64,000 bases of DNA from an uncultured Verrucomicrobiae bacterium (lineage in GTDB: Bacteria; Verrucomicrobiota; Verrucomicrobiia; Chthoniobacterales; JAATET01). Below the pieces are notes generated by a model. That model did not search any database. It was not told where the DNA came from and worked only from the letters and a program-made list of their open reading frames with translations. The first letter of the stretch is position 1. Each line of letters begins with the position of its first letter. The stretch is from the NCBI GenBank assembly GCA_963719495.1, contig CAVRCI010000002.1, forward strand, positions 544,001-608,000, read 5' to 3'. Positions 1 to 64,000 of the stretch are shown here, piece by piece. A program made the position numbers and the translations under genes.

Positions 1-161
1 TCTTTCTGCGAATCGGCCTACGTCGTCGTGGGTACTGATTTACCTATTTGGCCGCCAGGCATCTGACGAAAAATCAGTGGCGAATTAGGATCTATTGCGC
101 GAACATGAGATGACTTATAATTCCGATAGCGAGAAGCCTTCGGGTAACGACAATTCATCTG

Positions 162-1247
162 ATGGCGATTATACAATCCACCGAAGGCGACCAAATATTA
201 ATTGACTGCTTTCAGTGGAGATTCGGGAATGGCGCAACTGCTGAACTGAGCAAGTTTCATAACGAGTTGAGCAAGACTCAGTTCTCATTCAACTTACTCG
301 AACAACTTCGAACACGTGAATTTCCTGGGTATCCCAGCTTTGAGGTGGGGATGCCAGACAACTACTACTACTTTGTGCCCGACTCTGGGTGGGGAAGTTC
401 TAAGCCGTTTCCCAACAACTGCCTCGATCCAAATTTCGTGTATTGCATCGATGGAGCCGGTCTGAACCTCGGATGTCCCCTACGCCTCCACGCGGCGCTA
501 GCCTGCGCGTCGAAGCTCGGACGGGAGAATGTTGACAGTTGCGTGAAAGAGTTGGGCTTATCGACAAAGCACTTGTCCGCGGTCGAAGAACTGCTCTGGG
601 CGGACATCTGGATGCCAGAAGTAAAAGTTTTGCGCGCGGTACATCCGAAAACCGGTCGTTGGTATGATTGGGACATATCAACAGCGTCGAAGCCGATAAG
701 GCTGGAGGTGAAGTTTCATAAGTCGGATTGGCCGCGGGTGGAAGACGCATACCATCTACCAATTCCAGACAAGATTTTGGCGAGCGCCTCCGGGCAACTG
801 ACTGAGACGGGCGACCATTACAACGTCGTAGGAATAACGCTGATGGAGACGCCGCGCCTCAATTACTTGGCTGCACTAGAAGGTGAGTTGGCGGCCCATA
901 CGAACATTGATGCCGTAATTTTGAAGTCGTTTGCGGGCGACATAGGGGTCTATTCTATGACCCAAGCGACTGCAGAGATGATTGCCTCTTCGATTGTGCG
1001 GCGACCGGCGGACCAGTTCCAACTCTTCTACACCTTTATCGAGAACATTTCGCAGAAGAACGACCGGCTGGCCCAGCGGTCCGCCCAGGCGGTCGCAGAT
1101 CAGCCTTCCCAACTCTCCTGCGTGAAGGTTCAGTGCCTTCCACCTCGTAAGATGGGCATTCTACCAGATCTGCCCTATCGCGTTGGAATCGACTCCCGAG
1201 ATCCTCTTACCGACGAGCCCCACTTTTACACGATTTGTCCTTACTAG
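162..1247 (+). CDS. Hypothetical protein with a probable PD-(D/E)xK nuclease-like motif (island cargo)
   Basis: 361-aa ORF. The segment EELLWA...GRWYDWDISTASKPIRLEVKF has the E...D...ExK spacing of restriction-endonuclease-like folds. It lies in the AT-richer island region. Confidence 0.6.
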   Translation: MAIIQSTEGDQILIDCFQWRFGNGATAELSKFHNELSKTQFSFNLLEQLRTREFPGYPSFEVGMPDNYYYFVPDSGWGSSKPFPNNCLDPNFVYCIDGAGLNLGCPLRLHAALACASKLGRENVDSCVKELGLSTKHLSAVEELLWADIWMPEVKVLRAVHPKTGRWYDWDISTASKPIRLEVKFHKSDWPRVEDAYHLPIPDKILASASGQLTETGDHYNVVGITLMETPRLNYLAALEGELAAHTNIDAVILKSFAGDIGVYSMTQATAEMIASSIVRRPADQFQLFYTFIENISQKNDRLAQRSAQAVADQPSQLSCVKVQCLPPRKMGILPDLPYRVGIDSRDPLTDEPHFYTICPY

Positions 1248-1356
1248 AACCGGCATCCCCCGCTTCTCTCCGAGCCTGAAGACATGTGCGTACTCGTGCT
1301 TGTCGGCGACGTCTGTTCGCCCGCTACGAGGCCACGCTGGATCGCCGCCCTCGCTC

Positions 1357-1503
1357 GAGTGTTCGATCACCGTGCGTTACGGACGAATCGGAAACCGCGG
1401 TGAAAGCCAGACCAAGACCTTTGATTCAACCGAACGGGCAGCGCGAGAAGTCGCCAAGCTCCCGTTGGAGAAGACGCGCAAGGGCTACGTTGAGGCTACC
1501 TGA
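1357..1503 (+). pseudogene. WGR-domain fragment (N-terminus apparently missing)
   Basis: ITVRYGRIGNRGESQTKTFDSTERAAREVAKLPLEKTRKGYVE matches the second half of a WGR domain. No WGR-like N-terminal strand or credible start lies upstream. Confidence 0.6.
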
Positions 1504-1787
1504 GTCAGATTGAACCCCTGCCACAGAGGCGAAGCAACGTGTGCCGTCTTTCGTTGCCTGGCGTTATATCGACGGCTTCGGGATGGACTCTCCGTTCCTG
1601 AGAATTCCCTCAGCGGACTACGCTAGAACCAACAGGGCTTCGCGGTGTGGTGATTGATGAATTTTGCCGCTTTCGACGGTCCGGATGAAATCGGTGTGAG
1701 CTAACAGAGGCTCGTCTGGAATCGACAAATCTTATTGCGAAGTGGCGCAGGCCGGTACCGCTGAAATGCAATCAGTATCTTTGATGC

Positions 1788-2150
1788 ATGACTCAAGCAG
1801 AACTCTATCTCCGCACTGATGAATTTCCACTATGGAATGGTTATAAGCGACCGAAAGTGCTTCGTCGCGACGAATTCGGACGTTTGATATTTGGCGATGG
1901 GTCATGGGTCGAATACACCGCATCCGGGGAAGCGAATACAGGGATGTATTCGCCAACGGAATGGCGAGCGGCAGAGGTGGATGCATGGAATAAAGGCAGA
2001 AGCGACCGGCTTGGCTTCCAGAAGATGAGCGCGGACTTCGTTGGCGATACTCGTCGTCACCCCGCGAGGGTTTGCGAACAATACCGCGGCGGGTTTTTCT
2101 CAGTGGAGAATTGGCCGAGGCGATCCCGCGTCGAACAGAAGTTTAGCTGA
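1788..2150 (+). CDS. Hypothetical protein
   Basis: 120-aa ATG-started ORF with natural-looking composition, convergent with the recombinase gene. No motif recognised. Confidence 0.35.
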   Translation: MTQAELYLRTDEFPLWNGYKRPKVLRRDEFGRLIFGDGSWVEYTASGEANTGMYSPTEWRAAEVDAWNKGRSDRLGFQKMSADFVGDTRRHPARVCEQYRGGFFSVENWPRRSRVEQKFS

Positions 2151-3867
2151 ACAGTCCGTCAATCGAGGCTCTCATGGAAGGATTGCTCAGAGAATCGCGC
2201 ATCCGATCCCATCGAAGTTTGGCCTGCAACAGGGTGTGGATCGGTTGAGCGAAATTGTAGGTTTTTCGCGTAGTTACCCGGCTCGCGTGCCCTGCAATTT
2301 TCGCCATAAAATCGACCGGGTCTTCGGCACGGGTGTGTTCTGCGAACGAATTGAGGGCTTTCCCGCGAAATATGAAATTCGAAAGATGCTTTTCTACAAA
2401 AGGAAGTGCTGAGAGACACGGGTCATGTGCCAGCGCAAGCCTAACTGACAGCCAAGTTATCCCCATACGACGCAAGTCATGAAGACGCGGTCGCTTTGAC
2501 CAGTGAAAATCTTTGCGGAGTAAGTCCGCGTAAGCGTTATGAATTTCCGCGTGATCGATCACTTCAGAGAGTAGCGTTCGATCTATACCCGCGAGATCCA
2601 AGAAAGTTCGATAGCGATCTGAGGTGGAAAGGGAAGTGATCCACTGTTGAATGAATTCCACGTCGGTTTCAGGCAGGAGATGTCCCAGAGGAAGACGGAA
2701 GTATGCGCATTTTGCGACTTTCGTGCGACCAAGGCAGAGTAGGGGAAAAACATCTTCGAAAAACCCTTCTGGCGTAACGCCAAACAGGCAACTCAGCCGC
2801 CTGCCGCAGCTTGTAATCAAGAGTATAACTCGACGAGCACAACACTCGGTTTGGTCCAATGATGGGTAAGGGCTATCGAGACCGAAGTGATTTCGAAAAG
2901 CATCTAGACCAACCAGATAAACTTTCAGGCTGCTCTGTCGCCGATAGCCCTCATCGAAGTGCGCTTTGAGTCGATCCACCATCTCCCTTGGACAGACGCG
3001 ATAGAGCAATTTGGCCGCGGAAGAATCGTGGGAGGTAAACGCGAAACGCCCTTGAGACTTCGATTCTTCTGACAGTCGCAAGACGAGGCGTGGAAGAGAT
3101 GCGAGAGTTCGAAGCAGCGAGAGTCCCGCAACCGCACCATTTGCACGGAGGTTTTGCCGGGTGATCCTCTTCCTACAGATTTGAACTAGCCAATGCGTGG
3201 CTTCACGATCTTTGCCAAGTGTGGCTCTGCTTTCTGCCTCATCCAAGATTTCTCCGATGTTCTCTCTGAGTTTCTCGTCTTTTAGGCATTCATTGATAGA
3301 CTTTTTCGTCTGGAAAAAGACCGGAAACTCATCCGCAATTCTTAGCCGCGAGCGGGATTCCTTTGAAATCACACCCTTCATCATGTCGAGGTCAAGCGAC
3401 ACCGGATTGGCACAGGTCAAGGTGCCGTTGACATATCCGATTGTAACCGAAGAAAAATGCTCAGCCGTATCTGCTTCCAGAAGTTTCCCGAGCGCTTGGA
3501 TGGGATCAACTTTAAAACCGAATTTGTAGTGTGATGCCTGGACCAAGAGGTCACTAATTTTACCTTCAGTCAGGATTGTTTTTAGATTGGGAGGCCCGTC
3601 AAATCCTCGAAAAGGATTCCAGACTATGCGCGGCCCGCCTTTCGTCTCGAGTTGGAGCCACTCGTCTTCGCAGACCCAAGCGGATTGCAAAACGATTGCC
3701 TCAAGCCCGCGTAGCCCAACAGGCAGGAGACGCACTCGAAGGAGGAAATCCCAGACGGTATGCGGGGATGCTTGAGTAGCGACTACCTCGTTTAGTGCGT
3801 TGGATAGTTGGCGTCTGCCTTCGGTGGAAGAGTAGCCGTCGCGTTGGCGGGACGATCTGGTTTTCAT
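2143..3867 (-). CDS. Large tyrosine recombinase/integrase-family protein (574 aa)
   Basis: The C-terminal catalytic set is complete: LLITSCGRRLSCL (R), GRTKV (K), LHDLRR (HxxR), IAGHAS (H), TRKTY (Y). The ATG at 3867 overlaps the upstream stop (ATGA). Confidence 0.8.
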   Translation of the reverse strand: MKTRSSRQRDGYSSTEGRRQLSNALNEVVATQASPHTVWDFLLRVRLLPVGLRGLEAIVLQSAWVCEDEWLQLETKGGPRIVWNPFRGFDGPPNLKTILTEGKISDLLVQASHYKFGFKVDPIQALGKLLEADTAEHFSSVTIGYVNGTLTCANPVSLDLDMMKGVISKESRSRLRIADEFPVFFQTKKSINECLKDEKLRENIGEILDEAESRATLGKDREATHWLVQICRKRITRQNLRANGAVAGLSLLRTLASLPRLVLRLSEESKSQGRFAFTSHDSSAAKLLYRVCPREMVDRLKAHFDEGYRRQSSLKVYLVGLDAFRNHFGLDSPYPSLDQTECCARRVILLITSCGRRLSCLFGVTPEGFFEDVFPLLCLGRTKVAKCAYFRLPLGHLLPETDVEFIQQWITSLSTSDRYRTFLDLAGIDRTLLSEVIDHAEIHNAYADLLRKDFHWSKRPRLHDLRRMGITWLSVRLALAHDPCLSALPFVEKHLSNFIFRGKALNSFAEHTRAEDPVDFMAKIAGHASRVTTRKTYNFAQPIHTLLQAKLRWDRMRDSLSNPSMRASIDGLFS

Positions 3868-6038
3868 AAGGTTGCCCAGGCGAAATTTAGTTTTGTTAGA
3901 AGATGCACCGCGGCTGCTTCGCATTCTTCATACATCACTGGCATGCGCTGCGAATCGGGAGATCTCGGACTGCGAGCACGAGATGGAAAATGATCATGGA
4001 TCGCCTGAATGGCGTCCTCTGCCAGGACGTCATCGTCGCGGAGGATCGTGTTGCTGTAATTGCGCATTGCTCTACGATGCAGGTATTGGAATGCCTCAGT
4101 GCGTGGGTTCGCGGCCAGAGAGTCGGATACCGTCCGGTGAATGGGAGGTAACTCCACGAGCTGATTTTCTTTAAGCGCCAAGAACCAATAAATGCGTTGG
4201 TCCACGTAATCGGCTCCTCTTAAACCGGTTTCCCGGAACCTTGCCAAATACTGGTGGAGCGAGCGGTTCAGGGTGAACAGCACCGAGCGAAGCGACTGCG
4301 TGTAAACGATCGTGCGAGAATATTCTTTCTCCCTAACATCTCGGATGATGTCGCGAGTGGAAATTCGCACTCGGGCGTTCAGGCGGAGGGGTTCGAACGC
4401 ATCCCTGTTGCGGGTAAATGTGAGCAGGTTCTCGGCTAACCGTGCGGCGGCAGCAATGACGTTGGAGGCGGCAATCAGCTCCTCCGCATTCTGTAGGCTC
4501 GGTGGCTGGATAAGATCGCCGACCGTTTCAAACAAAGTCGACAAGCATTCCGTAGTCGGACAAAGCGCACTCCCAGTCGGATCGAGACCCTGAGCGTCGC
4601 AGAAAAAATTAGGGTCGATCTCCGTTCGGCAAAGCTTCGTGATCACTGGCAAGCAGTTGCTTGGGTCATAGTGGATATAGTGCATCCAGCCCGGTCGGTT
4701 TTGCCGCAGTGCATTAATACCAAGTTCATAGTAAATTGCCGGAATCTTCGTCCACAGGGGAAAGTTATGGAGCAGTGCTGAGCATAGTGAGGGGATCGTG
4801 ATTCCGAGCGAGTTTGCTTCCAGCCACGCACTCGCTTCGCATTGCAGATCGGTGTTGCCCGCCTCGAGTTGGCGTTGTATTGCGGCGCCGATACCTTTTG
4901 TAGTAAACGAAACGAAGGTCTTGGTGGGGAGTCGGTGGATTGTCGTGTCAACGACCAATGAATCTTGCCATAGCTTAACTGGACGCTGAATGACAGCGCA
5001 CGCCGAGCGCAATTGGATATTCTGCGGAAGGATCTCCCAAGGTTTGACAGCGGAGGAAATTAGAAAAGCAACCGCCACCGCTCCCGGCTGTTCGAGCGAT
5101 GAGCACGCGGTCCTGAGCAGCGAGCGAAGCTCGGGAAAGCAGGGGATTCCGGGTCCGGCGACGCGACTCAGACTCGGAATTTTGTCTGAGTTCCGCAGCG
5201 CGTTTTCCGTAATTCCGACTGGCGTCATCGGTGTTCGGAGATTGTCCGGTTCCGAGAAGAAAAGGAATTTGCGAAGCCTGTTGGGGTATCCTCTAAGTTC
5301 GGACTCGATGGTAGTCTCATTCTCGCCGCGCAGAGCCACGCTGGCAGATGACCAGTTGCCCGAGATTCGGGTGAAGATGTCCAACATGGGTTTTTTTTCC
5401 CTTTGAGTCTCCGCATCAGCAAGCGAACGGAGTGCTAGGAGACGTCGGCGAGTAAACTCGGGGGAAATCGAGTCGCTCGTACATGCAAGTTTCTCCGCCG
5501 GCGTCATGTGGGTCGCATTGTTCGACGAATAATCCGAGGCTACGAGGTGACGATGTTGATCGAGTATCCGCTTCCGAACTGAACTCGAATCGATTTTGCC
5601 GTCGCCTTTCAGCCCATTCACAAGGCAGGTTGCAAAGACGAGATCGAGAGTCTCCCTCAACATCTCAAGGTGGATGGTGTTCCAAGCTATCAGCGGAGAT
5701 GCACCTGTCGATTGAGCTGTCCTGAGAAGCGTCGGCAGACTCGGCAAGTTTTCACACGGGTTTCTCGCAATAATGAATCCCAACGGACACTCATTCTCGT
5801 AAGGGCGCTCGAGGATTTGCTCTGGGGGAGCCATGGCAAATGCCGTTCGTAACTCAGCATGCAAAACGGCATCTTTCACGAACGGTAACGTGCCGATCAA
5901 AATTCTCCGGAGGCCGCGCGGCTTCTCTGCAGAGAAATACAGCGATTCGGGATTTTCTAGTCCGTCGAAGACGAGAAAATCGGCTCCAGCGATGGCCTTC
6001 CGTACGAGGTGAATGAGATGCGAGTCGTTGGCATTCAT
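3864..6038 (-). CDS. Large protein with degenerate tyrosine-recombinase-like motifs (724 aa)
   Basis: LLTFTRNRDAF is box-I-like and LHRRAMRNYSNTIL...AIQAIHDH is box-II-like. ATGA overlaps with both neighbours. Confidence 0.65.
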   Translation of the reverse strand: MNANDSHLIHLVRKAIAGADFLVFDGLENPESLYFSAEKPRGLRRILIGTLPFVKDAVLHAELRTAFAMAPPEQILERPYENECPLGFIIARNPCENLPSLPTLLRTAQSTGASPLIAWNTIHLEMLRETLDLVFATCLVNGLKGDGKIDSSSVRKRILDQHRHLVASDYSSNNATHMTPAEKLACTSDSISPEFTRRRLLALRSLADAETQREKKPMLDIFTRISGNWSSASVALRGENETTIESELRGYPNRLRKFLFFSEPDNLRTPMTPVGITENALRNSDKIPSLSRVAGPGIPCFPELRSLLRTACSSLEQPGAVAVAFLISSAVKPWEILPQNIQLRSACAVIQRPVKLWQDSLVVDTTIHRLPTKTFVSFTTKGIGAAIQRQLEAGNTDLQCEASAWLEANSLGITIPSLCSALLHNFPLWTKIPAIYYELGINALRQNRPGWMHYIHYDPSNCLPVITKLCRTEIDPNFFCDAQGLDPTGSALCPTTECLSTLFETVGDLIQPPSLQNAEELIAASNVIAAAARLAENLLTFTRNRDAFEPLRLNARVRISTRDIIRDVREKEYSRTIVYTQSLRSVLFTLNRSLHQYLARFRETGLRGADYVDQRIYWFLALKENQLVELPPIHRTVSDSLAANPRTEAFQYLHRRAMRNYSNTILRDDDVLAEDAIQAIHDHFPSRARSPRSPDSQRMPVMYEECEAAAVHLLTKLNFAWATL

Positions 6039-6463
6039 AGCTGATAATCAAAGGCGAGTTGTCTGCCAATTTGCCGGGCCTCGGCGGGCTTGGCGCCAAT
6101 TATTTCCCCCATCGCGGGTAGGAAGTGAGCGGCGAAAATAGTCCTCAGAGCTTCCGCGAGTAATTCCTCTCGAACTCGCTCGGAAAATCCAGCAATGGGT
6201 GCCAGAAGCTGGTTCTCGATCGTGACCTGAATCCTACAAATTTCGCCTCTTGTTCGAGACGAACGATCGAGAGTTGAAATCTTTTGATCACGCAGCTCAA
6301 GCAGAGCTTCTTTTAGGTGATTTTGGATAACCTGTTCAACCGCGGCCCGCTCGACACTTAAATAGGACATCACGGGGTCATCGATCGTCAATCGAGCCCC
6401 TATCCGAAGATGCGCAGGCAATTCTGCGCGGAGCTTTAGAATCGAAGGACTTTTAGCGCTCAT
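6035..6463 (-). CDS. Hypothetical protein (142 aa) in the recombinase operon
   Basis: ATG at 6463 has a GGAGGT Shine-Dalgarno at ~6472-6477 on the minus strand. The gene overlaps the xis-like stop and is coupled to the 724-aa gene. Confidence 0.65.
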   Translation of the reverse strand: MSAKSPSILKLRAELPAHLRIGARLTIDDPVMSYLSVERAAVEQVIQNHLKEALLELRDQKISTLDRSSRTRGEICRIQVTIENQLLAPIAGFSERVREELLAEALRTIFAAHFLPAMGEIIGAKPAEARQIGRQLAFDYQL

Positions 6464-6689
6464 CGCCAGACACCTCCGTTTGATTTGCTTGCGCCGCCTG
6501 CTTGCGCATCCAAGCGAGCAAACGCAAGCGATCGTTTTCTGAATATCGCCGGGAAGATTGTCGGTTTGGCCCTGACTTGATGCCGCTGACCCCGGCGCGC
6601 GCCATGAGACGAACGACACTTGTTCTGTGAAGGCCCAATTGTAAGCCGATATCATTTGCGGTAGAGTAGGTGTTCGATGAAGAGGTCAT
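6453..6689 (-). CDS. Small HTH DNA-binding protein, excisionase/AlpA/MerR-like (78 aa)
   Basis: YSTANDIGLQLGLHRTSVVRLMARAGV...SRRYSENDRL is a winged-HTH pattern typical of Xis/RDF proteins. It is the first gene of the operon. Confidence 0.7.
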   Translation of the reverse strand: MTSSSNTYSTANDIGLQLGLHRTSVVRLMARAGVSGIKSGPNRQSSRRYSENDRLRLLAWMRKQAAQANQTEVSGDER

Positions 6690-8614
6690 GCAAACGACAG
6701 AGCGTGACGGTAAAAAATGGCTCCCCTGAGATCGAGGAGCCCCCGGATGAGCGTGCTGCAATCATTCGAAAGAAATCCCTCTCCACGATTGCCGACATTG
6801 CCGGCGTCTGGGTAGGAGACGGGTGCTTCGCTGTCACGGTAGCGTTCTCGAGTCCTGTAGAGGCTCGATTCGCCGCAGGGATTTATGGAATCACCGCGGA
6901 CGACAAGTTGGCTCTGCGATCTCTCGCCGAGTTTCCCCGGTTTCCCGATCGAGCTTACTCCTGGACAGATATGTGCGGGGCGGACCGGGTGGGAGCGCAG
7001 TTTTTCCAGACGCTTCGTCTGGGGGCGTCAAAGGTGCGCTTCTCAAAATCGCCGCAAAAAGAGGTTATCGAGTGGCACCAGCGCATGAAGAAGGAGTTCT
7101 TCGGATGGTTTACTATTACCGCCTTTTTTGTGGATTCAGAGTCCGTCGGATGGATCGAAGGAACGGACGTTCTGGACAGGGATCTCGAGGGGTATTCAAA
7201 GATCACCGGAAAAAAGGGAGAGCACCTATTTTATGTAGGACTTGATCCCGAAATTACTTTGATGGCGATCCGTCAGCACATCGCCCCAGTCGGATTTATG
7301 ATGAGTGCCGCCGATATCGAAGTGACACTGTCCGGTATCTCGACTGGCTCAGCACCGGTTAGCCTTGTTACGCCGTCAAGGGACATTCATCGTGGTCCAG
7401 AGAGCTACCGGCAGAGGGCGAAGCGCCTTGCGCACACGTCTTATCGAATACTGGCGCATTCGACCTACGCACGATTCGACTCGATCGGATATGAGGAAAT
7501 TCCTGGCGGGTTGCCATTTGAGTCCCCGATCGAATATGAAGATCTTCCGCCCTTTCTGGTAGGACCCGCCGCGGCAGCGCGTGTTCTCGTTGCCCGGCAT
7601 CTTCTCCTTCCGCGAGATGGCGGTGGCTCGATTGATGAAATTCTCTACGCCGGGCGGCACGCCGTTCGCGATCGGCGGCATTTCGTTGCCGGATCCGAAA
7701 TCTGGCAAAAAGAAGGGATTCTCGAGGACGACGCGACCGACGAGTTGAAGCGGAAAGAGCTGGTAAATTTTTTCAGTCACCAACTGCTGGTTGAGTTACT
7801 TGATGCCTACTTCGATGGGCGACTGGATGCACAATTCGTGGATATTGTGGCGAGCTGGGACGAAGCAGTGGGACGGAAGGTCGATCTCGGGTGCCGTTTT
7901 TTCGGATCTGATCGTGAGGCGATTCAGTCATTGAACGAACGCCTGGAACTCGAGCCACGGGAACTGATGAGCGGGCGTTGGCACGCAGCAAGATTGAATG
8001 GTGAATCCATTTCCCATGCTCCGATGGGTCAATCGCCTCCGGAGCAATTCAACGATCGAAACCTCTATCTGACGCTGGAGGCCGAGGGGAGGTTGCTTCC
8101 GGCGGAGCTTCGTTGGGCGATCAAAAATTGCGACGCCTCACTTCTTCTCCGCGCCATCGGGGAGGATCGACTGGTGGCCTTGCTGGGCGAGCAGTTGCAG
8201 CGTCTTGAAGACGTATTCACCGTGATTCTCGAGACGCACATTCAGGAAAGCTGGAAAACTCAGGCTTGTTTCGTTGGGACAATGATCCGCAGGCGATTCG
8301 ATTTTTCAGGTGAGACGAATTTTTTCAAGGCGCGCGCGCTCGAACGGACGTGTGCTGGACTTCAACCGGCATTTTGCCGGATGCTTGCTTCGCTCGCACC
8401 GCGTTGCATTTTGGAAAACATGGCAATTTTGCTGACCGCCGGCGATCCACCGTATCCAGTCGCGATTTGGGATCGAAAATGGGTGATCGAGTCTTTCAAA
8501 AAGTTCGTCCGGAGCCACGGTCCCCGCATGTATGGGCAGGTTATAAAATCGCAATCCAAGCGCTCGAAATCAGATGGAATGTCTTTCGACGAGAATCGTC
8601 ATTCTTCGTCGTGA
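6677..8614 (+). CDS. Hypothetical protein (up to 645 aa; start uncertain)
   Basis: Long ORF in AT-richer DNA, divergent from the xis operon and convergent with the integrase. No family recognised. Confidence 0.6.
   Translation: MKRSCKRQSVTVKNGSPEIEEPPDERAAIIRKKSLSTIADIAGVWVGDGCFAVTVAFSSPVEARFAAGIYGITADDKLALRSLAEFPRFPDRAYSWTDMCGADRVGAQFFQTLRLGASKVRFSKSPQKEVIEWHQRMKKEFFGWFTITAFFVDSESVGWIEGTDVLDRDLEGYSKITGKKGEHLFYVGLDPEITLMAIRQHIAPVGFMMSAADIEVTLSGISTGSAPVSLVTPSRDIHRGPESYRQRAKRLAHTSYRILAHSTYARFDSIGYEEIPGGLPFESPIEYEDLPPFLVGPAAAARVLVARHLLLPRDGGGSIDEILYAGRHAVRDRRHFVAGSEIWQKEGILEDDATDELKRKELVNFFSHQLLVELLDAYFDGRLDAQFVDIVASWDEAVGRKVDLGCRFFGSDREAIQSLNERLELEPRELMSGRWHAARLNGESISHAPMGQSPPEQFNDRNLYLTLEAEGRLLPAELRWAIKNCDASLLLRAIGEDRLVALLGEQLQRLEDVFTVILETHIQESWKTQACFVGTMIRRRFDFSGETNFFKARALERTCAGLQPAFCRMLASLAPRCILENMAILLTAGDPPYPVAIWDRKWVIESFKKFVRSHGPRMYGQVIKSQSKRSKSDGMSFDENRHSSS
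6693..6721 (-). promoter_or_regulatory. Shared upstream motif, copy 1 (before the xis-like gene)
   Basis: AACGACAGAGCGTGACGGTAAAAAATGGC on the + strand, starting 3 nt from the minus-strand ATG at 6689. Near-identical to 9835-9862. Confidence 0.75.
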
Positions 8615-9831
8615 CGAAGAAATCCTGCGTAATATCGATCAATCATCGCGACGCTTGTTCCCATTTCTCTCGCGAGGCGGATTGACGTCCATTTGTCGAC
8701 GAATGCGCGCCGGGTCGCGAACGTGTGTCGAAAGTCGAGGCAAGTCCAGGGGAGTCCACGCGCTTCATTGGCGGCCCGCAGCGCGGAACTGAAGTTGTCA
8801 GCATCCCACTGGGCTCCACGTGGACTTGGCACGAGCCAGCGTCCCTGGAGAGTGATCAGGTGCTTTTTCAAAAACTCGCGTAGCGTCGGGGAAATCGTCA
8901 CGGATCGATGACTTTTGGAAGTCTTGAGCGAGGATTGGCGGTCGCATTCGGCATCATAGCGGGTCGTGATCGACAGGACCTTGAAATCGGCCGAGATCGA
9001 ATCGCGATCAAGCCAGAGCACTTCCGAACGGCGAAGCCCTGCCTCGATCATGATTTTAACCGCAGCGGTCAAACTCGGATCGGAAGCGACAGCGGAGTAT
9101 TGCTGCTCGATCTCTGGAGATTCGGGAGTCTGCCTCAGGAAGCTGATCTCGCTCTTTTCGCCGAGATAACTCGGTAGAGCAGCGACCGGGTTGGGCGTGT
9201 GAAAGTTCGTCACGGACATCATTCCATTCGCCAAGCAGTGCTCGAAAAAATGATGCAGAACTTCGCGGTAGTGCCGCTTCGTTTTCGTAGATGCCGGAGA
9301 CTCGCCATCGCGCGCTTTGCATCCGGCAACGAGGTCGGCGAGGAGAGTGGAGGGGATATCCTCCAAAGTCTTTCCGCGGAACTTGCCGCGCTCGGACGCA
9401 AGATGGGCGAAGCTGAGCGACGTGGCATCCGCGACGAGCGCGTCTCCAAACAACACGCGGAGTACCTTGATCTTCCCGGCGACCCAGCGGGCGCTGTTCG
9501 ATTCGGAAATATGCCGGTAGTAACTGCCGATGGCGGTCTTGAGAGGCGTGTGCGGCTTTTGGGCGCCAGGCAGTGCATCCTCAGCCACGGCTTTGGCAGA
9601 CGCCAACCCGGACAGATTTGGAGCTTCAGGCAACGTGGCGAGGATTGTCTCCGGAAGTTCGACAGCGGCGACGCGGGGATCGAGGAGCGCGAGGACTCGC
9701 TCGAGCTTATCGGAAATGAGCTGCGCTTCCGCGCGGTCCTCGGTGCCGAGACTTTGGCGAACCGGTTTCTGGGAACCAGGCACGTAATACTGGATCCAGA
9801 ACTTCCGGCGGCGTTGGGTGATCGATGGCAT
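8599..9831 (-). CDS. int: Phage/genomic-island tyrosine integrase
   Basis: N-terminal arm-binding segment (FWIQYY...RQSLGT), then AGLRRSEVLWL, LKTSKSHRSV, DFRHTFAT and MGTSVAMIDRYY. Adjacent to a tRNA 3' end. Confidence 0.92.
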   Translation of the reverse strand: MPSITQRRRKFWIQYYVPGSQKPVRQSLGTEDRAEAQLISDKLERVLALLDPRVAAVELPETILATLPEAPNLSGLASAKAVAEDALPGAQKPHTPLKTAIGSYYRHISESNSARWVAGKIKVLRVLFGDALVADATSLSFAHLASERGKFRGKTLEDIPSTLLADLVAGCKARDGESPASTKTKRHYREVLHHFFEHCLANGMMSVTNFHTPNPVAALPSYLGEKSEISFLRQTPESPEIEQQYSAVASDPSLTAAVKIMIEAGLRRSEVLWLDRDSISADFKVLSITTRYDAECDRQSSLKTSKSHRSVTISPTLREFLKKHLITLQGRWLVPSPRGAQWDADNFSSALRAANEARGLPWTCLDFRHTFATRRAFVDKWTSIRLAREMGTSVAMIDRYYAGFLRHDEE

Positions 9832-9834
9832 GTG

Positions 9835-9862
9835 AACGACAGAGCGTGACGGTAAAAATGGC
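9835..9862 (-). promoter_or_regulatory. Shared upstream motif, copy 2 (before the integrase)
   Basis: AACGACAGAGCGTGACGGTAAAAATGGC, 3 nt from the minus-strand ATG at 9831. Confidence 0.75.
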
Positions 9863-9880
9863 GGCCGTTTTCACGACCGA

Positions 9881-9913
9881 CAGACACACGTTTGCGCCGT
9901 TACCAGACACACG
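9881..9913. repeat. 10-bp direct repeat pair, candidate integrase arm-binding sites
   Basis: CAGACACACG at 9881-9890 and 9904-9913, between the int start and the tRNA. Confidence 0.55.
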
Positions 9914-9964
9914 CCCCTCGAACCCCCTGTTTCGGACCGATTTTCCAATCGACCCAAAAAACCG

Positions 9965-9999
9965 AAAAGCCCTGTAACTCAGAGAGTTACAGGGCTTTT
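9965..9999 (-). terminator. Perfect 16-bp hairpin downstream of tRNA-fMet (intrinsic terminator-like)
   Basis: AAAAGCCCTGTAACTC-AGA-GAGTTACAGGGCTTTT, with A/T runs at both ends. Confidence 0.8.
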
Positions 10000-10003
10000 A
10001 AAT

Positions 10004-10080
<77 letters not shown>

Positions 10081-10092
10081 ATTGGATGTGAG

Positions 10093-10120
10093 ATAGTATG
10101 CGATATGGCGTTGGGTGCAA
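10093..10120 (-). promoter_or_regulatory. Sigma70-like promoter of tRNA-fMet
   Basis: Minus strand TTGCAC-16 nt-TACTAT, ending 12 nt before the tRNA. Confidence 0.6.
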
Positions 10121-10154
10121 GTGGGAAATCTGGTTCGCGGTAAGTTTTTCTGGA

Positions 10155-10709
10155 CTATTGCCCGAGGGGCCCGGTTGGGGCGGCCGGAGCGAAGGGTGCT
10201 GGAGCGGAGCCTTCCCGGCGGACGTCCGGGAGATCCTGAATGGCTTGGTCTTCAGGGAGGGCTGTTTTTGCCAGGGTGAGGAGGACGTCGCGCGAGGGTT
10301 GGGGCATCGTGGCGAGTTGGGTGACTTCCTTCCCGACCGGGACGGTGGCAACTTCGTCGCACGCGAAGCAGACGAGGAGGTCGATGGCGTTGCCGGCGTC
10401 GCCGAAGCGGAGGGCGATGCCGGGGCGAAATTTGCAGGTCGCTTCACCGTCGGGGTCGAAGGACTCCGGGTCGCTGGTGAGGGCTTGGGCGGTGGCGGCT
10501 TGGTCGGGGGTCAGCGGGGTGGGGGTGCCGATGACCTCGAAGGCGGCGATGAATTCCAAGTCGGCCATTCGGAGGTTTTCCGGAGTTTCGCTGGGGATGA
10601 TGCGGCGGATTTCGGCGGGCTGGCGGTCACCGAGGATGTCGGAAATCGGGGTGGCCCGGGCGGCGATGGGTAGCAATAGGGCGAGGAATAGGGTCGGAAG
10701 GCGGCTCAT
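10155..10709 (-). CDS. Hypothetical secreted protein
   Basis: Signal peptide MSRLPTLFLALLLPIAARA and a conserved-looking CKFRPG...VCFACDE motif. Confidence 0.7.
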   Translation of the reverse strand: MSRLPTLFLALLLPIAARATPISDILGDRQPAEIRRIIPSETPENLRMADLEFIAAFEVIGTPTPLTPDQAATAQALTSDPESFDPDGEATCKFRPGIALRFGDAGNAIDLLVCFACDEVATVPVGKEVTQLATMPQPSRDVLLTLAKTALPEDQAIQDLPDVRREGSAPAPFAPAAPTGPLGQ

Positions 10710-10750
10710 GAACCTTTACCTTCGACTATCGACTCTCATCCATCAACTCC

Positions 10751-11683
10751 TCACCGGCTGAGTTCGAGCATGCGGCGGATGGGGAGTTCGGCACGGGCTC
10801 GGAGGTCTTCGGGGATTTTGATCTGGGGGGTGAGGTTGAGGAGGCAGTCGTGCAATTTTTCCAAGGTGTTCATTTTCATGTAGCGGCAGTCGGCGCAGGC
10901 GCAGGCGTCGGTCGGGCCGGGGATGAAGGTCTTGCCGGGGAGCTCGCGCTCGAGGCGGTGGAGCATGCCGCTTTCGGTGACGATGATAAAGGCCTCGGCG
11001 GGGTTGTCGCGGCAGTAGTCGACCATTTTTTCGGTGCTGCAGACTTCGTCGGCGAGGATGCGGACGGCGTAGGTGCACTCGGGGTGGGCGACGACGGGGG
11101 CGTCGGGGAACTGTTCGCGGATTTTGAGGATGCTGTTGCGGGTGAACTCGACGTGGACGTAACAGTTGCCGCGCCAGAGGTCCATTTTGCGGCCGGTTTG
11201 CTCCATCACCCAACTGCCGAGGTTCTGGTCGGGGACGAAGAGGATGTTGCGGTCGGCGGGGACGGATTGGACGATTTTCATCGCGTTGCCGCTGGTGCAG
11301 ATCACGTCGGAGAGGGCTTTCACGCCGGCGCTGCAGTTGATGTAGGTGACGACGTAGTAATTCTTGGCGGCGTTTTCTTCGAGGAAGGCGGCGAGTTGCT
11401 CCGGGGGGCAGGAGTCGGAGAGGGAGCAGCCGGCGTCCATGTCGGGGATGACGACGGTCTTGGTGGGGTTGATGATCTTGGCGGTTTCGCCCATGAAGTG
11501 GACGCCGCAGAAGGCGATCACGTCGGCGTCGGTCTCGGCGGCGCGGTAACTGAGCCCGAGGGAATCGCCGACGTAATCGGCGAGCTCCTGGATCTCGCGG
11601 ACCTGGTAGTTGTGCGCGAGGATGATGGCGTTGCGCTCGCGCTTGAGTTCGAGGATTTCTTCGGTGAGGTCGGTGGCTATCAC
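10751..11683 (-). CDS. nadA: Quinolinate synthase
   Basis: ILAHNYQ, VGDSLGL, FCGVHFMGETAK, YINCSA, AHPEC and CRYMKMNTL motifs. Confidence 0.97.
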   Translation of the reverse strand: MIATDLTEEILELKRERNAIILAHNYQVREIQELADYVGDSLGLSYRAAETDADVIAFCGVHFMGETAKIINPTKTVVIPDMDAGCSLSDSCPPEQLAAFLEENAAKNYYVVTYINCSAGVKALSDVICTSGNAMKIVQSVPADRNILFVPDQNLGSWVMEQTGRKMDLWRGNCYVHVEFTRNSILKIREQFPDAPVVAHPECTYAVRILADEVCSTEKMVDYCRDNPAEAFIIVTESGMLHRLERELPGKTFIPGPTDACACADCRYMKMNTLEKLHDCLLNLTPQIKIPEDLRARAELPIRRMLELSR

Positions 11684-11781
11684 GCGGTTACGCTAGATGA
11701 GAAATGGGGAATGAGAAATGCGGAATGGTGAACTTGGGAAACGGGATTGTCGGTCAGTCGAAGCTGGACTAACTTCGCCAG

Positions 11782-12012
11782 ATGAACGCCGACCCAGCCG
11801 AAGCCACGGACCCTGAACGGGTGTCGGCTTCGCCCGAGGCGCTGGCGCTGGCTGGTGACTTGGTCCGAAAATTTTCCGAATGTTTCTGGTTTCGACATCC
11901 CGAGGCGCGGATTCGTTTCGCGGGCGACGTGCGGCTGGTGATCGAGCATCTCCGGGAGTATGGCGACAAGCGGGCGTGGGCGGCCGCGCGGGAGCTTCGA
12001 AGATGCCTTTAA
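11782..12012 (+). CDS. Small putative antitoxin (partner of the AbiEii-type nucleotidyltransferase)
   Basis: 76 aa (CFWF...VIEHLREYGD). Its end overlaps the start of the downstream gene. Confidence 0.6.
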   Translation: MNADPAEATDPERVSASPEALALAGDLVRKFSECFWFRHPEARIRFAGDVRLVIEHLREYGDKRAWAAARELRRCL

Positions 12013-12806
12013 CCTCTTTCCAACGGGAGGTTCTCGGCGTGTTGGTCTCCAATCGCTCGGAGGCCAGTCATTTTGCCGGGGGGATCGTGCTCAACGCACC
12101 GGACGAGTCCGCCCGCTATTCCCACGACTTCGATTTTTTTCACGAGGCCGTCGAGGACTTGGTCGTCGCCAGTGAACGGGACGTGGAGACTTTGGAGGGG
12201 GCCGGGTTCCACGTTCAAAAAATCGAACGCGGTGAGGAATGGTCGAAACCCTCTTCGTTCCGCAAGGCGAGGGTCCGCCGCGATGGCTCGGACGTCGAAC
12301 TGGATTGGGCGCACGACTCGGCGTTTCGGTTTTTCCCCATCGTGCCCGACGAACTCCTGGGCTGGCGGCTGCACCTTTTCGACATGGCGACGAACAAGGC
12401 TCTCGCGCTTTCCGCCCGGATGGAGACTCGGGACTACGTTGACATGGTCGAACTGAGCCGCCGCTTTCCGCTCGAGGCCATCGTGTGGGCGGCCTGCGGG
12501 AAAGACCCGGGGTTCAATCCGCTCTCGCTGCTCAAGATGATGATGCGGTTTGCCCGGATCGATCCCGCGAAACTCGAGGAAATTCAGGCGCGTGAGCTCG
12601 ATCCCGTGGGATTAAAAGAGGAGTGGATCGCCTGCTCCGATCAAGCGCGGGACGAGATGACGCTGCTCGCCGACGAGCAACCCGACACGCCGATTGGCGT
12701 CGCGTTCGTGAACGGCGACGCCGAACCGGGCTGGATCCGCGCAGATCCCGACTTGCGGGTTCACCATCCATCCCTGCGGGGGTGCTGGCCGACGATGCGT
12801 CCGTAA
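12003..12806 (+). CDS. AbiEii/AbiGii-family nucleotidyltransferase toxin
   Basis: FAGGIVLN...RYSHDFDFF, NKALAL..R...RDYVD. ATG at 12003. Confidence 0.8.
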   Translation: MPLTSFQREVLGVLVSNRSEASHFAGGIVLNAPDESARYSHDFDFFHEAVEDLVVASERDVETLEGAGFHVQKIERGEEWSKPSSFRKARVRRDGSDVELDWAHDSAFRFFPIVPDELLGWRLHLFDMATNKALALSARMETRDYVDMVELSRRFPLEAIVWAACGKDPGFNPLSLLKMMMRFARIDPAKLEEIQARELDPVGLKEEWIACSDQARDEMTLLADEQPDTPIGVAFVNGDAEPGWIRADPDLRVHHPSLRGCWPTMRP

Positions 12807-12870
12807 AACGCGTCAGGCGGAGCGGGCGGTTCCGCTTTACAGCCGGTCGATCTCCGTCGCATTCATGGGA

Positions 12871-14226
12871 ATGAAGTTCATCGCCGCTCTGGGAATTGGG
12901 TGCTCGCTGCTCGCGGGCTGCGTGATCGATCCGCTGGGTCCGGTCGGTCGCGGGCCACAGCCACCTCCGGCGCTTTCGAAGCCGGCGCTCGACAAGGAAT
13001 TCGCCTGGGGGATCTCGACGAGTAGTTACCAATACGAGGACCCGGCGGTGAAGCCTGGTGACGCGGATTATTTTCTCACCGATTGGGATCTTTTCGTGGA
13101 GGAGGGGAAGGCTCCGGTGAAAGGGGACGCGTTGTTCAGTTGGACGCAGTTCGACAAGGACCTCGCGGCGCTGAAGGAGATCGGCGTCACGCACTATCGG
13201 TTCAGCGTGTCGTGGGCGCGCTGCGAGCCGCGTCCGGGCGTTTACAACGAGGCGGCGATTGCGCGTTACGCCGAGATGGCGCGGAAGCTGAAGGAGGCCG
13301 GGATCGAGCCGGTCGTTTGCCTTTGGCACTTCACGTTTCCGTCGTGGCTCTACGACGAGAAGAGACCTCGCGAGTCGAATTGGCTGCATCCGCTGGCTCG
13401 CTCGCATTGGAATGCGTTCGTGGATCGGATGGTGCGCGCGACCGCGCCTTTTACGGATTTTTACGCGCCGCAGAACGAGCCGAATGGCCAGATCACCACG
13501 GCCTACCTCGTCGGCGAATGGCCACCGGGAATGGATCTGGCGTTTGGAACCTACTGGAAGGCGATCGACGCCAGCGTCGGGATGTTTCGCGACGCGGCGA
13601 AGCGGATCCGGGAGATCAAGCCGACGGCGAAGGTGATGAGCGTCGAGGCGCTGCCTTGGTGGGTGCATCCGTGGTGGGATCCCGGCCGCGTCATTTACGA
13701 CACGATGCTCCACCAAAATGTCGATCACTTGGATCGCGTCTACGACGTTTGTGACATCCTCGGGGTCAATTATTATTACTCCGAGAAGGCGACTCTTCTC
13801 GGGGTGTTGGCTGTTCCGCATCAGCGGGGGAAAGATTTCACCGAGATGGGTTGGCGGATCGATCCGCGGGGGCTTTTCAACGAAATCCAGCGCGTGGCGG
13901 AGCGTTACGGCAAGCCGATGATGGTCACCGAAAACGGCATTGCCACGGCGGACGATGCGAAGCGGGTCGCTTACATGGAGAATCACCTCGCCGCGATTGG
14001 ACGCGCGATCCGCGACGGCTACGACGTCCGGGGATACTTCGCGTGGTCACTGGCGGACAACTACGAGTGGCACTACGGCTACCGGGCGACGTTCGGTCTC
14101 GCGCGGATGGATCCCAAAACCCACGACCGCGTCCTGAAGCCGAGCGCGGGGAGGTTTGCGGATTGGATCCGCAAGAATCGGACGGTGCGCGACGTCACGC
14201 GGATCGCGCCGACGACGGACGAGTGA
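12871..14226 (+). CDS. GH1 beta-glucosidase-family lipoprotein
   Basis: Lipobox LAGC, FAWGISTSSYQYE, YRFSVSWAR, QNEP (acid/base), VTENG (nucleophile), WSLADNYEW. Confidence 0.92.
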   Translation: MKFIAALGIGCSLLAGCVIDPLGPVGRGPQPPPALSKPALDKEFAWGISTSSYQYEDPAVKPGDADYFLTDWDLFVEEGKAPVKGDALFSWTQFDKDLAALKEIGVTHYRFSVSWARCEPRPGVYNEAAIARYAEMARKLKEAGIEPVVCLWHFTFPSWLYDEKRPRESNWLHPLARSHWNAFVDRMVRATAPFTDFYAPQNEPNGQITTAYLVGEWPPGMDLAFGTYWKAIDASVGMFRDAAKRIREIKPTAKVMSVEALPWWVHPWWDPGRVIYDTMLHQNVDHLDRVYDVCDILGVNYYYSEKATLLGVLAVPHQRGKDFTEMGWRIDPRGLFNEIQRVAERYGKPMMVTENGIATADDAKRVAYMENHLAAIGRAIRDGYDVRGYFAWSLADNYEWHYGYRATFGLARMDPKTHDRVLKPSAGRFADWIRKNRTVRDVTRIAPTTDE

Positions 14227-14336
14227 GGGATGAAGGGGAGAGTCGCGCCGCCGCGACCTCCGCAAAAAGCGGGACATTCACGGGCTTCGCCCTTAGTGTT
14301 TGAGGTCTCTTGTGACTCCTCCCGCTCCGTCTTTCC

Positions 14337-16100
14337 ATGCCTGACGAATCCCCTTCGCAGGGTAACAGCTCGTCCAATCCATTCGGCGTGACGATGCGAA
14401 TCGTCCTTCCCACCGAAGCCGCCGATCATCCGAAATCCTCGGTCGGCACTCGCGTGACCGCGCCCGCCGCACCCGGGCGGACGCCGAGCGTCCGGGCAAC
14501 GGCGGTTCCGCAGTCTGGGGCGGACTTTCTGCAGCTTCTGCACAATCTTTACGACGCGGCCTTCATCACGGACATGGCGGGCGACATCCTGATGAGCAAT
14601 CCCCGCGCGGATCATGCGTTTCAGGTCGAGCCGGGACAGCTGGACGGGGTCAATCTTCTGACGCTGGTCTGCGGGGCGGATGACACGCTGCTCGGATCGA
14701 TCCGCGAGACGCTGCAGACCAATCGGTTCGTGCTCATGCAGGCGCACTGCATTCGCGGAGACGGCAGTTTTTTTCCGACCGAGATTTCCATGAATCCCCT
14801 GCGGCTCGATGGGCGGGACCGGATCAGTTTTTTCATCCGCGACGTGACGCTGCGCAACGAGCAGGAGGAAAAACTGCGCTCGGGGCACTCCGCGATGGAG
14901 AATGCGAGCAGCGGAATCGCCATCGCCGACCTCGATTGCCGGATCGAGTTTTGCAATCCGGCGTTTGCCAGCTTTTTCGGATTTCCGGATGCCGCGGCCG
15001 CGACCGGTTTGGATCTGCGCGAGTTGATTTGCGCGCCGGGCCGCCTCGACGAAATTCTGGCGGAGACCGCGACCGGAAAAACCTGGGAGGGCGAGTTCGA
15101 GCTCGAGCGCGCCGGCGACGAACTCTTTCACGCCCACGCGTCGATCGTCGCAAATCTCGACGCGGACGGGAATCCGGCGGGGATCGTGGTGTCGGTGCTC
15201 GATACAACGACTCAGGAACGAGCGCAGCAGCAGCGGGAGGAATTTGCGGCGCAGCTGCGACTTCGCAACGCCCAGATGCAGGAGGAACTCGACCTGGCCG
15301 GTGAGTTGCAGGTGGCGCTGATGCCGGCTCAGTTCCAGGGCGTTCCGGGCACGGCGGACGCGGAGCGGAGGGTGCTCGAGTTTCGCCACGTCTATTGCCC
15401 GAGCGGGCGCATCGGCGGAGATTTTTTCCACATTCGGGAGCTCTCCAACTTCGAGGCGTCGGTGTTCATCGTGGACGTGATGGGGCACGGCGTGCGGTCC
15501 GCGCTGGTCGTCGCAACGATCCGCGGACTGCTGGAGGAATTGCGGCCGCTTGCCCGCGACCCCGGTGCGCTCTTGACTCAGCTCAACAAAAATTTCACCG
15601 CCATCTTCCGCCGAATGGGTGTGGACATGACTTTTGCCACGGCGCTCTACGCCGTGATGGATGCCCGGTCGGGTCGCTTTCGATACGCCAACGCCAGCCA
15701 TCCTTCGCCCTACGTTCTGCGAAGTGCGGAGGCGACGGTTGAATCGCTGGCCGACGCTCAAGCAAGGTCGACCGCCCTTGGAATCCTCGAGGATGCCAGC
15801 TACACGAACCTGGAGATCGATCTGGAGCCAGGCGATCAGCTCGTCCTGTTCACCGACGGGCTCGCCGAAGCACAGTCGCCGTCGGGCGAATTTTTCATGG
15901 ATGGAAAAATGGACGCCTTGCTGCGGGAGAACGTCGGCCAGTCGTCGCAAATCGTGCTCGATGCGCTGCTGGGCGGCGCTCGGAGTTTTTCCGAATTGGA
16001 AACGATGGAGGACGACGTCTGCCTCGTCGCCATGCAGGTGATGCGGCGCGCCGGGGGCGGAGCTGGGAAAGAAGCCGATCGGCGCGAGAGCGGTTGCTGA
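14337..16100 (+). CDS. PAS-PAS-PP2C (SpoIIE/RsbU-like) phosphatase
   Basis: Two PAS-like domains, then IGGDFF, DVMGHG, FTDGL and EDDVC. Confidence 0.9.
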   Translation: MPDESPSQGNSSSNPFGVTMRIVLPTEAADHPKSSVGTRVTAPAAPGRTPSVRATAVPQSGADFLQLLHNLYDAAFITDMAGDILMSNPRADHAFQVEPGQLDGVNLLTLVCGADDTLLGSIRETLQTNRFVLMQAHCIRGDGSFFPTEISMNPLRLDGRDRISFFIRDVTLRNEQEEKLRSGHSAMENASSGIAIADLDCRIEFCNPAFASFFGFPDAAAATGLDLRELICAPGRLDEILAETATGKTWEGEFELERAGDELFHAHASIVANLDADGNPAGIVVSVLDTTTQERAQQQREEFAAQLRLRNAQMQEELDLAGELQVALMPAQFQGVPGTADAERRVLEFRHVYCPSGRIGGDFFHIRELSNFEASVFIVDVMGHGVRSALVVATIRGLLEELRPLARDPGALLTQLNKNFTAIFRRMGVDMTFATALYAVMDARSGRFRYANASHPSPYVLRSAEATVESLADAQARSTALGILEDASYTNLEIDLEPGDQLVLFTDGLAEAQSPSGEFFMDGKMDALLRENVGQSSQIVLDALLGGARSFSELETMEDDVCLVAMQVMRRAGGGAGKEADRRESGC

Positions 16101-16132
16101 GAAATTGGCCTGGGGCGGTCTGATCCAACGAG

Positions 16133-16507
16133 ATGCGAGTTTTACGAAAAATCGTCACCGGCTTGCTAATTTTGCTCCTGGCTTACGGAGGGGTTCTTCT
16201 CGTCGAGCGGCTCATCACGCAGGAGCTGACTCGGGTTTCGGATCAGAGTTCGGGAGAATCCGTCGGCCTGATCTGGCGGCCGCGGTTGCTGAGGGGTGAC
16301 GGCGTCTGTTCGTTGAAGCTGGTGAATGCGACCGACGAATTTCGCGATTCCGCGGAGCTGGGGTCGCTCTCCTCCGGCCTCGACGCGTTGCAGACGTATG
16401 GGCAGATGACCTTCGAGGGAAGAGACGTCGTGGTGGCGGATCGCCGGACCGGCGAGGTGGCTCGACGGTTCGAGGTGCGGGACGGTCGATTGGTGGCGGC
16501 CGATTGA
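16133..16507 (+). CDS. Hypothetical membrane-anchored protein
   Basis: N-terminal hydrophobic helix. Co-oriented with the upstream gene. Confidence 0.6.
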   Translation: MRVLRKIVTGLLILLLAYGGVLLVERLITQELTRVSDQSSGESVGLIWRPRLLRGDGVCSLKLVNATDEFRDSAELGSLSSGLDALQTYGQMTFEGRDVVVADRRTGEVARRFEVRDGRLVAAD

Positions 16508-16524
16508 TCGGACCACCGTCGTCA

Positions 16525-16632
16525 CCGGAGGGCGAGGCTCCCGCCGAGCCGTCGCCCACACCCGAAGCGTGCGATCTCTCTGGCGACGACGATCCCATGC
16601 GAACACGGCTCGGCAGGAGCCTCGCCCTCCGG
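16525..16632. repeat. REP-like long inverted repeat between convergent genes
   Basis: 28-bp arms CCGGAGGGCGAGGCTCCCGCCGAGCCGT (16525-16552) and ACGGCTCGGCAGGAGCCTCGCCCTCCGG (16605-16632), one mismatch. Confidence 0.85.
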
Positions 16633-16659
16633 GTTTGGATCGGCGGGACGCCGGCTTGG

Positions 16660-17355
16660 CTAGGCGGGGGATTCGTAGGTGCCGGGGCTGTTCGGGGTGG
16701 CTTGCCAATCGGGTTGGCGCTCGGGGGTGGCTTCGTTGAGGGCTTGGCGAACGCCGTCGGCGTCGAGGTCGGTGCCGTAGACGGGGGTGCCGGGTTGTTG
16801 ACGCCAGGAGTAGTCGAGGGGGCCGGCGTCGACGGGGTCGAATCCGATTTGGTCGACGAGGTCCATGACGACGGCTTTTGCGTCGGGATCGTCGCCGGCG
16901 ATCGGGAGGGCGATCCGGTCGGCGTGGTCGGGTGGTCGGCCGTGGGTGGCGAGGTGGTCGAACCGGATGTTGTTGAAGGCTTTGACGACGGGGTGGTCGA
17001 GCTGCTCTTCGACCCAGCGGCTTTCGGGAAGGCCGTCCTCGATGCCGCCGATCCGGCCATCGCGTTGGCGGGGGAGGTAATTGCAGGTGTCGATGACGAC
17101 GAGGTCGAACGGGGCCTGGTCGAAAAGGTCTTCGGCGAGATCGGGGACGTGGGAGAGCTGGATGGTGACGACGACGAGGTCGGCGTTGCGAACGACTTCT
17201 TCGACGGCGACTGGCCGAGCGCCGGTTTCCGAGGCGAGGTCGGTGAGGGTCTCGGGTCCGCGGGAGTTCGCGACGGCGACCTGGTGGCCGGCTTTGCAAA
17301 ACAAGCGGGTGAGGGCGCTGCCGCTTTTTCCGGCGCCGATGATTCCGATTTTCAT
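16660..17355 (-). CDS. NADP oxidoreductase, F420-dependent family
   Basis: MKIGIIGAGKSG Rossmann motif, ANSRGPETL, VVKAFNNI, GFDPVDAG. Confidence 0.88.
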   Translation of the reverse strand: MKIGIIGAGKSGSALTRLFCKAGHQVAVANSRGPETLTDLASETGARPVAVEEVVRNADLVVVTIQLSHVPDLAEDLFDQAPFDLVVIDTCNYLPRQRDGRIGGIEDGLPESRWVEEQLDHPVVKAFNNIRFDHLATHGRPPDHADRIALPIAGDDPDAKAVVMDLVDQIGFDPVDAGPLDYSWRQQPGTPVYGTDLDADGVRQALNEATPERQPDWQATPNSPGTYESPA

Positions 17356-17374
17356 GATGGTGAGATGCTTTTTA

Positions 17375-17454
17375 GACAGGATTGACGGGATTTTCAGGAT
17401 TATGAGATTTCGAAGCTCCTGAAATTCAATCCTGTAAATCCTGTCAATCCTGTC
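17375..17454. repeat. Inverted repeat built from 9-bp tandem units
   Basis: GACAGGATTGACGGGATTTTCAGGATT (17375-17401) and AATCCTGTAAATCCTGTCAATCCTGTC (17428-17454). Confidence 0.8.
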
Positions 17455-17490
17455 CAAATCAGGATTGGGGAAGGCGGGTCATTCTCCGCG

Positions 17491-19557
17491 TCAGTTCTGT
17501 TCGGCTTGGATGGCGGTGAGGGCGATGGTGTAGATGATGTCTTCGACGAGGGCCCCGCGGGAGAGGTCGTTGACCGGGCGCTTGAGGCCCTGGAGCATGG
17601 GGCCGACTGAGATGACGTTGGCGCTGCGTTGGACGGCTTTGTAGGTGGTGTTGCCGGTGTTGAGGTCGGGGAAGATGAAGACGGTGGCACGGCCGGCGAC
17701 TTTGCTGTCGGGGGCCTTTTTTTCGGCGACGTCGGCGGTGGCGGCGGCGTCGTATTGGAGTGGGCCGTCGATGAGGAGGTCGGGGCGTTTCTCCCGCGCG
17801 ATGCGGGTGGCTTCGCGGACTTTGTCGACGTCGACACCGGAGCCGGACGTGCCGGTGGAGTAACTGATCATGGCGACGCGGGGCGGGATGCCGAAGCGGG
17901 CGGCGGAGTCGGCGCTTTGGATGGCGATGTCGGCGAGGGCTTCGGCGTCGGGGTCGGTATTCACGGCGCAATCGCCGTAAACGACGACCTGGTCGGGGAG
18001 GCACGTGAAGAAGATGGACGACACCACGCGGGCTTCGGGTCGGGTCTTGATGACTTGGAGGGCGGGGCGGACGGTGTTTGCCGAGGAGTGGACGGCTCCG
18101 GAGACGAGGCCGTCGCCTTCGCCGAGGGCGAGCATGACGGTGCCGAGCATGACGGTGTCGGTGAGCTGGTCGCGGGCGGTCCCGGGGGCGAGGTTCTTGG
18201 TTTTTCGAAATTCGACGAGGGGAGCGACGTAGTTTTCGCGGACGGTTTCCGGGTCGATGAGCTCGAGACCTTCGGGGATTTCGAGGGCCTGACCGTGGGC
18301 GATGCGGCGGATTTCCTCGGGATCACCGAGGAGGACGCAGCGGGCGAGGCCGCGTTCCTGGCAGTGGATGGCGGCTCGGATGGTGCGGGGTTCGGTGCCC
18401 TCGGGGAGGAGGATGCGTTTGTTGGCGGCGCGGGCGCGTTCGGTGAGTTGGTGGAAGAAGGCGGCGGGCGAGAGGCGGGGTTCGATCTCGGTGGTGAGGA
18501 GGGCGTCGATCCAGGGCTCGGCGACGTGGTCGGCGACGAAGGTCATGGCTTGCTCGACGCGGGTGAGGTCGTCGGGGGCGATCTCGGGGCTCATGTGGTC
18601 GAGGGCGGAAGCGGTCTCGTAGCTGCTGGTGGGAACGGCGAGGAGCGGGAGGCCGGTGTCGAGCGCGGGGCGGCAGAGGTCGATGATGCGCTGGTCGGGC
18701 GCGCCGGATTCGCCGGTGAGGAGGAGCGCGGCGATGGGAACGTGGTTGAGCGCCGACATCGAGACGGCGACGATGACGTCGCTGCGGTCGACGGGCGTGA
18801 CGAGGGCGGCCCCGGGGCGGAAGGCACCGAGCATGTTGGGAACCGTGCGGGCAAGGACGGCGATGGAGCGCACGCGGCGGGTGTCCATTTCTCCCGCGGA
18901 GAGGATGGTGGCACCGAGGGCGTGGGCGACGTCGACGGTGCGGGGGTAGGTGAGTTCGAGGTTGGCGGGGACGGCGGCGATGAGGGGGAGGCCTCCGCGG
19001 CGGAGGTCGGCGCAGGCGCGGTGGAGGGACTCGACGGGGTGATCGGCGTCGACGCGGTTGAGGATGCAGCCGACGAGGCGGGTGTCGTCGAGGCCGCCGA
19101 AGAAGCGGGCGGCGGGCTCGAACTGCTGGCGGATGGTGCTGGCGTCGCCGGGGCGGCTGCCGACGAGGATGACTTCGGCTCCGAGGGCGCGGGCGATTTC
19201 GGCGTTGAGGTGGCCGGTTTGCGAACTCTCGACGGCGCGGACGAGGCCTTCGACGATCATGACGTCGACGTCGGCGGCGAGGCGCTGAAAGTTTGCGATG
19301 ATCCCGGAGAGGAGGTCGTCGGGGTGGCTGATGGCGGCCTCGGCCTCGGCGAGCGGAATGGGGTCGGCGGTCTCGATCTGCGTGGTTTCGCGAATGAAGT
19401 GGGTGGAGCGCTCGATCTCGCCGGGGCCGGACTGGCCGATGGGTTTGTAGAAACCGACCCGGATTCCGCGGCGGTCGAGGGCGCGGACGAGGCCGAGCGC
19501 GACGGTGGTGAGGCCGGCGGATGGGCTGGCGGGGGCGAGGAAGAGGGTCCTTTTCAC
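17491..19557 (-). CDS. pta: Phosphate acetyltransferase (long form with DRTGG domain)
   Basis: ILLPEGTEPRT, DGPLQYDAA, FIFPDLNTGNTTYKAVQRS, VNDLSRG. Confidence 0.97.
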   Translation of the reverse strand: MKRTLFLAPASPSAGLTTVALGLVRALDRRGIRVGFYKPIGQSGPGEIERSTHFIRETTQIETADPIPLAEAEAAISHPDDLLSGIIANFQRLAADVDVMIVEGLVRAVESSQTGHLNAEIARALGAEVILVGSRPGDASTIRQQFEPAARFFGGLDDTRLVGCILNRVDADHPVESLHRACADLRRGGLPLIAAVPANLELTYPRTVDVAHALGATILSAGEMDTRRVRSIAVLARTVPNMLGAFRPGAALVTPVDRSDVIVAVSMSALNHVPIAALLLTGESGAPDQRIIDLCRPALDTGLPLLAVPTSSYETASALDHMSPEIAPDDLTRVEQAMTFVADHVAEPWIDALLTTEIEPRLSPAAFFHQLTERARAANKRILLPEGTEPRTIRAAIHCQERGLARCVLLGDPEEIRRIAHGQALEIPEGLELIDPETVRENYVAPLVEFRKTKNLAPGTARDQLTDTVMLGTVMLALGEGDGLVSGAVHSSANTVRPALQVIKTRPEARVVSSIFFTCLPDQVVVYGDCAVNTDPDAEALADIAIQSADSAARFGIPPRVAMISYSTGTSGSGVDVDKVREATRIAREKRPDLLIDGPLQYDAAATADVAEKKAPDSKVAGRATVFIFPDLNTGNTTYKAVQRSANVISVGPMLQGLKRPVNDLSRGALVEDIIYTIALTAIQAEQN

Positions 19558-19597
19558 GGAGAATTTGAAATTAGAAATGCGAAATTAGAAATGGCGA

Positions 19598-20776
19598 TTA
19601 GACGGCGAGGAGATCGGTGGTGGCTTGGGCGATCATTTGTTCTTCGTCGGTTGGGATGACCAGGAGGGGGAGGGGGGCATTTTTTGGGGAGATGTGGTGG
19701 TTGGTCTCGCGACCGTTTTCGGTGTTGCGGGTGGGGTCGAGTTGGGCTCCGAGGATGCGGAGGTGGGTGGTGGTTTTTTCGCGGACCAGCGTGGAGTTTT
19801 CGCCGATGCCTCCGGTGAAGACGATGGCGTCGAGGTGGTCGAGGGAGGCGGTGAGGGCGAGGAGCCCTTTGGCGATGCGGTAGCTGAAGAGGTCGATGGC
19901 GAGAGCGGCGCGGTGGTGGCCGGTGGCGGCGGCCTGAGTGAGGGTGCGGAGGTCGTTGCTGACGCCGGAGACGCCGAGGAGGCCACTCTTTTTGTTGAGG
20001 AGGTTGGTGATGGCGGGGAGGTCGAGGTCGGTGTTGGTCGCCAGGAATTGGTGGAGATTCGGGTCGACGTCGCCGCTGCGGGTGCCCATGGCGAGGCCCT
20101 CGAGTGGGGTGAGACCCATGCTGGTATCGACGCTGCGACCGTGGCGGATGGCACAGGTGCTGCAGCCGTTGCCGAGGTGGGCGGTGAGGAGTTGGAGGTC
20201 TTCGAGGGGGCGGGCGAGGATGGCGGCGGCGCGGTTGGCGACGTAGGCGTGGCTGGTGCCGTGGGCTCCGTAGCGGCGGATGGCGTGGTGTTCGTAAAGC
20301 TCGTAGGGGATCGCGTAGAGGTGGGCGTGGGGCGGGAGGGTGCTGTGAAACGCGGTGTCGAAAACGGCGACCTGCGGGATGCCGGGGAAGAGGGTGCGGG
20401 TGGCGCGGATTCCGGCGGCGTTGGCGGGGTTGTGGAGCGGGGCGAGGCGGGCGAGGTCTTCGATGGCGGCGAGGACGTCGTCGTCGATGAGGGCGGGGGC
20501 GGTGAAGCGCTCGCCGCCGTGGACGACGCGGTGACCGATGGCGACGGGGCGAAATTCTTCGCCGAGGGAATCGGTGATGGCGCGGAGGGCGTCGGCGAGG
20601 TCGGGGCCGGGGAGGGCGGTGGGTGTCTTCTCGCCGCCGCGGGTGATGGTGAGGCTGGCTTCGGGGGTGCCGAGGCGTTCGGCGAGGCCGGTGCCGAGGG
20701 TCTCGCCGTTGGACTTGACGGCGAATTTGAGCGAGGAGCTGCCGCTGTTGAGGACGAGGACGGGGTTCGTGGGCAT
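19598..20776 (-). CDS. ackA: Acetate kinase
   Basis: VLVLNSGSSSLK, GHRVVHGG, VFDTAFH, HLGNG, FTGGIGEN. ATG at 20776. Confidence 0.97.
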   Translation of the reverse strand: MPTNPVLVLNSGSSSLKFAVKSNGETLGTGLAERLGTPEASLTITRGGEKTPTALPGPDLADALRAITDSLGEEFRPVAIGHRVVHGGERFTAPALIDDDVLAAIEDLARLAPLHNPANAAGIRATRTLFPGIPQVAVFDTAFHSTLPPHAHLYAIPYELYEHHAIRRYGAHGTSHAYVANRAAAILARPLEDLQLLTAHLGNGCSTCAIRHGRSVDTSMGLTPLEGLAMGTRSGDVDPNLHQFLATNTDLDLPAITNLLNKKSGLLGVSGVSNDLRTLTQAAATGHHRAALAIDLFSYRIAKGLLALTASLDHLDAIVFTGGIGENSTLVREKTTTHLRILGAQLDPTRNTENGRETNHHISPKNAPLPLLVIPTDEEQMIAQATTDLLAV

Positions 20777-20817
20777 GGCGGCGGGTGGAAGTTTGCGGCT
20801 TCGCCGATGGGGATGAG

Positions 20818-20858
20818 GTGCCGGGCTGGAAGCCCGGCACGACAGGCTGGAAGCCTGT
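20818..20858. repeat. Tandem REP-like hairpins with a GGCTGGAAGCC core
   Basis: GTGCCGGGC-TGGAA-GCCCGGCAC and ACAGGC-TGGAA-GCCTGT, between fabD and ackA. Confidence 0.7.
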
Positions 20859-20859
20859 T

Positions 20860-21792
20860 TTACCCTAACTTCGCCAGGGCTTCCTCGAGGGTGGCGGCGT
20901 TGGAGATCGAGATGACCTCGGTGCCCTTGCGGATGCGGTTGACCAGGCCCGCGATGACGGCACCGGGGCCGAGCTCGATGAGGAGGTCGGACTTTTCGTG
21001 GTCGAGGAGGTATTCGACGCTCTCGGTCCAACGGACGCTGCCGGTGACCTGGTCGGCGAGGCCGCGGCGGATTTTGTCGGGCTCGGCGACCGGGATCGCG
21101 TCGACGTTGCAGATGACCGGGACGCGCGGCGTATTGATGCCGGTGTCGATGAGCGCGGCGGTGAGGGATTGGTAGGCGGATTCCATGAGGCGGGAGTGGA
21201 ACGCTCCGGCGACGGTGAGTTCGACCGCTTTGCGGGCTCCGTATTCGCGGGCGAGGGAGCAGGCTAGAGCGATCTTCGAGGATTGACCGGAAATGACGAC
21301 CTGGCCGGGGCAGTTGAGATTGGCGATGTCGACGTCGGCGGCGGCGGCGAGGTCGCGGATGGAATTCTCCTCGGCTCCGATGATGGCGGCCATTCCGCCT
21401 TCGGTTTCTTCGCAGGCTTGCTGCATGGCGGTGGCGCGTTGGTGGACGAGGCCGAGGCCGGTGGCGAAATCGAACGTGCCGGCGGCGGCGTGGGCGGTGA
21501 ATTCCCCGAGGGAAAGTCCGGCGGCGGCGGAGAAAGCGAAGTCTGGGAGTCGTTCGCGGAGCGCGGCGAGGCACGCGAGGCCGTGCACGTAGAGCGCGGG
21601 TTGGCAGACGGAGGTCTTGGTCAATTCTTCGGTGGGGCCTTCGAAACTGATCTCGCTCAGCGGGAAGCCGAGCTGGGCGTCGGCTTGTTCGTAGAGGGCG
21701 GCGGCGGCTGGCGAGGCGGCGGCGAGATCCTTGCCCATTCCAACGGTCTGGGCGCCCTGGCCGGCGAAGAGAAGTGCGATTTTTTTGCTCAT
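20860..21792 (-). CDS. fabD: Malonyl-CoA:ACP transacylase
   Basis: FAGQGAQ, GLSLGE, GAFHS, ELGPG. Confidence 0.96.
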   Translation of the reverse strand: MSKKIALLFAGQGAQTVGMGKDLAAASPAAAALYEQADAQLGFPLSEISFEGPTEELTKTSVCQPALYVHGLACLAALRERLPDFAFSAAAGLSLGEFTAHAAAGTFDFATGLGLVHQRATAMQQACEETEGGMAAIIGAEENSIRDLAAAADVDIANLNCPGQVVISGQSSKIALACSLAREYGARKAVELTVAGAFHSRLMESAYQSLTAALIDTGINTPRVPVICNVDAIPVAEPDKIRRGLADQVTGSVRWTESVEYLLDHEKSDLLIELGPGAVIAGLVNRIRKGTEVISISNAATLEEALAKLG

Positions 21793-22931
21793 AAGTGCTT
21801 GGAGAGGGCAACGAGTCTGGCGACGCGTTCGGCGGCGTGCGAGAGAAGAATTCCCGCGCTGGCCATAGATTCCGCGAGGGTTGCGGGACGTTCCGCGATG
21901 GGAATGCAGGCGTCGAAAGAGGCGCGGATCGCGTCGGAATCCTCAATGACTCCGGCGAAAGCGATGCAGGGTTTGCCGGCGGCTCGCGCGAGGCGGGCGA
22001 TCCCGGACGGTCCCTTGCCGTCGATGGTGGTGGCGTCGAGGCGGCCTTCGCCGGTGATCACGAGATCGGCCTCGGCGATCAATGGCTCGATGCCGAGAAG
22101 AGAAACGCAGGCGTCGAAGCCGGGGCGGATTTCGGCGTCCAGGAACGTGAGCAGTCCGTAGCCGAGGCCGCCGGCGGCTCCGGCTCCGGGGGTGGGGCGG
22201 TGGTCGCCGTGCAGATCGCGATCGATGATGGCGGCGAGGTGGGCGACGGAGGTTTCGAGTTCGTCGAGGTTGATCGCACCTTTTTGGTGGCCGTAGATAC
22301 GAGTTGCCCCGCGTGAACCGAGGAGCGGGTTCGTCACGTCGGAGAGGGCGATGATTTCCAACTTCGGACGGGTGGCTGGCGCGATCACCCGGGTGATCCG
22401 GAGGAAGTTTGCCGGGATCGCTTCGATCTCGGCACCGGACGCGTCGAGAAAACGATAGCCGAAAGCGGCGGCGAGCCCGGCTCCGGCGTCGTTCGTGGCG
22501 CTGCCGCCGAGGCCGATGAAAATGCGTTGTGCGCCGCGGGCGATCGCGGCGAGGACGAGTTCGCCGGTCCCTCGGGTCGAAGTGCGCGATGGGTCGCGCT
22601 CGGAATCCGCGAGTCGCCAGAGGCCGGAGGCGGCGCTCATGTCGATGACGGCTTCGCGGGTGTCGGGGAACCAGGTCCAGGTTGCCTTGACCGACCGACC
22701 CAATGGATCGGAGGCACGGGTCTCGACGGTCTCGCCACCACTCGTGCGGCGAAAGAGCTCGGCCGTGCCTTCGCCGCCGTCGGCGAGGGGAATCCGGATG
22801 GCTTGGAGCGACGGGAAGACCGCTCGGAATCCCGTCTCGATGGCGGACGCGGCTTCGTCCGAGGTCAGCGAGCCTTTGAATTTATCGGGCGCGATGAGGA
22901 GGCGCATTGCGCTGGACGATGCCACGGTCAT
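21789..22931 (-). CDS. glxK: Glycerate kinase (GlxK/GarK family)
   Basis: APDKFKGSL, ADGGEGT, GGSATND, GAGAAGGLG, TGEGRLD. Confidence 0.93.
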   Translation of the reverse strand: MTVASSSAMRLLIAPDKFKGSLTSDEAASAIETGFRAVFPSLQAIRIPLADGGEGTAELFRRTSGGETVETRASDPLGRSVKATWTWFPDTREAVIDMSAASGLWRLADSERDPSRTSTRGTGELVLAAIARGAQRIFIGLGGSATNDAGAGLAAAFGYRFLDASGAEIEAIPANFLRITRVIAPATRPKLEIIALSDVTNPLLGSRGATRIYGHQKGAINLDELETSVAHLAAIIDRDLHGDHRPTPGAGAAGGLGYGLLTFLDAEIRPGFDACVSLLGIEPLIAEADLVITGEGRLDATTIDGKGPSGIARLARAAGKPCIAFAGVIEDSDAIRASFDACIPIAERPATLAESMASAGILLSHAAERVARLVALSKHL

Positions 22932-22990
22932 TGGACCGGCGCGAGCTTGCCGATCGACGAATCACGCGCTAAGAATCGAAGGCGCAGTTT

Positions 22991-23078
22991 GGAGGGGTGG
23001 TAGAGTGGTCGATTGCGCCAGTCTTGAAAACTGGAGAGCCGCAAGGTTCCGTGGGTTCGAATCCCACCCCCTCCGCCA
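22991..23078 (+). tRNA. tRNA-Ser(TGA)
   Basis: GGAGGGGTGG...CCAGT-CTTGAAA-ACTGG, long variable arm, GGTTCGAATCCC, 3' CCA. Confidence 0.96.
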
Positions 23079-23385
23079 TGACTTCCGATCGCCCGCTTTT
23101 CATTCAATCTTCGCCCAAGACTGTGAAGATGCGTTGATTCTTGCGCGGATCGTTGCGGAGATTCTTGGAACCAAGGGTATAAAATTCACGGTGATTCTTG
23201 CGCAGTCACCAAAAAATGCTCTCTCCGAGTAGTTTAGCGGGAGACTTCGAGTCGCGGATGTGTGGGAATCAACGGAAAAGTGTGGGGACGCGTTGATTGT
23301 TGCGCTCCGATTTCATTTACCCGGCGGTGCCATCTTCCAGTCGTCGGGGGCGGCCTGCAAAAATGCGTTGGTCCAAACTGTCGTT

Positions 23386-23514
23386 TTGCATTTAATCTGC
23401 GAAGGCACCGTCAAGACCCACATGAACCATCTGCTGCGCAAGCTCGGTGCGCTGGATCGCACCCACGCAGTGACGCTCTCGCTGAAGCGCGGGCTGCTCA
23501 GCCTCGACGATTGA
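23386..23514 (+). pseudogene. C-terminal LuxR/NarL HTH fragment
   Basis: LICEGTVKTHMNHLLRKLGALDRTHAVTLSLKRGL. No receiver domain upstream. Confidence 0.75.
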
Positions 23515-23738
23515 GAGGTGCCCGCCGGAAGCGGCGCGGATTACTCGTCGGATTCGAGCGAATGCGTCACGAAGCCATCCATCGAAAGTTAGACCCGCGC
23601 GTTGCACTTCTGCGGGTTCGCGCTCCCGGTGAAGAGAAGGCAGGTTCAACCTGCGATGGGAAAGGCAACTGGCCCCCACGAGACAGAGCGAGTGATGAGA
23701 CCAGCGCGCCCGTCGGAACATCCGACCGAAATCTGAAT

Positions 23739-24425
23739 ATGAAGAGTTCCGCGACGACCCGCCTTACTATCGAAGTCTATTCCGACCTCATCTGCCCGTG
23801 GTGCTACATCGGGAAGCAGCGGATGGAAGGAGGGTTGAAAACGCTGGGGCCGGAGGTGAGCTACAAAATTATTTGGAAAGCGTTCGAGCTGAACCCGGAG
23901 ATGTCAGCCGAGGGGATGGATCGAAAAGCGTATCGCTCGGCCAAATTTGGAAGTTGGGAGCGCTCCCAAGCGATGGATCGAGACGTGAGCAAGAGTGGCA
24001 CGGACGCGGGTCTGGATTTTCACTTCGAGACAATCGAGCGAACGCCCCACACGTTTTTCGGTCATCGTTTGATTTGGTTTGCGGGCCAACTCGGTCGGCA
24101 AGACGACCTCAATGACGCCCTGCTGCGGGCGTATTTCTCGGAAGGGCGTGACGTGGGCGATGCCCGGACGCTTGCGGCCATCGCCGGGGAGAATGGTCTC
24201 GACGAGAATCAAGTCGTCGCCTTCCTCGCCAGCGAAGAAGGCGCGAAGGAGGTGCGCGAGGAGGAGCGGTCGGCACGGGAGCGCGGACTGGCCGGCGTGC
24301 CCTTTTTAATCGTCAACGGCGTGCCAGCCTTTGCGGGTGCCCAGCTTCCCGAGCAATTCGCTAAAGTGTTCCGCAACGCCACCGCCGCCGCGACGGACTG
24401 TTCCGGAGGAAGCTGTGCGATCTGA
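23739..24425 (+). CDS. DsbA/FrnE-family oxidoreductase
   Basis: YSDLICPWCYIG, FELNP, GVPF, and a C-terminal CSGGSC. Confidence 0.9.
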   Translation: MKSSATTRLTIEVYSDLICPWCYIGKQRMEGGLKTLGPEVSYKIIWKAFELNPEMSAEGMDRKAYRSAKFGSWERSQAMDRDVSKSGTDAGLDFHFETIERTPHTFFGHRLIWFAGQLGRQDDLNDALLRAYFSEGRDVGDARTLAAIAGENGLDENQVVAFLASEEGAKEVREEERSARERGLAGVPFLIVNGVPAFAGAQLPEQFAKVFRNATAAATDCSGGSCAI

Positions 24426-24521
24426 TCCCATGAATCCTCCCGCTAAGGATGGAGTGGACGCCTGCCGTCCCCTCGCGGATCCATCGCGAGGGGGATCCGC
24501 GGCTCGAGGAGACGGAAAATC

Positions 24522-25650
24522 ATGAAAAAGAATGCACTTGTCATCGGTGGCTCGCTCGGTGGCTTAGCCGTCGGTCTCGAATTGCAGCACGCGGGCTGCG
24601 ACGTGGAGATTTTCGAACGGTCGCCGCGGGTGCTCGACGACCGCGGGGCTGGTATCGTCATGCAAGCGGAGACGCTTCATCTGCTGACTCGGCGCTGCGG
24701 TTTGGCCGAAGACGAGACCGGCGTGTGGCTACGCCAACGCCAACATTTGGGAGCCGATGGCCATCCGGAGTCGCGCCAAGATATGCCGCAACTCATGACC
24801 TCCTGGGGATTGATTCAGCGCGCCTTTCGGAGGTCAATCCCTGACGAAAAATATCATTCGGGATGCCAGCTTATCGATTTCGAAGCGGAGGCGGACTCGG
24901 TCACGGCACGATTCGCCAACGGGGATGAAGTGATCGGAGATCTGCTTGTCGGGGCGGACGGTTCGCGCTCCACGGTGCGCGCTCAGCTTCATCCGGAGGT
25001 GACGCCGCGATCCGCCGGCTACGTCGCGTGGCGGGGAGTGGTGGACGAGGCGGACGCGGGTGAGGAGCTCCTCGCGACATTTGGCGATCGCTTCACGTTT
25101 CAACAGATGCGCCACAGTCACGCCCTTTGCTACCTCATTCCCGGAGCGAATGGTGAGACGGAACCTGGCGCGCGGCGTCTGAATTGGGTCTGGTATTGGA
25201 ACGTGCCGGAACCGGAATTGGCGCGCTTGATGATGGGTCCCGACGGGCGGCGACACGAGTTCTCCATCCCGCCCGGCCAGCTCCGCCCGGAGGTGATCGC
25301 CGAGCAGCGAGTTGATTGCCGAGCGCGTGCTCTGTCCGCAGTTCCTTGAATTGTGGGACGCCACAAAGCAGCCCTTTCTCCAGCCGATCCTCGACCTCGC
25401 CGTTCCGCGAATGGCGGTGGGTCGCGTTGCGATCGTTGGCGACGCCGCGTTTATCCCGCGGCCCCACACGGCGGCCAGCACGTCGAAAGCCGCTGCGGAC
25501 GCTTTGGCGCTCGGTCAGGCGGTCACCGAGCATCCCGACGATCTCGACAACGCACTGGCGGCTTGGGAGCCGGGCCAACTCGCGCTCGGGCGCAACCTCG
25601 AAGCGCACGGACAAGCGCTCGGATATCGTTCGCAATTCTCCGCGGGGTGA
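24522..25650 (+). pseudogene. FAD-dependent monooxygenase (2,6-dihydroxypyridine-hydroxylase-like), frameshifted near 25310
   Basis: GGSLGG, GADGSRS and YVAWRG are in one frame. The C-terminus (GDAAFIPRPHTAASTSKA) is in another frame. Confidence 0.8.
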
Positions 25651-25753
25651 TCTCCACGACTTTTCCAGATCCATTTGCCGAACGGTTCGATTTCGAAACG
25701 GTGGATCGCAGCACAATCTCCCACGCCGCTCACCACATCATACCGACATCATC

Positions 25754-27033
25754 ATGAATCCCGATTCCCCGACCCATCCCATCCGAATCTACGGCGCGCC
25801 CGGCTGCCGCGTCTCATTCAAGCTTCGAGATTTTCTCAAGCGGAGCGCGCTGGATTTCGAATGGGTCGAGCTGACGTCCAGTGAAGCAGCTCGCGAATTA
25901 ACGGGGATCAGTTCGCTGGAAGATGAGCGTTTACCCCTGTGCGAACTGCCCGACCGCGTTCGGCTTGACCACCCGTCGCTGCACGAACTTGCCGGGGCTC
26001 TGGGATATCTGGCGAAGCCAAAGCACGTCGATTACGACCTTTCGATCTACGGGGCCGGGCCAGCCGGACTCAGCGCGGCGGTCTACGCCGCGTCGGAGGG
26101 ACTGCGCACGGTCCTCATCGAACGCGCCGCCGTGGGGGGACAGGCCGGCAGCAGTTCCATGATCGAAAACTATCTCGGATTTCCCGAAGGGATCAGCGGG
26201 GCGGAACTCGCCGCGCGGGCTCGCGAGCAGGCCTTGAAATTCGGCTGTGAAATTCTCCAGCTTCGAGAAGGTGTGAACGCGGAGTTCCGCGATGGCAGGA
26301 TCCACGTCGATCTTGCCGACGGGTCCCGACTCGCCGCGGGTGCGAACATTTGCGCCACCGGCGTGGAATACGGCGGTCTCGGGCTGCCGAACGAGTCGCA
26401 GTTTATTGGGGCCGGACTTTATCATGGGGGCCGGATACAGCGAAGCGTCGCGGCTCGAAGGCAAGACCGCCTACGTCGTCGGCGGCGCCAACTCGACCGG
26501 TCAAGCCGCGATTCATTTTTCGCTCTTTGCCGAACGCGTGGTGGTGGTCATCCGCGCCAGCGAACGTTCGGCGACCATGTCCACCTACCTCTGGACGCGT
26601 GTGCTCGGGAATCCGACGATCGAGGTGCGGTTTTCCACTTCAGTCAGCGGAATCGACGGCGACAACGTGCTGCGTCACATCACGCTGCGCGACCGGAATT
26701 CCAAAGCCAGAGAAACGGTCGATTCCGAGCATCTGTTCGTTTGCATCGGAGGTCGTCCGAACACGACGCGGGCGCGTGACACGGCGATCCTGCGAGATCG
26801 CAGCGGCTATCTCGTCACCGGCACGGACACGCATGTCGATGGCAAGCCTCCGGAACGATGGCCGCTCGAGCGACCGCCGCGCTTTCTCGAAACGAGCGTT
26901 CCTAGCTCGCTCGCCGCTGGCGACGTGCGCCTTGGTTCGGTGAAGCGATTCGCGACCGCCGTCGGAGAAGGCGCGATGGCCGTGACATCTGTTCAACCAA
27001 TACCTTGCGGAACAGGCTCGACTCCCGATCTGA
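25754..27033 (+). pseudogene. Thioredoxin-reductase-like FAD oxidoreductase with two frameshifts (~26428, ~26996)
   Basis: GAGPAGLSAAVYAASEG and IENYLGFP. After the G-run at 26426-26430, VVGGANS and AGDVR...KR.ATAVGEG continue in another frame. Removing one A near 26996 gives the expected ending VHQYLA, stopping at 27031-27033. Confidence 0.8.
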
Positions 27034-27091
27034 AGGCGCTGGCGAGCGGCTCGATGGGCTGGAAAGAAATCCAGCGCGAAAATTTTATCCC

Positions 27092-29299
27092 TTAGATCTT
27101 CCGGGCCGGGTCCGTGAAAAGACGCCACTGCGCGGCTTGGAAGTCGCCTGGTGAACGGGGGCATTCTAGGCCCAAGGACAGTAGGAATTGCCCGGTCCAT
27201 CCGGTTGGCTGGTCGAGGGTTCGATAAATGGCGTCGGGATCGAGTCCGCGGAGACGGAGGCGGGTCGGTTGCGAGTTTGGTCGTGCGAGCGTGCGGAAAT
27301 AGCTCACGATCGCCTCGCCTCGGTCGCCGGCGACGATCATCCACGCGGTGTCGTTTCCATCGAACGGACTCGCGAGCCGGTAGAAGTCTCCGTTGGCGAC
27401 GAGCGCTCGGATCTCTTTGTAGTCGGCGGTGTGCTGGCGGACTTCGTCCTGCTCCTCGGACGTGAGTTTGTTGAGATCGAGTTCGTAGCCGAATGCGCCG
27501 GTCGTGGCGGCGGTGACCCGGGTCGCGAGGGGGGTGGTGCGATGGACTTGATGATTGGGGACGGCGGAGACGTGCGCGCTGATGCAGCTGAGCGGATAGA
27601 TGATGCTCGTGCCGAATTGGATTTTCAGGCGTTCGATGGCGTCGGAGTCGTCGCTGGCCCAGGTCTGGGGCATGTAATGGAGGATGCCGGGATCGAAGCG
27701 TCCACCGCCAGCGGCGCAGCCTTCGAACAGGATGTCGGGGAACCGGGTCGTGAGGGTCTCCATCATCTCGTAAACGCCGAGAATGTTGCGGTGGGCGACC
27801 TCCATCTGTTGGTCGGGCGGGAGGGCGGCGGAGCCGGCTTCTGTGAGGTTGCGGTTCATGTCCCACTTCACGTAGGTGATGGGCGCGGACTCGAGGACGG
27901 CGGCGACCGCTTCGACGATGTGAGCGCGGATTTCGGGGCGGGTGAGATCGAGAACGAGCTGCTCTCGGTCGGTTGTCCTCGCTCGGTCCGGGACGTGGAG
28001 GCACCAGTCGGGGTGGGCGCGGTAAAGGTCGCTGTCGGGCGAGATCATCTCGGGTTCGAACCAGAGGCCGAACTCGAGGCCCTGCTCGCGGACGCGGCGG
28101 GCGAGTTCGCCGAGGCCGCCGGGGAGTTTGGCGGGATTGACCGTCCAGTCGCCGAGGCCGCTGAAACTGTTGTTGCGGATCCCGAACCAGCCGTCGTCGA
28201 GGACGAACAGTTCGACGCCGAGTTCGGCGGCTTTGCCGGAGATGGCGAGGAGTTTGTCGGCGTCGAATTTGAAGTAGGTCGCCTCCCAGTTGTTCAGGAG
28301 AACGGGTCGCGGGGCGTCGCGGAATTTTCCCCGGCAGAGGCGGGTGCGGTAGAGCCGGTGGAACGTGCGAGACATCCCGCCGAGACCGGTGGCCGAGAAG
28401 ACGAGGACCGCTTCGGGGGTTTGGAAGGATTTTTTGGAATCGAGCCGCCATTCGAAATCGAAGGGGTTGATTCCGATGGAGACGCGGGTGTGCTCGAAGG
28501 AGTCGACCTCGACTTGGGCGAGGAAGCTGCCGCTGTAGACGAGGCTGATTCCGTGGACTTCTCCCTGATCTTCGTCGGCGCCGGTTGCGAGGAGCGCGAC
28601 GAAGGGATTGTGTTGGTGGCTGCTGGCCCCGCGGCGACTTTCGATACTTCGGATGCCGGGGTGGAGTGGATGAATGCCGACGTGGCGCTCGCGACCCCAC
28701 GCGCCTGAGAGCTCGAGCATGCGGTAGTCGCAACGGCCCAAGTCGAGCGAGCAGGAGGCGGCGCGTTGAATGCGGAGTGGGTCGGGGCCGTGATTTTCCA
28801 GTCGCAGGGATCGGGTGACGGCGTCGTGATGACCGAAGACCGTGTATTGCAGGATGGCGTGGAATCCGATGAGCCGGTCGCGGAGTTCGATCTCGAGCGA
28901 GTCGGCTTCGTCGTCCGATTCGACGTAGGTCGCGGGCAGGCCGGGGAGCTTGGGTTTCCCGGGGCGGATGCGGTGCGAGTGGTAGCGGAAGTCGAGGATG
29001 CGGGAGCCGTCGGGTTGGAGGACGGCGAGCGCCGGGGAACGGAAATCGCCAGTGCCGAAGACGGGGAGTTCGAGCGGAAGGGTGCCGATCAAGTCGAGCG
29101 TCTCGGCGGGTTTCGGCTCGGGCGTCCATTCGCGGACGATTCCGTCGGGGACGCTGGCGAGGAGTTCGGCGCTGTCGACGCGGGGTCCCCAGTGGAGGTG
29201 GAGTGGGACGCCTAGGCGTCCGTGAATGCGGAGGGCGTAGGTGGAATTCGGCGTGTGGAGGAGGAAGGTGCGGGACGGGGCGTGGAAATCGATCGGCAT
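27092..29299 (-). CDS. GH36 alpha-galactosidase
   Basis: NNWEATYF, FVLDDGWFG, WFEPEM, YVKWDMNR, WASDDSDAIERL. ATG at 29299. Confidence 0.95.
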   Translation of the reverse strand: MPIDFHAPSRTFLLHTPNSTYALRIHGRLGVPLHLHWGPRVDSAELLASVPDGIVREWTPEPKPAETLDLIGTLPLELPVFGTGDFRSPALAVLQPDGSRILDFRYHSHRIRPGKPKLPGLPATYVESDDEADSLEIELRDRLIGFHAILQYTVFGHHDAVTRSLRLENHGPDPLRIQRAASCSLDLGRCDYRMLELSGAWGRERHVGIHPLHPGIRSIESRRGASSHQHNPFVALLATGADEDQGEVHGISLVYSGSFLAQVEVDSFEHTRVSIGINPFDFEWRLDSKKSFQTPEAVLVFSATGLGGMSRTFHRLYRTRLCRGKFRDAPRPVLLNNWEATYFKFDADKLLAISGKAAELGVELFVLDDGWFGIRNNSFSGLGDWTVNPAKLPGGLGELARRVREQGLEFGLWFEPEMISPDSDLYRAHPDWCLHVPDRARTTDREQLVLDLTRPEIRAHIVEAVAAVLESAPITYVKWDMNRNLTEAGSAALPPDQQMEVAHRNILGVYEMMETLTTRFPDILFEGCAAGGGRFDPGILHYMPQTWASDDSDAIERLKIQFGTSIIYPLSCISAHVSAVPNHQVHRTTPLATRVTAATTGAFGYELDLNKLTSEEQDEVRQHTADYKEIRALVANGDFYRLASPFDGNDTAWMIVAGDRGEAIVSYFRTLARPNSQPTRLRLRGLDPDAIYRTLDQPTGWTGQFLLSLGLECPRSPGDFQAAQWRLFTDPARKI

Positions 29300-29324
29300 T
29301 GGTGGATGCGGGGGAATGGAAGTG

Positions 29325-29373
29325 TCGGCTTTCAGCCGAGGGTGGGTCGAGATCGGCTGGAAGCCGATGCCAC
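29325..29373. repeat. Inverted REP-like doublet with the same core as 20818-20858
   Basis: TCGGCTTTCAGCCGA (29325-29339) and ATCGGCTGGAAGCCGATGCCAC (29352-29373). Confidence 0.65.
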
Positions 29374-29382
29374 GGAGGTGAG

Positions 29383-30504
<1,122 letters not shown>

Positions 30505-30529
30505 GGGTCGGAAATGCGTTGGTGGAGAA

Positions 30530-31363
30530 TCAGCCCTTCACGGCTCCGGCGCTGAGGCCACGGACGAAGAGTTTCATGGTGAACATGAAGATGATGATGA
30601 GTGGGAGCGAGGAGAGGAAAAAGGCAGCCATGATCTTGCCCCATTGCTTGACGTATTCGCCGTCGAGGTAAATGAGGCCGACGCCGAGGGTGAAGAGCTC
30701 CTTGTCGCGGAGGACGATCAGCGGCATAAGGAAGTCGTTCCATTTGCCGAGGAAAGACAGGATGGCGAGCGTGCCGATGATGGGTCCGCTCATGGGGATC
30801 ACGACGTTGACGATCTGGTGGAGGTGGCTAGCACCGTCCATCTCGGCCGCTTCGAAGAGGTCGCTGGGAATCTCCTCGATGAAGTTGCGCAGGACGTAGA
30901 TGTTGAAGACTTGGACGCCGGCGATGCCGAGGATGACGAGGGCCCAGAGGCTGTTGAGCAGGTTGAGGCTCTGGAGGAGGGAGAAAAGCGGGACAATGTT
31001 CGCCACGCCGGGCATGAGCATGAGGACGAGGAAGGCGGACCAGAGGAAGCCTCCGAAGGGCATGCGGTAGCGGGCGAAGAAGTACGCTCCGAAGATGGAG
31101 AAGATGAGGCCGAGGACGGTGCCGGTGACGGCGACGAATACGGTGTTCGCGACGTAGGGGAGAACGAGGTCGTAGGCGAACGCCCAATTCTCCCAGTGCC
31201 ACTGCGACGGCCACGAGGGAAGCCAGGGGTTCGCGAGGAACTCGGCGTTCGTTTTGAAACTGATCTGGATCATCATGTACATCGGCAGCATTTCGATCGA
31301 GAGGATCGACCAGATGAGCAGATGTTTGGGCCAGTTCGAGCCGGTGCGGTTGAGGGCGCTCAT
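30530..31363 (-). CDS. Carbohydrate ABC permease (MalG-like)
   Basis: Multiple TM helices and an EAAEMDGA motif. Confidence 0.93.
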   Translation of the reverse strand: MSALNRTGSNWPKHLLIWSILSIEMLPMYMMIQISFKTNAEFLANPWLPSWPSQWHWENWAFAYDLVLPYVANTVFVAVTGTVLGLIFSIFGAYFFARYRMPFGGFLWSAFLVLMLMPGVANIVPLFSLLQSLNLLNSLWALVILGIAGVQVFNIYVLRNFIEEIPSDLFEAAEMDGASHLHQIVNVVIPMSGPIIGTLAILSFLGKWNDFLMPLIVLRDKELFTLGVGLIYLDGEYVKQWGKIMAAFFLSSLPLIIIFMFTMKLFVRGLSAGAVKG

Positions 31364-32310
31364 TTGGAAACGCGGACGTATTTGTTGTTGATGAGGGTCA
31401 GCACGAGGATGAAGACGAAGAGGATGATGCCGAGGGCGCAGGCGTAGCCGAACTCACGGGCGACGAATGCGCGGTTAAACATCCACAATCCGGGCACCAT
31501 GCCGCGCCCGCCCGGTCCGCCATTTTCTCCCAGGAGAAGGAGCTCGAGGCCGAAGCCTTTGAGCGTGCCGATGATGAGGAGGACGAGCGTGAGGCGGACC
31601 TGGGTCAGGATGAGCGGAAGCTCGATGTGGGTGAATTTCTGGATCGAACTCACGCCGTCGAGGTCGGCGGCTTCGTAGACCTCGGTGCCGATGCTCTGGA
31701 GTCCGGCCAAGTAAATCAGCACGCCGACGGTGCCGATCCACGGGAAACCCCAGATGATGAGCGAGGGCACGATGAGGTCCGGCTGGCTGAGCCACGCGGT
31801 GGGAATGCCTTCGAGGAAGACGCCCCAGTGGAATACGTGGGTGTCGAGCGTGACGAGCAGCGACTTGATTCCGGTGGATTCGAGGACGGTGTTGAGGATG
31901 CCAAGGTTCGGATCGAAGAAGAATTTCCAGATGAAGAGGGTAACCAAGCTTGGCACGATCATCGGAATCACGAGCAGCACGCGATACCAGTATTGCCAAC
32001 GGTCGCCGGTGACGCGGTGGATGAGAACCGCGATGAAAATGGACGGTAGGAGCTTGATGGCGTTGGCGACGACGAGGATCGAGATGACGCCGAACGAGCG
32101 CCAGAGGATGGGGTCGCCCGCGGCGCGGACGAAGTTTTCAAAACCGACGAACTGCTTGAAGTCACCGCCCTGCCAATCGAAGAAACTGTGGTAGATCGCG
32201 CTGATTGCGGGGAAGTAGGCGAACAGGCCAACGACCACCAAGGCGGGGATGATGTAGAGGTAGAGCGGCCACTCGCGGAGTGCCTTCTTGCGGGAAATCG
32301 GGAGTGCCAT
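31360..32310 (-). CDS. Carbohydrate ABC permease (MalF-like)
   Basis: FVGFENF, YEAADLDG and TM helices. Confidence 0.93.
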   Translation of the reverse strand: MALPISRKKALREWPLYLYIIPALVVVGLFAYFPAISAIYHSFFDWQGGDFKQFVGFENFVRAAGDPILWRSFGVISILVVANAIKLLPSIFIAVLIHRVTGDRWQYWYRVLLVIPMIVPSLVTLFIWKFFFDPNLGILNTVLESTGIKSLLVTLDTHVFHWGVFLEGIPTAWLSQPDLIVPSLIIWGFPWIGTVGVLIYLAGLQSIGTEVYEAADLDGVSSIQKFTHIELPLILTQVRLTLVLLIIGTLKGFGLELLLLGENGGPGGRGMVPGLWMFNRAFVAREFGYACALGIILFVFILVLTLINNKYVRVSK

Positions 32311-32343
32311 GCTGGTGCGGAGGAAAGGGAGGGGGCGGTAGGG

Positions 32344-33972
32344 TTATTCGTTCGTGGAACCGTCGGATTCGCTCTCCCTCAGGTGACGACGCAATTCGTA
32401 GAGCGTCGTTTCCTGCTCGTTCTGAGATTCCAGAAGTTCGGCCACGCGAGCGTCGTATCCGGCGGACTGGGCAGGAATGGATTCGCTGAGAACCCCGTAG
32501 GCGGCGAGCGGGATGTCCTTGGATGCGATGTTGCGAGCGGTGCTTTTTTCCGTTCGTTCCAGGTCGATCGTGATGGCGCGCTCGGTTTCCCGACTCACCG
32601 CGGCGACAAACTCCTCGGTCGACCCACGCTGACCGACGAGGCGGTAGAGATTATTTTCGATCACGCGATTGAAGTCGGGAAAGTTTCCTTCGGGCCACAG
32701 TGAGATGCCGGCCGGGTAGCCGTCGGTGACGGGTGCGAAGTCGCGGACGGCTTCGGGGATCTCGACGCCTACGACGGTTGGGATCCACGTGCTGAGCTGC
32801 GTGAACTTGCGGTTGGAAGCCTCCGACGTGAGGAAGCGGAGGAAATCGAGCGCGACGTCGGGATTTTTCGATTGATTGCAGATGCCGAAGGAAAGGCCCA
32901 CGAGCGCATCGGCCTCGGTCGCGGTCCCGAGGATGTATTGTCCGCGCTCCGGATCGTCATCGGTCGGGATCGGCATGGGGAAGGCGCCAATTTCGAAGGG
33001 TGCCTGCTCCCGCATGCTTGTCGCGTCCCAGCTGCCGGACGAAATCATCAGCGCCCGCTGCTGGACGAAGTAGAAGAGCGCGTCGTCGCGACCGAGCGAG
33101 AGAAATCCGGGCTGCAGGTATTGACCGACGTCCTGCGCGAGATCGAGGCCGCTTTGGACGGCGGGATCCCGCCAGCTCCACTCGCCCGCAAGATAGCTGA
33201 GTCCGATCTGATCGGGGGAAGTGTTCAGGTCGGAGACTTTCGCCAGCGAGAGCCGGAGCCGTTGGGTCTGGCTTTCGAAAAGTGCCTCGATCATGGCTGG
33301 CGCGTTGTATTTCGACCCGGCGATGGGGAGGACGCGTTCGCCGGCGGGCGTCCGGTAGGTCTCGGCTCGGCGGCACAATTCGACGAACTCCGCGTAGTTC
33401 CGCGGGATGATGTCGTTGCCAGTGATGGCGCGCAGAAGGTCCCGGTTGTAGTAGACCCGGATCGTGAACATGGCGGACGGAACTCCGAAGACATCCAGCA
33501 ATCCGCTCGAATAGCTCGGGTAGCTGGCAAGGCCGTCCGTGAACGTGTCGCGCCACGGGACGTCGGCGAGGGCCGTCCCGGCATTGTAGGGATTTGGTTG
33601 CTCGACCGCGGCGGTGATGGGTTCGAAATAGCGGGCCAACACCTCGCTCGACGTCCCGGCTCCGAGCTGGATGATGTCCGGCGCCGTGCGGCCGACCAGT
33701 TGGGTCACCATCCAGTTCAGCCACGAACGCTGGGGGACCGCCATTTGGTCGATCTTCACGCCGGGGTGGCTCGCCTCGTATTCCCGAGCGAGAACGTCGA
33801 ACGCGTCGCGCACTCCGCCCTCGAGCTGCCAGTGCGCAAACCGGATGTGGGCGGTGACGCCGCCCTCGGACTCCAGATCGTTCCCGCGGATCGAGAGAAC
33901 GTGCCCGAGCGAGTAGAGGTAGAAGCCTCCCAGCAGAGCGAGGCCAACGCCATTCAGGATCTTGGAAAACAT
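32344..33972 (-). CDS. Extracellular sugar-binding protein (SBP family 1), N-terminally membrane anchored
   Basis: YEASHPGVKI, APDII, YYNRDL, ALDFLRFLTS. Upstream of the permeases. Confidence 0.85.
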   Translation of the reverse strand: MFSKILNGVGLALLGGFYLYSLGHVLSIRGNDLESEGGVTAHIRFAHWQLEGGVRDAFDVLAREYEASHPGVKIDQMAVPQRSWLNWMVTQLVGRTAPDIIQLGAGTSSEVLARYFEPITAAVEQPNPYNAGTALADVPWRDTFTDGLASYPSYSSGLLDVFGVPSAMFTIRVYYNRDLLRAITGNDIIPRNYAEFVELCRRAETYRTPAGERVLPIAGSKYNAPAMIEALFESQTQRLRLSLAKVSDLNTSPDQIGLSYLAGEWSWRDPAVQSGLDLAQDVGQYLQPGFLSLGRDDALFYFVQQRALMISSGSWDATSMREQAPFEIGAFPMPIPTDDDPERGQYILGTATEADALVGLSFGICNQSKNPDVALDFLRFLTSEASNRKFTQLSTWIPTVVGVEIPEAVRDFAPVTDGYPAGISLWPEGNFPDFNRVIENNLYRLVGQRGSTEEFVAAVSRETERAITIDLERTEKSTARNIASKDIPLAAYGVLSESIPAQSAGYDARVAELLESQNEQETTLYELRRHLRESESDGSTNE

Positions 33973-34817
33973 CAGATGGTCGGAACGGCGTTGAGTTCCT
34001 TCAGGCGATCTTTCACGAGTCGGACGCGGGTCTCGCGGGGAAATTCCTTGAGAAAACGCTGATAGGAATCGCGGGCGAGATCCAGGCGACCGACGGCGCG
34101 GGCCAGCTCGGCGGTGCGGACCAGCGTGGATGCTCGCGTCACGTCGCGGGTGATTCCGGAGCGTTGGGCTTCGAGAAGATTGTCCAACGCGCTCGATTTG
34201 TCGTTGAGACGAGTCTCGTCGATCCGCGAGAGAAGCAGGCTGAGATCGCGGCGGGCCGGGAGGTATCGCAGCCCGGCGACTTGATTCTGAAATTCAGCCG
34301 CCCGTTGCTTGACGATTGCATCGTCCGGCTCGGCGGCGAGTCGGATGATGGCGAGCTTCACCAGCGCCAGCTCCGCGAGCGGGTGGGCCGGATCGCGCTG
34401 GCGAACCGCCTCGTAGAGATCCGTCGCGGAGGCGAGGTCGGGTTCGAACGCGTGGATCTGCTCGATCCGCGCCCGGTAGTAGAGCGCCGGAATCGTGAAA
34501 CGATCCGGGGTCTCCTGTCGGGCCAGCGAGTCGAGAATCCCGGCGGCCCGCTCGACGTTGGACTCGGTCTTCGGATTGACGCCCAACAACGTGATGGCCT
34601 CGCCAAAACGGACCTCGCGGGAATCTTCCGCTTCTCTGGCGGCTAGTTCGATGAATCCGGCGTTTGCCTCCGCAACGAGAAGCGAGGCGGTCTCTTCCCA
34701 GTGCCGGATGGTTTGGTCTTCCACATCCTTGGCGAAAATGATCCCCCCGGTCAGAATCGTCGAGGCGGCGACGAGGGGGATAATCGAACTCGGGAGCGAG
34801 CGCTGAGGGAATCGCAT
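33972..34817 (-). CDS. Secreted TPR-like protein, first gene of the ABC operon
   Basis: Signal-like N-terminus and helical repeats (ARDSYQRFLKEFP). Confidence 0.7.
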   Translation of the reverse strand: MRFPQRSLPSSIIPLVAASTILTGGIIFAKDVEDQTIRHWEETASLLVAEANAGFIELAAREAEDSREVRFGEAITLLGVNPKTESNVERAAGILDSLARQETPDRFTIPALYYRARIEQIHAFEPDLASATDLYEAVRQRDPAHPLAELALVKLAIIRLAAEPDDAIVKQRAAEFQNQVAGLRYLPARRDLSLLLSRIDETRLNDKSSALDNLLEAQRSGITRDVTRASTLVRTAELARAVGRLDLARDSYQRFLKEFPRETRVRLVKDRLKELNAVPTI

Positions 34818-34955
34818 CAACTGCTATTAGTGTAACTTTTTGATTGAAACAACAGCGTTCTCGGAATTCTTGGGGGAGGCACCCATCCGGCACTCCCGAT
34901 TACAAATGCGAGTCCCGGCTCCCGCTGGCGGTGCTGTTCCCAATCCCTTCCCACC

Positions 34956-37900
34956 ATGCTTCCCAAGAATCCCTTGCTCCAGCTCGTCTTGCCGCGCGCT
35001 CAATCGGCGCTGCACCGCATCCGCGAACAAATCTGGACCGAGCGGTCGCGTCCGACGGTGCGATTCGGCGGGGCCTTCGCCGAACCGATCTCCGAGCGCG
35101 CCGCGGAGGGTCTGGAGTATCGGGAGATCGCGATTCCGTTCGCTTGGGGGAAGGTTTTCGATCAAGCGTGGTTCGAGATCGAGTGGACGGGTGGCGAGAC
35201 GGCGCAGTTTCTCCGGTGGCACGAGCAAGGTGAGGCCACGCTGTATCTCGACGGCGTGCCGTATTACGGGTTCGACGTCGCGCACCGCTACTGTCCGCTG
35301 CCGACCGGTGGGGGGCGGGGGAGGGTCGAATCACTGTGCCTCCAGAGTGCGATCTGGCATCCCGAAGCGAAGGGATTGAGCCTCGAAGGAAGTCGGATCG
35401 AGGCGGTGACGATCTGCGAACGAAATGAAGCGGCGTGGGCGGCCAGTCACGATCTGGCGGTCTTGTTCGACCTCGCTCTGGAAGAGCATCGCAAGTGTCG
35501 CCCGCTCGAGCATCTCAAGCTGAAGGGAGTCGGCTATCAACCGCCGGTCGAGAACGTGCCGGTGTTGTATCGCCGCCTGCTCCGGGCGCTGGACGACGCG
35601 GTGAACGCCTTGGATCGCGACGGCATCGAGGCCATGCGCGACTCGCTCGCCCAGACCTACGCGGCTTTGGAAGGACGGCACGAAATGGTGCGCGGGGTGC
35701 TCACCGGGCACGCGCACATCGACCTGGTCTGGCTTTGGCCCGAGCGGGTGGGGGAATACAAGGCGGTGCACACCTTTGCGACCGTCAATCGAACGATGGA
35801 GCACTATCCGGAATTCCGTTTCGCCTACAGCCAGCCGGCTTCCTACGCGGCGGTCCGCGAGAGGTCGCCGGCCATGTGGGACATCGTGCAACGGCGCGTG
35901 CGCAGCGGGTCTTGGGAACCGCAGGGAGCTTTGGAGGTCGAGTCCGACACACTCCTGGCCTGCGGCGAGGCGCTTTTGCGCAGCTTCGTGGTGGGACAGC
36001 GGCGCTTCGAGGAGATGTTTGGTCAACCTTCGACGGTGCTTTGGCTGCCGGACGTCTTCGGTTACTCGGGTTGCCTCCCGCAGATGGCGGTCGAGAACGG
36101 GGCAACTCACTTCTTCACGACGAAGCTGACCTGGTCGAACGTGAATCAGTTTCCCTATAGCTCGTTCCGTTGGACCGGGATCGACGGGTCGACGTTGTTG
36201 ACCCACGTCACGCAGGAGAATGGCTACGTGCAAGCCGCCCACGTCAGCGAAATCTCGCGCGGTGCGTCGGCCCACCGGCAGTCGGATCTGCACGACGAAT
36301 TTCTGGCGCCCACCGGCTACGGCGATGGCGGGGGCGGACCGACCGAGGAGATGTGCGAGCGCGTGCGTCGCATGAGGTCGTTGGCCGGGCTCCCCGAAGT
36401 CGGGTGGGGACGCCTCGACGAATTTTTCGGCCGAATGGAATCGATCGCGGACAACCTGCCGGAGTACCGCGGCGAACTTTACCTCGAATATCATCGCGGC
36501 ACCGCGACCACGCACTCCGATCTGAAGCTGCGCTTCCGGGAACTCGAGCGGGCGCTGCAAACGTGGGAAGCGGCTCGGGTCGCCTCGGGTGGACCGCCGA
36601 TCGATGAGCGCTATTGGCAGCGCCTGATCATGGCGCAATTCCACGACTACATCCCCGGAAGCTCCATCGCCGAAGTTTACGAAGAGGGCTTGCCGGAATT
36701 GAAGAAGCTGGCGAGCGAGGCTCTGGCCGAGGCGGAAAAAGACCTCGGCGGTTCGGGGAGTCACGTTTTCAATCCGCTGCCATTTGCCCGGACCGTTCTG
36801 GTCGACTCGAACGAAGGCGAAGACCGCATTGCGCTTGAGCTACCGGCTTTGGGAACGGCTTCGATGCAAGACGCTCAGACGCCATCGGTTCCAGTGTCCA
36901 TCTCGGATCGGCGATTTTCGAGCGGCCGCGTGTCTGTCGCGGTGGGAAGCGACGGAACTTTGCGGAATTTGGAATTCGATGGGCACGCGATGATGCACGA
37001 CGTCGGTCTGGGTCAGCTCTGGATCTATCCGGATTATCCGCACAATTTCGACGCTTGGGACATCGACCGCCAGACGCTGTCGCTCGGTTCGCCGGTTGAA
37101 ACTCCGGTCGAGTGGCTCGATGGGCGGTCAACTCCGAACGAAGCGAGCATCCGGTTCCGTCGGCGGATCGGGGCCGCCAGCACCGTGACGGCCACGGTCA
37201 GCGTCAACGCGTTCGATCCTGTGGTGTTCGTGGACTTGGACCTCGATTGGCGGGAGGAGAACGCTCTGCTCAAAGTGCTCTTTCCGACGAACTACCTCGG
37301 ACGAATGGCGCGATTCGGGGCGCCTTACGGATCGGTGTTGCGCTCGCAACACGCCGGGCAGCCGCGGGACGAAGCCATGTTCGAATCCTGCGCCAGCCGC
37401 TGGGTCAGCGTGATGCACGACGACGAATCGGACGGCTTGGCGGTGATCAGCGAGGCGAAATACGGTTGGAGTTGCCGCGATGGCGCGCTCGGCCTTTCGC
37501 TCATCCGCAGCGTGGCCGTCACGGGGGAGGACGCGCAACATCGCCGACTGATTCCCCCCGGTCTCCGCCGCGGCGAGGAGCACGCCAAGATCAGCGACCT
37601 CGGGCACCACCGAATTCGGTTCGCCTTAGCGCGGCATCATTCGGGCCTCTCACGGGCGGAGAATCCCGCCACTCTGAGCGACGCGATCTTCACCCCACCG
37701 ATCCGCGTTGCCCGCGAGGCTCGGACCGCGTGGTTGCCGGGATTCAGGGGCATGGATTCCGTCGTCATCGCCTGGGTTTCACCGTGCGATGCAGGCCGAT
37801 TTTCGGTGCGGCTCCACGAGACAATGGGCCGCGCCGGCACGATGGAAATTCTCGCTGCCCCGGGGACCATCGTGGACGTTGTCACGATCGGCGGTGAAAT

Positions 37901-37979
37901 CCTCTCAGCCAATGCCCGCAGCGTCGCCATCCGCGGTGGGCAAATCCTGAGCCTCGACGTCAGACGGGGTGACCAATGA
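34956..37979 (+). CDS. GH38 alpha-mannosidase
   Basis: GHAHIDLVWLW, WLPDVFGYSG, YGDGGGGPT, GELYLEYHRG, QFHDYIPGSSI. Confidence 0.93.
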   Translation: MLPKNPLLQLVLPRAQSALHRIREQIWTERSRPTVRFGGAFAEPISERAAEGLEYREIAIPFAWGKVFDQAWFEIEWTGGETAQFLRWHEQGEATLYLDGVPYYGFDVAHRYCPLPTGGGRGRVESLCLQSAIWHPEAKGLSLEGSRIEAVTICERNEAAWAASHDLAVLFDLALEEHRKCRPLEHLKLKGVGYQPPVENVPVLYRRLLRALDDAVNALDRDGIEAMRDSLAQTYAALEGRHEMVRGVLTGHAHIDLVWLWPERVGEYKAVHTFATVNRTMEHYPEFRFAYSQPASYAAVRERSPAMWDIVQRRVRSGSWEPQGALEVESDTLLACGEALLRSFVVGQRRFEEMFGQPSTVLWLPDVFGYSGCLPQMAVENGATHFFTTKLTWSNVNQFPYSSFRWTGIDGSTLLTHVTQENGYVQAAHVSEISRGASAHRQSDLHDEFLAPTGYGDGGGGPTEEMCERVRRMRSLAGLPEVGWGRLDEFFGRMESIADNLPEYRGELYLEYHRGTATTHSDLKLRFRELERALQTWEAARVASGGPPIDERYWQRLIMAQFHDYIPGSSIAEVYEEGLPELKKLASEALAEAEKDLGGSGSHVFNPLPFARTVLVDSNEGEDRIALELPALGTASMQDAQTPSVPVSISDRRFSSGRVSVAVGSDGTLRNLEFDGHAMMHDVGLGQLWIYPDYPHNFDAWDIDRQTLSLGSPVETPVEWLDGRSTPNEASIRFRRRIGAASTVTATVSVNAFDPVVFVDLDLDWREENALLKVLFPTNYLGRMARFGAPYGSVLRSQHAGQPRDEAMFESCASRWVSVMHDDESDGLAVISEAKYGWSCRDGALGLSLIRSVAVTGEDAQHRRLIPPGLRRGEEHAKISDLGHHRIRFALARHHSGLSRAENPATLSDAIFTPPIRVAREARTAWLPGFRGMDSVVIAWVSPCDAGRFSVRLHETMGRAGTMEILAAPGTIVDVVTIGGEILSANARSVAIRGGQILSLDVRRGDQ

Positions 37980-40142
37980 GGGGAAGGGATGAACTCACTT
38001 CTACCCGGATCTCCCGCCGACCATCGCCCCCCTCCAAGATACCCTGCTCGCCACCGGCTGGAAAGCTCCCGAACTCGTTCCCAGAACGGAGCAAAGCTCC
38101 CAAGAGGCTTCGCCCACTTCCCATCTCCCCCGACTACCACCGAAATCGGCTTCGACCCGGTCGCTCCATCGGACGCGTCATTCAGGAGACCATGGGACGA
38201 ACCCGAGTTGCCTTGTTTTCCGGTTTCTCGGGGAGCCTCCCGCCTTCGACTTGACGCCGCTTTCTTTGCCGAAATCTGCGACGAGTGGGTCAACGGAAAG
38301 ATCCACTTCAACAGAAAGTCGTCATACCCGCCTCCAATCTCGGTCGCAACATCTACATTGGAAAAAATTGCGCGGTGGGGCGGGGAGGTCGGGTATTTCG
38401 GGAGCTACGAGCCAAGGCGGCAAACGGATGGCGAACGGATGGCGAACGACCGCGCCCGGTGAGTGTCACTGCTCGTAGATTCGAATGTCTCGGAACGTAA
38501 CGTTCCCGTTCCCATCGAGGTCGTCGTCGCAGACGAATCCCAGATAGTTCGTGGTGCCCGTGAAGAATTGCCCGACCGGGATGATGTAGGTTTTGGCACC
38601 GGGTGAAACGTATTTCGGGCTCACGCTGAACATGTCCGAAGGGGAGCTTTGACTGCCACCGAGATGAAAGACCCGCGTGGAGTTGGTGTGGTCGTTGTCT
38701 TCGTCCAACGAGATGCCGATGATCTCGCCCGCGTTTCTCCCCTGGACTTCGAACTCCAGAACGGTCGTTGCTTTGACATCGTACGGCAGGCTGATCTTTT
38801 TCCAGGCATTGCCCGAGAGGTTGACTCCCTGGCCGGACTCCACGACCTGTCCCGTGGTGGCGAAACCACCACTACCATCCTGTCCGACGCTGTAGCTGGA
38901 GAGGGCAAGACCCGAGAAGTCGAAATACCCGCCGCCAGCGAGGTTGGCAATCTCCAGGGGTGTCAGAACACGATCGAAAATCTGAAGGTCATCGATGCCG
39001 CCGCCGAGCGGGTAGACCCCATTTGGCATCCGACCGACGTTGAGCGGATTGTCGGTCGCGAAGTCCGTGCGAATTTCACCGTCGCTGGTGACGTTGCCAC
39101 CATTGAGATAAAACATAGCGGTCCCCGCAGCGCGATCGACCGAGACGGCGACGTGATTCCATTGGCCCGGGGTGACGACTCCGCCGACGGAACTCCCGCT
39201 GTTGCTGCCACCGCTCCCGTTTTTCGTCTCCAGGATCATCGCGCCATCGGTGGTGTCGTAGGTGTTGACGTAAAATTTGAATTCGTTGGAACTTCCGCCC
39301 GCGGCGTTCGCGAGGATTGTCTGAATGTTTGACCTCCCGGTATCCAGTTTGACGAAGCCCGCGACGGTGAATTTGGAACCGAGATCGAAGCCAGCCACCG
39401 CGGCGTATTGGCTCGCGCTGCCGCTGAGCCGTAGCGCGTGCGTTCCCGTGGGGGCTTCCGGGTCGTAGGAGGCACCGCCAAAAACGGTCGCGGTGTGACC
39501 ATTGCCCGAGGCATCCACGCCACTGTTGTCGAATGGCCAACCAGCGAGGAGGGCGGCCGCTCCGCTCGAGAATCCGCTCTCGGCCGGTCCGTTGCTGGTG
39601 GGGACGTAGTTGGCATCCTTGGTGAGCAGAACCTTGTCGACGGAGAGCCCGTTCTCACGCATCCAGAAGGCGACCGTGTGAAAGCCGGTGCCGGGCACCG
39701 CGAGCACGAGCCGGGTGTTCGTTACCGATCGATTTCTCCACGAATACGCCGTTCCATTAAAGCCACCGAGGCGGGAGTCACCGGAGGCAAGGCTGCCACC
39801 AAGGCCGGGGTGCAATGAGTCCGATGTCCCCGGATTCACCGCCGTCGCTTTATAGCGAACCCAGACGTGATAGGTGCCCGCCGAGTTGAAATTCACATCG
39901 AATTGCATTTCCGGGCTCGAAGTCGGAACGCTCGTGTCGATGACGATATCCATTGCGTCGGGAGGTGCGCAGAGTCCCTTACCACCCGACATCGCGGAGT
40001 CCGTAGCAGATTGCCAGGATAAGCCGCTGCGGGAGATTAGGTTCGTCGCGTTTTCCGCCTCGAGGCTGAAAAAATTTGCCGTCCCTTGTTGGAAGGCACC
40101 GCCGGTGCCAGCCTTCCGTATCTTTATAAAGAGAACGGACCC

Positions 40143-41751
40143 GAATGGCGTTAAGATAAGGCGGATTTGGGAGATTTCCGTTTGGGCCGATTCCTATGTG
40201 GGAGATTGCCCATTTCGGAACGGGGTTTGGTAAGGAGCTGGAAGTTTTTTGGTCGTCGTTTCTTGGCGCGGGGTTCGGATCGCCCGGGGCGCTCGGGGAT
40301 GAGCGAAGCGGCGATCAGAGTGAGCATTTCCTCGATGAGCGCCTGCTGTCTGCGAGGCGTTTTTGCGGCGGCGTGGATGACATCGGCAAAGTGACGGGAG
40401 GTGTCCAGAGTGGCTTTGAAGCTGACCCGATCCAGCGGCGCTTTGTGGTGATGGGCGGCGCGTTGCATGAGCACGCGCACGAGGTTGTAGGCGATGAGGT
40501 GGACAAGGAGTTCTTTCTCAATCATCTCCGGCGTCTTGCAGCGCAAAATGTCCAAAGCCATGAGCGTCTTGATCTGATGAAAATGCAACTCGACGTTCCA
40601 GCGCTCGCCGTAGAGCGCGCGAATGTCGTCGGCGGGGTAGAGTTCGGTGTCGAGCAAGGTCGTCACGACGACGACGCTGCGGGTTCGGAAGCCAGCCGTG
40701 GCGACCGTTAGGCGGATCATCCGCAAGTCCAGCGTGTCGGGCAACGCGGCAAACTCCTCGTCGCTGAAGCCCGCGGGCGCCTTCGCTGGCTTAGTCCACT
40801 GAACGAGCCGATCGTCGGGACCGAGTCGGCGACCTTCCCGGAAGTCGATCTTGCGGGCTTGGTGGAGGCGAAAGACGCCGTCAATGCCGCGTCCAGCCAG
40901 CGTGGCCAGAGTCGTGTAGGAGCAAAAACCGCGATCCCCGAGCAGGACGTCGCCCCGACTCAAACGCGGCCACATCTGGCGAAAGAGCTGACTCTCGTGC
41001 ACGTGTTCGTTGCTAGTGGCGTGGTCGATGAGCGCTCCGCTGCTCAAAGAGAACAAGCCGGTCAGCTTCATGAGCGGAAAACCACATCCCGGCTTCTGCG
41101 AACTGGGTTGCGGCCAGAGGGCTTGGTTCTCCGGCGTATCGGGCATCGAGACGCTCGTCCCGTCGATGATCTTGACGGTGCGTTTACCCAGCCACTTTTC
41201 CGCACTCAACGTGTTGCGATCCAAGCTCCAGGCAATCTGCCGGGCGATGACCTCGAGCACCTCCTTGTCAAAACGGGATCGAGCTTGCGAGTAGGCGCTC
41301 GCGCTCAACGACTGGCCTGCGTGGATCTGCGCCCAGCGCCACCAAGCGGCCACTTTGCTGACAACTTCCCGACACCCCATCCCGGGGCTGAGAACCTGAG
41401 CCACGAAAGCCCAGAACGTCACCCGAGCGGGCAGGCTGCGATCCCGACTCCCAACTCCACTATCCGTGCACGCCAGCGTGGCTGCGGGAATCAAATCACC
41501 AAACAGACTGTAGAGATCCTCCAGACCCTTGATCCGACCAATCTGATCCGCCGCCCGCCTCGGCGCACGACCGAAAAGCAGGGGGCCAAACGCTTGAAAA
41601 AAAGGGGTTTTGTTCGTCATGACCTATCATAACGATAACAATCTCTCCATCAAAGTTTTAAGCTGGATAACGTCGGGGAATCTGCGGCTTTCCATGAGCA
41701 ACCGGTTAGCTGCCTACTTCATCCTAAATCCGCCCTATCTTAACGCCATTC
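40143..41751 (-). mobile_element. IS4-family insertion sequence, 1609 bp, with 30-bp TIRs and an 11-bp TSD
   Basis: TIR GAATGGCGTTAAGATAAGGCGGATTTGGGA (40143-40172) matches the reverse complement of 41722-41751 with 2 mismatches. TSD AGAACGGACCC at 40132-40142 and 41752-41762. Confidence 0.95.
40151..41620 (-). CDS. IS4-family DDE transposase
   Basis: IIDGT (D), GDRGF (D), YGERWNVELHFHQIK (YREK/E). The stop codon lies inside the TIR. Confidence 0.95.
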   Translation of the reverse strand: MTNKTPFFQAFGPLLFGRAPRRAADQIGRIKGLEDLYSLFGDLIPAATLACTDSGVGSRDRSLPARVTFWAFVAQVLSPGMGCREVVSKVAAWWRWAQIHAGQSLSASAYSQARSRFDKEVLEVIARQIAWSLDRNTLSAEKWLGKRTVKIIDGTSVSMPDTPENQALWPQPSSQKPGCGFPLMKLTGLFSLSSGALIDHATSNEHVHESQLFRQMWPRLSRGDVLLGDRGFCSYTTLATLAGRGIDGVFRLHQARKIDFREGRRLGPDDRLVQWTKPAKAPAGFSDEEFAALPDTLDLRMIRLTVATAGFRTRSVVVVTTLLDTELYPADDIRALYGERWNVELHFHQIKTLMALDILRCKTPEMIEKELLVHLIAYNLVRVLMQRAAHHHKAPLDRVSFKATLDTSRHFADVIHAAAKTPRRQQALIEEMLTLIAASLIPERPGRSEPRAKKRRPKNFQLLTKPRSEMGNLPHRNRPKRKSPKSALS

Positions 41752-43095
41752 AGAACGGACCCCGGTATCGTGATCGGGACCGAGGTGATACCTTGCGCGA
41801 GGGCAGTGTCTACAAGGTCGCCGTTTGCATTGTAACGATACTCCGTGACGTTTTGGGGCTGGGTGAAAGTCATTGTTTCCGTCCGCGACGGGTTCAGGTC
41901 GGTCTTCGTCGCTTGATCCCAGTTGTCCGCGTCGAGCCAGACGAGAAGGTAGAAGTCGCCGTTGCTTTTTTGCGACAGGAGCTGCTCGATTTTGCGACCA
42001 TCGCCAATCTGGGTGGCGGGAAGCGAATAATCCAGAGCGCCCGGATTGAAGTTTGGAGCCGACCAGGACTTGCTCGAGGTGTTCCAAACGGCCTCGCTGA
42101 GAAGAGAGATCATGTTTTTCACTGCGACGAAGGCCGGTTTGCGGGACCCGTCGAAGCGGAGGATGCCCCAGTTCCCATTCTCGTCGCTGGGCGTGGCGGA
42201 TTCGTCCATCAGCTGGTGCAGGTAGACCTTCGTGCTCGTTGCGAAGCCGGTGGCAAAGAGCTGCGTCGTCCACTTCATCTGGGCAAGCTCCGAGCAGCCA
42301 ATGCCGCCGGTCATCGTGTTGTAGCCGCATTCTGTGAGGTAAGTCGAAATCGGGCCCCCGTTCGTCGCCGGCCCGTACTTCGAGGTGGTGAAATATTTTC
42401 CCATGGACCCCAGAGCCCGAGCATCTTCATGCCGAAATCGTCGGAGAGGCTCTGGTAGCGGGATGCGTAAGTCGCATCGTCCACAAATTGGAGTCCATCG
42501 CGGTAATGGCGGATACGCAGCTCGCCCAGCCGGGATTTCACCGTCGCCCACGTGTTTTTGTAGACGCTTCGGTTGAGCTTGATGTTGATGCCCATCGACT
42601 CGACAAGATCATCGGAGCGTTTAGCCGTGGTGGGTGCTGAGAGGAGCACTCCGGTCAAGATCGCGAAGAGGGCGATTCCGATCCACGGTTTTTTCAATCG
42701 ATAGCGAGTGGGAATCGAGGGGCTGAAATCAATCTTGGGGGTGGATTCAAGGGCATATGGTTTCATATTCATTGGGGGGATGGGTTGGTTGGGATGGGCT
42801 GCGGTGCGCGGCCCGTTGCCAGAGTCGGGGGAGGTGGCGCCTCGGAGCGGGGCCGGACGAGATCAAAATTCTGAATGGCGGCTCATCAATCAACGGCCGG
42901 ACTTGGGTTCCGAGGGAGGTCTGGCTGCGGGCGAAGCGCGAGCGAAAGTCCCGGGCATTGAGGTTGACCAAGGCCCGATCTGCGAGGCTGCCCCCTCGAC
43001 CCCGGAGTGGCGGTGCGGAGCAGTTGGTACTCGAAAACCTCACGCTGGGATTGCCTGATCTCGGCGAAGCAGCGGGTCGAGACCCGTCGATGAAT

Positions 43096-44022
43096 CTACA
43101 ATGCGGAGGTCCGGTCGCCAATCTGGCGGAGCCGACGAACGACCACGAGCAGAGCGAGTCCCCGATGACCATCAACGCGGTCACGCTGGGGGCTCCGGGA
43201 TTGCGGTGAGAGCGAGGCTGTGATTGTTAATCTGCTTGGCGCTAAGGCGCCATCAAAGAAGGCGACCTCGTCGAGGGTGATGTTGCTGAAAGCGTTGGTC
43301 ACGCCGGGGAGATTATTCGCGCCGATCTGCTTCGGGCTCGTGAAGTTCGAGAAAGTGGTGGCCTTGCCCAGCGTCCCGCCGGAATTGAAGGAGAGCGTCC
43401 GGGCCGCACCGTCGCTGTAACCGAGAACCTGGGTGGCATCCGTCGCTCCGGCCGACGAATACGTGAACGCGATCTGATGGTAATTGCCGTTGAACAGGCT
43501 GGTATCGGTAATGGTAGCCTCCCTTTGGCGGTTGCCGCTATCTCGGATGAACAAGGTAATTTTCCCGGTCGCCCCTTCGAGGCTGATACGGAGTGCGGTC
43601 TGGTCCGGCGAATCATTGAAAGTCCCCAAGGCCGCCCCGGTTGAACTGGTGCTGCCCCGGAAGACAAATTCGTAGGTTGATCCGTCGAGAATGCTGCCGA
43701 AGGAATTGAAGCCGCTCGGCGCCTGCACGTAGGAGTTCGTGCCGTTGAAGCTCACGGCAGTGTCGCTCGGAGCGCTATTGCTGTAACCCGCTTGTCCGAG
43801 AGACACGCCGCCAACGTAAGCGCCGGCGAGTGAATTGCCAGAAACGTCCGAAGCAGTCGTGCCACTCGCTTCGCCCAAGTGGTAGTAGAGGCTGGGCCCG
43901 TCGTTGATCAATGCAGTCTGGTAGGTGGTCGGAGCCGCCATCGCGAGCGTGGAGATGAGAAGGAATCCGAGACCGCCAAGGGTTCGGGTGAAAAATAACG
44001 ACTGAGGAGAAGGTGTTTTTAT
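43096..44022 (-). pseudogene. LamG-domain PEP-CTERM protein with frameshifted C-terminus and uncertain start
   Basis: Signal-like LGGLGFLLISTLAMA and LamG (YYHLGE..., LDEVAFF). Alternative frames at 43250-43120 spell AKQINNHSLALTAIPEP.SVTALMVIG.LALLVVVRRLR. Confidence 0.7.
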
Positions 44023-44101
44023 CGCCGGGAACCATGCGCTCGCTTCAAGTCGACGACAGGGCGTGAAACATGCACGTCGTTGCGCCAAGCTCAATCGGAC
44101 C

Positions 44102-44215
44102 ATGGAGAATCCGAGCGGACGGAGCGTCACAATGCGGGACATCGCGCAAACGGCAGGAGTGCACCCTTCGACGGTCTCGCGCGCATTGCGCGACGACCCC
44201 GCCCTCCCGCGTGAC
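44102..44215 (+). pseudogene. LacI-family regulator, N-terminal HTH only
   Basis: VTMRDIAQTAGVHPSTVSRALRDDP. Similarity ends abruptly at ~44215. Confidence 0.8.
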
Positions 44216-44217
44216 CG

Positions 44218-44687
44218 CTGTCGTGCAAACCAGCTCGACGCTCATTTTGCGGCGGAGATTTTGGGTGAAAAACGCCGGGGTCGTCAGCGCGGCGGATGCT
44301 CGGTCGTAAATTGATCGGGCCGTTTTGGGGCTGAGTAGCTCGCTGATTCAGAAATATCGCCGCAGCTCAAGGTGGGTCCAGTGGTAAGGGGGCTGCGAAT
44401 CGTGAACGGAACGGTCTCAGCCCACTTCTCGAATTTCGGAAGATTGTCGAAGTCGCCGGTGCGGAAGCGTTCGTCGACGCCGTTTGCCCGCATTGCCCGC
44501 CATTTGTAGTGATCGCCTGCGAGCCAGGTAGCGGAGGGATTGGCGAATCGGCGGTCGTTCGCAATGTCTTTGGCGGACAGGTGGCAGTGAAAATCAATGA
44601 GTGGATGCTTCGACGTAAAACCGTGATAGAGGAGTCGCGAAGTTTCGGATTCGAGGAAGAAATTTTCGTCGAGGACTAATCCGCCAT
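44218..44687 (-). pseudogene. uxaC: Glucuronate isomerase 5' fragment
   Basis: LDENFFLESETSRLLYH...IDFHCHL...WLAGDHYKWRAMRANGVDE...KWAETVP...(frameshift)HWTHLELRRYF*...VELVCTT. Truncated after VCTT. Confidence 0.88.
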
Positions 44688-44771
44688 TGGAGGCGTCGGA
44701 AGGGAAGTCGAAAAGTGAACGGCGGAAGTGAGCCTACTCGACTCATTGGAGATCGCCGTAAAGTTATGTAA

Positions 44772-45458
44772 TCAAGTCGTTAACGTTTTCGCCGAAAGAA
44801 TGCTTTCAGTTGAGATGCTCGGGCGAAGAAGCCCGACGAGACATCCGGCGATGAAGGTGCCCTGTGCTTCGCGGACGGTGTTGCGAAAATGCACGTGGTC
44901 GCAGTACATCTCCTCGTCGTCTCCTCGATTACGGGTGAATGCGAAGAGGTCGATCACCGGGACGTTTGCCTCGGCCATCGCGGTGTCGGCGCAAGTGTTG
45001 AAGGTGTCGACGTCCACGCAGAAGCGATGAAACGTCGCGTTTGGTCGGTTGTGGATGACTTCCGACACGGGCGTTGTTCGCACCCACACGAGACTGGTTT
45101 TTTGCTCCCGGCAAAGCCCGACGATCTGCTCGAGGTTGCGACGGTATTCGTCGAGTGGCACCTGTAGCGTCTTCGAGCCGAGTTCCCGTTTGATGTCGTG
45201 GAGTCCGCAATTGAGAAGCAGGACCGTTGGAGAGAAGTCGCCCGTGGCGAATCGCGCTTCGAGATAGGCCAGCGTTCGCCGCGAATCTCCGGCGTTGGCT
45301 CCCATCGGGTCATCCAGATTGAGGAGAGCTTCCGATTGCCCGCTCTTGCGGTCGTAGCGGCAGAATCCTCGCAGCGCTCTTTCGAGGGCCGACCCATAGT
45401 GGATGGAGATGCTGTCGCCGACGACGTAGATCAATGGCTGATCGGGATGCTGGCTCAT
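44772..45458 (-). CDS. SGNH/GDSL hydrolase
   Basis: VVGDSIS, NCGLHD, DHVHF. Confidence 0.9.
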   Translation of the reverse strand: MSQHPDQPLIYVVGDSISIHYGSALERALRGFCRYDRKSGQSEALLNLDDPMGANAGDSRRTLAYLEARFATGDFSPTVLLLNCGLHDIKRELGSKTLQVPLDEYRRNLEQIVGLCREQKTSLVWVRTTPVSEVIHNRPNATFHRFCVDVDTFNTCADTAMAEANVPVIDLFAFTRNRGDDEEMYCDHVHFRNTVREAQGTFIAGCLVGLLRPSISTESILSAKTLTT

Positions 45459-46891
45459 CTTTTATTCGCAGGTTCGATGCGTTTGATTTGAGGATCGGAA
45501 ATGGTCGGCAAAGCTTGCGGGGCGAAGACGGGGAGTGCGAGGCCGCGGGCGTCGGTGATGTTGCAGACGGGAGTGCAGCCGTAGCCGTAGGCGATCCGCG
45601 CGCCGGTGATCGTCGACGCCGTGTGGAGGCGGACCGTGCGACCGCGCAGAGTCGTGCGTCGGATCAGGGGAAGCTCTACGCCGTCGGAATCAATGACGGC
45701 GAACCCGTTGGGTTCGCCGGGCGCGGTGAGCGGGGGAATGGCGTGGCGGTAGGTGACGTCGATGACGAGGTGGGTGGGGCTGGCGGGGTCGGGAGCAAAC
45801 GATTTGGAGATGCGGTGAAGCGTTGGGGGCGGTGGGAGTCGGCGGGGGTTGGTTGTCAAGCGGGTGGCTTGGTCGGCGAGACGGTGGGCAAGCGTCGCGT
45901 GGGCGTCGGCGGCGAGGTGGATTTCGTCTTCGAGCGGGAGGTCGATCGCGGAGATCATTGCGAGGTCTGGAATGCGGTCGGGCAGCAGGCGCTGCTGGTC
46001 CTGAACGGAATTCCAACTGCTGATCTCGTCGGGGTCTCGGCGTCCGAAGCGCCGGGCAAGCTGGACCATGATCCACGGGAGACGCGGCTGGGCGAGGTCT
46101 CGGCGGAGCGAGGTGACGAGGCACCCCATACGAGTGGTGTAGGCGGGCGCGTCGTCGGGAGTTGCGTCGCTTTCTCCCTGATACCAGAGCACGCCGGCGA
46201 CGGGCTGGGCGGTGGCCTGGACGCTTTGGAGCATTGATCCGTACATCGAAGTCTCGCCGTCGATGAGGGGTTCGGGAGTCCATTGAGTGAGGCTGGTTCC
46301 GGCATGGGCGCAGCACACGAGCCCCTGGGGGACGCCCGTTCTCTCGAGCATCTCGCGGGCGAAGAAGAGCCCCGGGCCGGTGCCGATGACCGCTTGGCGG
46401 CGGCGGGTCCGGCTTTCCGCGGCGGAACATTGGGTCCCCCCGTGGTGGCAGACGTCGGGCGACTCGGCGAGGAGGTGCATGGGCTCGACGGCCCGGGTCC
46501 ATTCCCGCCGCATAGTGAACGCCCGAATCCGGGGATGGGGCGGGGCCGCGCCTGCAAGTAAGCCCCATCCTTCCATGTTGCTCTGTCCGGCGAGGATCCA
46601 GACTTCACCAACGAAGAAGCCGCGGACGGTGACGGTAGACGAGCCGTTCTCGAGACGAAGGTCGTAGGGTCCGCCGGTGGAAATCGGGTCGAGCCGAATA
46701 CTTGGATCAGCCGCGGGGCTCGCGAACGTCCAGGATTGCAAAACGGCGTGGCCGTCGAAAAGAGTTGCGATCAGCGAGCTAGAGGCGTCGATTCCGGTAA
46801 AATGAAGTTCGACCGAGGCTTCGCCCTGGCTGTCGCGCTGCAGCACTTGGCCATTGGCTAGACCGGCGTGGAGACGAAGACTGAGGGACAC
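45455..46891 (-). CDS. Sialate O-acetylesterase (SASA)-family carbohydrate esterase
   Basis: VGEVWILAGQSNMEG, LWYQGESD, DEIH. GTG start placed just after the upstream stop. Confidence 0.88.
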   Translation of the reverse strand: MSLSLRLHAGLANGQVLQRDSQGEASVELHFTGIDASSSLIATLFDGHAVLQSWTFASPAADPSIRLDPISTGGPYDLRLENGSSTVTVRGFFVGEVWILAGQSNMEGWGLLAGAAPPHPRIRAFTMRREWTRAVEPMHLLAESPDVCHHGGTQCSAAESRTRRRQAVIGTGPGLFFAREMLERTGVPQGLVCCAHAGTSLTQWTPEPLIDGETSMYGSMLQSVQATAQPVAGVLWYQGESDATPDDAPAYTTRMGCLVTSLRRDLAQPRLPWIMVQLARRFGRRDPDEISSWNSVQDQQRLLPDRIPDLAMISAIDLPLEDEIHLAADAHATLAHRLADQATRLTTNPRRLPPPPTLHRISKSFAPDPASPTHLVIDVTYRHAIPPLTAPGEPNGFAVIDSDGVELPLIRRTTLRGRTVRLHTASTITGARIAYGYGCTPVCNITDARGLALPVFAPQALPTISDPQIKRIEPANKR

Positions 46892-46892
46892 T

Positions 46893-49800
46893 TCAGTCGC
46901 GCGGGATCTGGAGCCATAGTTCGGTCGGTCCCTGCCAATCATTGCGGAGCGTGAGGGTCTGTTTGTAGAGGTCGTCGTCGCGGTCAAGTATCCGCAAGTT
47001 CACCGCGGCGGGGCCGTCGGTAGCGGATCGGTCGAAGCTGATGCGGTAAACGGTCTCGCCGTCACCGCGTCGCGCGTCGGCTCGGAATCCAGCGGGAAGG
47101 CCGCCGGGCGAATCGACCTTCATCCCGTCGGGTTCGATGGCGAGGGTGACGATTTTCGCGGGATCATCCACAGCGATCTGGATGGCGTCGGACTCGGCCA
47201 AGTTTTCGTCTTCGACGGAATGGCGGTCGTCGCGGACGCGGACGACGAGGCCGATGGTGGTGTCGTCGGTGGCAACCCAGAGCTTGGCCGAAAGGTCGTC
47301 GTCGCCGCCAAACCAGCGGTCGGAATCGGGGAAAGCTTCGTGGAAATTTTGTAACCGAATCGGGTTGAACGCGACGGTGGGATCGGTGGAACCCCACCGA
47401 TCGAATGGCACGTCCCAAAAGGATTCCTGTAGTGCGATGAAGGCTGGGAGTATCTCCAAGGCGGTGTCTGCTTTTGCGATGATCTGATCACCTTTTTGCA
47501 AAGTTGCCTCGATTCGCGCGGAGCCAGAGGCACCCGTGCTTTGCGCAGCAAGCAACTCGTCTGGTCCTCCCGTAAGCAGCTTCCATCCGTCCATGCCGGA
47601 AAGCACAAGGAATGCGATGCGGTTCTGTCCCGATTTCAATTTGATCTCGAAGGGGTGATCAGTGAGTGCGTAACCCGCGGTGTTACCACCTTCCATCGTG
47701 CTGTAGACTTCGGACCCGTCTACAAAAACTTGCATCCACCAATCAGCGGAAGAACCCACGCGGATGGTCTGATCTCGGGGACTATCGATCACGGCAGTGG
47801 CAACCGCGGCTTCCCGTTCGCCTCGCTCGTCGAAGAGCGGGGCAAAGTTGAGGACCTGATCGCGGAGGACCATCCGGCGACCCGCGATTGTTTGATCGTT
47901 TGCCGACGGCAGAGTCGTTGGGGCATCGGCGGCTTTGGTGATCGCGGCGAGGTCGACGCGCTCGGGATCGACACCCAAATAGACCTGCCATTGAACTGGC
48001 CACTCGATGCGCGCTTCCGGCGGAGCAACGGTGAGCGCGATGGCTTCCGTCGACTCGCTGGCCGCGGGGACGTTGACGGAGATCTCACTGCGGTCCAGCG
48101 AGACGCTATCCGTTCCGGAGGTGGTCAGGACGAGTGTGCCCGTGAGCGGGCTGGTGCCGGAATTCACGAGACGGGCAGTGAGGCGGTTGTCGGCTCCGGT
48201 GTTGACCTGAAGGCGGGAGGGGAGTTCGAGGACCGACGGCTTGGTTTTCAGCCCCGGAAGTTTGGCGGGGGACTGCCACTTCAAAAAGACCGGGTCGCTG
48301 CCGACGGTGACCGCCGCGGTGGTGGCGTCGATCATGGGAGCGGGCTGGGTATCCCCCATCATGTCGACGATCCGGGCATCGGCGGCGCCGGGTCCGAGGT
48401 CGACGTTCTGTGTCGTGATCGCTTCGTCTCCCGTCCAGAAGACGGCGGCTTTGCCGGGGCCGCTCGGTTGTTGAAAAAAGAAGCCCGTGCTGCCCGGGTG
48501 GGTGAGTTCGACGGGGGCGACGAAGCGGTGGTGACGGAGCGTGGCCACCATGGTGCGGTAGGCCAGAATGGACGGGCGGGGTTCGCTCACGTTCTGCGTC
48601 ATCGTGTAGTGCTTGTCCCCGTCGTCCATGCGGAGTCGGAAGTAGAAAAACGCGGGCATGCCGACGGATTGGGCGTAAGCCAATTTCTCGATTACGGTGC
48701 GAGCCTGTTCCCATTCCTGCGCTGGGTTCGAGGCAGCGACGCCGGATTCCGTGTCGACGAGGGGCCGCATCACTTGATCCGCCTCCTTGATCGCTTGGAG
48801 CATTCGCTCGTAGCCCTCGCGCTCGGCTCGAATCCCGGGGCCGTGAGCGTGGTAGGCCCACGCGTCGATCTTGTTGGGATTGATCGCCCGAATGATTTCT
48901 TCGGAGCGCTTCCTGCCGTCCTCCATGTGAAATGACAGGCCGCCATTCATGACGACGGCGGCAGGATTGCCGCGTTTGATCGCGTCGTAGTAGGTTTCGT
49001 AATCTTCGACGTAGGCACTGGTCGGACCGTCGTAGAAAAATCGAAGGTCGGGTTCATTGCCGATCTCGTAAAAGGTGATGCGGTCCTTGAACTTGGCGGA
49101 CATGCGTTCCAAATCCCCGGCCACTTTCGCAGTCTGGTCTCGACGCTGGTCGGGATCAGAATTCCAAGCGGGGGTAACCATCACCATTGCCTGGAGATTT
49201 TTCTCTCCAAGTTTGGCGAGGTCGGCTTCGATCGTGCCAAGTTGATGGGGAGCGCGTCCGAGGTCCCGGATGATGTCGGCGCCCATGAAATCGGCCCATT
49301 CCAGGTGAGCGGGTTCCGCCGTGGCCTTGCCGTAGATCACATCGAGGCCGTATAAAAAGTCGCCGGCAGCGACCGGAGCGATTGGATTCAAGTCGGAGAT
49401 GGCGAATGTCGTCGAGCGATCCACCAAGGGCGTGTCACTTCCCACGCGGGTGCCGCGGAAGATGAGTCGATAGATGCCGTGGGCGAGACCTTTCCCTTCA
49501 AAGCTGACGGGGACTCCAATTTTGCTGGTGCCCGGGACCTCTAATTCTCCTTCGCGGGTCCAAATCTCGCGACCGTCGAAGGCCTCTAGCCGGACCGAGT
49601 ATTGGACGGTCGTCGGGACTTTCGCGAGATTCTCGAACCGGTAGTCGAAAGTCGCCGATTCCTCGGGTGCGTAGACAAAAATGTTCTTCGCGGTCTCGAT
49701 GCCTCGGAACCGAAAAAGGCGGTTCCAATCGACGTCACCGGTGCGGGGAACAGCGCGCACCCAGAACGCACGGATGGCCGCATCGTTGGCGTAGGTGTTG

Positions 49801-50606
49801 ACTCGAAAATCATGGCCGTCGACCGGGAATTTTGCCGGGTCGCCGCCGTGGTCCCGCGCACCGAGGAAGGCGTTGTCGATGGACTTGTCGAGGAGTCGCC
49901 ATTTTTCGCTGCGGCCCCACTCGGTATCGACCTTTTTTCCGCCATCGACCGTGTCGACGTTGAGTTCGACGCCGGTGTCGAACGGCTGGCGGAAGACGGT
50001 CGAAACGTCGATCACGGGGAAGTTGCCGTTCCGGAGGCTGGCGTCGGTGAGATTGACGAAGAGCGAACGCGCCCAGGGTTGTTCTGCCGAATCCTGCCGG
50101 AGGATGATCGCGCCGGTGGCGTGGTCGCCGACGCGGACACCCTTGATGATGGAATTTTGGGACGAAAACTCCAGACCACGCGCGATATTCGGTTTGTCGA
50201 AGACGACGAAGCGGTCGTTGGGTCCAGCTAGGGCGAAGGGAACGCGGATCGGCTTGGACGCTTCGCCCGGCTGCTCGATTTGAAGAACGACGTCGTAGGC
50301 GCCATAGGGCCAATCGGCGGTGGGGATCTCGATATTGAGGAGGGTCTCTCCATTCCGCAAAGACATGGAGCCTTCCTGTGTGTGCACGACCTTGCCAACC
50401 CAGTTGACCGTCTTCGCTGTCCACTGGGTTTCGCCGGACTTGGTGGTGCTGACGTTCAGTCGCAGAGGAAGTTTGGCATTGGCGCCGAGCGGGATCACGC
50501 CCTGCTCAGGTGTCGGCCAATCAACTCGGTTCAACTCGATGTCGGCGGCTGACGCCAGAGTGGAGCACGTCAGGAATAGGGCAGCGAATAAGGTGATGGG
50601 TCTCAT
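46893..50606 (-). CDS. Large secreted clan GH-A glycoside hydrolase (GH39-like) with accessory and C-terminal CBM9-like domains
   Basis: Signal peptide, YEIGNEPD (acid/base), AYHAH, VDTESG (nucleophile), and C-terminal DLSAKLWVATD...VRVRDD. Confidence 0.8.
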   Translation of the reverse strand: MRPITLFAALFLTCSTLASAADIELNRVDWPTPEQGVIPLGANAKLPLRLNVSTTKSGETQWTAKTVNWVGKVVHTQEGSMSLRNGETLLNIEIPTADWPYGAYDVVLQIEQPGEASKPIRVPFALAGPNDRFVVFDKPNIARGLEFSSQNSIIKGVRVGDHATGAIILRQDSAEQPWARSLFVNLTDASLRNGNFPVIDVSTVFRQPFDTGVELNVDTVDGGKKVDTEWGRSEKWRLLDKSIDNAFLGARDHGGDPAKFPVDGHDFRVNTYANDAAIRAFWVRAVPRTGDVDWNRLFRFRGIETAKNIFVYAPEESATFDYRFENLAKVPTTVQYSVRLEAFDGREIWTREGELEVPGTSKIGVPVSFEGKGLAHGIYRLIFRGTRVGSDTPLVDRSTTFAISDLNPIAPVAAGDFLYGLDVIYGKATAEPAHLEWADFMGADIIRDLGRAPHQLGTIEADLAKLGEKNLQAMVMVTPAWNSDPDQRRDQTAKVAGDLERMSAKFKDRITFYEIGNEPDLRFFYDGPTSAYVEDYETYYDAIKRGNPAAVVMNGGLSFHMEDGRKRSEEIIRAINPNKIDAWAYHAHGPGIRAEREGYERMLQAIKEADQVMRPLVDTESGVAASNPAQEWEQARTVIEKLAYAQSVGMPAFFYFRLRMDDGDKHYTMTQNVSEPRPSILAYRTMVATLRHHRFVAPVELTHPGSTGFFFQQPSGPGKAAVFWTGDEAITTQNVDLGPGAADARIVDMMGDTQPAPMIDATTAAVTVGSDPVFLKWQSPAKLPGLKTKPSVLELPSRLQVNTGADNRLTARLVNSGTSPLTGTLVLTTSGTDSVSLDRSEISVNVPAASESTEAIALTVAPPEARIEWPVQWQVYLGVDPERVDLAAITKAADAPTTLPSANDQTIAGRRMVLRDQVLNFAPLFDERGEREAAVATAVIDSPRDQTIRVGSSADWWMQVFVDGSEVYSTMEGGNTAGYALTDHPFEIKLKSGQNRIAFLVLSGMDGWKLLTGGPDELLAAQSTGASGSARIEATLQKGDQIIAKADTALEILPAFIALQESFWDVPFDRWGSTDPTVAFNPIRLQNFHEAFPDSDRWFGGDDDLSAKLWVATDDTTIGLVVRVRDDRHSVEDENLAESDAIQIAVDDPAKIVTLAIEPDGMKVDSPGGLPAGFRADARRGDGETVYRISFDRSATDGPAAVNLRILDRDDDLYKQTLTLRNDWQGPTELWLQIPRD

Positions 50607-50707
50607 AAAAGTGCGGGCAGGAGGGCGATTGATTCACCCAACTGGCCGAGCGAGTAGGGTCAAAACGACGATTAGTCAGCGTCAGCTTGCCGGGCTTGTC
50701 CGAAGGA

Positions 50708-51391
50708 TTAATTGCCCTTGGCGGCTGGACGTTCCTTCCAGAGCCGAAGGCGCTCTTGGAACTCGGGTGGAAGGGTAAGTTGGCCGGAATAGGTGCTGAA
50801 GCGGTAGTTGTAGGTCGTCTGAATACTTCCGTTTTCGATGACTCGCACCGGCAGTCGGGTCCGCGCGTCGATCCACACCAGCGTTTTCTGCGGATCGTGA
50901 TCGTCGGGATTTGCCGTCTCCATCGGGACGGCGGCTCTGGTGCATTCGTGGTAGTGGCATTTGACGCCGCCGACGGGTTCAGTCCGGATAAACGTGTCGG
51001 GACCCAATTTCGGAATGTCGAAGGCAGGGATGGCGGATTCAGCTGGACGGGAAATCAGATAACCAGTCGGCCATTCGGATCGTCTCTCCATGACCAAGTC
51101 GTCCGCGATCCACGTCGTCAGCGTCTCTCCACTGGGATCAGTCCGCTTCATGTGGACCAGTCCACCGGATTTCTCGACGAGGATCTCTTTGCCAGCGGTG
51201 TCGGCGGTTGAGGCCTGGGGACTGTCAGGTGGGTATTCGACCTTTACCGTCCACTGACTCGGGTCAGGGGCGTCTTGAATGAACGGAGGGGCGGGGGCGG
51301 CTTCGTCGTCCGCGACTGCATTGCTCGCGAGGAGCGTAAATTGGGCAAACGTGAGAAACGCTGCCGGGGCGAAGCGAACGAATTTATTCAT
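50708..51391 (-). CDS. Hypothetical secreted protein
   Basis: Signal peptide and VWIDARTRLPVR (reminiscent of the LolA-like fold). Overlaps the upstream stop. Confidence 0.7.
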   Translation of the reverse strand: MNKFVRFAPAAFLTFAQFTLLASNAVADDEAAPAPPFIQDAPDPSQWTVKVEYPPDSPQASTADTAGKEILVEKSGGLVHMKRTDPSGETLTTWIADDLVMERRSEWPTGYLISRPAESAIPAFDIPKLGPDTFIRTEPVGGVKCHYHECTRAAVPMETANPDDHDPQKTLVWIDARTRLPVRVIENGSIQTTYNYRFSTYSGQLTLPPEFQERLRLWKERPAAKGN

Positions 51392-54300
51392 AGACTAATT
51401 CCGTTTGGAGATCGACGACCTCTCCGGTGAAGCGGTCGATGGCGAGATGGACCCAGTAGCGTCGCTCGCCCTGCAGAGCGAAATCGGTGAGGGCGCCGCT
51501 CGGAGGGATCGTTCCGGCCTGAGCGATGATGTCGAACATCAGATTCCAGGTCCGGACGTTGGCGACATCCGCGAGAGCTCGCGCGGGCGCTTCGCGGTCA
51601 GCATTGATCCATGAAAGTTCGTCGCCCATTTTGCCGATGATGCGCGTCACGAGGTCCGCTTTATTAATCATCGGCCCGCCCTGAGCATCAGACCGATTAC
51701 TCACCACTGCCGCCGCGATTGCATCGATGGCGGTAAGGGGGAGAGGCTGTTTGGCGATCGGATTATCGTGGACTCCGGCAACGACAGCTTTGATGACCGC
51801 TGGGGGGGCGCTATTGAGATTGATCTTTCCAGCAGCGATCCGGGGTTCCGGGTTGACGCTAAACAGATCCAGAAGCGAGGCATCGGCGCTGAACTCGGAG
51901 AAAAAATCGAGAGTCTTCCAGGGAAGATCTCGTCCGGCGTAGCCAAGCTCGCCGACACTTGCGAGGTTGCGATTCAGAATGAGCGGTCGAGCCGAGTCGT
52001 CGCCGGCCTCCATCGGGTTGACGTTCTTATCGAAGTTCCCGTCTCCTGGGCGGGTCACGCTGTCTGCGTCCCGATAGATTGGATCTTCAGAAGAGCCGTT
52101 GCCGCGGTTCGTTGCGAAGTTCGAATAGCGAAGTCCGGCAGGAAATGTCGGGTTTGTGGCACCGAAACTATTTCCGCCCCCGGGCGCAAAAGTGCTGCTT
52201 CCGAGAAGCTTTGCCCAGGTGCCTTTTACCGTTGAGCTGTCCGGCAAGGATCCCGGCTGACGACTTTGATCGGGAACTCGGCTGGGAACTTCTCCTTCCG
52301 AGAGCCCGAAGCGGGTTGTTCTCGGATCAATTGTGGTCATCCCCTTAAACCAACTCGTCGGTCTCGTGGAATTCCCGGTCGCGTTCGTCGTGCTCTTTAC
52401 CGCACGGTACGCGACCCCCACCAGATCCTGATAGGTGCGCCAGCTCGATCCTACGGAGTATTCCAATGAGTAGGTGGGCGTCTGCGCATTTGGATATTCC
52501 GATAGATTGTTATAAAACTCGATGTTTTGGGGGACGCCGGTCCCTCCGTCGGTCGTGAGATCTGGTCCGGGAATTGCGGAGAGCGCCCCAAGAGTCGAGT
52601 TGGGCGATGTTGTGGAACTGTTTGTAACTCTCAGCATCGTGGGTTCGCGAAACTGAGATGCGCTCGATGGGAAGGAAATCGATACTCCGGTGGAGTCGTA
52701 AAAATACGGATTTCCATACTTCGGGCTTGGTCCTTCGATTCTCCGGATCGCGCCTACCCCATCGTGTGCGCGGACCCGAAACTGCGTTGGGCCATCGACC
52801 GCGGGTCCGCCGGCGCGGTGTGGGTTCCAGATCTCGACTGGAAAGTAAGCCCGCTGGCTCGTCGACGAGTTCCCGTTGTTGTCGCGATAGACGGCTGCGG
52901 CGATCTCGCTGATGTAAGGAAGATCCTCGGCCCCGTTGATTCTCTCCCGGATCCGTGCAGCGTTGGGGTAACTGCTGATCGGTCTGGCCGGATTTCCCGG
53001 ATCAGCAAACGGGAAGACAATTTCGATCGGGTAATTGTTCTCGTCCGCGAGATCGATGATGTTTGCGCCGATTTGAGCCACGTGGCGAAGGCGGCTTCCG
53101 TCGGTGTATTGCGTGTCGGTGTGGGTTCGATCAGTGGCAACCTGTCCGAGGGATTGCTCGTTGATCCCGGCGCGCAGGAGCTCAAAAAAGTCCGGTTGGC
53201 GATCGAGCGCGGCGACGTCTTCGAGGGTGGCAATATTACCCGTCGCAGTGCCCGCTTGCTCGTAGCGCCACACGTAGTCCCAGGGGTTGGATCCAGTCGA
53301 CTCGGGGACCAGGCCGAAATGCTCAGCGATCTCGGAGAGATGGGCAGCAGGATCGTTGAACCAGTCCAGCCGAGTCAGTGGGAATCGCTCGATGCGGAAC
53401 AGGGAACCGTCCGGCTTGCGAAGCGTGGCGATGGTCGGGTTAATGGAGGTAGGTGTGGTCGGGCCGAGCCATGAGCTCTCGTTGACCGCACGGGAAAACG
53501 TCGTGAAATACGGCAGGGCATCGTTGGGCAGTCCAACGGATTTGGCGTAATCGAGGAAATCCTGTCGTCCAACGAATCGATTTCCGGACGTGGTCCCGTT
53601 GTTAACCGGCGGTGTGAGGTAGCCCTTACCGGCCCATTCGAGCACGAAGTCCGAGAAGCTCGGTACTACCAAATTTTTGTAACGCCATCCCGAGAAAGTA
53701 TCCGATTGCGACGCTGTCATTGACCCGAGGCTTTCCAGCTTCGCAAAGATCAGGTTCCCCTTGGCGCCGACTTCCTCATCCGATGGTGCTGGTGCGCTCG
53801 ACGCGGGAAAGCCCGCGACATTTGCGTCGAGAAGTCCGCTGGTGTCGTAGACGACGTAGGCAACGCGACCGACCACGTCCGGCGCACTTGGGTTGGCGTT
53901 TGGGCCCTGCTCGGTCCAGTAGATCCAATTTGGCGGAGTGAATGAGGTGATTGCGGACGGCTCCATGAGGAGCGGTTTGTTCCACCGCTCCTTGGAGATT
54001 CCCCGGGCCGAAGGTGTCGCGGCTTCCGTTCCGACGGACGAAGACAACTGTGGACTCGGGATTGAAGAGAAGTCGTAGTAGCCGGGAAAACTGAAGCTCG
54101 CGGCACTCCGCCGGAGAAGAGCGGGAAACGTGGTTGCTTCGGCGGCGGTGGTGAATTTTGCCGGGAGCGCACCCGTCGCGTTGATCTTCGAGTTGCTTGC
54201 TCCGGCGGTAAATTTCGGAACGAAGACGGGTTCGGGGGAGTTGGGTTGGTCAATGGTCGAGCCCGCCGCGATTTCGTTTAAAAACTCCTGAACCAGCACG

Positions 54301-54509
54301 TCCGCAGCGCCGCTGGCCAGCTCATCGGCCGAGATCCGTTTGCCGTAGCCGTCGCTGACCATCAGGTCGAAGCGAGTCATCGAGAAATACGAGATGATGA
54401 GAAACGTCACGAGCGCGATGACCGCCAGGACGGCGATCAGCGCAATCCCGCGCTGGCGCGAAGTCGGACCGCCGTCAAAGACTGGCATTGAGGGGGTAGG
54501 AGCGTTCAT
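51384..54509 (-). CDS. Verru_Chthon cassette protein A-like (large GspK/PilX-type pseudopilin)
   Basis: Prepilin site RQRG|IALIAVL lacking E5, and C-terminal GKINLNSA and GERRYWVHLAIDRFTG. Confidence 0.8.
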   Translation of the reverse strand: MNAPTPSMPVFDGGPTSRQRGIALIAVLAVIALVTFLIISYFSMTRFDLMVSDGYGKRISADELASGAADVLVQEFLNEIAAGSTIDQPNSPEPVFVPKFTAGASNSKINATGALPAKFTTAAEATTFPALLRRSAASFSFPGYYDFSSIPSPQLSSSVGTEAATPSARGISKERWNKPLLMEPSAITSFTPPNWIYWTEQGPNANPSAPDVVGRVAYVVYDTSGLLDANVAGFPASSAPAPSDEEVGAKGNLIFAKLESLGSMTASQSDTFSGWRYKNLVVPSFSDFVLEWAGKGYLTPPVNNGTTSGNRFVGRQDFLDYAKSVGLPNDALPYFTTFSRAVNESSWLGPTTPTSINPTIATLRKPDGSLFRIERFPLTRLDWFNDPAAHLSEIAEHFGLVPESTGSNPWDYVWRYEQAGTATGNIATLEDVAALDRQPDFFELLRAGINEQSLGQVATDRTHTDTQYTDGSRLRHVAQIGANIIDLADENNYPIEIVFPFADPGNPARPISSYPNAARIRERINGAEDLPYISEIAAAVYRDNNGNSSTSQRAYFPVEIWNPHRAGGPAVDGPTQFRVRAHDGVGAIRRIEGPSPKYGNPYFYDSTGVSISFPSSASQFREPTMLRVTNSSTTSPNSTLGALSAIPGPDLTTDGGTGVPQNIEFYNNLSEYPNAQTPTYSLEYSVGSSWRTYQDLVGVAYRAVKSTTNATGNSTRPTSWFKGMTTIDPRTTRFGLSEGEVPSRVPDQSRQPGSLPDSSTVKGTWAKLLGSSTFAPGGGNSFGATNPTFPAGLRYSNFATNRGNGSSEDPIYRDADSVTRPGDGNFDKNVNPMEAGDDSARPLILNRNLASVGELGYAGRDLPWKTLDFFSEFSADASLLDLFSVNPEPRIAAGKINLNSAPPAVIKAVVAGVHDNPIAKQPLPLTAIDAIAAAVVSNRSDAQGGPMINKADLVTRIIGKMGDELSWINADREAPARALADVANVRTWNLMFDIIAQAGTIPPSGALTDFALQGERRYWVHLAIDRFTGEVVDLQTELVYE

Positions 54510-55299
54510 AAATTTCGACCCCAGACCGCACGGCGCGGGGCATCGTGGCCATGAAGGAGGCGTCGTCGCGCAGGCTCATCCAATACTCGCGGAAGCGTTG
54601 AGTCGGAGAGGGGTTTGCCGAGAAGTGACTGATGAAAGGATTCGTTTTTCCCGCGTCCTCGAGCTGGGAGAGCGCGTTCTCGTCGACGACGAGCAGAGTC
54701 ACGACCACGAGTCGGCAGGAAGTCGGGGCGGTGGCGTCCTCGAAATCGTAGACAAAATCATCGCGAAGCGTGCCGTCGTTTTGAACGAACTGGCAGCGAA
54801 AGAGCAGGATGCCCGGGCCAAGTTGATCGTCCTGCGGGGTGCCCGAAAATTGGGCGAATTCGAGCGCGTTTTGGAAGTAGGGGAGTGGATCAGTGTAGCC
54901 AATCGGCACGCTTTCGCGCCAGAGGCCGAGTTCCGTCGGATCGCCGGCTTGCGCGGGGTCGACGACGTGGTATTCGACGAGGGAGAGGGGGCGGTCGCCT
55001 CCGCCGGACGTCTGGGTGATGGCGCGGAGCTGGGAGTTGCCGCCCGCCGTCGGTGTCGGGAAGGCGGCGAGATCGGGGACGATGAGCGCCCGGGCCAGGT
55101 CGCCACCGATCACGTCGAGTGAGACCCGGGCCTTGCTGAAATTGTTCACCCGGGCGAACGCTGATTGCCAGCGCGCGGACACGTCGCCCGTGATGGCGGC
55201 AAGGCTGACGAGGATGATGGAGAGAATCGCGAGCGACACGACGAGTTCGATGAGCGTGAAGCCGCGACGATGCGAGCGATGAGTCGAGTGCGCCGTCAT
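54475..55299 (-). CDS. Prepilin-type protein (Verru_Chthon C-like / GspJ-PilW-like)
   Basis: RRG|FTLIELVV N-methylation motif. Confidence 0.85.
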   Translation of the reverse strand: MTAHSTHRSHRRGFTLIELVVSLAILSIILVSLAAITGDVSARWQSAFARVNNFSKARVSLDVIGGDLARALIVPDLAAFPTPTAGGNSQLRAITQTSGGGDRPLSLVEYHVVDPAQAGDPTELGLWRESVPIGYTDPLPYFQNALEFAQFSGTPQDDQLGPGILLFRCQFVQNDGTLRDDFVYDFEDATAPTSCRLVVVTLLVVDENALSQLEDAGKTNPFISHFSANPSPTQRFREYWMSLRDDASFMATMPRAVRSGVEIYERSYPLNASL

Positions 55300-55754
55300 G
55301 GTTCGATGCGCACGGCGGTCGCCACGCGGTAGTTTGGTCGGGCGGTTGCACTGGCGGTAGCAGCCGGCCAGAAGAACCGGAGGGTCAAATAAGCCAGCTT
55401 CGAGTCGCTGCTGAGCGTGCTCGTGATCCGACAGGCCATCGTGGCGTCGGCGACGCTGCTGACGACGCCTTCGCCGTCCGCGAAGTAGAGCGTCTTCCCG
55501 GCGGTCCCGAGCGAGGGATCATTGAGAGGTGGAATTAAAAACTTCGGGTTGGGATCGACGGGTTCGTTGCGGCGCTCGGAGACCAAGCGGGTCGCCAGAT
55601 TCGCCGCCCGGATTTGCGCCGACGAGTCCCGTTCGGTTTCGATGCCGATCACGAAGATTCCAAGCAGGGATACGAGGACGAACGAGATGAGACCCAGGGC
55701 CAGCACCACTTCGATCAGGCTGAACGCCCGAGCCGTTCTCCGCCGCGGGGTCAT
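55296..55754 (-). CDS. Prepilin-type protein (Verru_Chthon B-like / GspI-PilV-like)
   Basis: RA|FSLIEVVLALG motif, 152 aa. Confidence 0.85.
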   Translation of the reverse strand: MTPRRRTARAFSLIEVVLALGLISFVLVSLLGIFVIGIETERDSSAQIRAANLATRLVSERRNEPVDPNPKFLIPPLNDPSLGTAGKTLYFADGEGVVSSVADATMACRITSTLSSDSKLAYLTLRFFWPAATASATARPNYRVATAVRIEP

Positions 55755-56443
55755 CAGGGCTGGGGTCGGAAGACTCGGACCTGCCCGGTGAGACCCGACA
55801 GTTGAAAAGCGGCGGGATTCGGGATGATTGCCTGATCCTTTTGCTCCTGAAATCCGAATTCCATCAGCGATGCGAAGGCGCTTCCGTTCCGAATTTGACC
55901 GGTCGGCAGGAAGGTGACGAGGCGGTCGAAGGTGTATGAATCGGCTCCCTGCTGGTAGCGGATGGTTGTATCCGAGGAAATCGCCTCGGGGCTGTTGCCG
56001 GGGCGGTTGGGAATGCTTGGGGTGTAGGAATTCCCGGCGTCGCGGAAACCAACCCCGTCCAATCGGACAATGGGACGGGCGAGCACGAGGTCGGGGTCAG
56101 TGCCGACGGTCACGCTGGCCTTCCCATCCATCGCGTCCAAGCCGGTGCGGCTCTCGAACATGATGAGGCGAACGCCTTCGCCGCTGGTGTCGAAGCCCAC
56201 GTAAACGTAGGTATTTTTCGCCGCCGCGTGGACGCGGGCGAGGTCCAGGTAGCCCGAGGTTTCGACGATGGCGCGACGGATATTCTGGCCGCGACCGACT
56301 CCGCTGAACGTGGTGATCGAGAGGCTGGCAAGGAGGGAGATGACGGCCATCACGACGAGCAGTTCGATCAGAGTGACCGCGCTACGGGAGCGATGCGGGG
56401 ATTGTCGGGTCGACGACGCGAACGATTTGCTAGCGGGGGGCAT
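55754..56443 (-). CDS. Prepilin-type protein (Verru_Chthon D-like / GspH-FimU-like)
   Basis: SA|VTLIELLVVMAVI, LDLARVHAAAKNTYVYVGF, and C-terminal LTGQVRVFRP. Confidence 0.85.
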   Translation of the reverse strand: MPPASKSFASSTRQSPHRSRSAVTLIELLVVMAVISLLASLSITTFSGVGRGQNIRRAIVETSGYLDLARVHAAAKNTYVYVGFDTSGEGVRLIMFESRTGLDAMDGKASVTVGTDPDLVLARPIVRLDGVGFRDAGNSYTPSIPNRPGNSPEAISSDTTIRYQQGADSYTFDRLVTFLPTGQIRNGSAFASLMEFGFQEQKDQAIIPNPAAFQLSGLTGQVRVFRPQP

Positions 56444-56518
56444 GACGAGAAGGTATCACTAGTATCAGGCCGCGCAACAGATATTCTGCGACTTCCTTGG
56501 GAGAAAATACGGCCAGCG

Positions 56519-57748
56519 CTAGACGCTGAGTTCCTGAGAGACGGTGATGATGCGGGGGGGGGTGTCGCCGAGGTGGAAGGCTCGGGAGATGACGAGGTCG
56601 GCGAGGGCCTGGGCGACGGCGGGGAGGCGGGTGCCGACCGAGATGGGGCGGGCGTCGGCGGCGAGGAGGGGAGCGTGGAGCTCGAGCCAGTCGGCCGGGT
56701 ATTTCTCCGACCAATCCATCTCGCTCCAGTCGGCGTCGTAGCCGGTGACCTCGATCTGCCCGTGGAGCCCGAGTTCGTGGAGGGCGATGCGGACGTCGGC
56801 GGCAATGGGATCATTGATCGCCATGATGGCGGTGATCTTTTCGGCTTTGATCTTGGGGGCGAGAAGTTCGCGGTAGTAGTCGATTCGTTCGCGAGCCGGG
56901 GTTGCTTCGCCGGCCTTTCCGGTGATGGACCAGCGGTTGGCGGTGTTCGCGCGAATGCCAAATTCCAGAAGGGCTTCCCGAAACCCCTGCGATTTCTGCT
57001 CTTCGAAGAGCATGGCGGGATTGGAGACCATGCGCAGGATGCGGGAGTGGCCGGCGCGGAGGAGGTGGCGGGTGAGGGCGGACTGGCCTTGGGCGAAATC
57101 GGAGCGGACCTGATCGCACTCCGGCAGGTCGACGCCGGTGGCTAGGTAGACGACGCGGAGGCCCCGGCGGGCGCAGGCGCCGATGTCTTTCATGACGGAT
57201 TCTTCGATGAACTCCGGGCTGGCGAAGACGGCGACGCTGGCGCGCATGATCTCGGCTTCCGCGATGCGCTCGCGGAGGAGGCCCTGCTGGATGGAGGGAT
57301 TGGAGTAGTTGAATTGAACCGGGCTGATCGTGAGACGAAGTCCCGGGTGGTGGCTCAAGGCCCAGAGCAACCATTTTTCGATGGCAGGAAGGAGATGCTG
57401 GTCCTTCGACGGGGGCTGCTGGAGGTCGGGTTGGGTGATCGTCGTGATGAGGTCGATATTGGGCCGGCTGCGGACGAACGCGTGGGTCGATCCACGGGCG
57501 AGGACACGCACGCCGGAACCGTGAATTTTTGCGACGATGCCTTCCTCGGCGAGTTGATCGAGCGCGCCGTGGACGGGGGAAATGCTCGTCTGGAACGTGC
57601 GCGCGAGGTCACGGGTCGAAGGGAGAAAATCGCCGACCTGCCATTCTTCGCGGGAAATTTTCGCGGAGAGATATTCGTACAGTTGCTGCTGGAGACTTCC
57701 GCCCGGGGAGGACTGGAGGCGCCTGAGAGCGGATGAGGGTTCCTTCAC
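56519..57748 (-). CDS. GntR-HTH / LacI-type sugar-binding transcriptional regulator
   Basis: LPSTRDLARTF...LAEEGIVAKIHGSG, followed by HLLRAGHSRI, AINDPIA and VTGYD. GTG at 57748. Confidence 0.88.
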   Translation of the reverse strand: MKEPSSALRRLQSSPGGSLQQQLYEYLSAKISREEWQVGDFLPSTRDLARTFQTSISPVHGALDQLAEEGIVAKIHGSGVRVLARGSTHAFVRSRPNIDLITTITQPDLQQPPSKDQHLLPAIEKWLLWALSHHPGLRLTISPVQFNYSNPSIQQGLLRERIAEAEIMRASVAVFASPEFIEESVMKDIGACARRGLRVVYLATGVDLPECDQVRSDFAQGQSALTRHLLRAGHSRILRMVSNPAMLFEEQKSQGFREALLEFGIRANTANRWSITGKAGEATPARERIDYYRELLAPKIKAEKITAIMAINDPIAADVRIALHELGLHGQIEVTGYDADWSEMDWSEKYPADWLELHAPLLAADARPISVGTRLPAVAQALADLVISRAFHLGDTPPRIITVSQELSV

Positions 57749-57837
57749 GTTCGGACGGATCCTAGGGTATTCCGTTGTTTCAGGAAAGAATGAAGCGGGT
57801 GCGGCGAGGGAGGCGCGAATCGGCCGTGAGATTTCTT

Positions 57838-58290
57838 TTAGAAGTCGGCGGTCTGCTCTTCTTCGGTGGCGAAGGTGACGCCGCGGATGTCGGCGATGGC
57901 GCAGGCATTGAGGACGTCGACGATGCGCTGGTGCTCGACTCCGTCCTTGGCGTCGAGCGTGACGAGGGCGTCGGCTCGGTTGGCGTCGGACATTTCCTTG
58001 AAGCGCCGGAGCACGGTGACGAGTTCGGGGAGTTCGCTGGCGGTCGGGGAGTCGAGCGGGGTGTCGTTGAGGAGCACCTGGCCGCCGGGTGCGATGACGA
58101 GGCGTTGCTCGTCGGGGATGTCGAGGGATTGCTCCTGGGCGACGGTGCCGGGGAGCGAGAGCCCGACGTCGCTCTCGGGGGTGATCGGCTTGGCGGTGAC
58201 GAGGAAGAAGACGAGGAGCAGGAAGACGATGTCGATGAGGGGTCCCATCGGGATTTCGCAAGTGAGGGCGGCGTGGCGGCGGGGTTGCAT
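57838..58290 (-). CDS. exbD: Biopolymer transport protein ExbD/TolR
   Basis: PLIDIVFLLLVFFLV. Confidence 0.9.
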   Translation of the reverse strand: MQPRRHAALTCEIPMGPLIDIVFLLLVFFLVTAKPITPESDVGLSLPGTVAQEQSLDIPDEQRLVIAPGGQVLLNDTPLDSPTASELPELVTVLRRFKEMSDANRADALVTLDAKDGVEHQRIVDVLNACAIADIRGVTFATEEEQTADF

Positions 58291-58300
58291 GGCGGTTCTC

Positions 58301-58708
58301 CTACTGGCGGTAGCTACCAAAGATGACGTCGATGGCCCCGGCTTCGGCGCAGGCTTTCATGACGGGCTTGATGACGGAGGAGTCGGTGGTGGCGGCGGCG
58401 CGGATGTAGATGCGGAGGGGCGGGTTGGCGTCGAGGCGGCGCTTGAGGTAGGCGCGGAGCTCCTGGAGGTTGACCTGATCGTCACCGGCGAAAATTTGCC
58501 CCTCGCTGTCGATGTTGAGGATTTCGCGACCGCTGATGTCTTCGGGGGTGACGGCGGCGGAGGCGGTGGGGAGTTTGATCTCCATCTTGAGCTGCTCGCT
58601 GGTGATCTTGGTGGTGACCATGAAGAAGATGAGCAGCAGAAACGTCATGTCGATCATGGGGGCGAGCTGGAACCCCATTTCGATGTTTTTGTCGCGCTCG
58701 GGCTGCAT
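58301..58708 (-). CDS. exbD: Biopolymer transport protein ExbD/TolR
   Basis: APMIDMTFLLLIFFMV. Confidence 0.9.
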   Translation of the reverse strand: MQPERDKNIEMGFQLAPMIDMTFLLLIFFMVTTKITSEQLKMEIKLPTASAAVTPEDISGREILNIDSEGQIFAGDDQVNLQELRAYLKRRLDANPPLRIYIRAAATTDSSVIKPVMKACAEAGAIDVIFGSYRQ

Positions 58709-58711
58709 GGT

Positions 58712-59593
58712 TTAGGCGGGTGGGTTTTCGTCGGCGGGGGTTTCGGTCGGCGCGTCGGCGACGGGTGTTTCCGCGGTTGGGGTCTCCTCGGCCATGGGGG
58801 CGTTCTCGGTGCCGAGGGTGACGTGGCCGGTGAGCAGGTCGAACGCGACGGTTAGAGCCTTGCCGATGTCGCCGACGGCGGTCTGGAGATTATTTCGGTA
58901 GATGAAGTAGAGGAACATGGCGGGAATACCGACGATGAGACCGCCGGCGGTGGTGACCATCGCGACGCCGATGCCGCCGGCGAGGTCGGAGGGTTCGGAG
59001 CGACCGGACGCGAGCATGTTGAAGGCTTGGATCATGCCGGTGACGGTGCCGAGGAGACCGAGCATGGGTGCGACCGTGGCGAAGACGTTGAGGTAGTTGA
59101 TCCAATAGACGAGGCGGCCTTCCTCGTGGATGAGGGTGTCGGTGGAGGCTCGCTCCATGTCGGCGCGGGCGAATTGGGGGGCTTCGAGGTCGACGCGGAT
59201 CAGGCCGCCCGCGAGGCTGTTCGTGAGGACGCTGGGGTGCTGCTGGCAGATGGCGAAGGCGGCCTGGAGGTCGCGCTGGGCCATCTGGGAATTGATCTGC
59301 GGGATGATTTCCTTCGGCATGAGACGGCGGCGGCTGATGCGGATGCCGGCGTAAACGGCGACGGCGATGGTGCCAATCGAGCAAAGCGCGATGGGATACA
59401 TGAGGAGGCCGCCCTGGACGAAGAGGTCGAGGAGGGAGATGTCGCCGGGAGGTGGCGCGGTGGCCGTGGCGCCGGCGGCGGAATCGGGCGGGGTGTCCTG
59501 CGCGAGGGCGAGGAACGGGGTGACGAGCAGCAGCGCAAAGGCGAGGAGGGTGGGGCGGAGTGGATGCATGGCGTGGGTGGAATGAGGTCTCAT
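58712..59593 (-). CDS. exbB: MotA/TolQ/ExbB proton-channel protein
   Basis: APMLGLLGTVTGMI.AF and LAGGIGVAMVTTAGGL. Start is 59593 (ATGA overlap) or 59569. Confidence 0.9.
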   Translation of the reverse strand: MRPHSTHAMHPLRPTLLAFALLLVTPFLALAQDTPPDSAAGATATAPPPGDISLLDLFVQGGLLMYPIALCSIGTIAVAVYAGIRISRRRLMPKEIIPQINSQMAQRDLQAAFAICQQHPSVLTNSLAGGLIRVDLEAPQFARADMERASTDTLIHEEGRLVYWINYLNVFATVAPMLGLLGTVTGMIQAFNMLASGRSEPSDLAGGIGVAMVTTAGGLIVGIPAMFLYFIYRNNLQTAVGDIGKALTVAFDLLTGHVTLGTENAPMAEETPTAETPVADAPTETPADENPPA

Positions 59594-60540
59594 GATTTTT
59601 CGGATTCGGCGGTGGGTTCTTTGGGAGTGAGCTCGGTGGCGATGGCTTGGGCTTCCTTCTGGAAGGGCGTGGTCGGATACCAATCCAGAATCTCGCGGGC
59701 GTAGGAGAGGGCGCGTTCGTCGTCGCCGAGGTAGCGCTCGATCTCGGCGGCTTGGAGGAGTCCTTCGGCGGCGCGTTCTTCGTTCTCCGGGAAGAGGACG
59801 GCGGGCGTGAGGTAGCCGTCGAGGGCGGAGTCGGTGAGTTCCAGTCGTTCGCGGCGCTTCTCGGGCATGAGGTGCCACTTTGGCCAATCGAGGTCGAGCT
59901 GGCGTAGGCGCTGCCAGGCGTCGGTGGCGCGGGTGAAGGTCGCGAGGATGCGGGCGGAGGCGAGGGCCTCGCGGTTGGCTCCGCCGATGTCCTCGCCCAC
60001 GGTGTCGAGTTTCTGCGCGAGATCGAGGGCTTCCTCGGTGCGTCCGAGACGGATGAGGGCGATGGCGGTGAGGCCGGTGATCTCGGGGGCGGCCGAGGGA
60101 TCGACGGCGATGAGTTTTTCCAGCTCGGGCTGGAGGTCGAGGATGCGCTGGGCGGAGGTACTGCCTTCGGTAAGGGCGAGCGCGTTGAGGTAGGCGAGGG
60201 CGGCGGTCGAGGCTCCGGTGTCGACGACTCCGATGAAGGGGCGGTGCCGGGCCCAGAGGCGCGCGAGGTCGTCGGCGTTGGTCGCGGAGGGATTGGCGAG
60301 GGCGTCGCTAAGGGAAGGCGCGAGGGTGAAGGCGACTTGCTTGACGCGGTCGGCTGGGACGTTGAGTTCGACCCGGCCGGCGCTGACCTGCTGCGCGACG
60401 CGGATGCCGGTGCCGCGCACGCCGAGGACGTCGCCTTCCTCCCGTTTGCCGTCCTGGTAAAGGACGACGTCGGCGCGGGCGAACGCGGCAGCGGTGAGCG
60501 CGATGACGGTGAAGGTGATGGGCGGGAATCGGCGAATCAT
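59590..60540 (-). CDS. Secreted helical/TPR-like protein
   Basis: Signal peptide ending ARAD, C-terminal TPR-like helices, and ATGA coupling on both sides. Confidence 0.75.
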   Translation of the reverse strand: MIRRFPPITFTVIALTAAAFARADVVLYQDGKREEGDVLGVRGTGIRVAQQVSAGRVELNVPADRVKQVAFTLAPSLSDALANPSATNADDLARLWARHRPFIGVVDTGASTAALAYLNALALTEGSTSAQRILDLQPELEKLIAVDPSAAPEITGLTAIALIRLGRTEEALDLAQKLDTVGEDIGGANREALASARILATFTRATDAWQRLRQLDLDWPKWHLMPEKRRERLELTDSALDGYLTPAVLFPENEERAAEGLLQAAEIERYLGDDERALSYAREILDWYPTTPFQKEAQAIATELTPKEPTAESEKS

Positions 60541-63329
60541 GGCTCGACGGGGGCGGGGGCGTCCGGCATTTCGCGGCGGACTTCGAGGTATTCCGGAGTG
60601 TCCTCGAGGTGCGAGTGCTCGAGGAATTCGCGGCGGGTGCGGTCCGCTTCCTCAGAGCGGCCCAGGGCGTCGAAACCGCGGGCGCTGGCGGCGTAGGCGT
60701 GGGCGACCTGTTTGTCGTAGCGACCGTAGAGGACGTAGACGCGTTGATAATAGGGGATGGCAAGCTCCCAATTGTTGGCGGCGGCGTGGAGATCGCCGAT
60801 GCGAACGAGGGCGTCAACGGTCGGTTCGCCGCGGGCTTCGGGGAGGGTGAGGATGCGCTCGAGGGTGGCGAGGGCTTCGTCGGGGCGGTCGGTTTCCGCG
60901 AAGAGGGTGGCGCGGGCGTCGAGGACGTCGGGGAGTAGCGCGGAGGTGAGGATGTTTTTTTCGAATTGGTCGAAGTAGCGGAGGGCGGTCGCGGTGTCGC
61001 CGGATTCGGCGGCCACGAGTCCGAGGGACGCGTAGGCGCGGTCGAGTTGGAGCGAACGGGGCCACCAAGAGAGGATGGTCTGGTAGGCTGTGGTGGCTCG
61101 GTCGGTCTTGTTGGTTTCGCGGAGGCGGTCGGCGACATCGGCGAGTACGACGGGCGGCATGGAGCGGAAGGGGACGCTGGAGGCGATCTGATCGAGAAAC
61201 TTCGTGGCGCCGGAATCAGGGTCGCGCCGACCGACGCGCCAGCCGATCCAGGCGAGGCGGGCTTCGAGGGTGGCGGATTTTTTTTCGCGCGCGGCGACGA
61301 GCTCGGTGCGGACGCGGAGTTGGAATTTTTCGAGTTGGTCCTCGGAGGCGTAGAGTTTGGCGGTGGCTTCGAGGAGATCTTCGACGCCGAGTTTGTCGGG
61401 GTCGTCGCCGTAGCGCGCCACGGCGTCCCAATACATTTCGCGGGCGGCGTCGGTGTCGCCGTCGCGACGGAGCAGCGAGGCGAGGTTGCCGAGGGCTTCG
61501 GCGACGCGGGGGCTGTCGGGCCGGCTCTCGATGAATTGCTGGTAAAGCTTGGTTGCGGCGTCGAAATCCTCGAGCGCCCGGAGGGTGCGCCCAATTCGGA
61601 AGACGGCGTAGTCGTAGACGGTGGGGTCGTGGCGGGTGGTACGAGGGAAGACTTGCAGCGCTTCCTGGGCCCGGGCGGTGGCGAGGTAGGCGTCCCCGAG
61701 GAGGTTGTTGGATTCGTCGGCGAGCTGCGGCTGGGGATTGGTCGCGCGGAAGGCTTTGAGTTCCTCGATGGCGGCGGGGTAGTCCTTGAGGCGGAAGAGG
61801 CAGTAGGCGCGGCGGTATTGGCTGTCGGAGGCGTGCGGGCCGTCGGGGAATTGCTCGAGGTAGCGGGCGTGCTGGGCGCGGGCGTCTTCGAAACGGAGTG
61901 CGTAGAGGAGCGCCATTCCTTTCCAGTAGGTGATTTGGCCGTCGTCGCCGTCCTTTGGGAAGAGGCGCGCGTGCTCGTCGAAGAGGGCGATGGCTTCTTC
62001 GTTGCGGTCGAGCATCATGAGCGTGTAGGCGGCGAGGAAATGGCAGCGCGCGGCGAGCGGGCCGTCGGGGTATTCCTTGGCCACGCGCTGGTAGATGGTG
62101 ATGGCTTGATCAAGCTGGCCGAGCTGAGCGGCGGCTTCGGCTTGGAGGTAGAGCGTCTCGGGGACAATGTCGTTCTTGGGGAAACGTTCGATGAACGCGG
62201 TGGCCGTGTCGTAGAGCGCGGCCCAACTGGACATCCGAGCGTAGCAATTAAGGAGCTGGTAGTAGGCTCCGGTGAGGACTTCGCTGTCGGGGAGACGGGC
62301 GACGGAGTTGGCGAGCAGAATGGCGGCTTCGCGGTCGCGGCCGAGCTGGACGTAGGCGTCGGCCTCGCGGAGGGCGAGCGCGGTGTCGTAGTCGGTGGCT
62401 CCTTCGATGGTGGCGATGTCGTCACTGACCTCGTCCGAAAGGCGCTCGAGGCGCTTCTTTTCCGCCAGGACGGCGGGGTTGCGGATGTCCGCCTTTGCGG
62501 CTTGTTCGAGCGCGGTGCGGAGTTCTTCGGCGACGGAGCGCTGACGGTAGAGGAGGCGGTTGCGCGACCAGATTCGCTGGAGGACGGCGAGCGCGCGGCG
62601 GGGTTCGCCCGACGCGAGGAGGTGATCGGCGAGGGAGGAGGCGAGCAGGTGGAAGGCGGAAATGCGGACGACGCCGGGCCGGTCCGTGTCGTAGGATCGC
62701 ACGAGGGTCTCGGCTTCCTCGTAGTTCTCGGACTCGAGGAGGGCTTGGAGGTAGAGAGCGGTCGCCTGGCTGTCGATGTCCGGGCGCAGCTTGCCGAGGA
62801 GCGGCTTGAGCAGGGTGGCGGCGTCAACGAACTCGCTAGCTTGGGCGAGGGCGACGGCGGAGAGGAAGCGCGCCTGGTCGGCGTTGGGGTCTTTTGGAAA
62901 GCGGGTGAGGAAATCGCTGAGAACGCGTTGGCTTTCCTCGAATTTCCCGGTTTGGAGGAGGGCGGTGCCGAGGGCAAATCCGACCGTGGCCGACTCGTTG
63001 GCGGTCGGGTATTTTCGCCAATGCTGATCGAGGGTCTTGATGCCGCCGGCGACATCGCCCGCGCCGAGTTGCGAGAGGCCGTAGACGTAGAGAAAGCGGT
63101 CGGGGCGGTCGACCTTGTGGTCGGGTTTCTCGAGTTCTTTAGCGACTTCGGCAAACAGCGGGTTGGCTTCGGCGAAGCGTCCGGCCTGGTAGGCCCCGTA
63201 TCCGCGGAAGAGGAGTTCGCTCGTGTTCATGCGGCTCACGTCCCGCTCCTGCGCCGGGGAGGGAAGGGGCGCGAGGGAGACGAGCGCGGCAATCCCGGCG
63301 AACGCGACGAATGAGGGTTTGCGGAACAT
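60537..63329 (-). CDS. Large secreted TPR-repeat protein (~930 aa)
   Basis: Signal peptide MFRKPSFVAFAG..., many TPRs ending FP/YP, and YYQRVYVLY. Confidence 0.88.
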   Translation of the reverse strand: MFRKPSFVAFAGIAALVSLAPLPSPAQERDVSRMNTSELLFRGYGAYQAGRFAEANPLFAEVAKELEKPDHKVDRPDRFLYVYGLSQLGAGDVAGGIKTLDQHWRKYPTANESATVGFALGTALLQTGKFEESQRVLSDFLTRFPKDPNADQARFLSAVALAQASEFVDAATLLKPLLGKLRPDIDSQATALYLQALLESENYEEAETLVRSYDTDRPGVVRISAFHLLASSLADHLLASGEPRRALAVLQRIWSRNRLLYRQRSVAEELRTALEQAAKADIRNPAVLAEKKRLERLSDEVSDDIATIEGATDYDTALALREADAYVQLGRDREAAILLANSVARLPDSEVLTGAYYQLLNCYARMSSWAALYDTATAFIERFPKNDIVPETLYLQAEAAAQLGQLDQAITIYQRVAKEYPDGPLAARCHFLAAYTLMMLDRNEEAIALFDEHARLFPKDGDDGQITYWKGMALLYALRFEDARAQHARYLEQFPDGPHASDSQYRRAYCLFRLKDYPAAIEELKAFRATNPQPQLADESNNLLGDAYLATARAQEALQVFPRTTRHDPTVYDYAVFRIGRTLRALEDFDAATKLYQQFIESRPDSPRVAEALGNLASLLRRDGDTDAAREMYWDAVARYGDDPDKLGVEDLLEATAKLYASEDQLEKFQLRVRTELVAAREKKSATLEARLAWIGWRVGRRDPDSGATKFLDQIASSVPFRSMPPVVLADVADRLRETNKTDRATTAYQTILSWWPRSLQLDRAYASLGLVAAESGDTATALRYFDQFEKNILTSALLPDVLDARATLFAETDRPDEALATLERILTLPEARGEPTVDALVRIGDLHAAANNWELAIPYYQRVYVLYGRYDKQVAHAYAASARGFDALGRSEEADRTRREFLEHSHLEDTPEYLEVRREMPDAPAPVEP

Positions 63330-63337
63330 TCGTCGGA

Positions 63338-64000
63338 TCAGTTGGCCCCTTTGAAAACGGGGCCGCCGGTGACGTAATCGACCGGCGTTTCTTCGGTGAT
63401 GGTCAGGCGGGTATCGGAGGTGCGGAAGAGGGGGTACTTCGGAATGCCGAGGCTGTTCTTGGAGTAGCGGACACCAATTTTGTCCGATTCGATCGTCAGG
63501 AACGCGCTGAAGCCCCCGCCGGGTGTCTCGCCGACGAGGATGTCGAGCGCGATGACCTGGCCTTTCGTGAGGCTGAGCCAATCACCGGGTCGGAAGAGGA
63601 ATTTCGTGCGTCCGTAAATGACGTCTTCGGAGGCGTCGGCGGGTTTCCACGCGACGGTGCCGCTGGTATTCGCCGGCTTCGACCCATCGAGCACCGGTCG
63701 CCCATCGACGAACACCACCAACAGGTTGTCCGCCGTCCCCGCGAAACGATAACGCCCCGTCTCGGGAACGGTGACCTTGCCGGAGTAGTGGACGAACCAG
63801 TAGCGGCCCTCGGAGTCGACCCCGAATTCCTTCGGCGCGGCGATGGCTTCCATTTGGGGGAAGAAAAACGTTGTGGCGAAAAGCTCCGTATCGGCGCGGA
63901 AGAAATCCTTCATCTTCGAGGGATTCAATCCGCTGTCCGTGAAAGCGCGGATCGCCCTCGTGAAGCTCTTGTTGGCGCTGTCGTTGCCCATTTCCGAACC
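63338..64000 (-). CDS. PA14-like domain protein (5' end outside the window)
   Basis: HYSGKVTVPETGRYRFAGTADNLLVVFVDG...GDWLSL. First visible gene of the TPR-ExbBD operon. Confidence 0.7.
   Translation of the reverse strand, partial: GSEMGNDSANKSFTRAIRAFTDSGLNPSKMKDFFRADTELFATTFFFPQMEAIAAPKEFGVDSEGRYWFVHYSGKVTVPETGRYRFAGTADNLLVVFVDGRPVLDGSKPANTSGTVAWKPADASEDVIYGRTKFLFRPGDWLSLTKGQVIALDILVGETPGGGFSAFLTIESDKIGVRYSKNSLGIPKYPLFRTSDTRLTITEETPVDYVTGGPVFKGAN

Follow-up and report, generated by a model that had tools for sequence, protein, structure and literature searches.

The window, the whole 64,000-nucleotide stretch of DNA that was analysed, contains four consecutive minus-strand open reading frames (ORFs), a layout that bears out the original prediction in both lengths and coordinates:

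6453..6689, minus strand: 78-aa excisionase-like helix-turn-helix (HTH) protein
6035..6463, minus strand: 142-aa small protein
3864..6038, minus strand: subunit A, 724 aa, with a helical N-terminal part followed by two tandem predicted tyrosine-recombinase (YR) catalytic folds
2143..3867, minus strand: subunit B, 574 aa, with an N-terminal domain (residues 1-170) followed by a core-binding and catalytic YR unit (about residues 208-555)

The genes had been described as a translationally coupled operon. This holds for the ATGA overlaps at 6035-6038 (between the 142-aa protein and subunit A) and 3864-3867 (between subunits A and B), whereas the HTH gene and the 142-aa gene are joined by an 11-nt overlap that is not ATGA. 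None of the four proteins has a significant Pfam or NCBIfam match. The HTH identity of the 78-aa protein is upheld through its relatives, three of five of which have Pfam HTH matches (PF12728, E 5.9e-7, for the G714 copy), but not through the window copy, which has none. The 142-aa protein is ribbon-helix-helix (RHH)-like by eye only, and Pfam gives this identity no support. A small ORF precedes subunit A in most loci, although the sequences are barely related among loci. At two Gammaproteobacteria loci (L085:11542-12018 and L086:10707-11306) this small gene looks ParB-like by eye, not RHH-like; neither has a Pfam match.

The predicted structure of subunit A (AlphaFold pLDDT 89) contains two tandem YR catalytic folds, in agreement with the expectation of a YR fold in this protein:

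4674..5162, minus strand: fold 1, about residues 293-455, with no conserved R/K/H/R and ending in the invariant Y454
4677-4679, minus strand: the Y454 codon, at the end of fold 1
3882..4574, minus strand: fold 2, about residues 489-719, with R543, K571, R659 and H683 conserved and no Tyr of its own

The top 29 structural matches of the model all belong to the YR/TopIB superfamily. Foldseek searches of the PDB and BFVD gave nothing at E<=0.001, though YRs ranked top. Neither fold has a full catalytic set: fold 1 supplies only the Tyr, and fold 2 only the R-K-R-H positions.

In an alignment of 41 subunit A sequences (16-57% identity, 37 non-redundant at 50%), Y454 is kept in 41/41, R543, R659 and G489 each in 40/40, K571 in 39/40 and H683 in 37/40. 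The His of the HxxR motif is variable (H654, 16/40), and a Tyr 5-16 residues past H683 occurs in 3 of 39. Y454 remains at 41/41 with two other alignment modes, where the next Tyr column reaches 28/41. The Tyr of the central MHY motif, which had been taken as eroded, is therefore the sole column in the family without a gap or substitution. The ends of the structural alignment (residues 297-452 of subunit A against 189-376 of Tn1549 Int) put residues 453-456 at the Tn1549 Int nucleophile, Y379 as named in the title of the structure entry, a placement extrapolated from alignment ranges rather than from residue-level superposition. By their nucleophile numbering, the same residues also fall at the nucleophiles of TelK, TelA, HP1 Int, XerH and three type IB topoisomerases. 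On the model, then, Y454 would sit at the nucleophile position of fold 1.

In the recombinase Flp, the R-K-H-R of one subunit and the Tyr of another build the active site. The conserved residues of subunit A point to a similarly split site within one chain, a reading that we consider likely given both the conservation and the predicted structure; the variable H654 counts against it. The two contributing folds are identical, separate subunits in Flp, whereas here they would be specialised domains of a single protein. Subunit A, whose fold 1 would donate its Tyr to fold 2, is thus probably not catalytically dead. The original view, of one intact active site in the operon and a dead scaffold beside it, sits poorly with the 724-aa family, in which fold 2 retains R-K-R-H while fold 1 has its invariant Tyr, a pattern expected of a second, composite site.

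Subunit B has a catalytic fold with the R-K-H-R-H/W-Y set. Its C-terminal residues R357, K383, H463, R466 and Y537 are invariant in 12 of 12 relatives, and H527 is present in 10 of the 12, so the predicted complete C-terminal set is confirmed. The N-terminal 'half-site' proposed for the same protein was not confirmed: R54 is replaced by Pro in two of the three closest homologues and K76 is lost in one of the three. Residues 1-170 have a helix/hairpin order that is compatible with a YR catalytic fold, contain no conserved Cys clusters and lie outside the coverage of the top structural matches. Atlas family sets for this region are all YR-type, at a score (0.86) that makes them a lead only. Profile tests for a YR fold here were negative, but as these profile-profile tests are also blind to the subunit A folds, their outcome does not bear on this region. 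A fourth YR fold at the subunit B N terminus is unproven.

Among 401 genomes of the host's class, profile searches detected the subunit A family in 5, and among 301 of its order in 6, with the window's genome included both times; a first phylum search with a 4-sequence profile had matched only the window (1/401). The window's genome holds three divergent copies of the module (on contigs C2, C7 and C15). The two copies outside the window, at G000:C15:163303-169554 (L003) and G000:C7:205473-210400 (L017), are very divergent, and the C7 copy, which has no adjoining integrase, is found at the distal end of a low-GC block beginning with a tRNA-Pro. Another candidate relative, G714:C9, was dropped (E 9.8e-4, five stops).

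Subunit B directly follows subunit A in all 11 loci examined in the host's class, with a 4-nt overlap in 9; one of these A genes is frameshifted and two of the loci are almost the same. Upstream of the module, 5 of the 11 have a conventional integrase: three are at tRNA-Met and two are of the C15 type, located in the window's genome at a tRNA-Leu fragment. The module is thus found beside two different integrase/tRNA combinations. No integrase was found in ample upstream sequence at three loci (G000:C7, G714 and G749), and three contigs end too early to be scored.

The pairing extends to a second phylum. Atlas pointed to Pseudomonadota clusters of 764-850 aa (0.98), and a search of 301 Pseudomonadota genomes gave eight weak matches, one of which is an 894-aa gene that is ATGA-coupled to a 1,026-aa YR. 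The other seven were set aside; the one checked has a phosphoglycerate-mutase-like sequence. The 894-aa protein was matched in 5 of 250 sampled Gammaproteobacteria genomes and in 46 plasmids, 41 of them from Acinetobacter. All seven Pseudomonadota loci examined carry both A and B halves, and three are a single fused ORF (1,803, 1,825 and at least 1,432 aa), in counts that leave out six of the eight weak matches as well as G1396 and G1324. These relatives match the A profile with probability 92.9 (E 3.8e-7, 261 columns), their B halves match subunit B with probability 98.7, and a Tyr aligns to Y454 in six of six covering rows, with R, K, R and GH retained. The predicted co-occurrence of the homologues is borne out in both groups, and the module is conserved across two phyla, unannotated. 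Coupling and fusion favour a joint function of A and B as a single unit.

When the window proteins, 44 A members and 12 B members were scanned with Pfam and NCBIfam models, no relevant match came up, and no PDB entry matched by sequence. No confirmed relative emerged from pattern scans of the available genome and metagenome contigs, a set that may lack records close to the window, and A, B and one distant A had chance matches only when compared with plasmids by tblastn. One fused A-B gene, on the Acinetobacter lwoffii plasmid pALWEK1.1 (L083:11350-15648), has an N terminus that is apparently cut by an IS3 insertion. The idea that the fused protein is the replicase of Acinetobacter plasmids was dropped, as the pALWEK1.1 region has two annotated Rep genes.

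The module lies in a genomic island with these further features:

8599..9831, minus strand: conventional tyrosine integrase, 410 aa, PF00589 E 2.5e-9
10004-10080, minus strand: tRNA-Met(CAT), adjoining the integrase
9993-10050, minus strand: att core, repeated at 56/58 nt about 85 kb away (G000:C2:469022-469079)
6682..6716, plus strand: leader repeat copy 1, immediately before the start codon of the HTH gene
9824..9858, plus strand: leader repeat copy 2, 31/35 identical, directly upstream of the integrase start codon
6677..8614, plus strand: 645-aa antisense ORF between the integrase and HTH genes, overlapping both ends, with no family match

The element thus has the conventional integrase that was originally noted. 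The att repeat is the 3' part of tRNA-Met, with its second copy on the same contig, and is accounted for by the integrase alone. The module lies within a 22.5-kb block of 54% GC, and the rest of the att-bounded interval has 65%. As this interval holds about 62 kb of host-like GC (65%; G000:C2:469080-531500), including sugar-use genes in the portions read, the island is possibly a composite or contains captured chromosomal DNA.

The leader repeat occurs at the starts of both the integrase and the operon, and the islands of G594 and G542 have their own, shorter versions at the same two positions. The alignment scores are 54, 30 and 28, against a shuffled 99th percentile of 25 and maximum of 33. 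In these three islands, a common operator or binding site for integrase and operon is therefore probable. Farther upstream of the integrase are short direct repeats that resemble arm-type sites. G594 and G542 also have antisense ORFs, of 636 and 614 aa, in the slot of the 645-aa ORF. A perfect 16-bp inverted repeat at 9965-9999, just past the 3' end of tRNA-Met, is probably its terminator.

Heteromeric YR machines with defective folds are already known, and the module resembles them in outline but fails membership. The accessible parts of the SE report describe intA, tfp, intB and srap as all needed, Tfp having a YR fold without RHRY, and place these elements in Gammaproteobacteria only (PMC10214605); those of the GInt report describe ginABCD, with a GinC that lacks the first Arg (PMC5385486). 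Dead YR-fold subunits, as originally put forward for this operon, are thus described in both and are not new. GMT, as far as its accessible text goes, has three genes and a circular intermediate (bioRxiv 10.1101/2023.03.28.534373). In common with SE and GMT, the present operon encodes a YR-fold protein without RHRY, next a large active YR and also a small helper, in islands with defence cargo and, as we propose, copy-type transfer. However, the small gene is upstream here (downstream in SE), there is an extra HTH gene, subunit A has two predicted catalytic folds and a conserved Tyr, and A-B fusions occur. The gene order is int-(antisense ORF)-HTH-small-A-B rather than intA-tfp-intB-srap. SE elements have 13-19 bp terminal inverted repeats and a 6-bp footprint, and their circularisation is strand-biased and leaves no empty site; searches for the ends of our element defined none and recovered no empty site for comparison, as relatives' contigs break or differ at the site. 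GInt likewise has three YR-type genes, one lacking a catalytic residue, a small helper and a wide host range, but its order is active-active-defective-small; in our island the part of third YR falls to a detachable tRNA integrase.

Profiles of A and B against two Tfp, two IntB and two Srap sequences gave a best E of 0.35, with no match beyond the generic YR signal, and those against GinA-D of one Escherichia coli GInt gave a best E of 0.055 and no homology. None of the 44 A and 12 B members matches PF13009 or a GMT model. Together with the differing gene order, this sets the module apart from SE and GInt, and the match to a characterised system that would have undone the prediction was absent from the two SE systems and one GInt profiled. 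RIT and Tn554 have tandem YRs with a single catalytic domain and a PF00589-type match; neither A nor B matches PF00589 or an NCBIfam YR model, and A has two folds.

Tsy (YRec-HTH-TnsF) also has an ordinary integrase, an HTH protein and then a large active YR, and the catalytic activity of both its YRs is needed for one reaction, according to the accessible text (PMC10293859). That the element already has an integrase, so that the operon probably does a different job, consequently does not follow. By description, TnsF differs in having zinc fingers and tandem core-binding domains, in targeting comM and in having no counterpart of subunit A; our island is at tRNA-Met, and the subunit B N terminus has no conserved Cys clusters. 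The accessible part of a YR subgroup survey (PMC8138268) contains no subgroup of this kind, and our literature search, in which subscription journals were thinly covered, found no account of a tandem split-site YR or an A-B pair. The probable novelty is the second, composite active site; dead YR folds in operons are the less unique aspect.

Our preferred account, which we hold tentatively and at slightly less than an even chance in its entirety, is that A and B make up a heteromeric recombinase with two active sites, and that its element is mobilised through a single strand exchange. The 724-aa and 574-aa proteins would be one machine, present as a single chain of ~1,800 aa in some Pseudomonadota; the heteromeric multi-YR machine originally predicted is to this extent supported. 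In the likelier part of the account, Tyr454 of A's fold 1 would enter the R-K-R-H pocket of fold 2, much as one Flp subunit supplies its Tyr to another, and one A plus one B would then have two working sites where a YR tetramer has four. Two fixed sites would make one pair of cuts, rather than two sequential pairs, and their simplest use would be a single strand exchange at the element ends, with replication then converting the product to a circle by the copy-out route suggested for SE elements. Helper or regulatory roles would fall to the HTH and small proteins, and the tRNA integrase would be a partner in some islands but not obligatory. More doubtful, although possible, is the broader reading of an undescribed cross-phylum recombinase class, in which the usual YR tetramer has become fixed as a heterodimer or one ~1,800-aa chain with four catalytic folds and two working sites, one conventional and one from two domains of the same chain, for one directional strand exchange.

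The main rival, which we judge unlikely, is that A and B are a YR-type relaxase (MOB_M-like) or replication nickase, and that the integrase excises the island. The pair and a small accessory protein would then nick an origin, using two tyrosines for initiation and termination, in mobilisation or circle copying. The order integrase, xis-like HTH, small DNA-binding protein and nickase resembles that of mobilisable elements, a separable job would fit the two integrase/tRNA combinations, and the window island has a normal att repeat. MOB_M relaxases such as TcpM, MobK and SGI1 MpsA/MpsB are YR-related nicking proteins beside island integrases, and the accessible text of one report places 96% of them near an integrase and notes that they are often annotated as integrases (10.64898/2026.01.13.699239). 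This reading has to accommodate the three loci with ample upstream sequence and no nearby integrase, the lack of an oriT-like conserved site in the single non-coding comparison made, and a small protein to which Pfam lends no RHH support. By description only, known MOB_M relaxases are also set apart as single small proteins, with no tandem split-site subunit.

Two further readings are less likely than a relaxase or nickase. That A is a catalytically dead targeting or scaffold subunit, like Tfp or GinC, and B alone cleaves would fit the variable H654 and the absence of a full set from either A fold; such subunits are essential in SE and GInt, and the conserved Arg and Lys could merely bind phosphates. 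We nevertheless regard it as improbable, as it leaves unexplained why a Tyr at the nucleophile position, conserved in two phyla, should form the sole column that is invariant and free of gaps. Even less credible to us is that A and B resolve or maintain the element by one pair of cuts, whether through dimer resolution, through inversion or by forming hairpins in the manner of a protelomerase. Protelomerases, which use a dimer with two sites, are among the structural matches and Atlas neighbours, and some relatives are on plasmids with their own Rep.

Half-of-the-sites activity and the donation of the Tyr in cis or in trans are central questions for YRs. If the split site of subunit A is real, donor and acceptor roles are fixed in separate domains of a natural protein and could be tested with single mutants, and the A-B arrangement could represent a new route for island movement. 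A one-chain asymmetric recombinase would also be a possible template for engineering non-palindromic, directional recombination. Because subunit A has no family model, islands marked by the pair escape annotation.

Downstream of the module, YRs of ~200 aa that consist of the catalytic domain only recur (L001:6326-6928; L017:618-1199 and 6025-6642; L026:10660-11283; L030:2842-3465), frequently accompanied by a Fic-like gene and an AAA-type ATPase (named by eye), and are a candidate resolvase family. The cargo at L001:11558-17854 includes tandem ORFs of 891 and 1,164 aa, possibly one large defence-type gene split by a stop or frameshift.
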